This document shows, piece by piece, positions 1 through 64,000 of a stretch of DNA of 64,000 nucleotides. Each line of letters begins with the position of its first letter. Position 1 is the first letter of the stretch. Location: positions 1,054,001 through 1,118,000 of the forward strand of contig BQFW01000004.1 of the NCBI GenBank assembly GCA_020891255.1, in the 5' to 3' direction. The position numbers and the translations under genes were made by a program. This DNA comes from Entomortierella parvispora E1425. Taxonomy: Eukaryota; Fungi; Mortierellomycota. The notes under the pieces are model-generated. The model was given only the letters and a program-made list of their open reading frames with translations. It was not told where the DNA came from and searched no databases.

Positions 1-655
1 TCAGCATGCATAATGACAGGGTCGATAACGGGCTTTTGACAGAGCATCTATCAACAAGTCTCACAGGTTTTGGAAGGGACACATTCGACACCGATGCCTG
101 GGACTGGAAGCGCGCCCTGAGATTTCCAAAGTCTGGCTGGCTCTTGTCGATCCCCTCACCCGAAGCAGGTTCCTCAACCTTACGGGCTTCGTCTTCTCGC
201 AACGGTGGCGCGGGAGAGGACAAAGAGCGTGGTCTGTTACTGTTGTTCAGGGACGGGACCCCCAACAAGGCGGAGGGACTAGCCTGCAACGACGTCCTCG
301 TTCCAGCACTATTGTTACTGAAGTTATTGTGGATACTGCCTGTGCTCGTTCCCCCGCCGATCCTCGATCCTATAGCATTGTTGCCAGTGAAAAGCGGTCC
401 TGCGTTCTGCTGTCGCTCAAATGCTCTCTTCAGGTCTCCAAAGGAGTTCGAAGTTGGTGCTCCGTTGTCGGTAACAGTAACACCCGATCGATAAGATGTG
501 GAAGAGACGCTGCTACCTGCAGAGGCCCCGCCAGTGGGCGTGGTTGCAGCTGCTGCAGAAAGACCAGAGGGTTTGGGCCGAATAGGCGGCGGTGCTCGCT
601 TCTCGGCGCCCCCGCTTTTACTCCTGGACAGATTCGCGGTGCCTGTGGGGTTCAT
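1..655 (-). CDS. 5' part of a gene running off the left edge; low-complexity S/G/P-rich N-terminus, product unknown
   Basis: Minus-strand ATG at 655 opens MNPTGTANLSRSKSGGAEKRAPPPIRPKP...FGDLKRAFERQQ...FGNLRARFQSQ with no stop until near the edge. Possible GTGAGA donor near 62. The + strand ORFs at 6-680 are its antisense shadows. Confidence 0.65.
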   Translation of the reverse strand, partial: MNPTGTANLSRSKSGGAEKRAPPPIRPKPSGLSAAAATTPTGGASAGSSVSSTSYRSGVTVTDNGAPTSNSFGDLKRAFERQQNAGPLFTGNNAIGSRIGGGTSTGSIHNNFSNNSAGTRTSLQASPSALLGVPSLNNSNRPRSLSSPAPPLREDEARKVEEPASGEGIDKSQPDFGNLRARFQSQASVSNVSLPKPVRLVDRCSVKSPLSTLSLCML

Positions 656-1134
656 GGCGACGGCGGCTTTGACGGGGTGAAGGAATGTCAACGAGTGTGG
701 ATGGAGGAAGACCTGCAATCGTCGGAAGAAGGAGGATGGAGTGGACGGATGGGAGAGAGACGACGCGTGCTGAATGGAAAGAGGAAGAGCAGAGGAGAGG
801 AAGGAGGTCGAAGGGCGAAGGCGAAAGAAACGAAGGAAGGGGTGTGGTGTGTGGGAGGTGGGAGACACGACACTGCGGCTGTTCGTTGTTGGCGAATTTT
901 CACTAATAATCTTGATTAGTTCATTCCGGTATTTATTTTTATTCGAGATCGGGTTTCTGTGGAGGCTAAATTGGCTTCTGCGCGCCGGACCATCTGTGTA
1001 CATGTACATGTAATGACGCAAGGTCTAGGTTCGGTTTATTGTAATAGAGAGGTGTGGGTGGGGGTAGGTGCAAGTGAAGATTCTCGCATATATCATAAAA
1101 ACAGGGACAGACAATTGAATAGTACAGCAGAGAT

Positions 1135-2509
<1,375 letters not shown>

Positions 2510-2633
2510 GATGTGATGATATAGAGTGGGGAGAGATGTGGCAGGGAATGATGATCGCCTCTGGTCGCATCTTGTGAAGGGATGCCGCCGGAGATCCTGC
2601 TGCTCCGAGGCGAGGCAGCTGATGCTTCGGTCA

Positions 2634-2707
2634 CAGAATTCGGATATGTGCAAGTGCTGTGTCAAAATGTCCGAATTCTGGAGGTTTGAATTAATCATCA
2701 CGTGATC
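2634..2707. promoter_or_regulatory. Inverted repeat plus CACGTG palindrome in the ~275 bp divergent promoter between NDUFS7 and the CCCH-PWI gene
   Basis: CAGAATTCGGATAT (2634-2647) and ATGTCCGAATTCTG (2667-2680) form a 14-bp stem with one G-T pair. ATCACGTGAT palindrome at about 2697-2706. Confidence 0.4.
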
Positions 2708-2784
2708 ATTTATTGAATTCGACAAAAGAACGCATGTGCATGCATGAATAAAACGGCATCAATCCACTGCGCCCAACAAATTGA

Positions 2785-4427
2785 ATGCCGGCCAAGGGGA
2801 AGACCCATGCCAAAGGGAAGGCAAGGCCAACTAATGAAGGGACGCCAGCAAAAGACAAAGGAGAGACACCCAACAAAGAGCATGCACCTGCACCCCTTGA
2901 TGCAGAGGGGAAGGAGATCTGCTTCTTGTTTCTGAAATATGGCAAATGCCGCTATGGAAAGAAGTGCAAAAAGAGCCATAATCCTCCGGATCCTAGTATG
3001 TATACCTTCACCGCGATGTTATGAACTACCACGCCATTCAGAGATCAAATATCTAACTCTGTTTTCCAAATAGGCGCTCACTTGCAGAAGATGATATCCG
3101 TTGTGCCTGAGCCACCAGAGTCGGCGAAAGTGGGACCAAAGTTGACCTTCACTATTTCCAGGACCCCATATTCTAGACAGGAACAACAACAACCCGCCCC
3201 ACCATCAACAGCATCGGGAGCGGGCTGGATTGAGTCACCAGGAAGACTTGTCTCGGGATTGCGACCTAAACCAATGAGAAAATCCCAAAAGAGAGAAACG
3301 AGTAGCATGCCAGCTCCTTCATATTCGACAACTATTTCAAAAGAAAACACAGAACGAAAGGAAGCGGAAACCCATATATCTACTGACTACATCATGGAGG
3401 ATGCCACTGAGAGCACGATACCCGACATCACAACACATGTCCCCGAAGCTACCCGTGTTCAACCTGTCGTTGCAATGACGCCAGCTGGACTAAAAAGGAC
3501 AGCCAAGGCACCCTCAAAGCAGCTTCTATCGGCTTTGTTCAGGACCTTCATACTGCCAGAGCAACTGAAACAGTACAGAAAACAGAAATCATCCGCCATG
3601 GATCCTAGACCAGCGAAAAATGGACACTCCAAGGTGAGCGACAAATCAAACTCTCGATCCTCAAAACATCAACGACCCCCGCACAAAATGGCACCAAAAA
3701 CTGCTTTACCGCCCTTATCCTCGTTCGAGAGCAACAGCGCTTCGATTAGCGGCGAAAAGATTGAGCAGTGGTACATCACAAACAAGGCGCAGCTGGATCA
3801 TGTTTCCAAGCGGCTCATGATCTTGAAAAAACCTACGACTCCCCGGCAAAAATTCCAATTAAAGACGATGAGAAAACACCACTGGGAATGCAAAACAGAA
3901 GTGGAACAGCTTCTGGACAGGAATCGGCCCACCTCATTTGCTCTCAGAGTTGCAAGGGATCGCATCGATTGGGACAAATTTGGACCTTATGTTGCTTTGA
4001 TGCTTCAAGCTGTAAGTTGATATATCCAGATTCGCGTGTATTGACAGTTAGTTCCGACGTATCACTTCGACGTTCTTACTAACTTATCGATATTGTATTT
4101 TTGTACTTATCATAGGCTTTTGATAAGGACTTGGGCGACCCACATTTGCCCATCATTGCGGCTACTCTATGTGGGCAATTGCAACATAAAAACATCTCGG
4201 GACAAGAATGTGAAAATCTGTTGATATCTTGGGGGTTGACCAATATCAACGCTCGGCGTTTCAGCAGTCATCTCTGGGAAATGATGGTGAGCGCCGCAGG
4301 AGATTCAAATCTGCGCAACGAAGACAATTTTCGAGGTGTTGGATACCAGATCCGTCAAATACAGACAAAAAAAGAGTACCAAGACTTACAAGAGAGAATG
4401 TCAGTCTTTAATAAACCGGCGGAGTGA
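2785..4427 (+). CDS. CCCH zinc-finger protein with divergent C-terminal PWI-like domain
   Basis: Exons 2785-2995, 3074-4011, 4116-4427 join in frame via GT-AG introns. C-x8-C-x5-C-x3-H (CFLFLKYGKCRYGKKCKKSH). C-terminus IDWDKFGPYVALMLQ...QLQHKN...NARRFSSHLWEMMVSA resembles the PWI fold pattern. Confidence 0.75.
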
Positions 4428-4494
4428 GTTAATCGTTGTCGTCTGTTTAACGCCTACTAAAATCGCGGCTTGAAGATGTTGCATCCTCCACATT

Positions 4495-5367
4495 TCATTT
4501 CGCAATGGTCGACTTCCAGTTCTTGGCACGTTCAAACCCATTCTTCTTGGATTGAAAGTCGTCAAAAGTGGTGTAGATTTCGTCTTCAGAATTCATGACA
4601 AAAGGTCCATGTTGCACAATGGGTTCCTTCAACGGCTGACCTGCAATCAAGACAAAGTGAGCATCTTGGTCCTTCGTAGAAATCTGGACCGTTTCTGCCC
4701 CATCCTCAGAAAGAACCAGAGTGTGATGAGCCTTGCCCTCAAAGGCCCTTTCGCCCACATAAATGGTGCCCGTAAGAGTGTAGATAAAACCTGTGTAAGA
4801 GGCAGGAATGGACTGGACCACGGTCTTGTTCTTTGCCATCTTGATATCCAGATACATTGTTGGAGTTCGAGTGTAAACTTGACTGGAAACACCATGGGAC
4901 TCGCCTGCAATAACCTTGATCTCGATGCCGTCTTCCGGTCGAGCTCTCTTGATTTCTTGATCGCGCAGCTCCTGGTACTGGGGATCACACATCTTATGCT
5001 CCTTGGGCAAGTTGACCCAGAGCTGGAGACCGTGGGCTCGCGTATTGGTTTTGACAGGCATCTCTGAATGGACAATGCCACGACCGGCCGTCATCCATTG
5101 CAAGTCACCTGGGCCAATGGTGCCCTTGTGGCCAGCAAAGTCCTCGTGTTGGAACTGACCCTCGAGCATGTAGGTCACTGTCTCGAAACCACGGTGAGGA
5201 TGGTCGGGAAAACCGCCTTGGCTGTCCACGTCAAATTCGTCCAGCATCAAAAATGGGTCGTGGTTCTTGAGTTCTGGCCGCCCGATCGAGCGGCGGACTA
5301 GGGCGCCGACTCCCTCACCCTGTTCTCTGGAGAGTACAGCCTGAGTAATAGATCTTGAGGAGGGCAT
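4495..5367 (-). CDS. Pirin (bicupin, iron-binding)
   Basis: Intronless ORF from MPSSRSITQAVLSREQGEGVGA. Contains DHPHRGFETVTY, GDLQWMTAGRGIVHSEMP, LQLWVNLP and GPFVMN pirin motifs. Confidence 0.95.
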   Translation of the reverse strand: MPSSRSITQAVLSREQGEGVGALVRRSIGRPELKNHDPFLMLDEFDVDSQGGFPDHPHRGFETVTYMLEGQFQHEDFAGHKGTIGPGDLQWMTAGRGIVHSEMPVKTNTRAHGLQLWVNLPKEHKMCDPQYQELRDQEIKRARPEDGIEIKVIAGESHGVSSQVYTRTPTMYLDIKMAKNKTVVQSIPASYTGFIYTLTGTIYVGERAFEGKAHHTLVLSEDGAETVQISTKDQDAHFVLIAGQPLKEPIVQHGPFVMNSEDEIYTTFDDFQSKKNGFERAKNWKSTIAK

Positions 5368-8130
5368 TCTTTGAAGGTATGGTATTGTTTTATGATGAAA
5401 GGAGAGACAATGTTCAACGGGCAAAGAAAATTTTCTCATGAACGAGGTGCCACAAGCCGCTGTGGCAGTTGCATCCCCTTAAACTGCTGTAGTAGTAAAA
5501 AATTCTTCAGTTTCTGCCTCTGTGGGTACTAACTTTCAAAAGTTCAACATCTCGGATGAACGCTATGGCCACCAAAGATATCACCGGCTTGTAACGTGCT
5601 CGGACTTGGATGATGGCACTAGGAAAGATCGCACGAAGGAGTTTGAGCATGTTAAATGATAAGATAGGACTTCCTTATCAGCTTTCTTCACTGGACACCG
5701 GATTGAGGAAAGACCCTGTCCATATACTCATATTCTAGAACCCTTAGTTGAGTTTTTTTGTATGGATATTCAAGCGGAAGGATGCTACATCGTGCGTCGT
5801 TTTGCGATCTGTCACATACCAACCGATCATGAGAATATGGTCGCCATCCTGTCAATAGCCGTTCTCCTTTTCCAGCGAGAATTAAGTTACACAAAACGAA
5901 AGAAGAGCGGATCAGGTTGTCTTGGCCTCAAAGAAAGGAGGCAGGCTAATGATGACAGCATTTCAACAGATGACAGCAAAGGTGACCTCAACACTTGCTG
6001 CTATCCGCCACGTTCGGGTGCGTCAAAGTCAAGCCCCGAAAGTTCCATTCTCCTGGCTTAGGCCGTCGTTCAGCAAGCCAACAAGATGCTTGCCTGTGAT
6101 GATGTAATGTACATAGTTTGTAATCCTGCTACCTTTGACGCACACCGTAGGGTGGCCAATCCCACACGTCCTCTCCTCTCTCCTGTGCATTTTACAAACG
6201 TATTTCGCAGAACTGGCAGTGGCAAAAAAGCATTCAGGTGAAATGAACGTAAAAGTTTATGATACATGTCCATGTACAATAATATCTCTATTTCTCTTTT
6301 CTCTTTTCTCTTTTCTCTTCACAGCATTTTTGTAATTGAAGTCGAGGGAATATAATTCAAACTCAAAAATCGCGGTGGAGAATGAACACAGGTTCTGCTC
6401 ATCGATGTGTGATTGGCTGTTTTGGAGGAGACGCGTGAAGGACGCAAAGAAAAAACTGAAGCAGAGTTCAGCGCGTGCGGCTGGTGCGTGTCAGACTCTG
6501 CGAGAGAACGTGTCAAACAGCGTGACAGTGGCGAGGGGGTAAAGACCGGATCGTCCATGGCCCGAACAGGCTTTGCGGAAGCGATATTTTGTGATGGCCA
6601 AGGACTCCGCCGATTGTTTTTTTTTATGAATGGTGAGGGCTCATATATTTTGAGTCTTTTCCTGTGGTCAAACACTCATCTCAAATTTCTCTTCATACAC
6701 ACACAGCTGATAGAGTTAATGCTGTTTGTAGTCGAAACAATGAAACAATGACTTTGCTTCGCATGCATGAGGTCTTTTTTTATTTGCTTCGCAATAGACC
6801 ACCACTAAAGAGCAACCTGCTGACTGTCCTGGGTTGGGCGAATGCATCTTCTGCAATGGCGGCAAACTAGAAGATGCGACAAGTCATATGAATAAAATAA
6901 CACACAAGCACGCAGCAACAACAACAATAATAACAACAAAAAAAATCGATTCTCATTCCTCCATCTTGAAAAGAGACCTGAGGCAACCAACACATCTGCT
7001 GTTTCAACTTCTAAGGTATACCAATGTTCAGTCTCCTGGCTCATGTCTGAGATCTATCCAAATCTTTCTTGTCTGATCCTCCATCCTCGATTCTATTATC
7101 AAACCAGAAGGAGCAAAAGGGGCTAGCTGGCGTAGCGGAACGTAGAGTGGGCAGGGGTGGGGTGATGGATTGAATGTCTGCCTGCCAGGAAGCTCATCTC
7201 CATTCTTAGATGCAACATGTCTCTTACCTTTTGCACCTGCATTGCTAATCTTCGTTCTTCTCTCTTCTTTTTTTGTTTTTCCCGCGACACAATCTTCCAA
7301 TTCAACTCAACAAAAGCAGTAAAGTGATCGTGTTTGATCTGCTGAATGAAGAGAGCAAAGGTCAGAGGATGCAACATTACAACAGCAGCCATCAGACTAA
7401 CTCTGGTGAGCATATTTGTCGCAGAGAGGCTCTTGTTCATTCCGCCGTTCCTTGAACGCTTGAGCATGCCCGTCGTTCGCGCCAAAAAAAAAAAAAAATA
7501 CACACACAGACACGTACACGCAAAATGTCAACAAACAATAGCCATCCACATCCTCTATCCCCCTGTTACCATAGTATGAACCATTGTTTGCTGTGGAGTG
7601 TAAGGGGGTTGACCACAGCTATCAGACTTCTTTCTCTCACCCACACACAGTTTGTTCAAGGCTATTTGCCAGTTGCCAGTTGCCTTATGACCATCTGAAT
7701 CCCATGAGCACCAAAGAGCGATGAGCACTGAGATGGCCACTGAAAAAAAAAACCCCCCAGGGATCAAGCAGACGCTACATCTTTTTTCGATAGAGAACAT
7801 CTTTTCTGGTGGCAATATGGGCCCACCCATCAGTCGCCTCCATCTCTCAATGCTTTATTTATCAAAAGAGTTTGCCGTATGTTTTTATGTTCATGGACCG
7901 CCATGCAAACCACACTCGCAGCCCAACTCTCTGGGATTAGGATAAAAGTGTACCTCTCTTGTTCAGTCCATGTCAAGGGTGAGCCCTATTCCAACAATTG
8001 GGATCAAATGGATGGGTTGCCTCGTAGAAGTCCAAACCGCGGGAGATGGCGTCCATTACTGCCGGGAGAGACGGAGGTACTTAGCTATCTAAAATGAAGT
8101 CTTACGAGCCTTGTCCGAATGCTGCACTCG

Positions 8131-8161
8131 TACACACATACACATACACATACACATACAC
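8131..8161. repeat. (CACATA)n microsatellite
   Basis: tacacacatacacatacacatacacatacac seen directly. Confidence 0.85.
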
Positions 8162-9007
8162 AAACGCAAATACGGACATGTAGCTTGGATTTGAAAAAAA
8201 GAACAACACCCTGAGATGGTTTGATGTACCAGAGTTGATAGCTGCTTGATGTTGAAACTGCAAACGCGGTTTGATCTCATGATGCATAGAGGGCGGGAGG
8301 GAATGAACAATGTCAATCTTTACATCGTCACTGTCACCAATCGAACGAAAATAACAAAACAACGGTCAGAAGTCTCTGATTTTGTTTGTGATTGCACCAA
8401 TGGTCGACATGGTCTGGCGTATGTCCATGGCGGTCGTTTGGTTGACAAAGCAATTCAAAAGCTTGTAACAAAAAAAAAAGGAACCTGCGCCCAGGTCATC
8501 ACTCAAAACGCGAACCTGTTCTCCTGCCTGGGGTCGCAAAGTTCATTCATTGAACTGTACCTTCTATGCTCCTCGTTGCCTTCATTTCCCCTGAAGAAAG
8601 AGAAAAAGAACAAGGTCCGACTCTCAAAAAAAAAAAGGAAACTAGAGGCGAGAGACAAGAGACAATAGAAAAGTGTGCTCACTGCAGACAAATTATTCTT
8701 AATGCTGCTGTGAATAGAACAATGGAGGAAACCATTGGCGACATGGTCGGTAGGAGTGCAGAGGATGACCGCCATGGTCCCCTGACTCGATATATTGGTG
8801 TGTGGATGGTGGTGGTGACACCATGGATATGCAATTGCTCGCACCAGCACCGGGCGCCGCACGCACACGCACAAGGCAGCATGATCGAGACCACCAGACC
8901 GACCATCGGCCGTTCCTGACCATGGCCGCTTTTCCTTTCTTCCTCTTTTTTTATGTTTCGTTTTCCTTTGTTGACTTTTGCCTCCCCCCTCGTCCCTCCC
9001 CAAATCA

Positions 9008-9056
9008 CATCCATCCATCCATCCATCCATCCATCCATCCATCCATCCACCCATCC
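9008..9056. repeat. (CATC)n microsatellite, about 10 units
   Basis: catccatccatcc... run seen directly. Explains the MDGW/IHPS spurious ORFs. Confidence 0.95.
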
Positions 9057-9672
9057 CTCCCTCCCTCTAGCTCTTCTATTTCTATTCCCCTCCATCCTCC
9101 CTTCACACATCCCTTCCTTCCAACGAATCATCCTCCAATCTTACTTACCCGGCCCCTTGTCGACCACCATTCACTGCATTCGCTTTCCTTTGCACCAATC
9201 GCTCCCCATCCATCACCCTCAGTGCATTCCATTTCATACTCTTCATTACCTCCTCCATTCGTCTACGCCGATCACACCCTTTGTCCTGCAAAGAAACCCC
9301 GCCTGTACACGACCACGCCCTGAGACTTTGAAGGTTAACGCGCCTGTAAGTCACGTCCCGGATATTATGTCCAAGATATATATATTTGTTCTTTTCACTC
9401 TCCCCTTCGCCAACACACCAACCCGCCCGAGGCAACACAAATGAACACACCCAGGAGACAATGCGCCTGCAGGGGGCCTGTTGTACTTGCAGGCGTGGTG
9501 CAAACTGAAAAGAGGCTGGCCAAAGGCTATGCGATATCAATGTGGCTCGTCATGGCCACCGCACTGTTAGTGCAGCTCAAGCATGCAGGCTGTGAAGGGT
9601 CTGCACTCGATGCGGCTGTCTGTCCCCAGGCGACTCCTTTCTCCAAGGGGGTGTAAGGATGACTGGCTGACC

Positions 9673-9694
9673 GACTGACTGACTGACTGACTGA
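9673..9694. repeat. (GACT)n microsatellite
   Basis: gactgactgactgactgactga seen directly. Confidence 0.9.
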
Positions 9695-10169
9695 AGGGTT
9701 GGTTGGCTCAATCTGCTTCTTCGGTTGACCACCGTCAAGCGGGAGTGGGTGAGGAAGGGGTCGCGGGGGGAGAGGAGACAGGCAAACACGAAGACGAAGA
9801 AGGGGGCAGGCAATCTCCTCCCATCGCACCAGTCGATCAAAGACAGCGCACGATAGGAGAGAGTCGCACGAGCGACAGAAATGGCTTCTTCGGATCGACC
9901 CACGAAGACCACAGAAACCACAGACTTTGCTTGGACCATGCACCATGCATCATTGGACGCACAAAAGAGGGTATCCGTCCCGTAGACAGCCAAAGGGGTG
10001 TTGACAGTCGGCAGTCTCGTCCCCCTTTGCATATTCGACATTCTGTCCTCGTCTTTCTCTTGCTTCTTCTGTTCTGTCCCTCTTTCTGTCTTTCTGTCCA
10101 TCATCACTATTCTCCTTCCTCTGCACCGCACCGCACCGCACCCATCCTCAATCCTCACTACCTTTCATC

Positions 10170-11257
10170 ATGTCCAACTCTAAAACTAATCCTGCCTACT
10201 TCTCTTCCTTGGATCGTGAAACAGGCCCTCATCATCAGCGCCAGCACATACCACCGCGCCGACCCTATCCTCACGAGACCTACCTACACGAAGGCCAGAT
10301 CCACCACCAACCATCGCGGCGGGAACAACCTCAGGATCGGAGCATCCCACGTCAACAGGCACAACACCCAATCTCATTTCCACAGCACAATTATCATCGC
10401 CACCATTCTTCACTCCATCAGAACGGTGGGCCATCTTTAGAGCAGCAGATAGGCTATTACCCCTCCCAGCAGCCACCCAGCCAACGGCATTCTCAGGAGT
10501 ACCTACACCGCCATCTTAGCCCTCGATCACTGTTCATGAATCCAGACCCATATCTGGAAACGCCACATCTTCGGAATCCTTCGGGCGGAACGCTGTCCTC
10601 TGTAGAATACGACCCCGCAGAGGAGTACTCCATCTCCTCTATGGAAAACGACACTGCTGCCGGATACAAGAACAATTTGTCCGGGACATATGCACAGGAT
10701 TCAAGGTCGTTCGATCAAAGGTCACAAAAGCCCATATTTCAGTCTCGCCTCAGCCAACCTCAGCCGTATACCAACGGGGCTCAAACCCTCTCTACCTTTG
10801 CAACACCTCAGAGTTCGCCTCAGTCGGCCAGGAGTAATCAGCATTCCAACGGCCATGGGACGGGATCGTATCAATCAAGTAGTGGCAGTGAGGACGACCG
10901 GGATCATGAAAACCACGAGCCAGCACTGCCGGGTGAATTATCCAGGACAACATACCGCGTGCGACGGGACTCTGGACTACCACCGATCAAAATGAGCGCC
11001 GCAAAGAGATTGCCTCCCTTTAGCGCCAGTCTCTCTTCTATCCCAGCAGAGGCAGTACTGGAAGAAGAGGAAGAAGAGGACGAGGAGGAAGGTCACCATA
11101 TCAATGGCCATGAGCCTCTTCTGGATCACGAGGACGACGTTGAGGGCGTATCTCTCAATGACGATGAAGAGGTTGTACAAGTTCTCGATCGGGACATGGA
11201 CGTCCGCCAGGCGAGGAATCTACCAAAGGTCAAAGAGAACGGTGGACCAAAACAAAG
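10170..11257 (+). CDS. Disordered H/Q/S/E-rich coding exon; either its own gene or the first exon of the downstream CEP162-like gene
   Basis: Over 360 open codons from ATG 10170 ending at AG|GTATGT (11258). A phase-compatible acceptor (CATAG|C, 11866) with upstream ACTGAC and pyrimidine tract would join it in frame to the 11867-15578 ORF. Confidence 0.6.
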
Positions 11258-11866
11258 GTATGTACCAATGGCGTTTTGTGTCGTGTTGTGCAAGATAAAC
11301 AACATGCAGATGGAACCCCAATGCAAGATGGAACCACAATGCAGCAGGAAATAACAGGCACAACAGGGGTAGCAGGGGCAGCCATCAAAAAAAGATCCGT
11401 TCACGCCATTGGTGCCCATGATCAGGACCTTGGGTGCAGCATCGACCCATCCATTGCGCATTCCCAGCTGACGCGGCATGATATATCGCCCAGGGCAATT
11501 GGATCACGGAAAGCAAGGCGGGCGGGTGCATTTATGGTATAATTGTTTTTTTACCATCCTTTCCAGCACATTTTCCATATCCGCTGTTGACACCATGACG
11601 CTTGTCTATTCAGTGTGGAAAGAGCCCTACAGAATCTCGAATCTCACTCATCGCTCAGTCGCCTATGACCTTACAACTCATGTCAGGCTCTTTCGGCAGC
11701 TGCTCATGGGACCATGGGACGCCTGTGATGTTTACAACTTACCGTCGGTCGATCCCTAAAATTTTACCGCGCTGCAAAAAAAAAAAAAAAGTATAACCGT
11801 GTGCCACCACCGACTGACCATGGTTGTTTGTATCTCCTTTATTTTTGTGCTCCCCGTATCACATAG

Positions 11867-14800
11867 CCTAGCAAAACAGTCGTCTTTTCATCCATTTCCA
11901 TCACCACCCACAAGAACAATGCCCTCCACTACTGCCGCAACGACGACGTCTTCAGCTTCAATACCCCCATCGCGCCCCCAAGCTAGTGGCAGCAACCCCA
12001 ATGTTCAAAGACCTGTCGAACCAGATCGCGGCCCAGCCGATCTTAGTAACCCCAGTATGGCCCTAGCAGAAGCTCTGATAGCGGCGAGGTCAAAAGCAGA
12101 GGGAAAAGCAAAGGCGTTACAGAAGGCAGCGGCGTCTTCCAGTCATTTGGAAGGGAGCTCAAATGCAGGAAAGAGGCTGGTACCATCTGCATCCGCCGAC
12201 TCCAATGGTGCAACTGCTGGCAGCCAAATCCGTATCCCCGTCCCAAACCTGTCGCCAACGATAAGAGGCTTCCATTCTCAGAAGAGGAATCCAGAAGAGT
12301 CAACGTATCCTCACCGGACATCGTTTACACTTTCACCGACTTCATCCAACCCCGAGCTGGCAGAATCGCAGACCGACAGCCATTCTGGATCTTATGGGAC
12401 ACCCAGGCCAACGACTCACGGAGGGCGTCCAGTCCCTACTTCAGTGTCCACCAAATTTGTCGGCGTCACCAGTCGTGCAATGGGACCTAGTGTATCTTCG
12501 GATGTCTCTGCATTCTCGGACGAGTACAGTCACCATGAGCAGCAGTCAAAGCAACAGCAACAACAACATTTGCATGACGCTCACCTCAGCCACCACCAAA
12601 TGGATTCCAGTATCCTTGGCACTTCTTACGACTCTGCAATTTCCGCCGTTCAGGACGAGGGAAATTTTTCGCGGTTTGCGTTCCCAGGACATGATCTCGA
12701 TCAAAGCTCACTCCCAACTAATAGCTACACGGACAGTCTTCAGCATCCACTTGACTACCAACAGACTATGTCTGGAGAGTCTTCCAGTTTCCAGCAGGAC
12801 TATTCCAACACAAGGCCGCTGCGTTTGTCTACAGACTCAGATTCGCGTGTCTATACGGTCAACAAAGGAAAATCAGTCAAACATAATTATCACCACCATC
12901 ATGATCGACGAACGAATGGGCTGTCGGATTCGGCATCTATCTCTGCGTCGGCGTATCCCCCGACAGCGTCATCGATGGGCGAGGCTGAGGATCTGCAGGA
13001 CCAAATGAACACAGAAGCAGAGTATATCATGAACAGGAATACTGAGCTCTTGCGTATCTTGAGCATCCGGGACGAGGAAGTCCAGACCCTACAGCAGGAA
13101 CTGGATCATACTTTGAAGGTCATGCACGAATACGAGGATGACCTCATGGCAATGCATACGGCCGCCGCCAAGCCCTATGAGAGCTACCATCAGACCCTGG
13201 ACGAAATTGGTCACGAGATGACGCAGCAGGATGCAATTGTGAAGGGCTACCAACAGGAGAATGAAATGCTCACGAACCAGCTCAAGTCGTCTGTAGAGAT
13301 CCGACAAGAAGCAGAGAAACGTCACCTGCAGACAGTAGAAAAACTCAAGAATGAGTTGAACGAGCTTCGTGCCGAGCTAGATCGATCGGACAGTGACAAG
13401 TACGGCCAGGACGATTTGAGAACTCAGCTGAAAATCTCTCAAGAGATCCACGAGCATAGTCAAAAAGGATTCAAGGACAAGGAAGAAGAATACTTGGCCG
13501 AGATTGGATCTCTCAAGGATCAACTCAGGATGACAGAGCACGTCCTCGAAGAGGAACGTCGCGCCAAGGTCGAGGAGATGCAGCGGCTGGAGCGAGATAT
13601 CCAGGACTTCCGCGCTGGGTATAACGGCATGTTGGCACAACTCGAATCACTTGGACCCCATTACCGGATGCCACCGCTGAAGCGCGGATCCTCATCCTCT
13701 TCAGCAGATGATGGTCAGGCGGATACGACAGCAGGCGTGGACATTGAGAATGATCTTGCTCTTCTCAAGGCATCACCTCTGCATAGCAGAACCACATCCA
13801 GTCAGCATTCTGCTATTCCCTCACCCACCCTGTCGGAGAAGCAAGTGCATGGTTCAATGAAGCCAAAAACTCTGGATCGAAAGCTGACCTCTACCGAAAC
13901 CCTGACGACAGCGAATATGCCCAAGAGCGGAGAGCTTGACAAGATGGATTTGGCTCAGCGCATCAGCCGATTTGAAGCAGATGTGCGCCAGAGTTTGCTC
14001 CGAAGTGCGTCGATCGAGAGCTTCATCAGCGTTCGATCCTCGACTGGCACCGTGATCCCACAGACATCGCAACTTAAACCCCACTCCCGTCCTCACGGGA
14101 GCGCCTCTTCCAGGGATGATCTTCGACTGTCTGCTATGAGTGAAGAGCACCGACTGGCCAACAAACTACGTGATCGGATCAACAGCCTCAATGTGGAAAA
14201 CAAACGGTTGCATACGGAGCTCTCTTCTCTTTCTCTGGTGCTGAGGCAACAGCAGGCGGAACGGCAGCGTCGAGTGGCCCAGCTGGAGGAGCTTTTGGAC
14301 ATGCACGAAACTGTTGCAAACAAAAAGCTGGACGACGCCGACACGGAAGAGGGGCAGACAAGGATCCGAAAAGTTGTCCAAGGCTTAATGGTCAAGATCC
14401 GGACAAAAGAAGCTGAAGCCGAGTTTTATCACAACGCGTACTTGGATAAAGTCATGGAGCTAGATCAAATGGCGCTGGCAAACGGCAAGACTCTGGCCAT
14501 GGAGGGCTTGTCCGATGAAAGGCCATCGTCCTCATCGCAAGCTATGGTGGATGGACTCGCCGTCTCGGGACCGATTTCGGCTAGTGTTATTGAGGCTCTG
14601 GAGAACCGTGTCAAGGAGTTGGAGCGAATCAACAAGGAGGCTGCGTTCAGACTTGCGGCAGAGCAGCGACGCGCTCAAGCAGCCGAGACGGAAAACGCAA
14701 CATTGATTCGGGAAAAACTTACGCTCTCGCGCATGCTGGAGGATCAAGTCGATCAGCTGCAGACGAAATTGAGCGTGGCGGATGTGGCCAAGGCAAGGCT

Positions 14801-15578
14801 CGAAGATGAGAATGCTGCGCTTCGACAGCAGCAGCAACAAGATCAAGGCGAGCGTGCGCCAGGAGTCGGCGGTCGAGCGGAGCAGACCTCTCACTTGGAT
14901 CCTGCCAACGCAGAGTCAATGGCGATCATGAGGACCCGAATGCTCTCTCTCACTCGACAGCGGGATCAGCTGAGAGAGCAGCTGCAAGAGGCTTTTGATA
15001 TCCAGTTGACCATGCAGGATCGCGCGGCAGGAGGCGTCCCTGAATGGTCAGTGGATGACTACAAGCGCCTGGAGCGAGCACTGGAGGAGAAGACGACGGA
15101 GTTAAGCATTTGGAAGGAGCGAGCTGTGGCCTTGGAAAAGGTTGTGGAGCGTATTCGAATGATCAAGGACCGTCCTGAGCCTATTGGGCTCTCGATGGAT
15201 CGACACGGCCGTCGACGATCTTCGTCCAGTGCACAAGAGACTGGATCCCTCAGCTCGTCCACATCTGCGGCGAGTCGACGCAACAACTACTCGCACCATC
15301 ACCACTCATCCCACTCGGGCCAGCACACTCTGGAGGAGCTCGACCAGGTGGTCCTCCGACTGGAGCAGCGGCTGGAACGTCGAGATCAGGAGCTGCAGGA
15401 GGTGGTCCAAGAGGCCAAGCGACAGACAGATTTGAGATTGGAAGCCTGGAAGTCCAAATGGGTCCAGGTTGTTCAGCGCAAGAATGCAGAAATTCATCGG
15501 TTCCAGGTCGAACTCGAGTCGTTGATGGCAGCCGTAGACCGCGATCGGGCCAGGATGGCGGCCTCGATGAAGAAGTAA
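11867..15578 (+). CDS. Large coiled-coil protein, CEP162/QN1-like (centriole distal-end/transition-zone protein)
   Basis: Uninterrupted ~1,240-codon ORF (first ATG of likely use 11919). Motifs QQDAIVKGYQQENEMLTNQLK and C-terminal RRDQELQEVVQE...KWVQVVQRKNAEIHRFQVELESLM resemble my recollection of CEP162 (LQGYQQENERLYNQVK; REQELQQIIQQ...KWKRLAQLKNRELEKFRTELDSIL). Confidence 0.72.
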
Positions 15579-17253
15579 TAGTTATCTCCCAAGAGGAAGG
15601 AAAGGGAGCGTTTTTTTCACTGTTCCTTGCTAAACATCCACATTCGCATGCTTCACCTCACTTTTTATTTGTACCATGGCTCCCATTGCTTTGTCCCTAC
15701 CTTAATTTGTCCAACCTAGCGTTCTCTCGCCCAGCACTTACCCCTAATTGTATACCCATAAAAACGAAGTGCCTTTATTGAGTTGAACAAGCCAACCCTG
15801 TTTGCTTGCTTGACTGGCGCTCTACCAGTGCTCTGTTCCCCGTTGCTCTTATTCGTCCCTCATCGCTTGCTAGGTTCCTCCCATGAGTTATTGATTCGTC
15901 ATTAGCATATGGGAGACGGGGATAATCGTATGTGCTGCAGTCCTAACAACACACACGCAAGCGCAGTTGACAGACACATACACACGACCAACCAACCCGG
16001 TCCAGAGCCAAAATGAAGCCACTAAAAAAAAAAAATTTGATTGAGTTGAGATACGAAGTGAATAGGGACGATTTTTTTTTATTATTTTTATTTTTTTGGG
16101 GACAGTGGAGGGGGGATGGATGGTTCGATTGTCTCTGCCTGCCTCCATTCTCCATTACTCAATCATCATCATCATTCTTGATTCACATTTGGACCTTATC
16201 CTATCGCCCTGCACATCAGCATCGGCAGCATTGTACTCGTTGTATTAGTATCAGCAAGAGCGAAAACAAACCGTTTCTATTCAAGGTAAGAAAGGATGCT
16301 GTGCCGCAGCAATATCTGCGATGGAGAGCAGAGGAGTGGAAGAAAGAGAGAAGGAGGAGGATGGAGTACAGAGCAAGAGAGAGTGGTGAGAGTGAGGTGG
16401 AGAGAGAAAGAGAGAGAGTGAAGAGAGGAGGAATAAGGAGGAGAAGGAGGGGGAGGAGCAAGGAAAGGGAAGTGAAGAGGGCGGGCGTGCGAGTTTTTGG
16501 TCAAACGGAAAGAAAGCAAGAGTGAAGAGAGAAGGAAGAGAGTGGAGGCGATGGGGTCGATGGGGTCGGTTGTTCGTCTAGTCGTCTGCATATCTCTCTG
16601 GCCAGCCAAGGATGCGACGCGACGAAGAGGACGACGACCAAGACGACCGAAGGAGTAGAGGGTGGGCCGCCGTCTCAATGATGGATGGAGGCTGGGAGCT
16701 GGCTGCTTTTGCAGCAGTGCAGTGCAGCAGTGTGCAGCGCATCAGACTGAAGCGCAGTGCAAGCCAGCAGTCTCTTTCTCTCTCTCTGTGTGTGTCTGTC
16801 TGTCCAGTCAGAGTCAGAGAACAGTCTTGGGCGGGCTGGCGGTCCATCTGCCTGATTCCCTCCCTCTCTTTCACCCCTTCATCTGCTCTCGTTTGCACTG
16901 GATCAGCTTCTCCTCCCTCTCTCTATTCCCCCCCCCCTCTCTCTCTCTCCCTCGCCTCTCCTTTCTCCTCTCCCTCTCCCTCCCACACCTCTCTTCTCCT
17001 CTCCTTCTTCCATTCTCGTCATCCTCCCTCGGTCGTGGCTTCCTCGGCGAGCGGCCTTCATTCTCATCTCGGACTGTTGTTTAATCCTCTGATTAGTTCC
17101 TACCTTGCCTCTACAAGGGTACCTGGATTGTCCTCTCTTCTTTAATTCGGTGAGGCAGGGATCAATCCACCTACTCGGACCCAATCAGTCGAGTCCCGAC
17201 GACCATAATCATCTCTCAATCCAAACAGTGCGTACAATTGCACCATCGAGACT

Positions 17254-25720
<8,467 letters not shown>

Positions 25721-26143
25721 AAAAAAACTGGCATTTATTGAAAACTTTACGAGGGTGAAAAGGGGGGAAGGGAAGAATATGCAAAATATGAATAAACTCG
25801 CTAATATTTGGTTTTAAAGCTTGCAGCTATGGCAAAAGGTGTTGAACGTTCTTGAGAACCCTACGAAGTAGTCATTCCCCATTGCGGCGCCTATGGTAAT
25901 GAGTGATCCAAATTTGGGCAAATGTACCTCTCGAACTCTTACTCTACAAGACCAGCACATGAAACAAATGATCAGGAGTTGCGTGGGAGCGTGTCATCTC
26001 CAGCGCCACGACAATAACGATAATATCGATAATATCGAAAACGAGGAGGATTAACCGACTGGGGAACCTTTACGAATCAACACAACCAAAAGTTTGAACA
26101 ACGTCAAAAATGACACTCTCTATGTTCAGACGGAGATTCATTC

Positions 26144-27060
26144 CTAGTGCGGTCGGGCTCTATGTTGTGATGATGACGACGACGGCGACGACGAAGGTGT
26201 AGAAGATCCAAGACCAGGTTTGACAGAGCGATTCCCCTGTATCGTTGCCGTGGAGGATGTGGAACCTGACAAAAGTCTTGATCGTGCTAACACGGACGCA
26301 TCGCCACTGTCGAAAGGACGGCCACCTGCCACTGAATATGTTGAGGAGGATGATGACGACGACGATGACGATTGTCTTGCAGGCAGAGAAGAAGTTGACA
26401 ACGCGGCTGAGCTTCCAGAAGACCGCCCTCCATTAGTGGCAGCCGCAGCCGCAGCGGCTGCATTGGACAGTGCGATCCTTGGCCTTTTAAACGTCCTTTG
26501 AGGTTCCCCTGATCGCGATGTCTCCCGATCCTCTCCTCCTGGCTCTTGTCCCGTCTCGCGCTGTCGACGGAACTGCTGCTGTTGCTCCTGCTCCCGTTGT
26601 TGTATTTGAAGTGCTGTTGATGGAGATGATGATGAAGTTGATGGTGAGGACGCTTGTGGCGGTGTAGGCCCTGCTGAGGTCCATGTGGAAGGTGCCACAG
26701 AAGACAACGACGGCACAGGAGGAAATCCCATAGGAGTCTTTTGCAAAGCGTCGGCGGCTTTTTTACGACGCATGGCATCCAAGACCAAGTTTTCATCGCT
26801 GCTGGCCATCAGGACTAGAACAAGCAAGAGAAGCATTAGTCTCCGTGGAGCACCATTTCTGTCTTTGTCATGCTCAGCATGGGTATGCGCAGACAATGGT
26901 CAAATGCATTGGCCAAGATTCCTCATGGCTTACAGTTTGGTGCTTTCGCCTTGGTCGAAAAGTATGGACGATTAACATGCCCAGGTTCATGTCGGACCCG
27001 TTCATAGGTCGCAGCGGTGAATGCATCCGACTTAGAGGGCAGGTTACGAAGGTATTCCAT
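26144..27060 (-). CDS. Small-domain protein with DDA1-like N-terminus and long S/Q-rich disordered tail
   Basis: Exon 1 27060-26934 (GTAAGC donor), exon 2 26814-26144 (GACTAAT branch, TTCTAG acceptor), in frame: MEYLRNLPSKSDAF...RPYFST...FLMASSDENLVLDAMRRKK. The DDA1 assignment is weak and from memory. Confidence 0.55.
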
Positions 27061-27171
27061 GGCGTCTGCTGCGGAGGGAGGGAGGGAGGGGAACAAAAGG
27101 AACAAGAAGTCGAGAAAAAAAAAAAGAGATATGGCAGTTTTATTTTGGTGGCAAAAGCTTTTTCAAGGAAA

Positions 27172-30100
27172 TCAAGCAGTTGGACCAAAATCTTCTCCAG
27201 ACTGATATCGCAGCGACTCTGGTGTAACTATGCATCGACTACCCTCCCCTGCCGCCACGGTTGGCGTAGAGGACCTCTGAGTTACCGTTCCTCCAAATAT
27301 TGACCGGCTTGTTACAGCGGTTGAAGATGCGGAGACGACCCCACCACCTAAATTGCTGCTGCTGCCCCCGAGTTGGCTGTCGCCCACCTCGCCTCGAAGC
27401 TCCTTAGCCTTGAGTGCCGATGCCTGGACGTCTCTCTCCCACACCACGAATCGATTCCGGATTCCCACAGGTGCATATACGATCATGTAGCGCCCAATTG
27501 TCCTGAACCACTGACTCTGAAGTGCCTGAAGTTTGTCCATCCAGAGCGCCAATCGCCTTTGGGAGACAGGTAACTTGGTATCCAAGTATGAAATTTTGTT
27601 GAAGAATGCTCCTGTAAAGTCACGCATCTCCACCAACTTTCCCACCATGCCATCCAGATGGTAGACTGACCGTTGTGTGGCGTGCTCCTTCTCACGTACT
27701 TCTGATAGTAGCGCCCGACGCTCGGCTAAAATGGCACTCGCCTCCACATCAAGACCCTAATCAAAGAAAAAATGTAAAAGTCAGTGGCTTTGTCGTGAAG
27801 ACCACAATTGATCAGGAGCGATAGTTACCACAAACTGGGTTCCTCTATCCTTGAGGATTGATCTCAACGTTTCTAGCTGTCCAGAGAACTCTTTTTCGAT
27901 AGTCTTAAGGTTGGAATAACGGGATAGAAAAGATAGGTAAGAATCTGGCTAATTCTGATACCAATAATACAACATGCTCCAATAATTTTTCCATTTACAT
28001 ACCTGCATCTTATCTAGCAAAGCCTTCAAGTTATCTTCTTTCTCTTTAAGTGCTTGGTAAGAGTAGTATCTTTGCGTATCGCATTCTACCACAAGTCTTT
28101 GTCATAAAAATAAATAAATGCAACATTAGCGTTTGCATTCTGAAGTAGAACATCCCGGTCGTCTTAAAAATGGATAGGCTTGATCGGCAGTTGTAAGCTT
28201 ACGTTCTTAAGGGATGCAACTCTACATCGCTCAAATCATTACAGGCAAAAGATCTGGTCCGCTTTCTCCGTGCTGGATGCGGATCAATCTTCCTGTATGG
28301 CAAACAGCTGATCCCGGGTATTGAGCCAGTTGGCTCGGTAGATTCGAATCGAATGCCAAGGATACGCTCCTGCCCTAGAAGACCCGACATTGACTGAGCC
28401 CTCTTTCGACTATCTCGTAACGTTTTCGGTTGTTTGGTTCCTGCTATATTTGTCATCCCCGCCCCTGCAGCCGTTCCAATTGAAGGAATAGCCGGTGATC
28501 CTGAAGGCGATCGAACCAACTCCATGGGAGCTGATACGGGAGCTGTGAGAGATGGTGTGGGGGCTGTTATGGATGCCATATTTCCAGATGGCATCGGTGA
28601 ATTACGACCATCCAAGTAGAATTTCACAATCTCTGGTTCGCCTAAAGGCTCTGGCTTCTGAGTGAACAGAGTAGATAAAGCATCAAGGGCAGGTACAGTA
28701 GCGGATGTACTCGAGGTGCTTGCTGTTGATATTGCCGTTACTGAGTTTGCCAGCACAGATGATATTGGCTGCTGTTGCTGTTGAGAAGGCTGCTGTTGTT
28801 GGGATATTGGCTGTTGCTGCAGTTGTTGGGGTGTATCCAGTCCATTACCGAACTTTGGTGAGAGATCGTCTTCAGAACCAGGGCCGTTGGTAGTCGACTG
28901 GGCGATTGTTGAAGGAGGAACAGCATCCTCAGACTCATAGCCTTCACCAACCCTCTCGTCTTCTGATTTCGGGCCATTGTCTAATCAGATAGTGGAGTCG
29001 ACGTCAATACACAAGGACGCGATTCGACTGGCAAATCCGAATCCAAATTTCATTTACATTCAAACGGTGTCGATATGGCAAGTGTATCATCCGTGGTTGC
29101 GCCCTCTTTCATGTTGATTATTGGAGGGAAGTTTTTGCCCTTTGTCAAAAGCAATGACTGTCGATTCTTGCCACTACATGTTGTACCATGGATAAATAAA
29201 TAAGTGAAATTAAAATGCAAATCCCTTTGCTTTGACTAAGGGTAGAACGGTTTTGACTTACGTGGCCATCGTCTTCAACGACTGCGATGCATTTTTTGTT
29301 TCCCTTGTCTAGCGCGCGTGGATTGTTTTAGTACGATTTCTCCGTTTCAATGCTGGTCTTGATCATTTTGAAGGCAAAACTACATTACCGTCTTTGCAAG
29401 ACCTCGGACCAAGCTCTTTCCAAGTTCTTTGCCGCCTGTGAGCCAATCTCCGTTTGCTAAGGCATCTGCCATGTCTGGTTTGTGCTTTGGTTTGCCTCTC
29501 CACACCAGCTTCAAAGACTCGGAATTAATGTGCTTTGCAAATACCTCCAGATCAGTCGTCTCCCCCTCTGGGTTCACAGCCGTCATTCCAGAGAAATCTT
29601 CGATTTTCGATTTGAGAACCTTGTGGACCTTGAGTCCTTGTGGATTGAATGAATTCTGGTATGCATTCGTGATCGCCTCTGCTGTCCTGAAATCCAGGTA
29701 TCCTGCGTTCAAATCCGGTTTTTTTAACTAAACGGCGATAAGCGGGACATATCAGCGTCATCCTACAAATAAAAGGCGAAATAAAAAGAAGTAATTGACT
29801 TCCAGTTATTTTTGCGATTACCTGAAATGCTTTCACGGCGGTGACAAATGCCGCTGGCTCTGCAAATGGATCCTTTGGAACCTAAGAACGTGCATAGTGT
29901 ATATGAGCGCCAATATCCCTGTAAAAATGAAGCGTTTCGCTGTGCAATCTTGGGGTGATATATCCCACTTACGTTGCTAACCAGATGTTGTAGCTTCCCT
30001 CGAATGTTGGCGACTTTACTGAACATTCCAGAGAGAACATTAGGATCCAGGACATTCTCACGAGAAGAAGGTTTCTTTGCAAGGAGAAAAAGGGCGGGCG

Positions 30101-31227
30101 CTTTAGTATGGTTGCAGTTGGGGGTCGAGTAGACATTGCTTGATTCGGTTCTCATCCCTTTACCTGGAATTTGTTGCTGAGAAATGTGTTATAGAACTCC
30201 TCTAGACCACCTTCTGTTGCATTGCAGAGCAGTCCATCCACATCGTCCAGTTTAAATAGTCCGAAGATGTATAGGCAGTTCTGGACCAAGTCCACTAGCC
30301 GGATAACAGTGTCTTCAAAGTCTGTCGAGTCCGATATTTTGTAAAGCTGATTGAACTTTTCTCTCTGTGCGTCACTAAGAAATAGGAACGAAACAAAAAA
30401 GTCAGAAGTCCGGCCCCATTGACCCCAAAAGCAGTCATTGGTCATACCTTGGAGATTTGGATGTGAGTGCGCTTCTGCCGCTACAGCCCATACGGCGGAG
30501 GTTGAGGTTGAGATAGAACCGACGCTGATAGAGGTCATAGTCTCCCTGCTGTGGTACGAGGACAATATTCAGGGTGGATGTGAACACGCTTAGGTTTGTA
30601 ACAAACAGCTGGCCATATGGGGTCTACAAGGATTGAGGTTACGGTGAGTGATTATCAAACATAATCGCATGTACATCCCGTCTGGTCTGATCAGAGCAAG
30701 CATGCTCTTGCCCCCATGTGCTTTTTTACCTCCTTTGGTTTAGCGCCATCGCTACGGAACTTGTCAAACATCTTTTCGAGTCTTGGACAGTGCACCTCGG
30801 GGCGCTCTATCGTGATGGCAACCACTTGAATCTGCAGAAGATAACAGGGCAGTTAGATCATATCCCGCCTAATGTCAAGTAACACGAAGAACTCGTTTTG
30901 GTGACTTGAGACGGTCTACCTTGTGGACGGGATCTCCAGTAAATGATACGGCCGTTGCGACCTCGCGATTCCGCTCAATAGCCCTATCGTATCCACAAGC
31001 GACAGTTAGCCAAGACCGCACAAGCTGAAGAGAATGAGACAGATGTAACAGAACAGGTTGCCTGGAGGTGAATGCATTGCTGCTGATTACCATTGCTCCA
31101 CAAGGTAGATTTGATAGCCTTCTAGCCTGACCTCCGTGCTTTCAATGCGAATGCCGTCCACGTTCTTACAAACATCGACCAGACGGCCTCGCTCACAAAA
31201 GACATAACTCCCTGCTGGCAGTGGCAT
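27172..31227 (-). CDS. STB6: STB6-like protein (Sin3-binding; STB6_N domain), multi-exon
   Basis: Spliced reading gives LEGYQIYLVEQW|AIERNREVATAVSFTGDPVHK, EKFNQLYKI...LVDLVQNCLYIFGLFKLDDVDGLLCNATE and ENVLDPNVLSGMFSKV, followed by coiled-coil exons at 28100-27172. Internal exon boundaries only partly resolved. Confidence 0.8.
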
Positions 31228-31242
31228 TTAGACTGTATTTCC

Positions 31243-31274
31243 TGTGGGTGGTGTGGGTGGTGTGGGTGGTGTGG
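31243..31274. repeat. 9-bp tandem repeat (TGTGGGTGG)x3.5 just upstream of the STB6 start codon
   Basis: tgtgggtggtgtgggtggtgtgggtggtgtgg seen directly. Confidence 0.85.
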
Positions 31275-31658
31275 AATGAATGGTAGGATGGAGCGATGAT
31301 AGTGTGGTAGAACAAATGACATCAGGCAGAGAGGGAGAGCCAACCTGACGAGAGATTGTGGGATGTGAAAATTAGGATAAGAAATAGCGATGAAAGAGAA
31401 GGGGGAACGGAAGAATGAAAAGGGAGAAGAAAGAGAAGCATGGTGCATGCATTGCTCACATGGCCTGCCTGAAAGCGGCCCATTTTGGTGGCCAAAAAAT
31501 GCTTTTTTTTCCCACTCACTTTCCGTCTCTTCCATCCCTTTTCTTTCTTTCTCTCTCTCCTTTCAACCGCTCTCTCCTCTAACCGTTATTGGATTCATCA
31601 AGAACTTATAGAGATATGTATTGTAATTATTATGTGCTATAGTGTACAGTTCCTTCCC

Positions 31659-32180
31659 TTAGCGGGCGAGGAGGTGCTTGTCCAAACCCAGGATCTGGGT
31701 CACGCTCGATCGGCGGCGACCATGGTCCATGCTTGCAGGGGGGATGGGCAATCCATCACAGTTGGTTGTGATTCCATTCATCTCCTGCTCTGCTCTGAGC
31801 TTCTCCATGAACAGGGCCTGTGCCTTGATCACCTCGGCGTACTGGTCATTGGTCTCAGAGGAAGTTGAGGATCGGCGCTCGTCCAGCGAATTGCGTCCAC
31901 TGGCACCGCCTCCGAGGCTGTTTCTGCCTCGGGAGTGAGATCGAGAGTGGGATCGGGACTTTGAGCGGAGACGGTCTGCAAACGCGGCGAGAGAGGAGCG
32001 ACGGCACTCGCTCTTGGTCGAATCTGAGGTATCTACTTGGGCAAGGGGGCTGCCACCGTTGATGGGGTGAGCGCTGTGGTCACGTCCGCGAAGGTCTTGA
32101 GTATCGGCAGAGAACTGGATCGAGGGAGCGGTGGCGGAAGTTTGACAATCGATCTTGTTGTTGTTGCAGGTGTGGCTCAT
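31659..32180 (-). CDS. Small disordered RS-rich protein, paralog A of an unrecognised family
   Basis: 173-aa intronless ORF with TATAAAA-like element about 100 bp upstream (~32281-32288, minus). Shares four ordered motifs with 40299-40925. Confidence 0.8.
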   Translation of the reverse strand: MSHTCNNNKIDCQTSATAPSIQFSADTQDLRGRDHSAHPINGGSPLAQVDTSDSTKSECRRSSLAAFADRLRSKSRSHSRSHSRGRNSLGGGASGRNSLDERRSSTSSETNDQYAEVIKAQALFMEKLRAEQEMNGITTNCDGLPIPPASMDHGRRRSSVTQILGLDKHLLAR

Positions 32181-32738
32181 GGTATGTGGGGAGTTCTTTT
32201 GTACTCGTTTCTTTTCTAGAAGGGAAGTTTTTTTTTGAGGTGTTTGTTGAGATAGTCTATGTTAATAAAGATGAAGGTCCTTTTTATACATTCTCGCAAG
32301 GCGAACCCGATAGTCCAAAGTGACGCGCCACAGCGGCAGCCCGCAGGCAACAGCCTTCACCTTCGCCATTCTGTCAATGTCTTGCTTTGCCTCCCGCGAC
32401 GTGTCACGGCGTCAGTCACCTGGGCGTCATCGCTGCGAGATTGCTTTCCTTTTCCGGACACTGCCAACTGCGGCAGAGCCTGCAGCAGGGGCTTCTGTGC
32501 CTATATTCTATTTTCGAAGGATCCGAGACAAACAAGAACGTCTGTCGCTCCCATTCATGAGACCGGCGCCCCGGTGGTGTCACCTAACCCGACATTCGAT
32601 ACCTGGGGGCCCCGTGATCCGGACCATATGACGCAAGGGGAATTCTGTGCCTACCTGTCAACTGCACACGTTTTATGGTCCTCCAGTTCCTTCGACTTTG
32701 GGACTGCAGACGCCTCTTTCGTTCACTAGTTGCGTTAT

Positions 32739-34020
32739 TCACAACCGCCAATGCTCAGTGTTCGCCTTGTCAAAGTTATGGTTAAGAGACTTGATCTTCA
32801 TTTCTGGGCCCAACTTCCCAAGCTCAATCTGTGGCTGTAAAAGAGATTGGGCCGATCCCAGCTTAAGAACCCGAAGATGCTTTGGTCCAGCCAATCGTAC
32901 AAATACTGGTCTTTTCTTATCTCGGGACTCTAATCCGATACCAAAGTGCAGCTGTAACTGCGATGATTGACAAGCCCAGGGCCGATATTCTACCTCCAAG
33001 TCAAAACTGGATATCAAAGAAGCAGCAAGCTCTTTCACATTTGGCTACGAAGTGAGCATCTCCAGCGCCATCGTTCCATCCACACCAGTACATCCTCGCA
33101 GACGCAGGACCTGAAGTGTACTCAGGAAATTTGGGATCCTGGACTGAAAGGAGAGCCATGATGCCTTTCCAAAATCGCCAGGTTCTAGAGATAGCTCTGA
33201 AAGGCTGTCTTGGTGTCTCAGAGGCAAAAACGCCACCAGGTCTTGCTTCAGGTAGAGATTGCCGTTCATCCTTAGGGCTAAGAGTTTAGCACAGCCCTCA
33301 CTGCTGCTTTGAAACTGATCGAGACACAGCATGGGCATGTACCTAACAGCGTTGCTTGGATGTCGCCAATTGAGTTTTTGTAGTGCCGGGCAATGAGCTG
33401 CTAACTCTATCTGGTCTGCAATCCCCGTGCCACTCCTTGCATCCAAGCTAAGAGTCGTAACGGATAAATAAAGAGATCCCAAATCTGACCATATTAGAGT
33501 CGAACGGCGTGCTCCGTTGAAAGTAAACTCCTTCGGCGACGTCGAGTTTATATAATCTGGACCACACCTTCCAGATCGATGGCCGGCAGCGTGTACTGAC
33601 AGAGATTGGGATCGAGTACAAGACGAAACCATGCAGTTCCAGACCTCATCCCCGGCTTGTCCAGATATGTTGCCGATAAACAACTTCCTCGACATTGGAC
33701 CATTCCTCCATAGAAACGAGATCTGTGCCCCATACATTTTGATCAACCGTACAAGGAACGAATCAACGAGATTGGGACATGTCAAGTCTGTGAGCCAAGA
33801 GCTCTAGTAAGGTCTTAGATCCAGTTTACGAACAAAGGATGCCTTCCCCTTGACGTCGGAAACGTTGGGTCGCAGTGTGATGGGCAAAATGACGGAAGCT
33901 CAGACTCAGGCTGAAGGATCCATGCCAGTCTCGGCAAACACCTGCACAAGTGGCAAGAGATTAAATCGACTAGTACTATGAACTGAGAGGGTGCAAGGGA
34001 AGTCGATGGAGGTCAGTCAT
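32739..34020 (-). pseudogene. F-box/LRR (RNI-like) pseudogene
   Basis: F-box-like SLATCAGVCRDWHGSF at ~33900-33960 is frameshifted from the upstream ATG (34020). LRR-like body (AAHCPALQKLNW, LQVLRLRGCTGV) has an in-frame TAG at 33045-33047 in LTS*PNVKEL, where SCPN is expected. The same frame continues RPWACQ...VFVRLAGPKHLRVL. Confidence 0.8.
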
Positions 34021-34470
34021 TGCTGATGGCAAGCGGGATGTATGAATGAAAGCGCACCCCAGTGAGCAAGATCCCAGAGGGCGACATGTGCCACCAAACA
34101 CAAAACAAGCAAAATGGCTAGTGGCACCAGTGCTTTTTCAGACTATTGAATATATGGTTGCAAGATATTGGCCATGATCTAGTTCTGGAAGTCTTCATGA
34201 TCCCTGCAAAGTTGCAAGCCAAGGAGACTACAATAATAATCTCTCAGTCAGAGGGATCAAGTTTTGCAACTGCAGGGTTGCTCGCCGTTAAGGATCGAAT
34301 GGCGGTAACGGTCCGCGCGCAGAAGGAGGTCATCGGGTGGCTACTCTGCAGATATAACACTCGTTCGTTCTTTGCCTCGTCTTTTTTGATATGCAACGGA
34401 TCCTTCTTTACTCATCACCACCCTCATACATCACCTGTTGTCCGGTTGCAAAACTACCGACGTCTTCAAT

Positions 34471-37193
34471 ATGGAGCCTAGCAATATCAACATAACCATT
34501 ACCCCATCCAGCTGTCCATCTACTATGGATACATTCAACGCTAGCCCTGAGAGGGACAGCGAGTCTAGTCCAATGCGCCAGTATTCAATACCCTCCGTAC
34601 ATAGTCATGGATCTCACCATAATCATGAGCAAAGGACATCGGTAGGGTCCTCCTCTCGCCCTTCTCCTGAAGGCGCGCACCACTACGTGTCCAGAAGAGA
34701 GAGTGGGAGACATGTTCAGGGTCTGCCACCATCTGTTCTGGCCACAGTTGAGGCAGTCTTGGGCGGGTTATACGATGTCGACCTCAATGGCAACGGAGAT
34801 GTCGTCAGTCGCGGAGAGGATGCAGACAGCGAACACTCTGACAGTCCGCAGTCGATACAGCAACAGCGCCGTATACATTACACAGACTCTCCTCTCCCTT
34901 CTTTGCCCACAGAGCCCAGGAACCAGACTCAGAACCCTGACTATAGCCCAAAGAAAAACAAGAGAACCCGTGTAGCTCCAGATACGGCCAAACACGAAGC
35001 GGACGATGGAAGCAGCCTAGACAGTCGCGGTAGTCGAGGGTCAAATGGGGGACATTTTTACACCTACGAGAACCCGCCTCTCGTTCCTCAATCCTATCAA
35101 CGGGAGTTTTATGAGAGACAGCTAAACCCAAGTGTGGGTGGCGCACGACAGCAACGCCATTACCAACAGCAGCCTCTCGGGGAAGATGAACAACTGGAGA
35201 TCTATCGCACAACGTCGTTTCGCAGCGAGCAGTCATTCGATCGTCGTGATACCAAGGGCGACCCAGTAGGTGGACTTAACAGCTTTAACCAGGCTTTCTT
35301 TAAGGAAGACCCTGAGTTGGAGAAGATCATTGTTCGTAAATTGGATCGCAATCTTCTTCCTCTTCTGGGGATCCTATATCTATTCAGCTACCTGGACAGA
35401 GTTAACATTGGAAATGCAAGACTCTTCGGACTTGAAGATGCTATCCATCTCACGAGCGGGCAGTATAATATGTACGACGCCTTCTGTGTGACAAGGCAAC
35501 GGTTTATCTTAGCCTGTATTAACTATGTTCTATCCTTGACAGCGCACTGGCATCATTCTTTTTAGCGTATTGTACCTTTGAGGTACCGTCCAACTGGATC
35601 TTGGTACGCCTGGGCCCTCGAACATGGACTCCTATTCTCATGCTCACCTGGTGAGTCTACGAATTGCAGGTGGACCTTTCATATTGTTGCTGCCGGAGAC
35701 AGCCTTTATTAACGCATCTTGTATTTCAGGGGCGGCATCAGTCTCGCTATGGCATGGGTGACCTCTTTCACAGGCTTGATCATCGCTCGCTTCGCCTTAG
35801 GAATGGCTGAAGGTATTGACCTGCGTCAACCCGACTGAGATCAACGAGAAGATAAAAGCTTTGTGCTGACAGATCTCGTTTTTTTTTATAAAAAAAAATA
35901 GCGGGCTTTGTTCCTGGAGTTCTCTTTTACCTGACGTTATTCTACAAACGATCAGAGCATTCTTTCCGGATGGCCATTTTCCTCTGCTTCAATATCCTAG
36001 CTGGTGCTTTTGGTGGCCTTCTTGCAGCCGGAATCTCGAACCTCAATGGAGTATTTCACCTTCAGGGATGGCAGTGGATCTTTATGCTGGAAGCAATTCC
36101 TACCATGTTACTGGCGGTTGTCACTTGGTTTGTCATGACTCCGTCTCCAGCTGCAGCGTACTTTTTGACCGGCGAGGAGCGAATATATGCAGCGAATCGG
36201 ATCCTAATGGATTGCAATGTTTCTCCTTCCAAGTCAGCATCCTGGAAGCAGACGCGTGAGGCTTTGACAGACTATCGAATCTACTTGGTTTGCTTGGCTT
36301 CCATATTTTTGCATACTCCCCACTCAGGAGTTGTCCTATTTTTGCCCTCGTTGGTCGCCGACATGGGCTTTAAGGCGTAAGAAATGCACCTGTAGGAGAG
36401 AGTAAAAATCCGAAAGATTGCGGTTCTAACCTCGAAACATATTATTTAGAACCACGGCTCAGCTTCTCACAGTTCCACCTTACGCAATCGCAGCTTGTGT
36501 CTCTCTGATTTTCCCCTGGTGGTCAGACCGTCGCCATGTGCGAGGGTTGTTTGTCATCTTTGTCCCTATTACAGCAGGGGTGGGCTTTCTCCTCCTGGCT
36601 TTTGCACCCTGGGTTTGGTGTAAGAAAACTGCTGTTCTATTTTGGGATATAATCAACTGGGAGCTCTTTCCTTCACCTTTTGCTAAACCATGGTTCAACT
36701 ATTTTACTAGTGCGTTACTTGTCTGTTATCTTGGTTCTTTGTGGCATGGTCCCGACTTCGTCTATTCTGACCTCATGGCTCACAAACAACTGTGTGGGAC
36801 ACACCAAGAGGGCTACTGCCTTGGCAATGCTTGTTTCTTCCGGTGGTCTTGCCAGTATGGCTGGAACGCAGGTTTATCGAACTTCAGACGCGCCTCGTTA
36901 TCGTAAGCTTAAAAATTATCATATTCTATGTCGTTCCATAAACTGACTATATTAACTACGCCGTCCTTTTTTTTTTTTCCGTCCTTATTTTTTTAGAGCG
37001 CGGCCATCTTATCATGGCAACTTCTATAGGACTGTTGATCCTCACCGCTATTGGATTGCGAACTCTCCTCGCACGAGAGAATAAAAGAAGGGATGACGGT
37101 CCAACCAAAGGACTGACATTGACCCAGTTCATGTCTGAGGGATACCTCAGCTCTCTGGGAGAGAAGCATCCAAATTTCCGGTACACTCTTTGA
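34471..37193 (+). CDS. MFS transporter, anion:cation symporter (Dal5/Tna1-like) family, with long disordered N-terminus
   Basis: IVRKLDRNLLPLLGILYLFSYLDRVNIGNAR, FEVPSNW, LAGAFGGLLAAGI...GWQWIFMLEAIPT, TVPPY, NNCVGHTKRATALA, DAPRY, HPNFRYTL*. Multiple GT-AG introns. Confidence 0.93.
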
Positions 37194-37375
37194 TTGGATT
37201 AAGGTATTTGAGATTATTTTCAAGAATAAAAAAAAGTGACCGTCCTTTACGCGACAAACACAAGCCACGCATCCATGCGAACCCCTTTTTCTTTCTCTTT
37301 TTTTTGGTAGTAGTTTGATGCATGCATGAAAGTTAAAAGTCATTCGTCCCTTCCCCCTTTCATTACACTTTTACA

Positions 37376-39730
37376 ATGGTCAGCGTCGCACCTGCTGGTT
37401 CATGGGAGAGCCTTGAGCCAAAGCTGTCACCCGCAGTTCTGGATGCTGTCAGCACCATGGGTTTCTCAGACATGACCCCTGTCCAGGCTGGTGCCATTCC
37501 TCTGTTTATGAAGAACAAGGACGTCGTGGTCGAGGCTGTAACGGGCTCGGGCAAGACTCTTTCATTTTTGATCCCCATCCTCGAAAAGATTCACCGCAGA
37601 TCCAGAAAGTTGGCTCCTACTGAAGTTGGCGCCATCATCATCTCGCCCACTCGTGAACTAGCAACTCAAATCACCAAGGTCTTGGCCGATTTTGAACCCT
37701 TCTTCCCCAACATCCAACATCAACTTTTGATCGGAGGCGAAACTAGTTTGGAGGAGGATATTGCGACTTTCCAGCAAGTCCATCCTGATATCTTGATTGG
37801 AACTCCAGGAAGACTGGAAGATATTCTGTCACAGAAACGTGGTGGTGTCAATGTCAAGGAGCTGGAAGTTTTAGTTCTAGATGAAGCTGATCGGTTACTG
37901 GATATGGGATTCTCGGTCAGTTTGAACAAGATCATGTCGCTGCTCCCTAAACAACGTCGAACTGGATTGTTTTCTGCTACCATGACTGATGGTTTGACAG
38001 AGCTCGTCCGTGCCGGTCTTCGTAATCCTGTTCGTGTGGTCGTCAAGGTCGAGGACCTTGTTGGCGGTGGTGGACAAAGAACGCCTGCGTCGTAAGTCAT
38101 AGTCAGGTCGTCTAAAACGATGTGGGCTCTTACTTGCGTGCAATGGTTTCTGACCACTTCATTTCTGTTATTGTTATTATAGTCTTCATATTGGATACAT
38201 TCTTTGCTCAACCTCCCAAAAGCTGCTCCTTCTTTCCCACCTTCTCCGTCAGGAATCGGCCAACAAGAAGACGATCGTTTACTTTGCCACTTGTGCCAGT
38301 GTCGACTATTTCTACAAACTCCTTTCACGTCTGCCAGCACTCTCGGACTTTGCGATTCACTCTTTGCATGGAAAGATGGAGACCAAGAAGCGTTCGTTAA
38401 CGTTCAAATCTTTCACGAATATCCCAGCAGGATCGCCTGGAGTCTTGCTCTGTACAGATGTGGCCTCCCGTGGTCTGGATATTCCCGACGTGGACTTTGT
38501 TGTCCAGGTGGACCCTCCTCAGGATCCCAAGGCCTTTACGCATCGTTGTGGACGTGCTGGTCGCGCCGGTCGCGAGGGCAAGGCCGTGGTCTTCTTGGTC
38601 AAGGGCAAGGAGGATACTTATGTTGACTTTTTGAAGGTGCGGAAGGTCCCAATTCACAGGTGGGGCTGGTCAGGTGGTCCCACCATCACAGAGAATGTCG
38701 ATGACGACGAAGAGGACGCGACCATGGCCGATTCGACTGAAGAGCAGGACGAGGCACTCTTGGGCAAGATTGTGAAAGAGGAGCCTGAGGATGATGCCGA
38801 GAACGCGGCCTTCTTGAAGGAACTTCAAAAGATTGTCAGGACCGATCGTGATCTCCATGACAAGGGTACGATGGCATATGTTTCCTTCATCCGGAGCTAT
38901 TCGAAGCATGAGGCGAGCTTTATCTTCCGTTCCAGAGATCTGGACTTGGGAGCGTTGGCCCGTGGTTATGCTCTTTTGAGGCTGCCAAAAATGCCCGAGC
39001 TGAAGAATGAGAAAGCAGAAGGATCCATCAAGGGTTTTGTTCCAGCTGATATTGATGTAAGTGGGTCGAATTCTTTTTTCTTTTATTTTTGCGTTTGAAT
39101 ATGGGGCATGTGTGTTTCTGTTGTTGGGCTGTCGAGTGAGTAAGAACTGGGACAAAAATACCTAATATGTTTTAAGAATGTCCCCACTTTTTTTCTTCTT
39201 TTTGTTGTTGGCTCCTGATCAATTTGAAAAAACAGATGGACAAGTACAAATACCAAGACAAGCAGAAAGAGGCTGTCCGTGTCAAGAAGTTGGAGGCCTA
39301 CAAGCTCAAGCAGGCTGAGAAGGAGAAGGAGATTGCGTTGAATGGTGCACAGAACAGCAAAAAGCGGAAACCCATCAACAAGGCCTCGTCATGGTCTGAG
39401 AAGCAAGAGGCGAAGGAGCGAAAGCTGGACAGACAGCTGAAGAAGCAGCGCAAGAGAGACTACCTGAAGCGCAAGGCCGCCGGCGAGATTGTGGAAGAAG
39501 AAGAACACGAGGGCGATGACGATGAGGATGATGATGGTGAAGAGGGAGAAAGCAAGAAAACGAAAGAGAGCAAAAAGGCAGAAGGAGAAGAGGCAGAGGT
39601 GAATGAGGACGATGGGGACGACTGGGATGAGTTGGCACAGGAGGAGCGCCTTGCCAAGAAGATGAAAAAGGGCAAGATGAGCAAACGCGACTTTGAGAAA
39701 CAGGTCGGGAACATGTTTGCCGATTTGTAA
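37376..39730 (+). CDS. SPB4: ATP-dependent rRNA helicase Spb4/DDX55
   Basis: Q motif [47 protein letters not shown]-terminal [18 protein letters not shown] and K/E-rich tail. Introns near 38092-38182 and 39057-39236. Confidence 0.93.
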
Positions 39731-40298
39731 CAAACCTACAGAACATGATAGAATAAATGCCACTTTTTGCATCCAGATGATGGGTCAAGAGGAACGGCGG
39801 AGCAGTAACTTTGCTGTGGATGTGGAGGGAGGATGCAACAAGGACGGCAACACCCGGTGAAGAAGGTCAGTGGCCTGAAAAGGAAAGAGCGCTAATCCTG
39901 ATTTGAGTTTCAGGGCACAGTCCGCTCGTCATTTTTTTTTTTTTTGGATTCCTCGGTTTCGGCCCTCGGCTGTAGCTGCAATAGGCAGTCTGTCTGTCTG
40001 GACTCCCTGGAGAGAGAGGAAGGGAGGGGGCATGCACCTTCCCCAAGATACACTCTCTACGTCTGCCGTGTCCGATCTCAGATGCAGTGTCTCACTCTAG
40101 TCATGCCCGCACGGCTTCCGTTCGTTGTTCCTCCTTCTCTTACCTTCCCTTACCTTCCGCGGCATTCTCCACCTCCCGACCATGCGCCCAATATAAATAC
40201 CAACAAGTGATCCACTTTTTGTTCCCACTCATTCTCACAACCAAACACTACAAACAACTTCCTTCAGCCCCACCAATCAACCAACAATCAAACGGACA

Positions 40299-40925
40299 AT
40301 GACTGCCTCTACATCCACAACCACAAACAGCAGCCCTTGCGAGATCTCGATTCTCCCCACCCACCCCCAAGACCCTGTTCTCCACAGCTATCAATCAAAC
40401 CAGAGTGAACAACGAGGGCGCTCTCACGAACAGACACCCCTGGCCCAAGTCCCTGAGGTTCACGTCGAAGACCCAGCTTCCGCCGCCGATACCCAGAACG
40501 TCTCCTCTCCTCGTCGTGGCACCTTCATGGCCTTTGCTGACCGACTCCGATCCCGCTCTCGATCCCACTCCCGCCGCCAGTCGCTCGATGTCGCCAACGA
40601 CAACAGACTCCCATTGGAATTGACCAACACTACCTCCAGCAATATGTCCAGCAGTAGTGGCAAGAGCAAAAGCAGTCGATCGCGCTCCCAGTCGCGCTCT
40701 CGAGGCACTGAGGGCTCTGGACCTTACGACGACGTGATCCGAGCTCAGGATGCCTTCATGGAGAGATTGAGAGAGGAAGAGGAGCGTACACATGCTACCC
40801 ACAATGTCGATGGTATTCCTTTGAAGCATGCCAGCAGAAGCAGAACCTCTTCACCTTCCAGAGGATCCAGACGGTCAAGTATCTCTCAAGCCCTTGGATT
40901 GGAGAAGCCCCTACTCTCTTTCTAA
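40299..40925 (+). CDS. Small disordered RS-rich protein, paralog B of the same unrecognised family
   Basis: 208-aa intronless ORF with TATAAATA at ~40191. Shares AFADRLRS.SRSHSR, Y..VI.AQ..FME.LR, N.DG.P and RRSS..Q.LGL.K.LL with 31659-32180. Confidence 0.82.
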   Translation: MTASTSTTTNSSPCEISILPTHPQDPVLHSYQSNQSEQRGRSHEQTPLAQVPEVHVEDPASAADTQNVSSPRRGTFMAFADRLRSRSRSHSRRQSLDVANDNRLPLELTNTTSSNMSSSSGKSKSSRSRSQSRSRGTEGSGPYDDVIRAQDAFMERLREEEERTHATHNVDGIPLKHASRSRTSSPSRGSRRSSISQALGLEKPLLSF

Positions 40926-41321
40926 AAAAACCACTTCCGACTGCAACCAATCCAACAAGACTAATCGACTAATCTCAAAAGCCAAGCAAGAAACATCACC
41001 CCCCACTCTTCGGCAATACCATATCATCCATAGCATCCATTAGTTATCACAATAATATATATCTCATATAACCTAAGTGAGAAAAACAAAACGACGTCAA
41101 CGAAACGAGTGAACAAACGAACTGAAGCAACATCCCTAGCATTCAATAGCGCATTTATAATGTGTGAGTGTTTTTTTTAATGTAGGGTTTTGGTTCTTGA
41201 AAAAGTTCTAACAATGCTGGTGGATGAAAAAAAAATGAAAGGATAAGGGATATGGACTGCGACAAAGAGACAGCTACAAGGTCACTCCTCGTTTTAAGCC
41301 AAGGAGACTACAGACTTTGAC

Positions 41322-43339
41322 TTAGCGAGAAAACTGGCGTCCACCGTCACCGTTGGGGCGACGACCACTGCTTGGGTGGTTGTGTGTCTTGTTCTCACCA
41401 ACGACATAGGCCTTCTTGTTAGCAGTGTTGCCCTTGACAGAACCCACAGAGATGTTGACCTTGGGTGGGACCGAGAAGCCAAAGGCCTTGGCAACCTTGA
41501 CCAGATCCAGACGGTTCACATCAAACGTACCCTTCTGGGCGTACGAAGCGTAGCTCTGCAAGTAACTCCTGTATCCATCGCGTGCAGACTTGTTCAGGTA
41601 ATAGTTCTTCTCTACCAACTTCTCGAGCTGGCTTTGCACATTCGAGATCTTGGAGGTAGGGAACTGGTACTCGTTCAGGGGAACCTTAGCGTGCTTCAAG
41701 AAACGCAAAAAACCCAATTCGGAAGGCAACAAGAACAACAGCGACTTTCCAGAGGTACCGGCACGAGCTGTACGACCGACACGATGAATGTAGTCGCGAG
41801 GATCATCTGGGGGGTCGAACTGAATAATCCAATCAACAGCAGGGATATCCAAGCCACGAGCGGCGACATCTGTGCACAGCAGGATGCCGGTCTCTGCGTT
41901 GATAAACTCGAAGAAGGTCGTTGTCCGCTTCTGCTGCTTTTGACGACCGTGGAGGTCCAAAACTGGGATATCGATATAGTTGAGCAACTCAGCGTGGTAC
42001 TTCACAGAGTTACAGCTGGAGAAGAACACAATGACCTTCTTCTTCAAGTTCTTCTTCAAGAATGTGAACAGCAACAAGAAGCGCTTGTCACTGTCGCAAA
42101 TAACATATCCCTGCTCCAAGCCATCGGCGGTCGCAGTGTCCTTCTTCTCGTCCACGTTGATATAGAGGGGTCCAGCCTTAAGCGACATACGGGCCAAATC
42201 CGTGACCTTGGTCGTCTGAGTAGCAGAGAAGAGCATAGACTGACGGTTCTCCTTGGGCAAGAGCTTGATGATTTGCTTCATCTCATCCTCGAATCCGCAC
42301 TCCAGAATACGATCAGCCTCGTCAATAACCAATGCCTTCAAGTTCTTGAAAACAAATCCTTTGGTGTTCTGTTTTGAAGTATCAAAAAGAGATGACACGT
42401 TAGGTGGTGCTAAAGAAAAATGGAAATAGAAGCAAGGACATAACGAAAAACATCCTAAGGTTCATTAATTCATACCTGAAGATGATCGAGAAGACGACCA
42501 GGAGTGGCAACCAGCAAGTTGACACCTTTAGCAAGCTTATCGGCCTCAGCCTTACGGTTAGCACCTCCGATTACGATTCCAAAGGTCTGGTTGTGGTACT
42601 TGAGGAGGTCCTTGGCAACTCCGAAAATTTGAAGAGCCAACTCACGAGTAGGTGAAATAATGACAACTCCAGTACCGTTGCGAGGCTTGAACTTGAGCTT
42701 GTAGAGCAACTCAACAGCGGGGATCAAAAAGGCAATAGTCTTTCCTGATCCAGTCTTGGCAGCTCCGAGAACATCACGACCGGCCAACAGAGGGGGGATG
42801 GTACGTGCCTGAACCTCGGTCATCTTTGCGAATCCAATGTCAACAATAGCCTTCTTAGTGGGTTCGCAGAGGTCCAAAGACTGGAAGTCGTAGTTGATCT
42901 TCTTGCCACCAGCTATAATAAAAGGCAAGGGTATTAGTAATCTGGTTTTGAGTTCCTGGAACAAGTCTTTTCGTTGGGACCTCCTTTCAAGATAGTATTT
43001 CCCTGGAGTGCTAATTCCATAGGTATCTTCTTTGGTAGCATGCACTGCTCACTTACCAGAAGGGGTGGCAGCATCCTGAGCGGAAAAGTCGATAGTAGGA
43101 AGGTCCTGCTCGGCTTTTTCTTCTGAAACTGCCCCAGCATTGTGCTCTTCCTCCTCTTCCTCCTCCTCTTCCTCCACCTCCTCTTCCTCCTCTTCTTCCT
43201 CCTCATCCTCAGACTTTTCCTCAACAATCTTCTCCTTCTTGTTGGTCTTTTCCAAGAGCTTCTCCTCTCTCTTGCGCTTGTTCGAGTCCGCAGCAGCGGC
43301 TACAGGTGCAGCAGCAGCCTTGGCACTGTTCTTTGCCAT
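41322..43339 (-). CDS. HAS1: ATP-dependent RNA helicase Has1/DDX18
   Basis: Acidic N-terminal exon from ATG 43339. [86 protein letters not shown]. Confidence 0.96.
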
Positions 43340-43671
43340 GGTTATAATGTATGCGTATGAGTGAATGCGACAGTTGCCGTTGGTTTCTGTTCGCAGGATT
43401 AGATGGGACAAACAGAAGACAGGGGCGAATGGGAGGGCTGTGGATGGGAGATGGAATGCAAGTTGAAGTGATGTGGGGAGTTTGCGAGAGAAGAAAAAAG
43501 AAAAAATGAGGGCAGTCACGAAATGTAAACAATTCCGATTTGTTCAATTATAGAGGGTTATCGTTTCTGTCAATTAGAGAATTGGTGGCGTGTAACATGA
43601 CAATGCATGCAACAATTGCTCGTTTTCTGTCATTCATTTCTTTTTCCCCTTGCCTGCGCAATCTCTCATCA

Positions 43672-44248
43672 ATGGTCTGCGGAAAGTGTAAGATGATAGC
43701 CTCTTCGTTTTCTTTCAATATGTACTATTATGCACAATCCTAACCTCGTTCAATACCCCCCCCCGTCTTCATCAGGTGAAAAAAAACTCGCCAAAGTCAT
43801 TGTTCCGGACAAGTGGAAGGATGGAGCACGCAATGCCACTGTAGGAACCTCTAAAACAGCCGACCGCAAGATTGGCGAGAACAAACTCTTGAGCAAGAAG
43901 CGAGTGTATGTATTTTGCTTTGATTTCAAATTCCTATCTTTTCATGTTTTCTAACCCGGCAGCTTCCCATGTCTTTTCTTCCATCATATCACAATGATAA
44001 TAGCACTGCGAAGTTCAATCCATATGCAAACTCAAAGTGCAAGACTTGCAAATCGAAAATGCACCAGGAAGGAGCGATGTATTGTCAAGGTAATAACTTG
44101 GAAAATGGAACGATGGTCATCAGCATATATATTTATTCTAACTTCAATAATCCTCTCGGTTCTAGGATGTGCTTACAAAGCAGGGCAGTGCGCAATGTGC
44201 GGAGTCGCCATCATTGACACATCGAAGTACAAGATGTCAGCGAAGTAG
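43672..44248 (+). CDS. CRIPT: Cysteine-rich PDZ-binding protein CRIPT
   Basis: Four exons splice to MVCGKCEKKLAKVIVPDKWKDGARN...IGENKLLSKKRVTAKFNPY..KCKTCKSKMHQEGAMYCQGCAYKAGQCAMCG...DTSKYKMSAK. Confidence 0.92.
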
Positions 44249-44487
44249 AGTGCTCTTGTTTGAATTTTTTCAGGAACCATGTACATTAAATTATCAAAGT
44301 CCAATTTTGGTGTTGTTTCCCGTCTAATGTCTATTTGTTGAGTTTTTTTATTTTCAACCTGTACAAATTGAATTGCATGCAATGAATTATTGATAGTTAT
44401 TGAAAGAGGGAGGAGTGGGTGGGGAAAAAAAATACAAGTTTTCGGATAGGAGGGAAGGGGAGGATGGACCTACGAGAGGATCGGTAT

Positions 44488-45112
44488 TTAATCGACCTCC
44501 TCGATGGTGGGCTCGGAGGCTCCCTCACCGGGGAAACCACCGGGAGCACCGCCAGCGGCACCGGGCATGGGGGGAGCACCACCCTCAGAGCCGTAGATCT
44601 TCATCATGATGGGGTTGGAGATACCCTCAAGGTGCTTCTGCTTGGCATCGAACTCCTCCTTCTCGGCCTCCTGGTTGCCATCCAACCAGGAGATGACCTC
44701 CTCGCAGGCATCCTCGAGAGTCTTCTTGTCAGCAGCATCGAGCTTGCCGCCAACCTTCTCATCAGCCAAAGAGTTCTTGATGTTGAAGGCGAAGGACTCG
44801 AGACCGTTCTTGGCCTGGATGCGGGCAGTGGCAGCCTCATCCTCAGCCTTGTACTTCTCGGCCTCGTTGACCATGCGCTCGATGTCCTCCTTGGAGAGAC
44901 GGCCCTTGTCGTTGGTGATGGTGATCTTGTTGGCACGGCCAGTCGACTTCTCGACGGCAGAGACGTTCAAAATACCGTTGGCATCGACATCGAAGACAAC
45001 CTCGATCTGGGGAACACCACGGGGAGCGGGGGGGATACCGGTAAGCTCGAACTTTCCGAGCATGTTGTTGTCCTTGGTGCGAGCACGCTCACCCTCGTAG
45101 ACCTGAATCAAG

Positions 45113-45149
<37 letters not shown>

Positions 45150-45967
45150 CGGACTTCTTGGTGGGGACGGTGGTGTTACGCTTGATGAGAGCAGTCATGA
45201 CACCTCCGGCAGTCTCAATTCCGAGAGAGAGAGGGGCAACATCGAGCAAGAGAAGATCCTGGGTCTTCTCGGAGGTATCACCGGTAAGAATGGCGGCCTG
45301 GACGGCAGCACCGTAGGCAACGGCCTCATCGGGGTTGATAGACTTGTTGGGCTCCTTGCCGTTGAAGAAGTCGGAAACCATCTTCTGGATCTTGGGGATA
45401 CGGGTGGATCCTCCGACCAAGACGATCTCGTCAACGAGACCCTTGTCGATCTTGGAGTCACGGAGAACCTTCTCGACGGGCTCCATGGTGTTGCGGAACA
45501 AGTCCTGGTTCAACTCCTCGAAACGAGCACGGGTAAGGGAAGTGTAGAAGTCAATACCCTCGAAGAGCGAGTCAATCTCGATGGAGGTCTGGGCAGAGGA
45601 CGACAAGGAGCGCTTAGCACGCTCGCAAGCGGTACGGAGACGACGGAGAGCACGGGGGTTGGGAGAGAGATCCTTCTTGTGCTTGCGCTTGAACTCCTGG
45701 ACGAAGTGGTTGACGAGGCGGTTATCGAAATCCTCACCTCCCAAATGGGTATCACCAGCAGTGGCCTTGACCTCGAAAATACCATCCTCAATGGTCAAGA
45801 GGGAGACATCGAAGGTACCACCACCGAGATCGAAAATGAGAACGTTCTTCTCGCCAACGGTCTTCTTGTCCAAACCGTAGGCAATGGCGGCAGCGGTGGG
45901 CTCGTTGATGATACGAAGAATGTTCATACCGGCGATCATACCGGCATCCTTGGTGGCCTGACGCTGG

Positions 45968-45999
<32 letters not shown>

Positions 46000-47038
46000 A
46001 GCGTTGGTGACGGTAGTTCCGAGGTAGGCCTCAGCAGTCTCGCGCATCTTGGTCAAGACCATGGAGGAGATCTCCTCGGGGGTGAACTCCTTGGTCTCGC
46101 CCTTGTACTCGACCTGGATGTAGGGCTTGGTAGCCTTATCAATGACCTTGAAGGGCCAGTGCTTCATGTCGGACTGAACATCCTTGTCATCGAAGCGGCG
46201 ACCGATAAGACGCTTGGCATCGAAGACGGTGTTGATGGGGTTCATGGCGACCTGGTTCTTGGCGGCATCACCGATAAGACGCTCAGAGTCAGTGAATCCG
46301 ACATAGGAGGGGGTGGTGCGGTTACCCTGGTCGTTGGCGATAATCTCGACACGATCGTTCTGCCAGACGGCAACGCAAGAGTAGGTAGTACCGAGATCGA
46401 TACCGACGGCTGGAGGAAACGAAAAAGACAGAAGCGATTAGTTTTCTGCAGACAGATCGCGATCTCGCAAAAGATGAGGGAGGTTTGCGGGGAGGGAGGA
46501 CAGGCACGTGATGCTATTGGTCGCTTTTGTTGTGTGCGCAGAGGAAGCCAATAGAACAAAAAAGAAAAAAATCTTGATTGGACTTCTGGTGCAACACGGC
46601 AAAGCGAAAGCGTGGGCGCGGTAGCATCCAAGATTGACAAGATGTCTCCACCCGTACAGTCTCTGCTAGCCAGGCCGTGAAGCCTAGTATCCTGGATCGA
46701 TCTACTCCGTGTCCTCGGCGCGACCTTCGAGTAGATCATCATCATCCCGAGAGCGAGACAAGATAAGCGAGCCAAGGCGCGATTCCCAAATCCGTGGTCC
46801 AGTTGAGCAAAGCGAGCACAACACGCAAGGAGGGAACGCTGCCGATCCAGTGAAGGTGCAGAGCCAGAGCGAGAAACAGAACTCGAAAGAGGTCAAGGTC
46901 GAGCCTGAGGAGGTGAAGCCTCGGCTGATCAGATTGACGAGGGACGATGGAACAGATCCAGCAAGATGTCAAGAAGGGAGAGGGTAGTGGAGCGAGGAGA
47001 GAGAAATGAGATGAGGGCTTACCTTTTCCTTCAGACAT
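44488..47038 (-). CDS. HSP70: Cytosolic Hsp70 (SSA class)
   Basis: 16-nt exon 1 (47038-47023, MSEGK), 613-nt intron, exon 2 46409-44488. [34 protein letters not shown]-terminal PTIEEVD. Strong codon bias. Confidence 0.98.
46640..46750 (-). ncRNA. Candidate intronic structured RNA with H/ACA-like layout
   Basis: Sense strand of the HSP70 intron: hairpin GATCTACTC/GAGTAGATC, then ATACTA (ANANNA), second stem CTTCAC/GTGGAG followed directly by ACA. Second hairpin is short and no target was identified. Confidence 0.25.
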
Positions 47039-47469
47039 GATGTTAGTTATGGGAGTGGTGGGAGAGAGGGAGAGGGATGTGGGAGAAAAGGAAAAAGAAA
47101 AAAGAGTGGAGGAAGGCCCCCCACCACGATCTTATATGTCCCGCTCGCCTTCCTTTTGCTTCCACCACGTTCCATCGCCTTTGCCACAGGAAGGCAGAGC
47201 ACAGAAGCACTGGCTGACGGCACAAAATCTTTGATTTTAGTTTCTCGGCCTGCCGCAATATTGACACGTATACGACAATGGTCGTGTTGTACGTGGAAAT
47301 TGTGTAATCGCTCACGCTGAGTCGATCTGGTTCATTCTGGTGCTTTCCCGAGTCCACGGGGGGGAGATCTTATCTGGTTTCTTCTTCGCGCGATCACAGA
47401 CAATGCCCCTTCCCCTGAATGTCATAATTGTTAGGATAAATAGATATGTTCACTTTATTATTATGTTTT

Positions 47470-50400
47470 TCATTTCTTCGTGTGCGTGCGCTCAATGATC
47501 TGCACGTCTTCCTTGATCTCGGGAAGTGGCAAAGCACCGTCGAGACCCGATCGCGAAGGATGATCTAAGAACCCGACCTTTACCATGTAGGCTAGATAGA
47601 TTCCGATTTGTGACTCGTCCATTCGAGGAGTGCCCTGTGCAAAAGCCTGGCTGGAATCACCCGTTACCACAACATGTTGTGTGTGGCTATCATTAAGCTC
47701 AGGCGACTTGGTGGCTGTGGGCAGGTCGTCCATGACCAAGTGCAAAAGAGGGAACAGGGCGCTGTCCTGACTCTTGAGTGTGTACTCCATCAGGGCCGTG
47801 CGCCACGCAATGTACTCTGTCATCTTGACATTGTATCCAAACTTGGCAAGCAATTGGAAAAAGTCGTTGAACCTGAATGGAGGGGCATTTGGATGTGTCA
47901 CGTGGAAGACCATGGACTCCTCAGAGCCAGGCGTCGTGGCAACAGAGACCACGCACTGGGCAACGTAATCAACGGGGCACAGGTTCACGGCATTGTTGAT
48001 GTTGGGCACCTGTCCGAGCTCAATGCAGCCCTTGATCAGACGCCAGATAAAGTCATCGGTGTTGGTAACCCCAGTGCGGGTGTGACCAAGTACATATCCA
48101 GGACGAATGATAGTCGCGGGGAGACCGTTCTTGTTCGCAGCCATGATCAACTTTTCCGCCACCCACTTCGACTGACCATATCCGCTACGAAGACCATATC
48201 TGGCTCCTTCGAGATTGTCAGTTTCTGGCACGCCGCTGCGGTTCGAGTCGGCCAATGCATCGGAGAGCTCACTGTAGTGGGCAGTATCCAAGACCGAAGT
48301 GGAAGAGACAAAGTTAAAGGCCTTTGTGTGATGGGTGCTCGCCATCTTAAGGCCTTGAAGAGTACCCATAACGTTGGCGGCACGCATCTTGGGGTAAGGG
48401 TAGACCCAGTGGACCAGAGCTCCGTTGTGAACAATAACGTCAACAGTGCGGCAGCAAAGTTCCCAAGACTCGGCGCTCAGTCCAAATTGCTCCTCGGCGA
48501 GATCACCCTGGACAACTGACAAGCGCCTAGTAGCCACCCAGGCTTCGTCCCAGATCAAATGTGTCTTTCCACAGCTACGAACACGCTCCATAGCCTGCTC
48601 TGGCGAGGACGCACGCACGAGACAAATGACCCTGGCGGTGGGGTTGCTCCTGAGCAAATTGGAGAGAATAAAGGCTCCAAGGAAGCCGGTTGCACCGGTC
48701 AGGAAGAACGTCTGGAAGTTCATCTTATCTTCACGCTCCACACGCTCATACTGGGCTTGGATCTCAGTCTTGCAAAGCAGCTCAAAGTCGCTGCTGTAGT
48801 CAAACTCTTTCTCCTCCTCGACGGCAGCTTGGTTCTCTTCTGCTGATTGGTCCACATCCAGGTGCAGCTCCTCCATTCCCAGTCGGCTCACTTCCTTGGC
48901 CATGCCACCGATCGTGGGCTCTCTGAACACCAGGTTCAGTGGTACGTCCACACGACATACCCGGCGGACCTCAAAAATCAAGCGAGTCGCAAGGATTGAG
49001 TGACCACCGAGATCGAAAAAGTTCTCGTTGAGAGGGATCCAGGTGGGGCTGGAGGGCAGCAACTGCTTCCAAATGGCGTGGATCGACTGCTGAGTAGTGG
49101 TCATGGTAGGTCCATCTTGAGGGACAGTTGGAGCAGATATGGCCGCTGCAGAGTGGCCATTAAACTGTGGGGTATCTGGATAAGGCAAAGCATTCTTGTC
49201 GACCTTGCCATTGGGCGTCAATGGCATTCTTGACAAAGGAACAAACACACTTGGGATGCTATAAGCTGGGAGCTTGGCCTTCAAATGCTCACGAATATCA
49301 CGGATAAGTCGGCGGTAACGTCTCTTGCTGTCCGACCCGTCAGTGCGATCGCCTTCGTCTGCACTACTCATGAAGATGTCGTCCTCACTTGGTGCTACAG
49401 GAATAAAGTAGCTCACAAGGGTCTGCTCCTCGTTCTTGTCACGACGGACAAGAGTTACGTTCTCGCGCACCAAGGCATGTTGCGACAGGTGAGTATCGAT
49501 CTCACCCAACTCGATACGGAAACCACGGATCTTGACCTGATCGTCAGCTCGACCAGAGCACTCCACGTTGCCATCAGGGCGGTAGCGTCCCAAATCTCCA
49601 GTGCGATAAAGTCGGTCGCGGCGACCCTTCCAATGTCCCCCCCACTCTGGCTTTCCATTTATCTCTTGAGGTCCAGGTGGAGCAAGGTCGTCGCCGAGCC
49701 AGTTGGTCAAAAACTTTTCCTTGGTGGCACCCTCCAGCTGCAGGTAGCCCTCAGCCAATCCACCAGCGCGGACATAGATTTCACCAACCTCACCCACGCC
49801 ACAAAGGCGATTGCTGACGCGATTGATGACTAGGAGCTGGACGTTCATCATGCCACGGCCAGCAGGCATGATATCTTTCTCAGAGCTCAGGAACAGAGGA
49901 TCACTGGCAACAGAAGGGATCGAGTAGTAAGATACCGCACGCTGGGTTTCTGTGGTTCCGTACATGTTGATCGTCCGGCAGTTCTCGGCAATCTTTTGCA
50001 GACGGTGAACATCTCTCTTGGTCAAGATATCGCCGACAAAGAAAGCATTCTTGAGGGAAGGCACGGGGTTCTGGGCATGAGATGTCAAAAGCTGACCCAT
50101 GGCTGGGGTCAGGTGAGTGACAGTGACTTCACTGTTTTGCATCCACACAGCCAACTGACCAGGGATACCAATGTCCTCGGTAGTGGGGATATGCAACTGC
50201 GCGCCCAGAAATAAGGGGGTGAATATGTCTCGCTGGATGGGATCGTGGGCAATTCCAGAAAGCATAGTGAAGCGATCCTGGTTGCTCAAGCCGAACTCCT
50301 GCTGCATCCAAGTGTAGTAGTGTGTCAGAGAGAAGTGACGTCCACGAACACCTAAAAGACAAAGCAAGTATGTTTATGTCAACATTTTGTCAATAGCTGG

Positions 50401-52278
50401 ATAGTACAATAGCAAATGAACAATAAAAAAAAAAAAAAAAAAAAGAAAGAAACATACCCTTGGGAATGCCAGTGCTTCCGCTCGTAAAACTGAGAGTCCC
50501 AATACTATCGGGTCCAACAATAACACCAACCTCCTGGCTGGCCAAATGTTGAACCGAATCCAAAGCATCAACACCATCACGGGTTTGCCCACCAAGCACA
50601 CTGCCGTCGCTGGCGATCTTCAATCCTGGAATCTCACAAATCACCTCGAAATCCTGTCCTTCTTCGATATACAAACGAACAGTGGGGTCCAGGGTTCCGG
50701 CATGCGCCAGTACAATCAATCCGCGAGGACGTGCAACAGAGAGATAGATCTTCTGGCGATTAGGAGGATATGCGGGATCTACAAAGAACAGTGTTGATTA
50801 ATATAACAGATCAAAAGTAAAGGATAGACAGGGATCTGGCTCTAATACCATACCAATGACGCTAAACGTTGCTCCGGCCTTGAGAACCGCCATAACAGCG
50901 ATCACCAAGTCCACGCCACGGTAAGCGTACACCATGACAACATCCTGAGGCTGGATTCCCCCCTCGATGAGAGCATGGGCTGCCAAATTCGATGCCTCGT
51001 GCAGTTGACCAAAAGTGTAAATATGCTTCTGCTGGCCAACGACTCGGCCGGATCCGTCCTCGCTAAGAATATCTCTGCTTTCAAAGACGCACTCCCGCTC
51101 GGGGAAAGCCCTGGCGTTCTTGGAAAAGATGTCATGAATGGCGCCAGGCCAATTGGACCAATGGAGATCTGCGGAGGGGTCAGGGAGAACGCCTCTGCAG
51201 GTAGGAGTCACAATAGCGATATCGCTGACCAGGATGTCTGGCTTGGGTCCGGCGAGAGTAATAATCTGGACCAATTGATCCAAAATATGCTGGATTCTCT
51301 TCGAGGAAAACAGAACCTGGTTGTAGGCAACCTTGAGCTCGATCTCTGGCAGCATTCCGAATCTCAAGGAAGAGGTCGCGTGGGAAATTAACGTGATGGT
51401 GAGATCAGTTGTAGCCGAGGTTGAGTTAAGGATATGATCTGCAGGTGTATCGAGCTCATTGAAGAAGCGCACTCTGAAGAGAGGGGCGGTCTGGGAGGGA
51501 GCCTCGCTGGTGGTGTTCCCTGGGAACAAGTGGGCCATGAGACTTGCAAAAGGAACCTCATCGTTTGCAGCTTCACTCTCCGCCTATATGTGCAAGGTAA
51601 ACGCATCGAGCTAGTGAGCACAACAGCACAAGAACGCACAGTTTATCAAGGAATTGCATCAATCCATCAAACTCTCGATCCATCACAGCAGTCCCCAAAC
51701 CGACTCAAAAAATGTCGCAGGGAAACGAGTCACTGGTGTGGCCAGTGCGCCGCTTGTCTCAGATCAGGACGATGATTCCCCGCAAGCAGTATTCATATAT
51801 CACTTACCAACTGAGCCTTCTCAACTACGTTCCGGAAGGTCTGGCTAGGGGTAACGCCCAAGCGAAGGACTACGGGGTTTCTTGCTTCAGAGGATGATCC
51901 GATGGACATGTCCTCGTCGCCTGTGTACCTGTGCAAAAGCACGGCGAACGCTGCCAAGAGGATCGTGAAGGGGGAGACATGGCTGCTCGACTTTCCTGTG
52001 GGTGTGCTGGATCCTGATCTCGTTGATCCAGAGGGGGTATTGATCGCCATACTTGCTTGCAAAAGCGCCAATGAAGTCTGTTCTGTGAGCTGAAGTGAAT
52101 GCACAGCCTCAACAATCTGAAGAGGGATGGGTCTTGGATAATCCGTTGGCAAGTGGATCTCTGTGAGAGCGTCAAGCCTGGTCTTCCAGCGGGCGAGTCT
52201 GTCCTTCAATAAGTCTGGGGAATCCAACAAATCTGCTCCATCCTGGGCAGGAAGAATGGCAATAGCGGCTGGTGGCAT
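47470..52278 (-). CDS. LYS2: L-2-aminoadipate reductase large subunit (A-T-R, NRPS-like)
   Basis: IHLPTDYPRP N-terminus, TLSFTSGSTGIPKG, INMYGTTETQR, RLYRTGDLGRY, DQVKIRGFRIELGEID, FFDLGGHSILAT (Ppant Ser), FLTGATGFLG, GYGQSKWVAE. Three introns. Confidence 0.97.
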
Positions 52279-52639
52279 ACTGGACTATGTGGGTGTGCTC
52301 GGTGTGAATCGTGGGTCTATGTACAAATACGAGAAGGGAGGGCGAAAATGCAAAGTGTGGAAGCAGTGAGCAGGTAGCAAGGATAAACGAGGAGGGAATG
52401 CTGATGAGGTGAAAAAGAGAATGAAGAGAAGATGGGACAGGCCCGCCTTTTTAAGTATGTGGGCAGCGCACTTGATTCGATGGACAGATCGATGCGATAC
52501 GATATGGCAAAAAGTGAATGCAAAAAGTTGATATTATCACGATCGAGATATGATTCGAGATATTTGAATAAAATTCAGCTGTGACTGCCAATGATTATCA
52601 CTTTTTTTTTTTTGATTCTTGGGACTTGTTGCTACCGCT

Positions 52640-53475
52640 CTACTCGCTGTCGAAGAGCCCATAGGTCAGCCCAGTAAGCGCTCGCGGTAGTAGCTGGACT
52701 CAGGTGTCTTTTCTTACGAGATCCAGCCCTCATCCTTAATTCGAAGGTAGCCAACCCCGGAACGTGTATTGTTCATTCAAGAGTTGATCGATCGCGACAG
52801 TAGTCTTGATATCTGCCAGCGAAACCCAATTACCAATGTAAAAGTCTCGGACTTCCCCCGTCTTGGGATCCTTATTCTTCCCCAACTCGAGCTCGTGCCG
52901 TTGAATCCATTGCGTTATTGTGACTTTGATAAACAAGTCGCGCTCCGTTTCCAGGTCTTCTGCCTTGGCAAAGTATGCATCCTCGTGTCGGTGCATTATC
53001 GCCAGTGTAGGAGACCAGGTGTGTGTGATACTGAAGCGATTTTATATCTGACTACTAGAAAAGAACCCAAGGATTTGAGTGTCCTCAAAGGCATTGTCAC
53101 CAAGTAGGTCGAAGGCTCGGGCAAGACGCAATTCGATCGCCAAGGCTTCAGCATGCTCAACTACAGGCTCTTCAGCAGTGTCGGGCGAGGTGAACGTTTC
53201 ATAGAGGATGGGGAGAGTTCCAAACCTCGTCAATGGCTTTGCATAGCACGCCTAGGTTATGAAAGATAATTTTGTCAGTCAGTGGCCTAAAAAAAAGAGG
53301 CGCACATATAACTTTTTGTTGCATATTCATTTACGTCACATATCGGGCTCGTAGTCTCCCAGTTGGCGTCGGCGAAATGCAGGTATTGCACGCGCGGTGG
53401 CTCATGGGTCTGAACATTGAAGTAGTAAAACTCAAAGGTATTCCTTCGTCCGTTTCAAGTCCTTGCCAAGTTCAT
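52640..53475 (-). pseudogene. Glutathione S-transferase pseudogene
   Basis: FEFYYFNVQTH.., intron 53334-53252, KPLTRFGTLPILYE...EALAIELRLARAFDLLGDNAFE, C-terminal FYIGNWVSLADIKT. In-frame stops at 53457-55 (TGA), 53044-42 (TAA) and 52716-14 (TAA in IS*EKTPE), plus frameshifts. Confidence 0.82.
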
Positions 53476-54044
53476 TAGACGATACATTGATTGTTGGGAC
53501 AGGGAGAACAGGGTGAGGTGATATAGTTGTCATGCGTTGCTATGTTTTGAAAAGCCAAGCGAATAAGGTAGACGGGGCAGGAGAGAAAGGAGCAGTGTTG
53601 GAACAGCACCTATAACGATCATTCTAAGGTACTTTCGCGGTTGTTGTTTGACAGCGGTGACTAGAATGGCTGCGGTTGCAGCTTTGTAATTCGAATCGGC
53701 GGTGTGTTCTGATCGTCTCTTTTACCGGGGAAAGGTCCTAAGAAACAAGACTACGGCAAAACACCATAGGACACGTCGCCACCATGCCAATGAACGCACG
53801 ATAGTCTAGACTCGGTCACGATGTCTCCAGATTTAGGATATACCATTGAAGATCGAGATGAACGCTAGATGCTAGACTATTCACTCGGAAACCTGCTCTG
53901 AAAGTGACACTGAGGTCCGTTTTATTTATTTCTCGTTATGACTAAGGCCAAAATTGTCGGTATGTACAAATCGAAAGGATGGTTGTGGAGAGCGCAAGTT
54001 GACACGCAGATCAAGGTTGATGCTCGTTCCCGCCAAGAGTCAAT

Positions 54045-54677
54045 TTAGAGAGTACGGTTCTTCAAGAGAGCCATTTCAACAGCGCCCTGACCCCAATCAA
54101 GGCCGTGGTTGTGCCCCTTTCCTGCCTTGTCCATACCAGCGCGGTTGAGGGCCTGTTCCTCAGTCAAGCAGGTCAATACACCAAAGATGACTGGCACGCC
54201 AGAGTCCAAACCAACACGCATGATGCCCTGAGAGACTGCCTCACAGATGTATTCAAAGTGCATAGTCGATCCCTTGATTAAGACTCCAATGCAGATCACG
54301 GCATCGAAGGCCTGCTTGCTAGCGGTGGAGGTGGCAGCAGGGGTTGAGGTGGCAGGAGAAGACGTGCCTGTGAGGTTCAATCCGTCCAAAAGGCTGACAT
54401 TGCCCATGAGATCATTCGCTCCCTCAGCAGCACGGATCTGGGAAACTTCAAGCAACTTCTTGGCGGCAAATGGCAACTCGTATGCTCCAGGCACAGACTC
54501 AATAACAATGTTCTCAGGGCGGACCTTATGTTGTTCCACCATGGCCTTCTTGGCTCCCTCGACAAGTCCCTGGACAATGGGTGAGTTCCAGCGGGTGTGA
54601 ACAATGAGGATACGGAGGTTGGAACCGTCCTGGGGAACGGCAGCGGGCTCGAGACCTTTATGGAATTCGTCAATCAT
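54045..54677 (-). CDS. RIB4: 6,7-dimethyl-8-ribityllumazine synthase
   Basis: LRILIVHTRWN, VPGAYELPF, AVICIGVLIKGSTMHFEYI, PVIFGVLTC, HNHGLDWGQGAVEMA. Intronless, with a low-complexity insertion. Confidence 0.96.
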   Translation of the reverse strand: MIDEFHKGLEPAAVPQDGSNLRILIVHTRWNSPIVQGLVEGAKKAMVEQHKVRPENIVIESVPGAYELPFAAKKLLEVSQIRAAEGANDLMGNVSLLDGLNLTGTSSPATSTPAATSTASKQAFDAVICIGVLIKGSTMHFEYICEAVSQGIMRVGLDSGVPVIFGVLTCLTEEQALNRAGMDKAGKGHNHGLDWGQGAVEMALLKNRTL

Positions 54678-54954
54678 GGTTACGGTGATGGGTATTGAGG
54701 AGAGTGAGAGTGATGGAGATTGATGGAAGGAAATGTCGCGAGGGTGGTGTCGCGGAGGAAGTGGCTGTGGCTTTGATTCATTTCAATTTTTTCAATTTTT
54801 GCATGATCTGATGACGAGTGTATATTATTGTACAAACGGGGGCTGACTCTCTATTCTTTGGATGGAGGGGTAATAGGCATGCCGTGCGATGATGATGATG
54901 ATGAGATGTAGTTGTTAGGCGGTTGAGTGATACTAGCTTCCTGCTCTTGTCTAC

Positions 54955-55918
54955 TCATGTCATAAAACTCTGGCCACATCCGCAAGACTCCTTGACGTTA
55001 GGATTGTTGAATACAAACTGAGCAGAGAGTTTGTCCTCAACGTAATCCATCTCTGATCCAAGAACCGAAAGCAACGCCTTGTTGTCCACAAGTACAGTTA
55101 CACCTACGAGAAGAGAGATTGAGCTGGTTAGGCATTGTCATTATCACCCTTGTTAAAACAAACGTCCTCGTTCTTGTGCACTGTCATCCTTACCATCTTG
55201 CTTGATCTCCTCGTCAAACTTCTCTTTCTTGGTTGTGTACTGAAGGTCGTATTGCTGTCCTGAGCAGCCCTTTGTACGGATGCCTACGCGGATCACCTTG
55301 GGCTCTGGTCCTTCGGTGAGAGAGCGCAGACGGTTGACAGCCGATGGTGTCTGCAGAGCGAAAATAGTCCAAACGCAAAGAAGAAGCGAGAGTATCCATG
55401 TCCAACGTCAAAGTTGTTGGGGTGGTGATAGTGATGGTATTGGATACATGGTTACAAAGCGGGTCGATCCGAGTCCCGGGAAGAGGCGAGGCGAGGCGAA
55501 GACAGACCAAGTGATCCACACGGTTGTCAAAGGTCCCGATTTCAAATAAAATTTCGGTGGGGTGACAAAAAAGTCAAAGCCGAATGCGAGGTCCGAAAAT
55601 GAAACAGCGCAGTGGGGGGTCCAGACAAGAGCAGAGCGGATGTTGATGTCGACCAAAAAATATTGGTTCCAAGATGTCCATGAAGCAGAGTCAGACGTCG
55701 ATGAACCACAGATGAAGATGTACCGAAGAAAGGGAGGAAGGAGAATAATAGAGATTCACATTGTTAGATTTGGTTTTGCCCATTGTGTGCCTGTTGGTGC
55801 AGACACAAACGGCATGATGTAGCATTAACCATGAGCCACGTACGAGAGTGAGGACGGCCTTCCTTGGGCGAGGGATCCTTGGGGTTGCTGCCTTGACGAC
55901 CTTCGCTGCCAATGACAT
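54955..55918 (-). CDS. ISA1: Mitochondrial Fe-S cluster assembly protein Isa1/IscA1
   Basis: Three exons splice to MSLAAKVVKAATPRIPRPRKAVLTL|TPSAVNRL...KGCSGQQYDLQY...|GVTVLVDNKALLSVLGSEMDYVEDKLSAQFVFNNPNVKESCGCGQSF. Not present in the supplied ORF track. Confidence 0.93.
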
Positions 55919-56189
55919 GTTAGATGTAGGTAGTAGTGAGAGTATTTGCTGTGGTGAGGAGGGAAAGTACAGAAAAAAAATAGTGCGTGGGGAGAGGGAG
56001 AGAGTTGAACTTCCAGAAAGGGTCGAATCCTCCGAACTTCACTTCAAAGGCGGATCCAAACACAGTCACCGAGCGTCTTTCCTGGTCTGACCGACAGTCG
56101 CGTTGCCGCTGATCAGCCCTTCTCTCGTCAACTCATCCATTCCCACCAGGCACCGACACCGCCATTCTGTAGCAACGCTTTAAAACCCC

Positions 56190-58072
56190 ATGCTCTCCAT
56201 AGTCAGGACGAAATGCGTTACTCCTAGGAGTGTCCATGCAATTGTCTCAAGCAGATCCGCCCTCGCCAACTCACAAGGGACAAGTCTGTCGAAGCAGACG
56301 AGGCAGCGTCTCTCTACGACGTCAAGGCTCTTCAAATCACTCGAGTCTCCACCATCTACACCAGTCGTCGTCGCAGAGGCTGGTATCGACCAGACACCAG
56401 CCTTGATCTTGAAGCCCCATATCAACTTTAAGGCCCTGGCTGGATCCGCATCTGCTATGGAGTCCAACATCAAGCATCGTAACCTTCCCGATTCGATCTC
56501 AGTCGCAACAGTGAACGCCCTTTACCGAACTGTGGGAGAAAAGACACACCAGCTGGAAATGGCCCGAGCAGAACGCAATCAGATTGCGGCAGAGATGAAG
56601 AGCCTCTTTGGCGGTGAAGGATCAAAGTCAAAGAAGTCAAAAACGGCGACGAACTCTGCAGAGACCATGTCTCGAGAAGACAAGGAAGCTAGGCGTCAGG
56701 AACTAGTTCTACGCGGGAAGGCCGTGAAAGAGGGTATCCACGTACAGGAGGCCGAACTCTCGGCTCTGGAGTCGGAGCTCTATGAGCGCGCTGTCATGAT
56801 CCCTAATAGTACCCACCCAACCTCGCCAATCGGTCCTGAATCAGCAGCACAATTGGTCCGCCTCCAGGGCACCCCGCGCCTGAGCCCAGGTGTGAAGGCA
56901 TACGCACATCCAAGCTCAACAGGAGAGAATGACGACGAGCACGGCCAAGCATTGCAAGGAGAAGCCTCTGATTACCCACTTTTGGACCATGTGAGCCTTT
57001 CAAAGTCGCTGGATCTGATGGACTTTGAGTCGGCTACAGCAGTAACAGGATCTCGATGGTACTATCTTAAGAATGAAGCAGCACTACTGGAGTTGGCACT
57101 AATTCAGTTTGCAACCCAGCGCGCTGTTCAGGCGGGCTACATGCCTGTGATCACGCCAGATGTTGTTCGCCCTGAAGTCGTTCAAGCTTGCGGATTTCAA
57201 CCTAGAGATGAGGCTTCTCAGACATACTGGGTATCAACAGTTGCCCCTGGTTCAGCCCGCGCAAGCACTGTGGAGGGAGTGCGACATCATCAGCGCTCGG
57301 CGCTTTGTCTTGTTGCGACCGCAGAGATTGCTTTGGCTGGGATGAACCTGAACAAGGTCCTGAAAGAGAGTCAGCTGCCTATAAAGATGGCTGGATTTGG
57401 GCGTGCCTTCAGAGCTGAGGCAGGGTCAAGAGGAGCTGAAGTCAAGGGACTGTACAGAGTCCACCAGTTTAGCAAAGTAGAACTATTCGTGTTGTCCAAG
57501 GATGATCAAGGCGAAAGTGACAGGATTCTGGAGGAGATCCGACAATTCCAAGAGAATATCTTTGAAGAATTGGGTCTTTGCTACAGGTACATTATGATCC
57601 GATTCTCAGCTTTCGAATTCATCCTTTAATCCCTGCTGTGGCTAACAAGAGTTTTTATTTATTTTCTGTTGTTGGTAGGGTTCTTGATATGCCAACGGAA
57701 GAATTGGGCGCAAGTGCATACAAAAAGTACGATATTGAGGCCTGGATGCCTGGCAGGAATGGTTGGGGAGAAATCTCCTCAACATCCAACTGCACTGACT
57801 ACCAAGCACGGAGACTGAACATCCGCTACAGGGGTAGCAAGTCTGCCTCCCAGCGATCTGTCGAAGATTCGGAAGGAGGGTTGTCCACTACGACAGTACC
57901 ATCCTTGAAGTTTGTGCACACGCTGAACGGCACAGCGATGGCTATTCCTCGGATCATTGTCGCGCTCTTGGAGACATATCAGCAGAAAGACGGGTCTGTC
58001 CGATTGCCAGAATGCCTGTGGCCGTTTATGGGCGGTGTCCAGACAATCGAACCAAAAAAAAGCGAAAATTAG
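56190..58072 (+). CDS. DIA4: Mitochondrial seryl-tRNA synthetase
   Basis: Basic presequence-like N-terminus, [87 protein letters not shown]. One intron ~57588-57679. Confidence 0.93.
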
Positions 58073-58298
58073 AAAAACTTTGTCGACCCTAAAAACCCTT
58101 AAGGGCGGTTTATTCTCTCTTGCATGCATGCATCATGTTGCTTGCTTCTCGCTTTTGCCCTCAACATCTCGACGCTCCTTCACATTCATCCACCTATCCA
58201 TGCGATCCAGATAATACTCAACTAATTCATCTATTCTATAACCCAGTGCCGATCGAAATCTACTTTTGGCAACTCACAAAAAGCTCAACAAAAGGAAC

Positions 58299-59772
58299 AT
58301 GGGCAACAGACACAGCCGCGGGAGTTTTGCGGTCCATCTGGACGATGGCAGCATAAAAACCTGCTCTCAGGCGACTGCAGCAGCCACAGCTTCCAGAAGC
58401 AAACCCAGAAGCAGCACAGGCACTAGCAGCCTTGGACTCTTTTCTCCAAGAAGACGATTGGACCTGTCCTATGTCTTTCTCATTTGGCTCTGCATTTCCT
58501 TGGCACTGTCCGCAACCCATGTCCAAGCCCAGGACCAAGTTGAGCCTCCCAACAGAGTCACCAGGCCATCCCAGTTTGATATGTACTTTGGTAAGTCCCC
58601 GCTCTTCGTGTTCTTGTTGCGTGTCGCCATAAAATGAATTTAGACGATAGGATTTTATACGTCGCAAGCACAAAAGCAAGGCTGTTGATTAACCCCTTTC
58701 TGCTCCGCCCTTGTTGCAAACAGAGGATACAGCAATATGTACAGTCCACGGCGGGGAATGTTGCTCTGACATGAGCTCGATAGAATGCCAGGGCTGGTTT
58801 TGTATTGAAAATACCTGCGCCATCTTGCAATGTGCCTATTGTACTGATGAGCCTGACTGGGTGTGTGGACCGATCGAAGGCGTGACCAGAAACCAAGGAC
58901 TCGGATGCAAACATCGTGCCTTTTTCAACCAGCCCTGCAACAACAAGACTTTGCCCTGTGAAAACAGTTTGACGTGCTCGAGTGTGAACAATACCTGTCA
59001 ATACACGCCCGAGCTTTGGAAGGAATATCAGGAAGAGGTGAAGTCGAGGAGGATCACCATGGCTGGGATGATTGTAGTCCTGATTGGAATGTTTGTGGCG
59101 ATGCGACGGATGCTCAAGAATGAGGAGGCGAGAAGACGGCAAATCTGGGAGCCTGTCGATTCCAGCGCAGAGGCTTCGATTTTGAGACGACTGGCCGAAG
59201 ATACTCAGAGAAGGGTCACTGGTGGATGGGGTCAGATCAGTGAATCCTTAGTTGAAGGAGGCAACGCTGCCACGGCTGCTATGGGGACGGCATTCACACG
59301 GATCAGGAACAATGTTCGAAATGCGACAGGAGCCCCTGTTCGTCCCGAGGATTGTGATGATTCTCTGGAGATGCTCCCCAACGGTCGTAGGGCTCAGACT
59401 AGGCGTGAACTGGAGGCCGATATGAGAGACTTCTTGCTCGAGGGTGATGACGACGAGGACGAGGATGAAGATGAGGATGGTCATAACCATCGAGATGAAG
59501 ATGGGCTCTTAGCGCGTCACCGCACCAGCAGCAGTAATAGCATTGGAAGTGGAAATGGCAGTGGAAGCAACACTTCGAGACCTCCAACAGCATCCAGTGT
59601 CCTCTCAGTACCAGCAGGCCAAACGTCATCAATATCGTTGTCGACCTCAGAGGGGTTCCCAGATGAGCCACCTTCGTATGATGAGATTCGACCTACAGGC
59701 GGTCGAGCAGGAGGCCCAACACAGTCTATTGCCGCTGGTTTGTCTGCTAGTGGAAACGATACCTTGGTGTGA
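58299..59772 (+). CDS. Single-pass membrane protein with Cys-rich ectodomain and cytoplasmic PPxY motif
   Basis: Exon 1 to 58590 (G|GTAAGT), exon 2 from 58723. Hydrophobic LSYVFLIWLCISLALSATHVQA, 14 Cys in about 90 aa, TM ITMAGMIVVLIGMFVAM, acidic tail with PPSYDEI. Confidence 0.78.
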
Positions 59773-59938
59773 ACCCCTTTCGTTTGTTTATGACCTTTAT
59801 TATAGTACAATAAAAAAATGCAGAGTATGATACAATTTGCGGGAAAATGCAGAAGGAATGAGTGGGGATGGTACATATACAGGGAGGGAAGGTAGCCGAA
59901 GATCCACGCAACTGCTGAGGTGTGAAGAAAAAACAGGC

Positions 59939-60953
59939 CTATTTGCTCAAGGATTCGACCAATCCCTCGATTTGCTGCCGTTGCGCATGAAGATCACCAT
60001 TCACTTCGGCAACCTCCTGAAAAATGTTGTCGTTGCTGTTATCCCTCAATGCATCACAGGCCCACCCGACGACCAAAATACCGGGAGGACGATAACTAGC
60101 CTCGTGCAAAACACGGACGACTGTCCCGACTTTGGCTCTCACGGTCCTCTGATCCTTTGCAGAGGCTCTCTCGACCACGGCCACGGGAAGATCCTCGGGG
60201 TAGCCCGCCTTTTTGAGATCTTCCACCAAGGCCTCCAATCGGTGCAGGGACATCAGGAACACGGTGGTTCTGTTTTCGACATAGAGGGGTGTTTCAGGGA
60301 TGGTGTCCAGTTTTCCTGTTCCTGTGCAGACCAAGAACTGGGAGGCAACTCCTCGGTGGGTCAGAGGAATTCCGGCCAACAAGGGTCCTGCGATACTGGA
60401 CGACAATCCTGGCAAAATAGTTGGCTCATATCCCAGTCGTTTGAAAAACAGATATTCTTCACCTCCACGTCCAAAGATGAATGGATCTAAAACACAATAA
60501 AAAAATACGGGATCGGGATCTTGGTCAATCTGATGAACAGGGTTCCACGCTCACACGTTCTGGATCTTCTCAAGACATCCGTCTTCTGGGGAGTTTTTTT
60601 TTTCCTTCTTTTTTACCTCCTTGCTTTAATCGAACGACTCGGAGACCTTGTTTCAAGGACTGGGTTGCATGTTCAAAGAGTTCTTGCTGGCCAGATGCCT
60701 GACATCCCTTGTCCTTATTGGCGATAAAGAGTTTGCATCGCACCAAAGCCAAGATCTCTTTTGAGACCAATTTGTCTGCCAAGACAATCTGCGCCCAGGA
60801 GGTGATGGCCTTGTAAGCGGCCATAGTTAGAAGATCTGGATCGCCGGGACCTGCACCAATCAGCTTGATCTCGCCTCCGGAAGGATAGGAGGGGTTGTTG
60901 TTGATGTAATCAAGACGGGGCGAAGCCGGTGGACTGTCATAGGGTGAGGCCAT
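59939..60953 (-). CDS. MET1: Uroporphyrinogen-III C-methyltransferase (SUMT/Met1-like, methyltransferase domain only)
   Basis: LIGAGPGDPDLLTMAA, VVRLKQG|DPFIFGRGGEE (intron 60614-60487), LPGLSS, GIPLTHRGVAS, VAVVERAS..QR. Confidence 0.9.
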
Positions 60954-61358
60954 CCTGAATACGAATGTTGGTTGTGTGAGCTGTGGGAACAGGGTGTCCT
61001 GTGAACGAGTGAGTGGGTAGAGGGAGGAGAGAGTGAAGGGTGAGAAGAGAAGAGAAGAGAAGAGAGGAGAGAGAGCAGCAGAAAAGTGATTTAAAGGGGA
61101 GAGATAGCGGGTGCAAAAGAGACAGAAAGAGAGATATCGAAGGCTTGATCAAGCAGAATGGCACCATCGCTGCTCATCGCAATCCTCCCCCTCGGAAGCG
61201 AGTCGGCGCAGGCAAGGATGAGCAAGCAAGGCAAGCACGCGAAAGGAGAAAGGATTGGCAGATCACCCACAACGACGCACTGATCGATATTTCGGACTGA
61301 AATGTCGTGCTTGGTTTTTTTTGTGACTGCTGCTCCGAAGTCACAAAAGTTTATTTTT

Positions 61359-63839
61359 TCATGGCCACCAACTACAATTTCGGCTGCGCTCGTGGCTGCC
61401 GATGCCAATTGGCTCCCCCCGTCGCAATCGTCGCTCGAAGGCGTGTGCGCGTATCTTTCCCATTACCCAGGGGATAAAGATGGCTAAAAGCTGTAGAAGT
61501 CATGACACCCCACCCAATAGACAGTTAGTCAGTTTGTCAATGAATATACCATTAATATCAGTCAATTCACGTCCTTCATCCCCCAGGTGTCAGTGCTGCA
61601 CTTACAAAGAAGATCGTAACAGCGAGGCAGATGAACCAGAAATAACTAATGTTATGGCTGAGCTCTGGAAAGTCTGTGAAGTTGGTGCCATATACTAAAG
61701 AATCGCAATCATGGTCATGCCGAAATGTCAGCAAAGAGGATGCAATATCGATGAAGCGAACATATGCGCCGATGAGGCATTATTAGTTACCTCCAGCCAC
61801 AAAAGTAATAGGAAGGAAAATCATGGACACAAGTGCTAATTGGCGCATCGACTCGTTGGTGTCATACGCGACCAAATTGAAGATCTAAGACGGGACAACT
61901 GCGAAGTAAGTGTACTGGAAAAAGACACAGATGCAGCATCGGTCCATTCTGCTTTCTGTCCCTTAGGTTACCATATTAATCAGTTTTTCGCACAGACTTA
62001 GCATCGTATCGATATCTTCGACCATCGTATTACAGTGATCCATCACATCGCTCATATATATCTTGGCCAGGGACGTCAAAGGACTTCGTTCATCCTTGCC
62101 CCGCAGTGAGTGAACGAGAACCTGGGTCGGGATCAACATTCTTCTCATCAGGGACAGTTGCGCCGTCATTTTGTGAAGGTCGGCTGTGAACGGCATCTTG
62201 GGCATGGTCATGACTCTATCTTCTAAGTCATTGATCTCGTGTCGAAATGCATCCGTGATAGGGATAGCATGGTCCACAATCCCGTCAATCACTGACTGAA
62301 GCAGGAAGCTAGAGTCGTTGTGCTTCCTCACCAAAGAATAATCATGCGAGAGTCGCTCCACGATCGGATTCACGACAGTCTCTCCAGAAACTTGAAAGAG
62401 TGTAATCAACGTGTTATCGGAGAGTAAGAATATTGTCACCTGTTCCATATGGACATGTAGTCGACCATAGGGCTTGGAGGAGGAGGATGAGGTTTGTTGC
62501 ACGTAGTGTTGGTGTTTGTATTTGTCGAGGGATTCGAGAGGCATTCGCTGCGAGAGCATCTCAGGATCGATGCCATGTGGGCTAGTGTATGGGCCAACCT
62601 GGCGCCATTCGTTCTCTCCCATCGCCTCCATAAGTGTCAAGAGCGTCAAACTGAGATAGCATTGTTTTGGGTATACATCGACCTTTGTACGTTGAGGGAC
62701 ATGCAGTAGATCTTCGACCGCAAGATGGTGTAGATCTGATAGACAAAAGAACAATATAATAACATTAATTAAAATAAATGCGGGTGTGAGCCTGAGGCCT
62801 CCCTAGCACTCGCTGGCAAGGATCAATTAATAGTACCGTATTCCAATGCAATGGTCTTGATGATATCCCAGCTCATTCCGTTAATGTTGATCCAACGTAC
62901 TGTAGACCATTCCGGTCTCTATGTTGTATCAAGAACAGACAGTATGAGAATCCCGAGCAAAATCCTTCGGAGCAACAGCTCCCTATAGAAAAAGTTTCGG
63001 TTTTCGTTACAGGTTGACGTAACCATTCCAGGAATTGACCATTGTCCATGTCTTTCCGGGCTAGATATTTCTCCTGGTTCATATCCACGGTCGTGACACC
63101 GACTTGTCTCTACGTTATATCATTGACAAACACACGCACACACGAAAGTGAGTACATCAGTGAAAATGAAAAGCTTGGCGTTAAATTGTAGGCGCTTCAT
63201 GCTTACTTCAATGCAGTTGAAGATTGGATCCATGGCTGACACATCTACTCCTTGACCTCGCATGGCAAAATCTACAACAAAGTAGAAGGTTCAGGATATG
63301 ACCATGTCATAAAGAATGGTTGCTTGTTACTTACTAGCAATTGATTGTCGCCTTTGGTTGTGGGTCTCTTCTCTTTTGGCCTTGCTCATGTCATCAAACA
63401 TTGTCTTGGCCCACCTCGAATCAGCACTATGGGCCCGCAGTGGCGACTGAGGTGAGGAAGAGTCGTGGATCGAGATCGAAACGGAATCGGCTGTTTGTCT
63501 CTGATTAGAAGGGATACTGCCAGTGTCACTGGAGCTGTTCCTCCTGTGACTCTCAGTAGGTGAACTTGTCAATGCCGCTGCCGTAAAGTGCACATTGTGG
63601 GGCTGTTGCTGCTGATGTGGATAGGCCAATCCGTCCTGATGCTTTTCGTCCATTCCGAACTGAGCGGGGGGAGTGATGGATAGATCTGCTTGTGAGTGGA
63701 CTCGGTCGTTGTTGGGGGTGGTCGAGGAGGAAGATCCGGAGGAGGAATCGGATCGTGTTCGACTAAACCTTTTCTCCTGTGGTTTCTCTGATTGATACCC
63801 GCGCGGATAAGTCTCTACAATGTTGTGGAAGTTCATCAA
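61359..63839 (-). CDS. CorA-family divalent cation channel with variant GTN signature; 5' end uncertain
   Basis: MEQVTIFLLSDNTLITLFQ, SFLLQSVIDGIVD, NLVAYDTNESMRQLALVSMIFLPITFVAG|VYGTNFTDFPEL...YFWFICLAVTIFF. Multiple introns; TGA at 61361-61359. Confidence 0.88.
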
Positions 63840-64000
63840 AAAAAAGACAGATGGAGGAAAAGGAGCACAAAAATGATTCAGGAAGAGACACTTGTCCAGG
63901 GGGGGAGGGAGGCTAAGGGCTGCAGAGGGACAATGTAACCACTTAATTTTCTTTCAGATCAGAGGGCAGGGTGAAAGGGAATTGGACACGCGAATACAGA

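What the first reader, a model, noticed from the sequence alone, without database searches (positions are those of the whole stretch)
11867..15578. CEP162-like ciliary transition-zone protein in an apparently non-flagellated fungus
Two non-generic motifs occur in the same order as in animal CEP162/QN1. Mid-protein: QQDAIVKGYQQENEMLTNQLK versus recalled QETLLQGYQQENERLYNQVK. Extreme C-terminus: RRDQELQEVVQE...KWVQVVQRKNAEIHRFQVELESLMAAV versus REQELQQIIQQ...KWKRLAQLKNRELEKFRTELDSILDVL. CEP162 is established as a microtubule-binding distal-centriole protein that seeds the transition zone. If the host is Mortierellaceae (inferred; no flagella or centrioles), an intact copy implies a repurposed role, e.g. 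at an uncharacterised spindle-pole body or nucleus-associated MTOC. This is the best candidate for an undescribed system in the window.
Basis: partly seen in the sequence, partly recalled or inferred. Interest (0 to 1): 0.85.

Follow-up and report, generated by a model that had tools for sequence, protein, structure and literature searches.

The report
CEP162 homologue in a flagellum-less fungus
A soil fungus that has no flagella or centrioles (Entomortierella parvispora) keeps an intact, strongly conserved copy of CEP162, a protein that in animals sits at the tip of the centriole and starts building the base of the cilium. The gene must therefore do another job here, probably at the spindle or spindle pole.

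Summary
Window 11867-15578 is exon 2 of a two-exon gene, EMPS_02907 of Entomortierella parvispora (Mortierellaceae). Both quoted motifs are present.

- **C-terminal domain.** The last ~75 residues carry an unmarked hit (E<=1e-5) to the Pfam family CEP162_C (PF27882).
- **Unbiased search.** A Mortierellaceae-only profile run against 1.84 billion proteins returned 34 hits. They were Mortierellaceae, Glomeromycota, Calcarisporiella, chytrid CEP162 proteins, mussel CEP162/QN1 C-terminal fragments and short unnamed fragments that match only the two motif blocks. No hit that carries a name is from an unrelated coiled-coil family.
- **Profile-profile tests.** Against animal-type C-termini: probability 98.8%, score 91, versus 23 or less for 200 shuffles. 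The whole ~800-residue helical region aligns collinearly with chytrid CEP162 (99.6%, 671 columns).
- **Descent and constraint.** The gene tree follows the species tree. Synonymous sites are saturated, while dN/dS is about 0.01 in the C-terminal domain.

This is a vertically retained, constrained CEP162 orthologue in fungi without cilia. A 2026 survey scored CEP162 as specific to flagellated fungi.

A role at the spindle pole body or spindle microtubules is inference. It is a new member of a known family, already half-labelled by automatic annotation, not a new system. The match of the mid motif to a named animal CEP162 could not be tested.

The parts
10170..11257 (+). Exon 1. The annotated start is the ATG at 10536. 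The ATG at 10170 is the more likely start and adds 122 residues.
   Evidence: P0001 begins at 10536. The upstream 122 aa are in frame and 34% identical over 145 aa to the N-terminus of the Gryganskiella orthologue, E 3e-16. A second strain carries an in-frame 3-nt insertion at 10466.
11258..11866 (+). Intron of 609 nt, GT..AG
   Evidence: Joining 11257 to 11867 reproduces P0001 exactly. In strain X3, indels inside this span are 1 or 4 nt, whereas those in the exons are 3 nt.
11867..15578 (+). Exon 2, including the stop codon.
11867..12983 (+). The exon-2 part of the Ser/Thr/Pro/Gln-rich N-terminal region. It is specific to Mortierellaceae and contains short invariant motifs at 12024-12101 and 12315-12410.
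   Evidence: Composition; invariant columns; no alignable similarity to the N-termini of Glomeromycota or chytrid proteins
12984..15575 (+). Conserved helical (coiled-coil type) region, P0001 residues 614-1477: nine long predicted helices separated by disordered linkers
   Evidence: AlphaFold2 secondary structure. Collinear hhalign with chytrid CEP162 (99.6%, 671 columns) and with Glomeromycota (100%, 774 columns).
13197..13658 (+). Mid block (profile positions 72-225), containing the GYQxENExL motif at 13224-13286
   Evidence: This is the stretch that matches chytrid CEP162 proteins at E 1e-5 to 1e-8 in the 1.84e9-protein scan. The motif is conserved in all chytrid and most Glomeromycota members.
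13872..13922 (+). Invariant Ser/Thr-rich linker motif (LDRKLTSTETLTTANMP), followed by a conserved RxxS-rich stretch. A candidate phospho-regulated linker.
   Evidence: Invariant columns; coordinates. The regulatory role is inference.
14424..14453 (+). FYHNAYLDKV block, shared with Glomeromycota (YYQNAYLEK) and recognisable in chytrids
   Evidence: Alignment A3
15324..15536 (+). CEP162_C domain (P0001 residues 1394-1464), the most constrained part of the protein
   Evidence: Pfam PF27882:CEP162_C on record for this protein. hhalign against animal-type C-termini gives 98.8%, E 4.7e-17, with controls. dN/dS is about 0.009 and identity to Gryganskiella is 99%.

Best explanation
The gene encodes the Mortierellaceae orthologue of CEP162 (QN1/KIAA1009). 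It was inherited vertically from the flagellated ancestor of fungi and kept after flagella and centrioles were lost. The protein has a lineage-specific, disordered, Ser/Thr-rich N-terminal half. This is followed by about 860 residues of segmented long helices that align end to end with chytrid CEP162, and it ends in the CEP162_C domain. These points are shown here: the homology, the collinearity, the vertical descent and the strong purifying selection. The following is inferred. The protein works as an elongated, probably dimeric, microtubule-associated scaffold. Its C-terminal domain docks it to a fixed structure, most likely the spindle pole body or nucleus-associated microtubule-organising centre. 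In mammals the equivalent CC3 region docks CEP162 to the distal centriole. The upstream helices would bind spindle or cytoplasmic microtubules, as CC1/CC2 do in mammals. In other words, the mitotic/microtubule side of CEP162 function has survived without the ciliary side. The N-terminal region and the linkers probably carry phospho-regulation.
For: Identity and host. Pfam CEP162_C is on record, unmarked, for this protein and for its Gryganskiella and Acaulospora relatives. The same family, plus CEP162_coil_mid, is on record for mussel QN1/CEP162. The unbiased profile scan of 1.84e9 proteins gave 34 hits at E<=1e-3. They were Mortierellaceae, Glomeromycota (Acaulospora, 2.5e-37), chytrids (one named CEP162 by UniRef), Calcarisporiella, mussel CEP162 fragments (2.7e-7), and unnamed fragments that match only the two motif blocks. 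hhalign results are. The tree is chytrids | (Calcarisporiella,(Glomeromycota,Mortierellaceae)), with both paralogues retained in five sampled taxa of the Linnemannia-Haplosporangium group. Overall dN is 0.12 with dS saturated, and dN/dS is about 0.009 in CEP162_C. The frame is preserved in a second strain. The predicted architecture is all-helical and segmented. The functional analogy rests on the literature: human CEP162 binds microtubules through CC1/CC2 and centrioles through CC3, and a truncated form still decorates the mitotic spindle (PMC10104899).
Against: No localisation, interaction or expression data exist; no RNA run was listed. The only CEP162 Pfam family on record for the Mortierella protein is CEP162_C; CEP162_coil_mid and CEP162_helical_3 are not recorded. 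The conserved animal tail after the domain (LQKQGVV.P) is absent. According to a 184-proteome survey, the known partners CEP290 and CEP131 are restricted to flagellated fungi, so the animal mechanism cannot be transferred as it stands. No named full-length animal CEP162 could be fetched, so homology over the full length rests on the chytrid proteins as a bridge.
Confidence: 0.8

Rival explanations
1. Domain sharing only. This would be an otherwise unrelated fungal coiled-coil protein that merely carries a CEP162_C-like C-terminal module, so it would not be an orthologue of CEP162.
For: Only CEP162_C is on record in Pfam for the Mortierella protein. The N-terminal halves are not alignable between fungal groups. 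Against mussel CEP162, only the last ~70 columns align confidently.
Against: One collinear profile-profile alignment covers 671 columns, from the mid block to the C-terminus, against chytrid CEP162 (99.6%, E 1e-23). Off-diagonal alternatives reach 26% or less. The chytrid proteins likewise have only CEP162_C on record, yet UniRef names them CEP162 and an orthogroup study recovers them as CEP162. The related metagenomic proteins P0088 and P0073 carry the same mid motif together with CEP162_helical_3 and CEP162_C.
Confidence: 0.1
2. A true CEP162 orthologue whose retained job is not at the spindle pole. It could act in septation or cytokinesis, nuclear positioning along cytoplasmic microtubules, or vesicle or organelle tethering in coenocytic hyphae.
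For: UniRef labels two Linnemannia paralogues 'Up-regulated during septation protein'. The language-model neighbours are assorted fungal coiled-coil proteins, including TMF/golgin-type and Cnn/ApsB-type proteins. Its animal partners are reported as absent from non-flagellated fungi.
Against: No Pfam Uds1 hit, or any other family, at E<=1 in the local Pfam scan of five members. The Atlas scores share few features and are stated to be leads only. The best-conserved part is the domain that in mammals gives docking to a microtubule-organising structure.
Confidence: 0.3
3. Chance resemblance between compositionally similar coiled coils, or an artefact such as contamination or horizontal transfer.
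For: Coiled coils are notorious for spurious matches. Generic coiled-coil chains in the PDB give 12-19 bits against the family profile.
Against: Real matches score 40-145 bits in a 1.84e9-sequence search, and every named hit belongs to the family. Reversed and heptad-preserving shuffles reach a score of at most 23, against 90.8 for the real alignment. The conserved residues include non-heptad W, F, N and G/Y positions. The gene is present in all 48 Mortierellaceae entries found, and its tree is congruent with taxonomy.
Confidence: 0.02

Closest known systems
Animal CEP162 (QN1/KIAA1009; human, 1403 aa)
   Same: Similar size: about 1600 aa on the extended model (1477 as annotated) versus 1403. 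A disordered N-terminal part is followed by segmented coiled coils, and a CEP162_C domain sits at the extreme C-terminus. The human C-terminal CC3 region is the centriole-docking part.
   Different: The organism has no centrioles or cilia. The animal C-terminal tail LQKQGVV.P is missing. There is no recorded hit to CEP162_coil_mid or CEP162_helical_3. The N-terminal half is unrelated. The partners CEP290 and CEP131 are reported as absent from non-flagellated fungi.
Chytrid CEP162 orthologues (e.g. Physocladia P0057, Rhizoclosmatium P0083, Chytriomyces confervae P0085)
   Same: Collinear alignment over 671 columns. Shared GYQxENEKL block, YIR/AYLDK-type blocks, a W-containing helix and the C-terminal domain. 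All have CEP162_C on record.
   Different: Only about 20% identity. The chytrids are flagellated, so their copy presumably still serves the basal body. The N-termini are unrelated.
Glomeromycota relatives (Rhizophagus P0090, Acaulospora P0050, Gigaspora P0051)
   Same: The nearest relatives outside the family. hhalign gives 100% over 774 columns, and they have CEP162_C on record. They are also non-flagellated.
   Different: 22-24% identity. They have their own N-terminal regions, and their C-terminal block is closer to the animal form (KW..I.DKKNSEI.GFRNELE..M).
Fungal spindle-pole coiled-coil proteins (SnaD, ApsB/Mto1-type Cnn_1N proteins) and Uds1
   Same: Long fungal coiled-coil proteins. 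They are the nearest clusters by language-model features (score 0.92-0.93).
   Different: No sequence-level support. There is no Cnn_1N or Uds1 Pfam hit, and none appeared in the profile scan.

Membership tests
CEP162 (Pfam CEP162_C PF27882 and related CEP162 models) | CEP162_C domain at the extreme C-terminus | tested here: met
   PF27882:CEP162_C is on record, unmarked (E<=1e-5), for P0001. The family name was read from mussel QN1. hhalign against animal-type C-termini gives 98.8%, E 4.7e-17, with controls scoring 23 or less. Copies truncated before the C-terminus lack the hit.
CEP162 | A long segmented coiled-coil C-terminal two-thirds (CC1-CC3) behind a disordered N-terminal region | tested here: met
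   AlphaFold2 predicts nine helices of 28-138 residues separated by low-confidence linkers. Composition: the N-terminus is 48% S/T/P/G/Q/N, and the C-terminal part is 44% E/L/K/R/Q. The human layout comes from PMC10104899. Coiled-coil pairing itself was not computed.
CEP162 | Collinear homology along the helical region with accepted CEP162 orthologues | tested here: met
   Against chytrid CEP162: 99.6%, E 1.2e-23, 671 columns, in a single diagonal. The chytrid proteins are named CEP162 by UniRef and were recovered as CEP162 homologues in PMC13358043.
CEP162 | The mid GYQQENE-type block in named animal CEP162, in the same order | not testable with these tools
The mussel loci hold only C-terminal exons. 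The unnamed fragments P0070, P0074 and P0077 carry the block.
CEP162 | The other Pfam CEP162 modules (CEP162_coil_mid PF27944, CEP162_helical_3 PF27821) | tested here: not met
   Neither is on record for P0001 or for the chytrids. Only weak collinear similarity exists upstream of the C-terminal domain (11 bits). These models are missing from the local Pfam copy, so no scores could be computed here.
CEP162 | Microtubule binding, distal-centriole localisation, and binding to CEP290 and CEP131 | not testable with these tools
   These are experimental properties. The organism lacks centrioles, and CEP290 and CEP131 are reported as specific to flagellated fungi.
Uds1 (Up-regulated during septation, PF15456) | Match to the Uds1 Pfam model | tested here: not met
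   No hit at E<=1 for P0001, or for the Linnemannia protein P0021 that UniRef names this way.

The most novel reading that the evidence does not exclude
CEP162_C is a docking module for a centriole-derived core that survives, unrecognised, inside the spindle pole body of Mortierellomycota and Glomeromycota. A comparable case is the nine-fold ring seen in the Coemansia spindle pole body. On this reading, the gene would be a molecular marker of a vestigial distal-centriole structure, and a handle on how spindle pole bodies evolved on top of centrioles.
Probability: 0.15. Interest if true: 0.8.

Novelty: new member of a known kind. Interest (0 to 1): 0.55.

Why it matters
In animals CEP162 is treated as a cilium and centriole protein. 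The most recent fungal survey (PMC13358043) sampled Mortierellomycotina and Glomeromycotina and still scored CEP162 as specific to flagellated fungi, found in chytrids only.

The results here show an intact orthologue under strong constraint in every Mortierellaceae entry found, duplicated and retained in the Linnemannia-Haplosporangium group, and related genes in Glomeromycota and Calcarisporiella. So the family has a function that needs neither cilia nor centrioles.

The part that is best conserved is the C-terminal domain, which lies in the region that docks mammalian CEP162 to centrioles. This gives a concrete, testable entry point into two open problems. One is the composition of the microtubule-organising centre in Mucoromycota, which I believe is largely uncharacterised (my own knowledge; no paper on it was found here). 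The other is how spindle pole bodies replaced centrioles. It also corrects a phylogenetic profile used to define 'flagellum-specific' genes.

Tried and rejected
- **Local Pfam-A:** no hit. The copy lacks the CEP162 models.
- **PDB sequence searches:** no CEP162 entry, only weak generic coiled-coil matches.
- **ESM Atlas, three searches** (whole protein, C-terminal part, mussel QN1): only generic coiled-coil clusters with few shared features. These were treated as uninformative.
- **Bridging searches to reach named full-length animal CEP162:** the chytrid query found only chytrids, two unlabelled proteins (P0088, P0089) and Rhizophagus. The mixed-alignment query found only Mortierellaceae.
- **tblastn of mid-block queries on three mussel loci:** nothing found. 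Those loci hold only C-terminal exons, partly duplicated.
- **RNA evidence:** no RNA run was listed. The runs that were laid were DNA contigs of other strains.
- **Uds1 and septation naming:** rejected for lack of any Pfam support.
- **Fold search:** not run, because the model is a set of long helices with pTM 0.20 and would give meaningless matches.
- **N-terminal homology between fungal groups:** none found.
- **Earlier findings of this scan:** nothing relevant at this locus.
Full report
**What is in the window**

A single open frame runs from 11799 to 15578 on the + strand. The translated protein is 100% identical to the C-terminal 1236 residues of EMPS_02907, a 1477-residue 'hypothetical protein' of Entomortierella parvispora. 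It lies on a 2.9-Mb contig of assembly GCA_020891255.1.

Matching that protein to the DNA gives a two-exon gene. Exon 1 ends at 11257, a 609-nt GT..AG intron spans 11258-11866, and exon 2 starts at 11867. Both quoted motifs are present: the mid motif at 13224-13286, and the C-terminal block at 15324-15536, just before the stop.

The annotated start (10536) is probably too far downstream. The ATG at 10170 is in frame and adds 122 residues. These are homologous to the N-terminus of the Gryganskiella orthologue (34% identity over 145 aa, E 3e-16).

**Is the gene real and functional?**

- All 48 relatives found in the first search are from Mortierellaceae (61-84% identical over the region that was scored; the two Actinomortierella proteins 43-44%). 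They show long runs of invariant columns.
- Against the Gryganskiella gene, synonymous sites are saturated while dN is 0.12 overall. dN is 0.015 in the C-terminal block, where dN/dS is about 0.009.
- A contig from a second strain of the same species label covers the whole gene. Its indels are multiples of three in the exons and 1 or 4 nt inside the intron.
- No RNA run was listed, so expression and the splice site are not shown directly.
- A duplication in the Linnemannia-Haplosporangium group has been kept as two paralogues in five sampled taxa.

**Is it CEP162?**

*Curated families.* The local Pfam copy gave no hit. However, the precomputed annotation attached to the public protein lists PF27882. 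I read that accession's name from a mussel protein that NCBI calls QN1 and UniRef calls 'Centrosomal protein of 162 kDa': it is CEP162_C, and the mussel protein also carries PF27944, CEP162_coil_mid. For the window's protein the CEP162_C hit is unmarked, which by the tool's definition means E<=1e-5. Mortierellaceae entries truncated before the C-terminus lack the hit, which places the domain at the C-terminal end.

*Unbiased search.* I built a profile from 12 Mortierellaceae sequences only (residues 614-1477) and ran it against 1.84 billion representative proteins. Only 34 proteins reached E<=1e-3. By name they are:
- Mortierellaceae.
- Glomeromycota: Acaulospora 2.5e-37 and Gigaspora 2.4e-28, both matched over almost the whole profile, plus Ambispora, Paraglomus, Entrophospora and Glomus.
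- Chytrids: Obelidium, Siphonaria, Physocladia (named CEP162 by UniRef), Entophlyctis, Chytriomyces, Polychytrium and others.
- Calcarisporiella.
- Two clusters of mussel 'CEP162-like/QN1' fragments (2.7e-7 and 6.6e-7).
- Short unnamed fragments.

Among the hits that carry a name, none belongs to an unrelated coiled-coil family. The unnamed hits match only the two motif blocks. The chytrids match through the mid block and, more weakly, their extreme C-termini. The animal fragments match through the C-terminal block.

*Controls.* In hhalign, 39 Mortierellaceae C-termini against six animal-type C-terminal fragments (three mussel CEP162-like, three unnamed) gave probability 98.8%, E 4.7e-17 and score 90.8 over 72 columns. 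The reversed alignment scored 14. One hundred column shuffles and one hundred heptad-phase-preserving shuffles scored at most 23. Generic coiled coils in the PDB reach only 12-19 bits against the family profile.

**Orthologue, or just a shared domain?**

Profile-profile alignment of the Mortierellaceae helical region against 15 chytrid-clade proteins gives one diagonal of 671 columns running from the mid block to the C-terminus (99.6%, E 1.2e-23). Off-diagonal alternatives reach at most 26%. Against Glomeromycota the figures are 100% and 774 columns. Glomeromycota against chytrids gives 99.9%.

The multiple alignment shows several collinear blocks besides the two motifs: a YIR-type block, the AYLDK block and a Trp-containing helix. 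All three fungal groups align to the mussel CEP162 C-terminus at about 97% probability, at the equivalent terminal position.

Two intronless metagenomic relatives carry the same mid motif and have both CEP162_helical_3 and CEP162_C on record.

A maximum-likelihood tree gives chytrids | (Calcarisporiella,(Glomeromycota,Mortierellaceae)). This is the pattern expected from vertical descent.

The N-terminal halves are not alignable between the groups. The Mortierella protein lacks the animal C-terminal tail and has no recorded hits to the other CEP162 Pfam modules. I could not obtain a named full-length animal CEP162, so the mid motif's match to animal CEP162 remains a lead rather than a test.

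**Architecture**

AlphaFold2, run on the family alignment, predicts nine long helices separated by low-confidence linkers and no globular domain. The N-terminal ~600 residues are rich in Ser, Thr, Pro and Gln, and hold a few short motifs invariant within Mortierellaceae. This layout resembles human CEP162, which has three coiled-coil stretches in its C-terminal part.

**How it probably works**

In human cells CEP162 binds microtubules through CC1/CC2 and centrioles through CC3. A truncation that removes nearly all of the coiled coils still decorates the mitotic spindle but is lost from the basal body (PMC10104899).

Mortierellaceae are described without cilia, and the neighbouring Glomeromycotina without cilia or centrioles. 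A 184-proteome survey scores CEP290, CEP131 and CEP162 itself as specific to flagellated fungi.

The most likely reading is that the non-ciliary side of CEP162 function has been retained. On this reading the protein is a microtubule-associated scaffold. Its most constrained part, the C-terminal domain, would dock it to a fixed structure such as the spindle pole body. This step is inference. Septation, nuclear positioning or tethering roles are not excluded.

**Novelty**

The family is known, Pfam models exist, and UniRef already auto-names one Mortierellaceae orthologue as CEP162. This is therefore a new member of a known kind, not a new system.

It does contradict the published statement that fungal CEP162 homologues occur only in Chytridiomycota. 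It also extends retention to Mortierellaceae and Glomeromycota, plus one weaker hit in Calcarisporiella (E 1e-4). That is of moderate interest for centrosome and spindle-pole-body evolution, particularly given the centriole-like ring reported in the Coemansia spindle pole body (PMC6070874).

Noticed in passing
window 10170-10535: The annotated start of EMPS_02907 (10536) looks truncated. An in-frame ATG at 10170 adds 122 residues that are homologous to the N-terminus of the Gryganskiella orthologue. A second strain has an in-frame 3-nt insertion here.
   Followed up: partly
proteins P0020/P0037, P0021/P0036, P0024/P0038, P0027/P0032, P0028/P0040: The gene was duplicated in the Linnemannia-Haplosporangium group of Mortierellaceae. 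Both paralogues are kept in all five sampled taxa, in two clades each with 100% support.
   Followed up: partly
window 5440-10170: About 4.7 kb upstream of the gene has no called gene and no long ORF. Overlapping ORFs at about 8.5-9.4 kb translate as short peptide repeats (GWMD on one strand, IHPS on the other), which suggests a 12-nt tandem repeat.
   Followed up: no
L005 (Mytilus trossulus) 76454-87188; L001 and L006 (M. edulis): Mussel genomes hold several partial copies of the last CEP162 exon(s), three within 11 kb in L005. They are annotated as separate short 'CEP162-like/QN1' proteins. No mid-block exon lies within reach.
   Followed up: partly
window 17254 onward (L002 16719-25043): The downstream gene encodes a 2583-residue product with no Pfam family on record. 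Another first-stage note calls it a CHD7/Kismet-type remodeler.
   Followed up: no
proteins P0021, P0036 (Linnemannia gamsii): UniRef names these CEP162-family paralogues 'Up-regulated during septation protein'. The local Pfam scan of P0021 gives no Uds1 match (P0036 was not scanned), so the name looks like an annotation error.
   Followed up: partly
PMC13358043, supplementary table: The 2026 fungal flagellum atlas lists CEP162 as specific to flagellated fungi, with 3 proteins, although it sampled Mortierellomycotina and Glomeromycotina. Its orthogroup method evidently missed these divergent homologues, and other 'flagellum-specific' calls for coiled-coil proteins may suffer in the same way.
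   Followed up: partly
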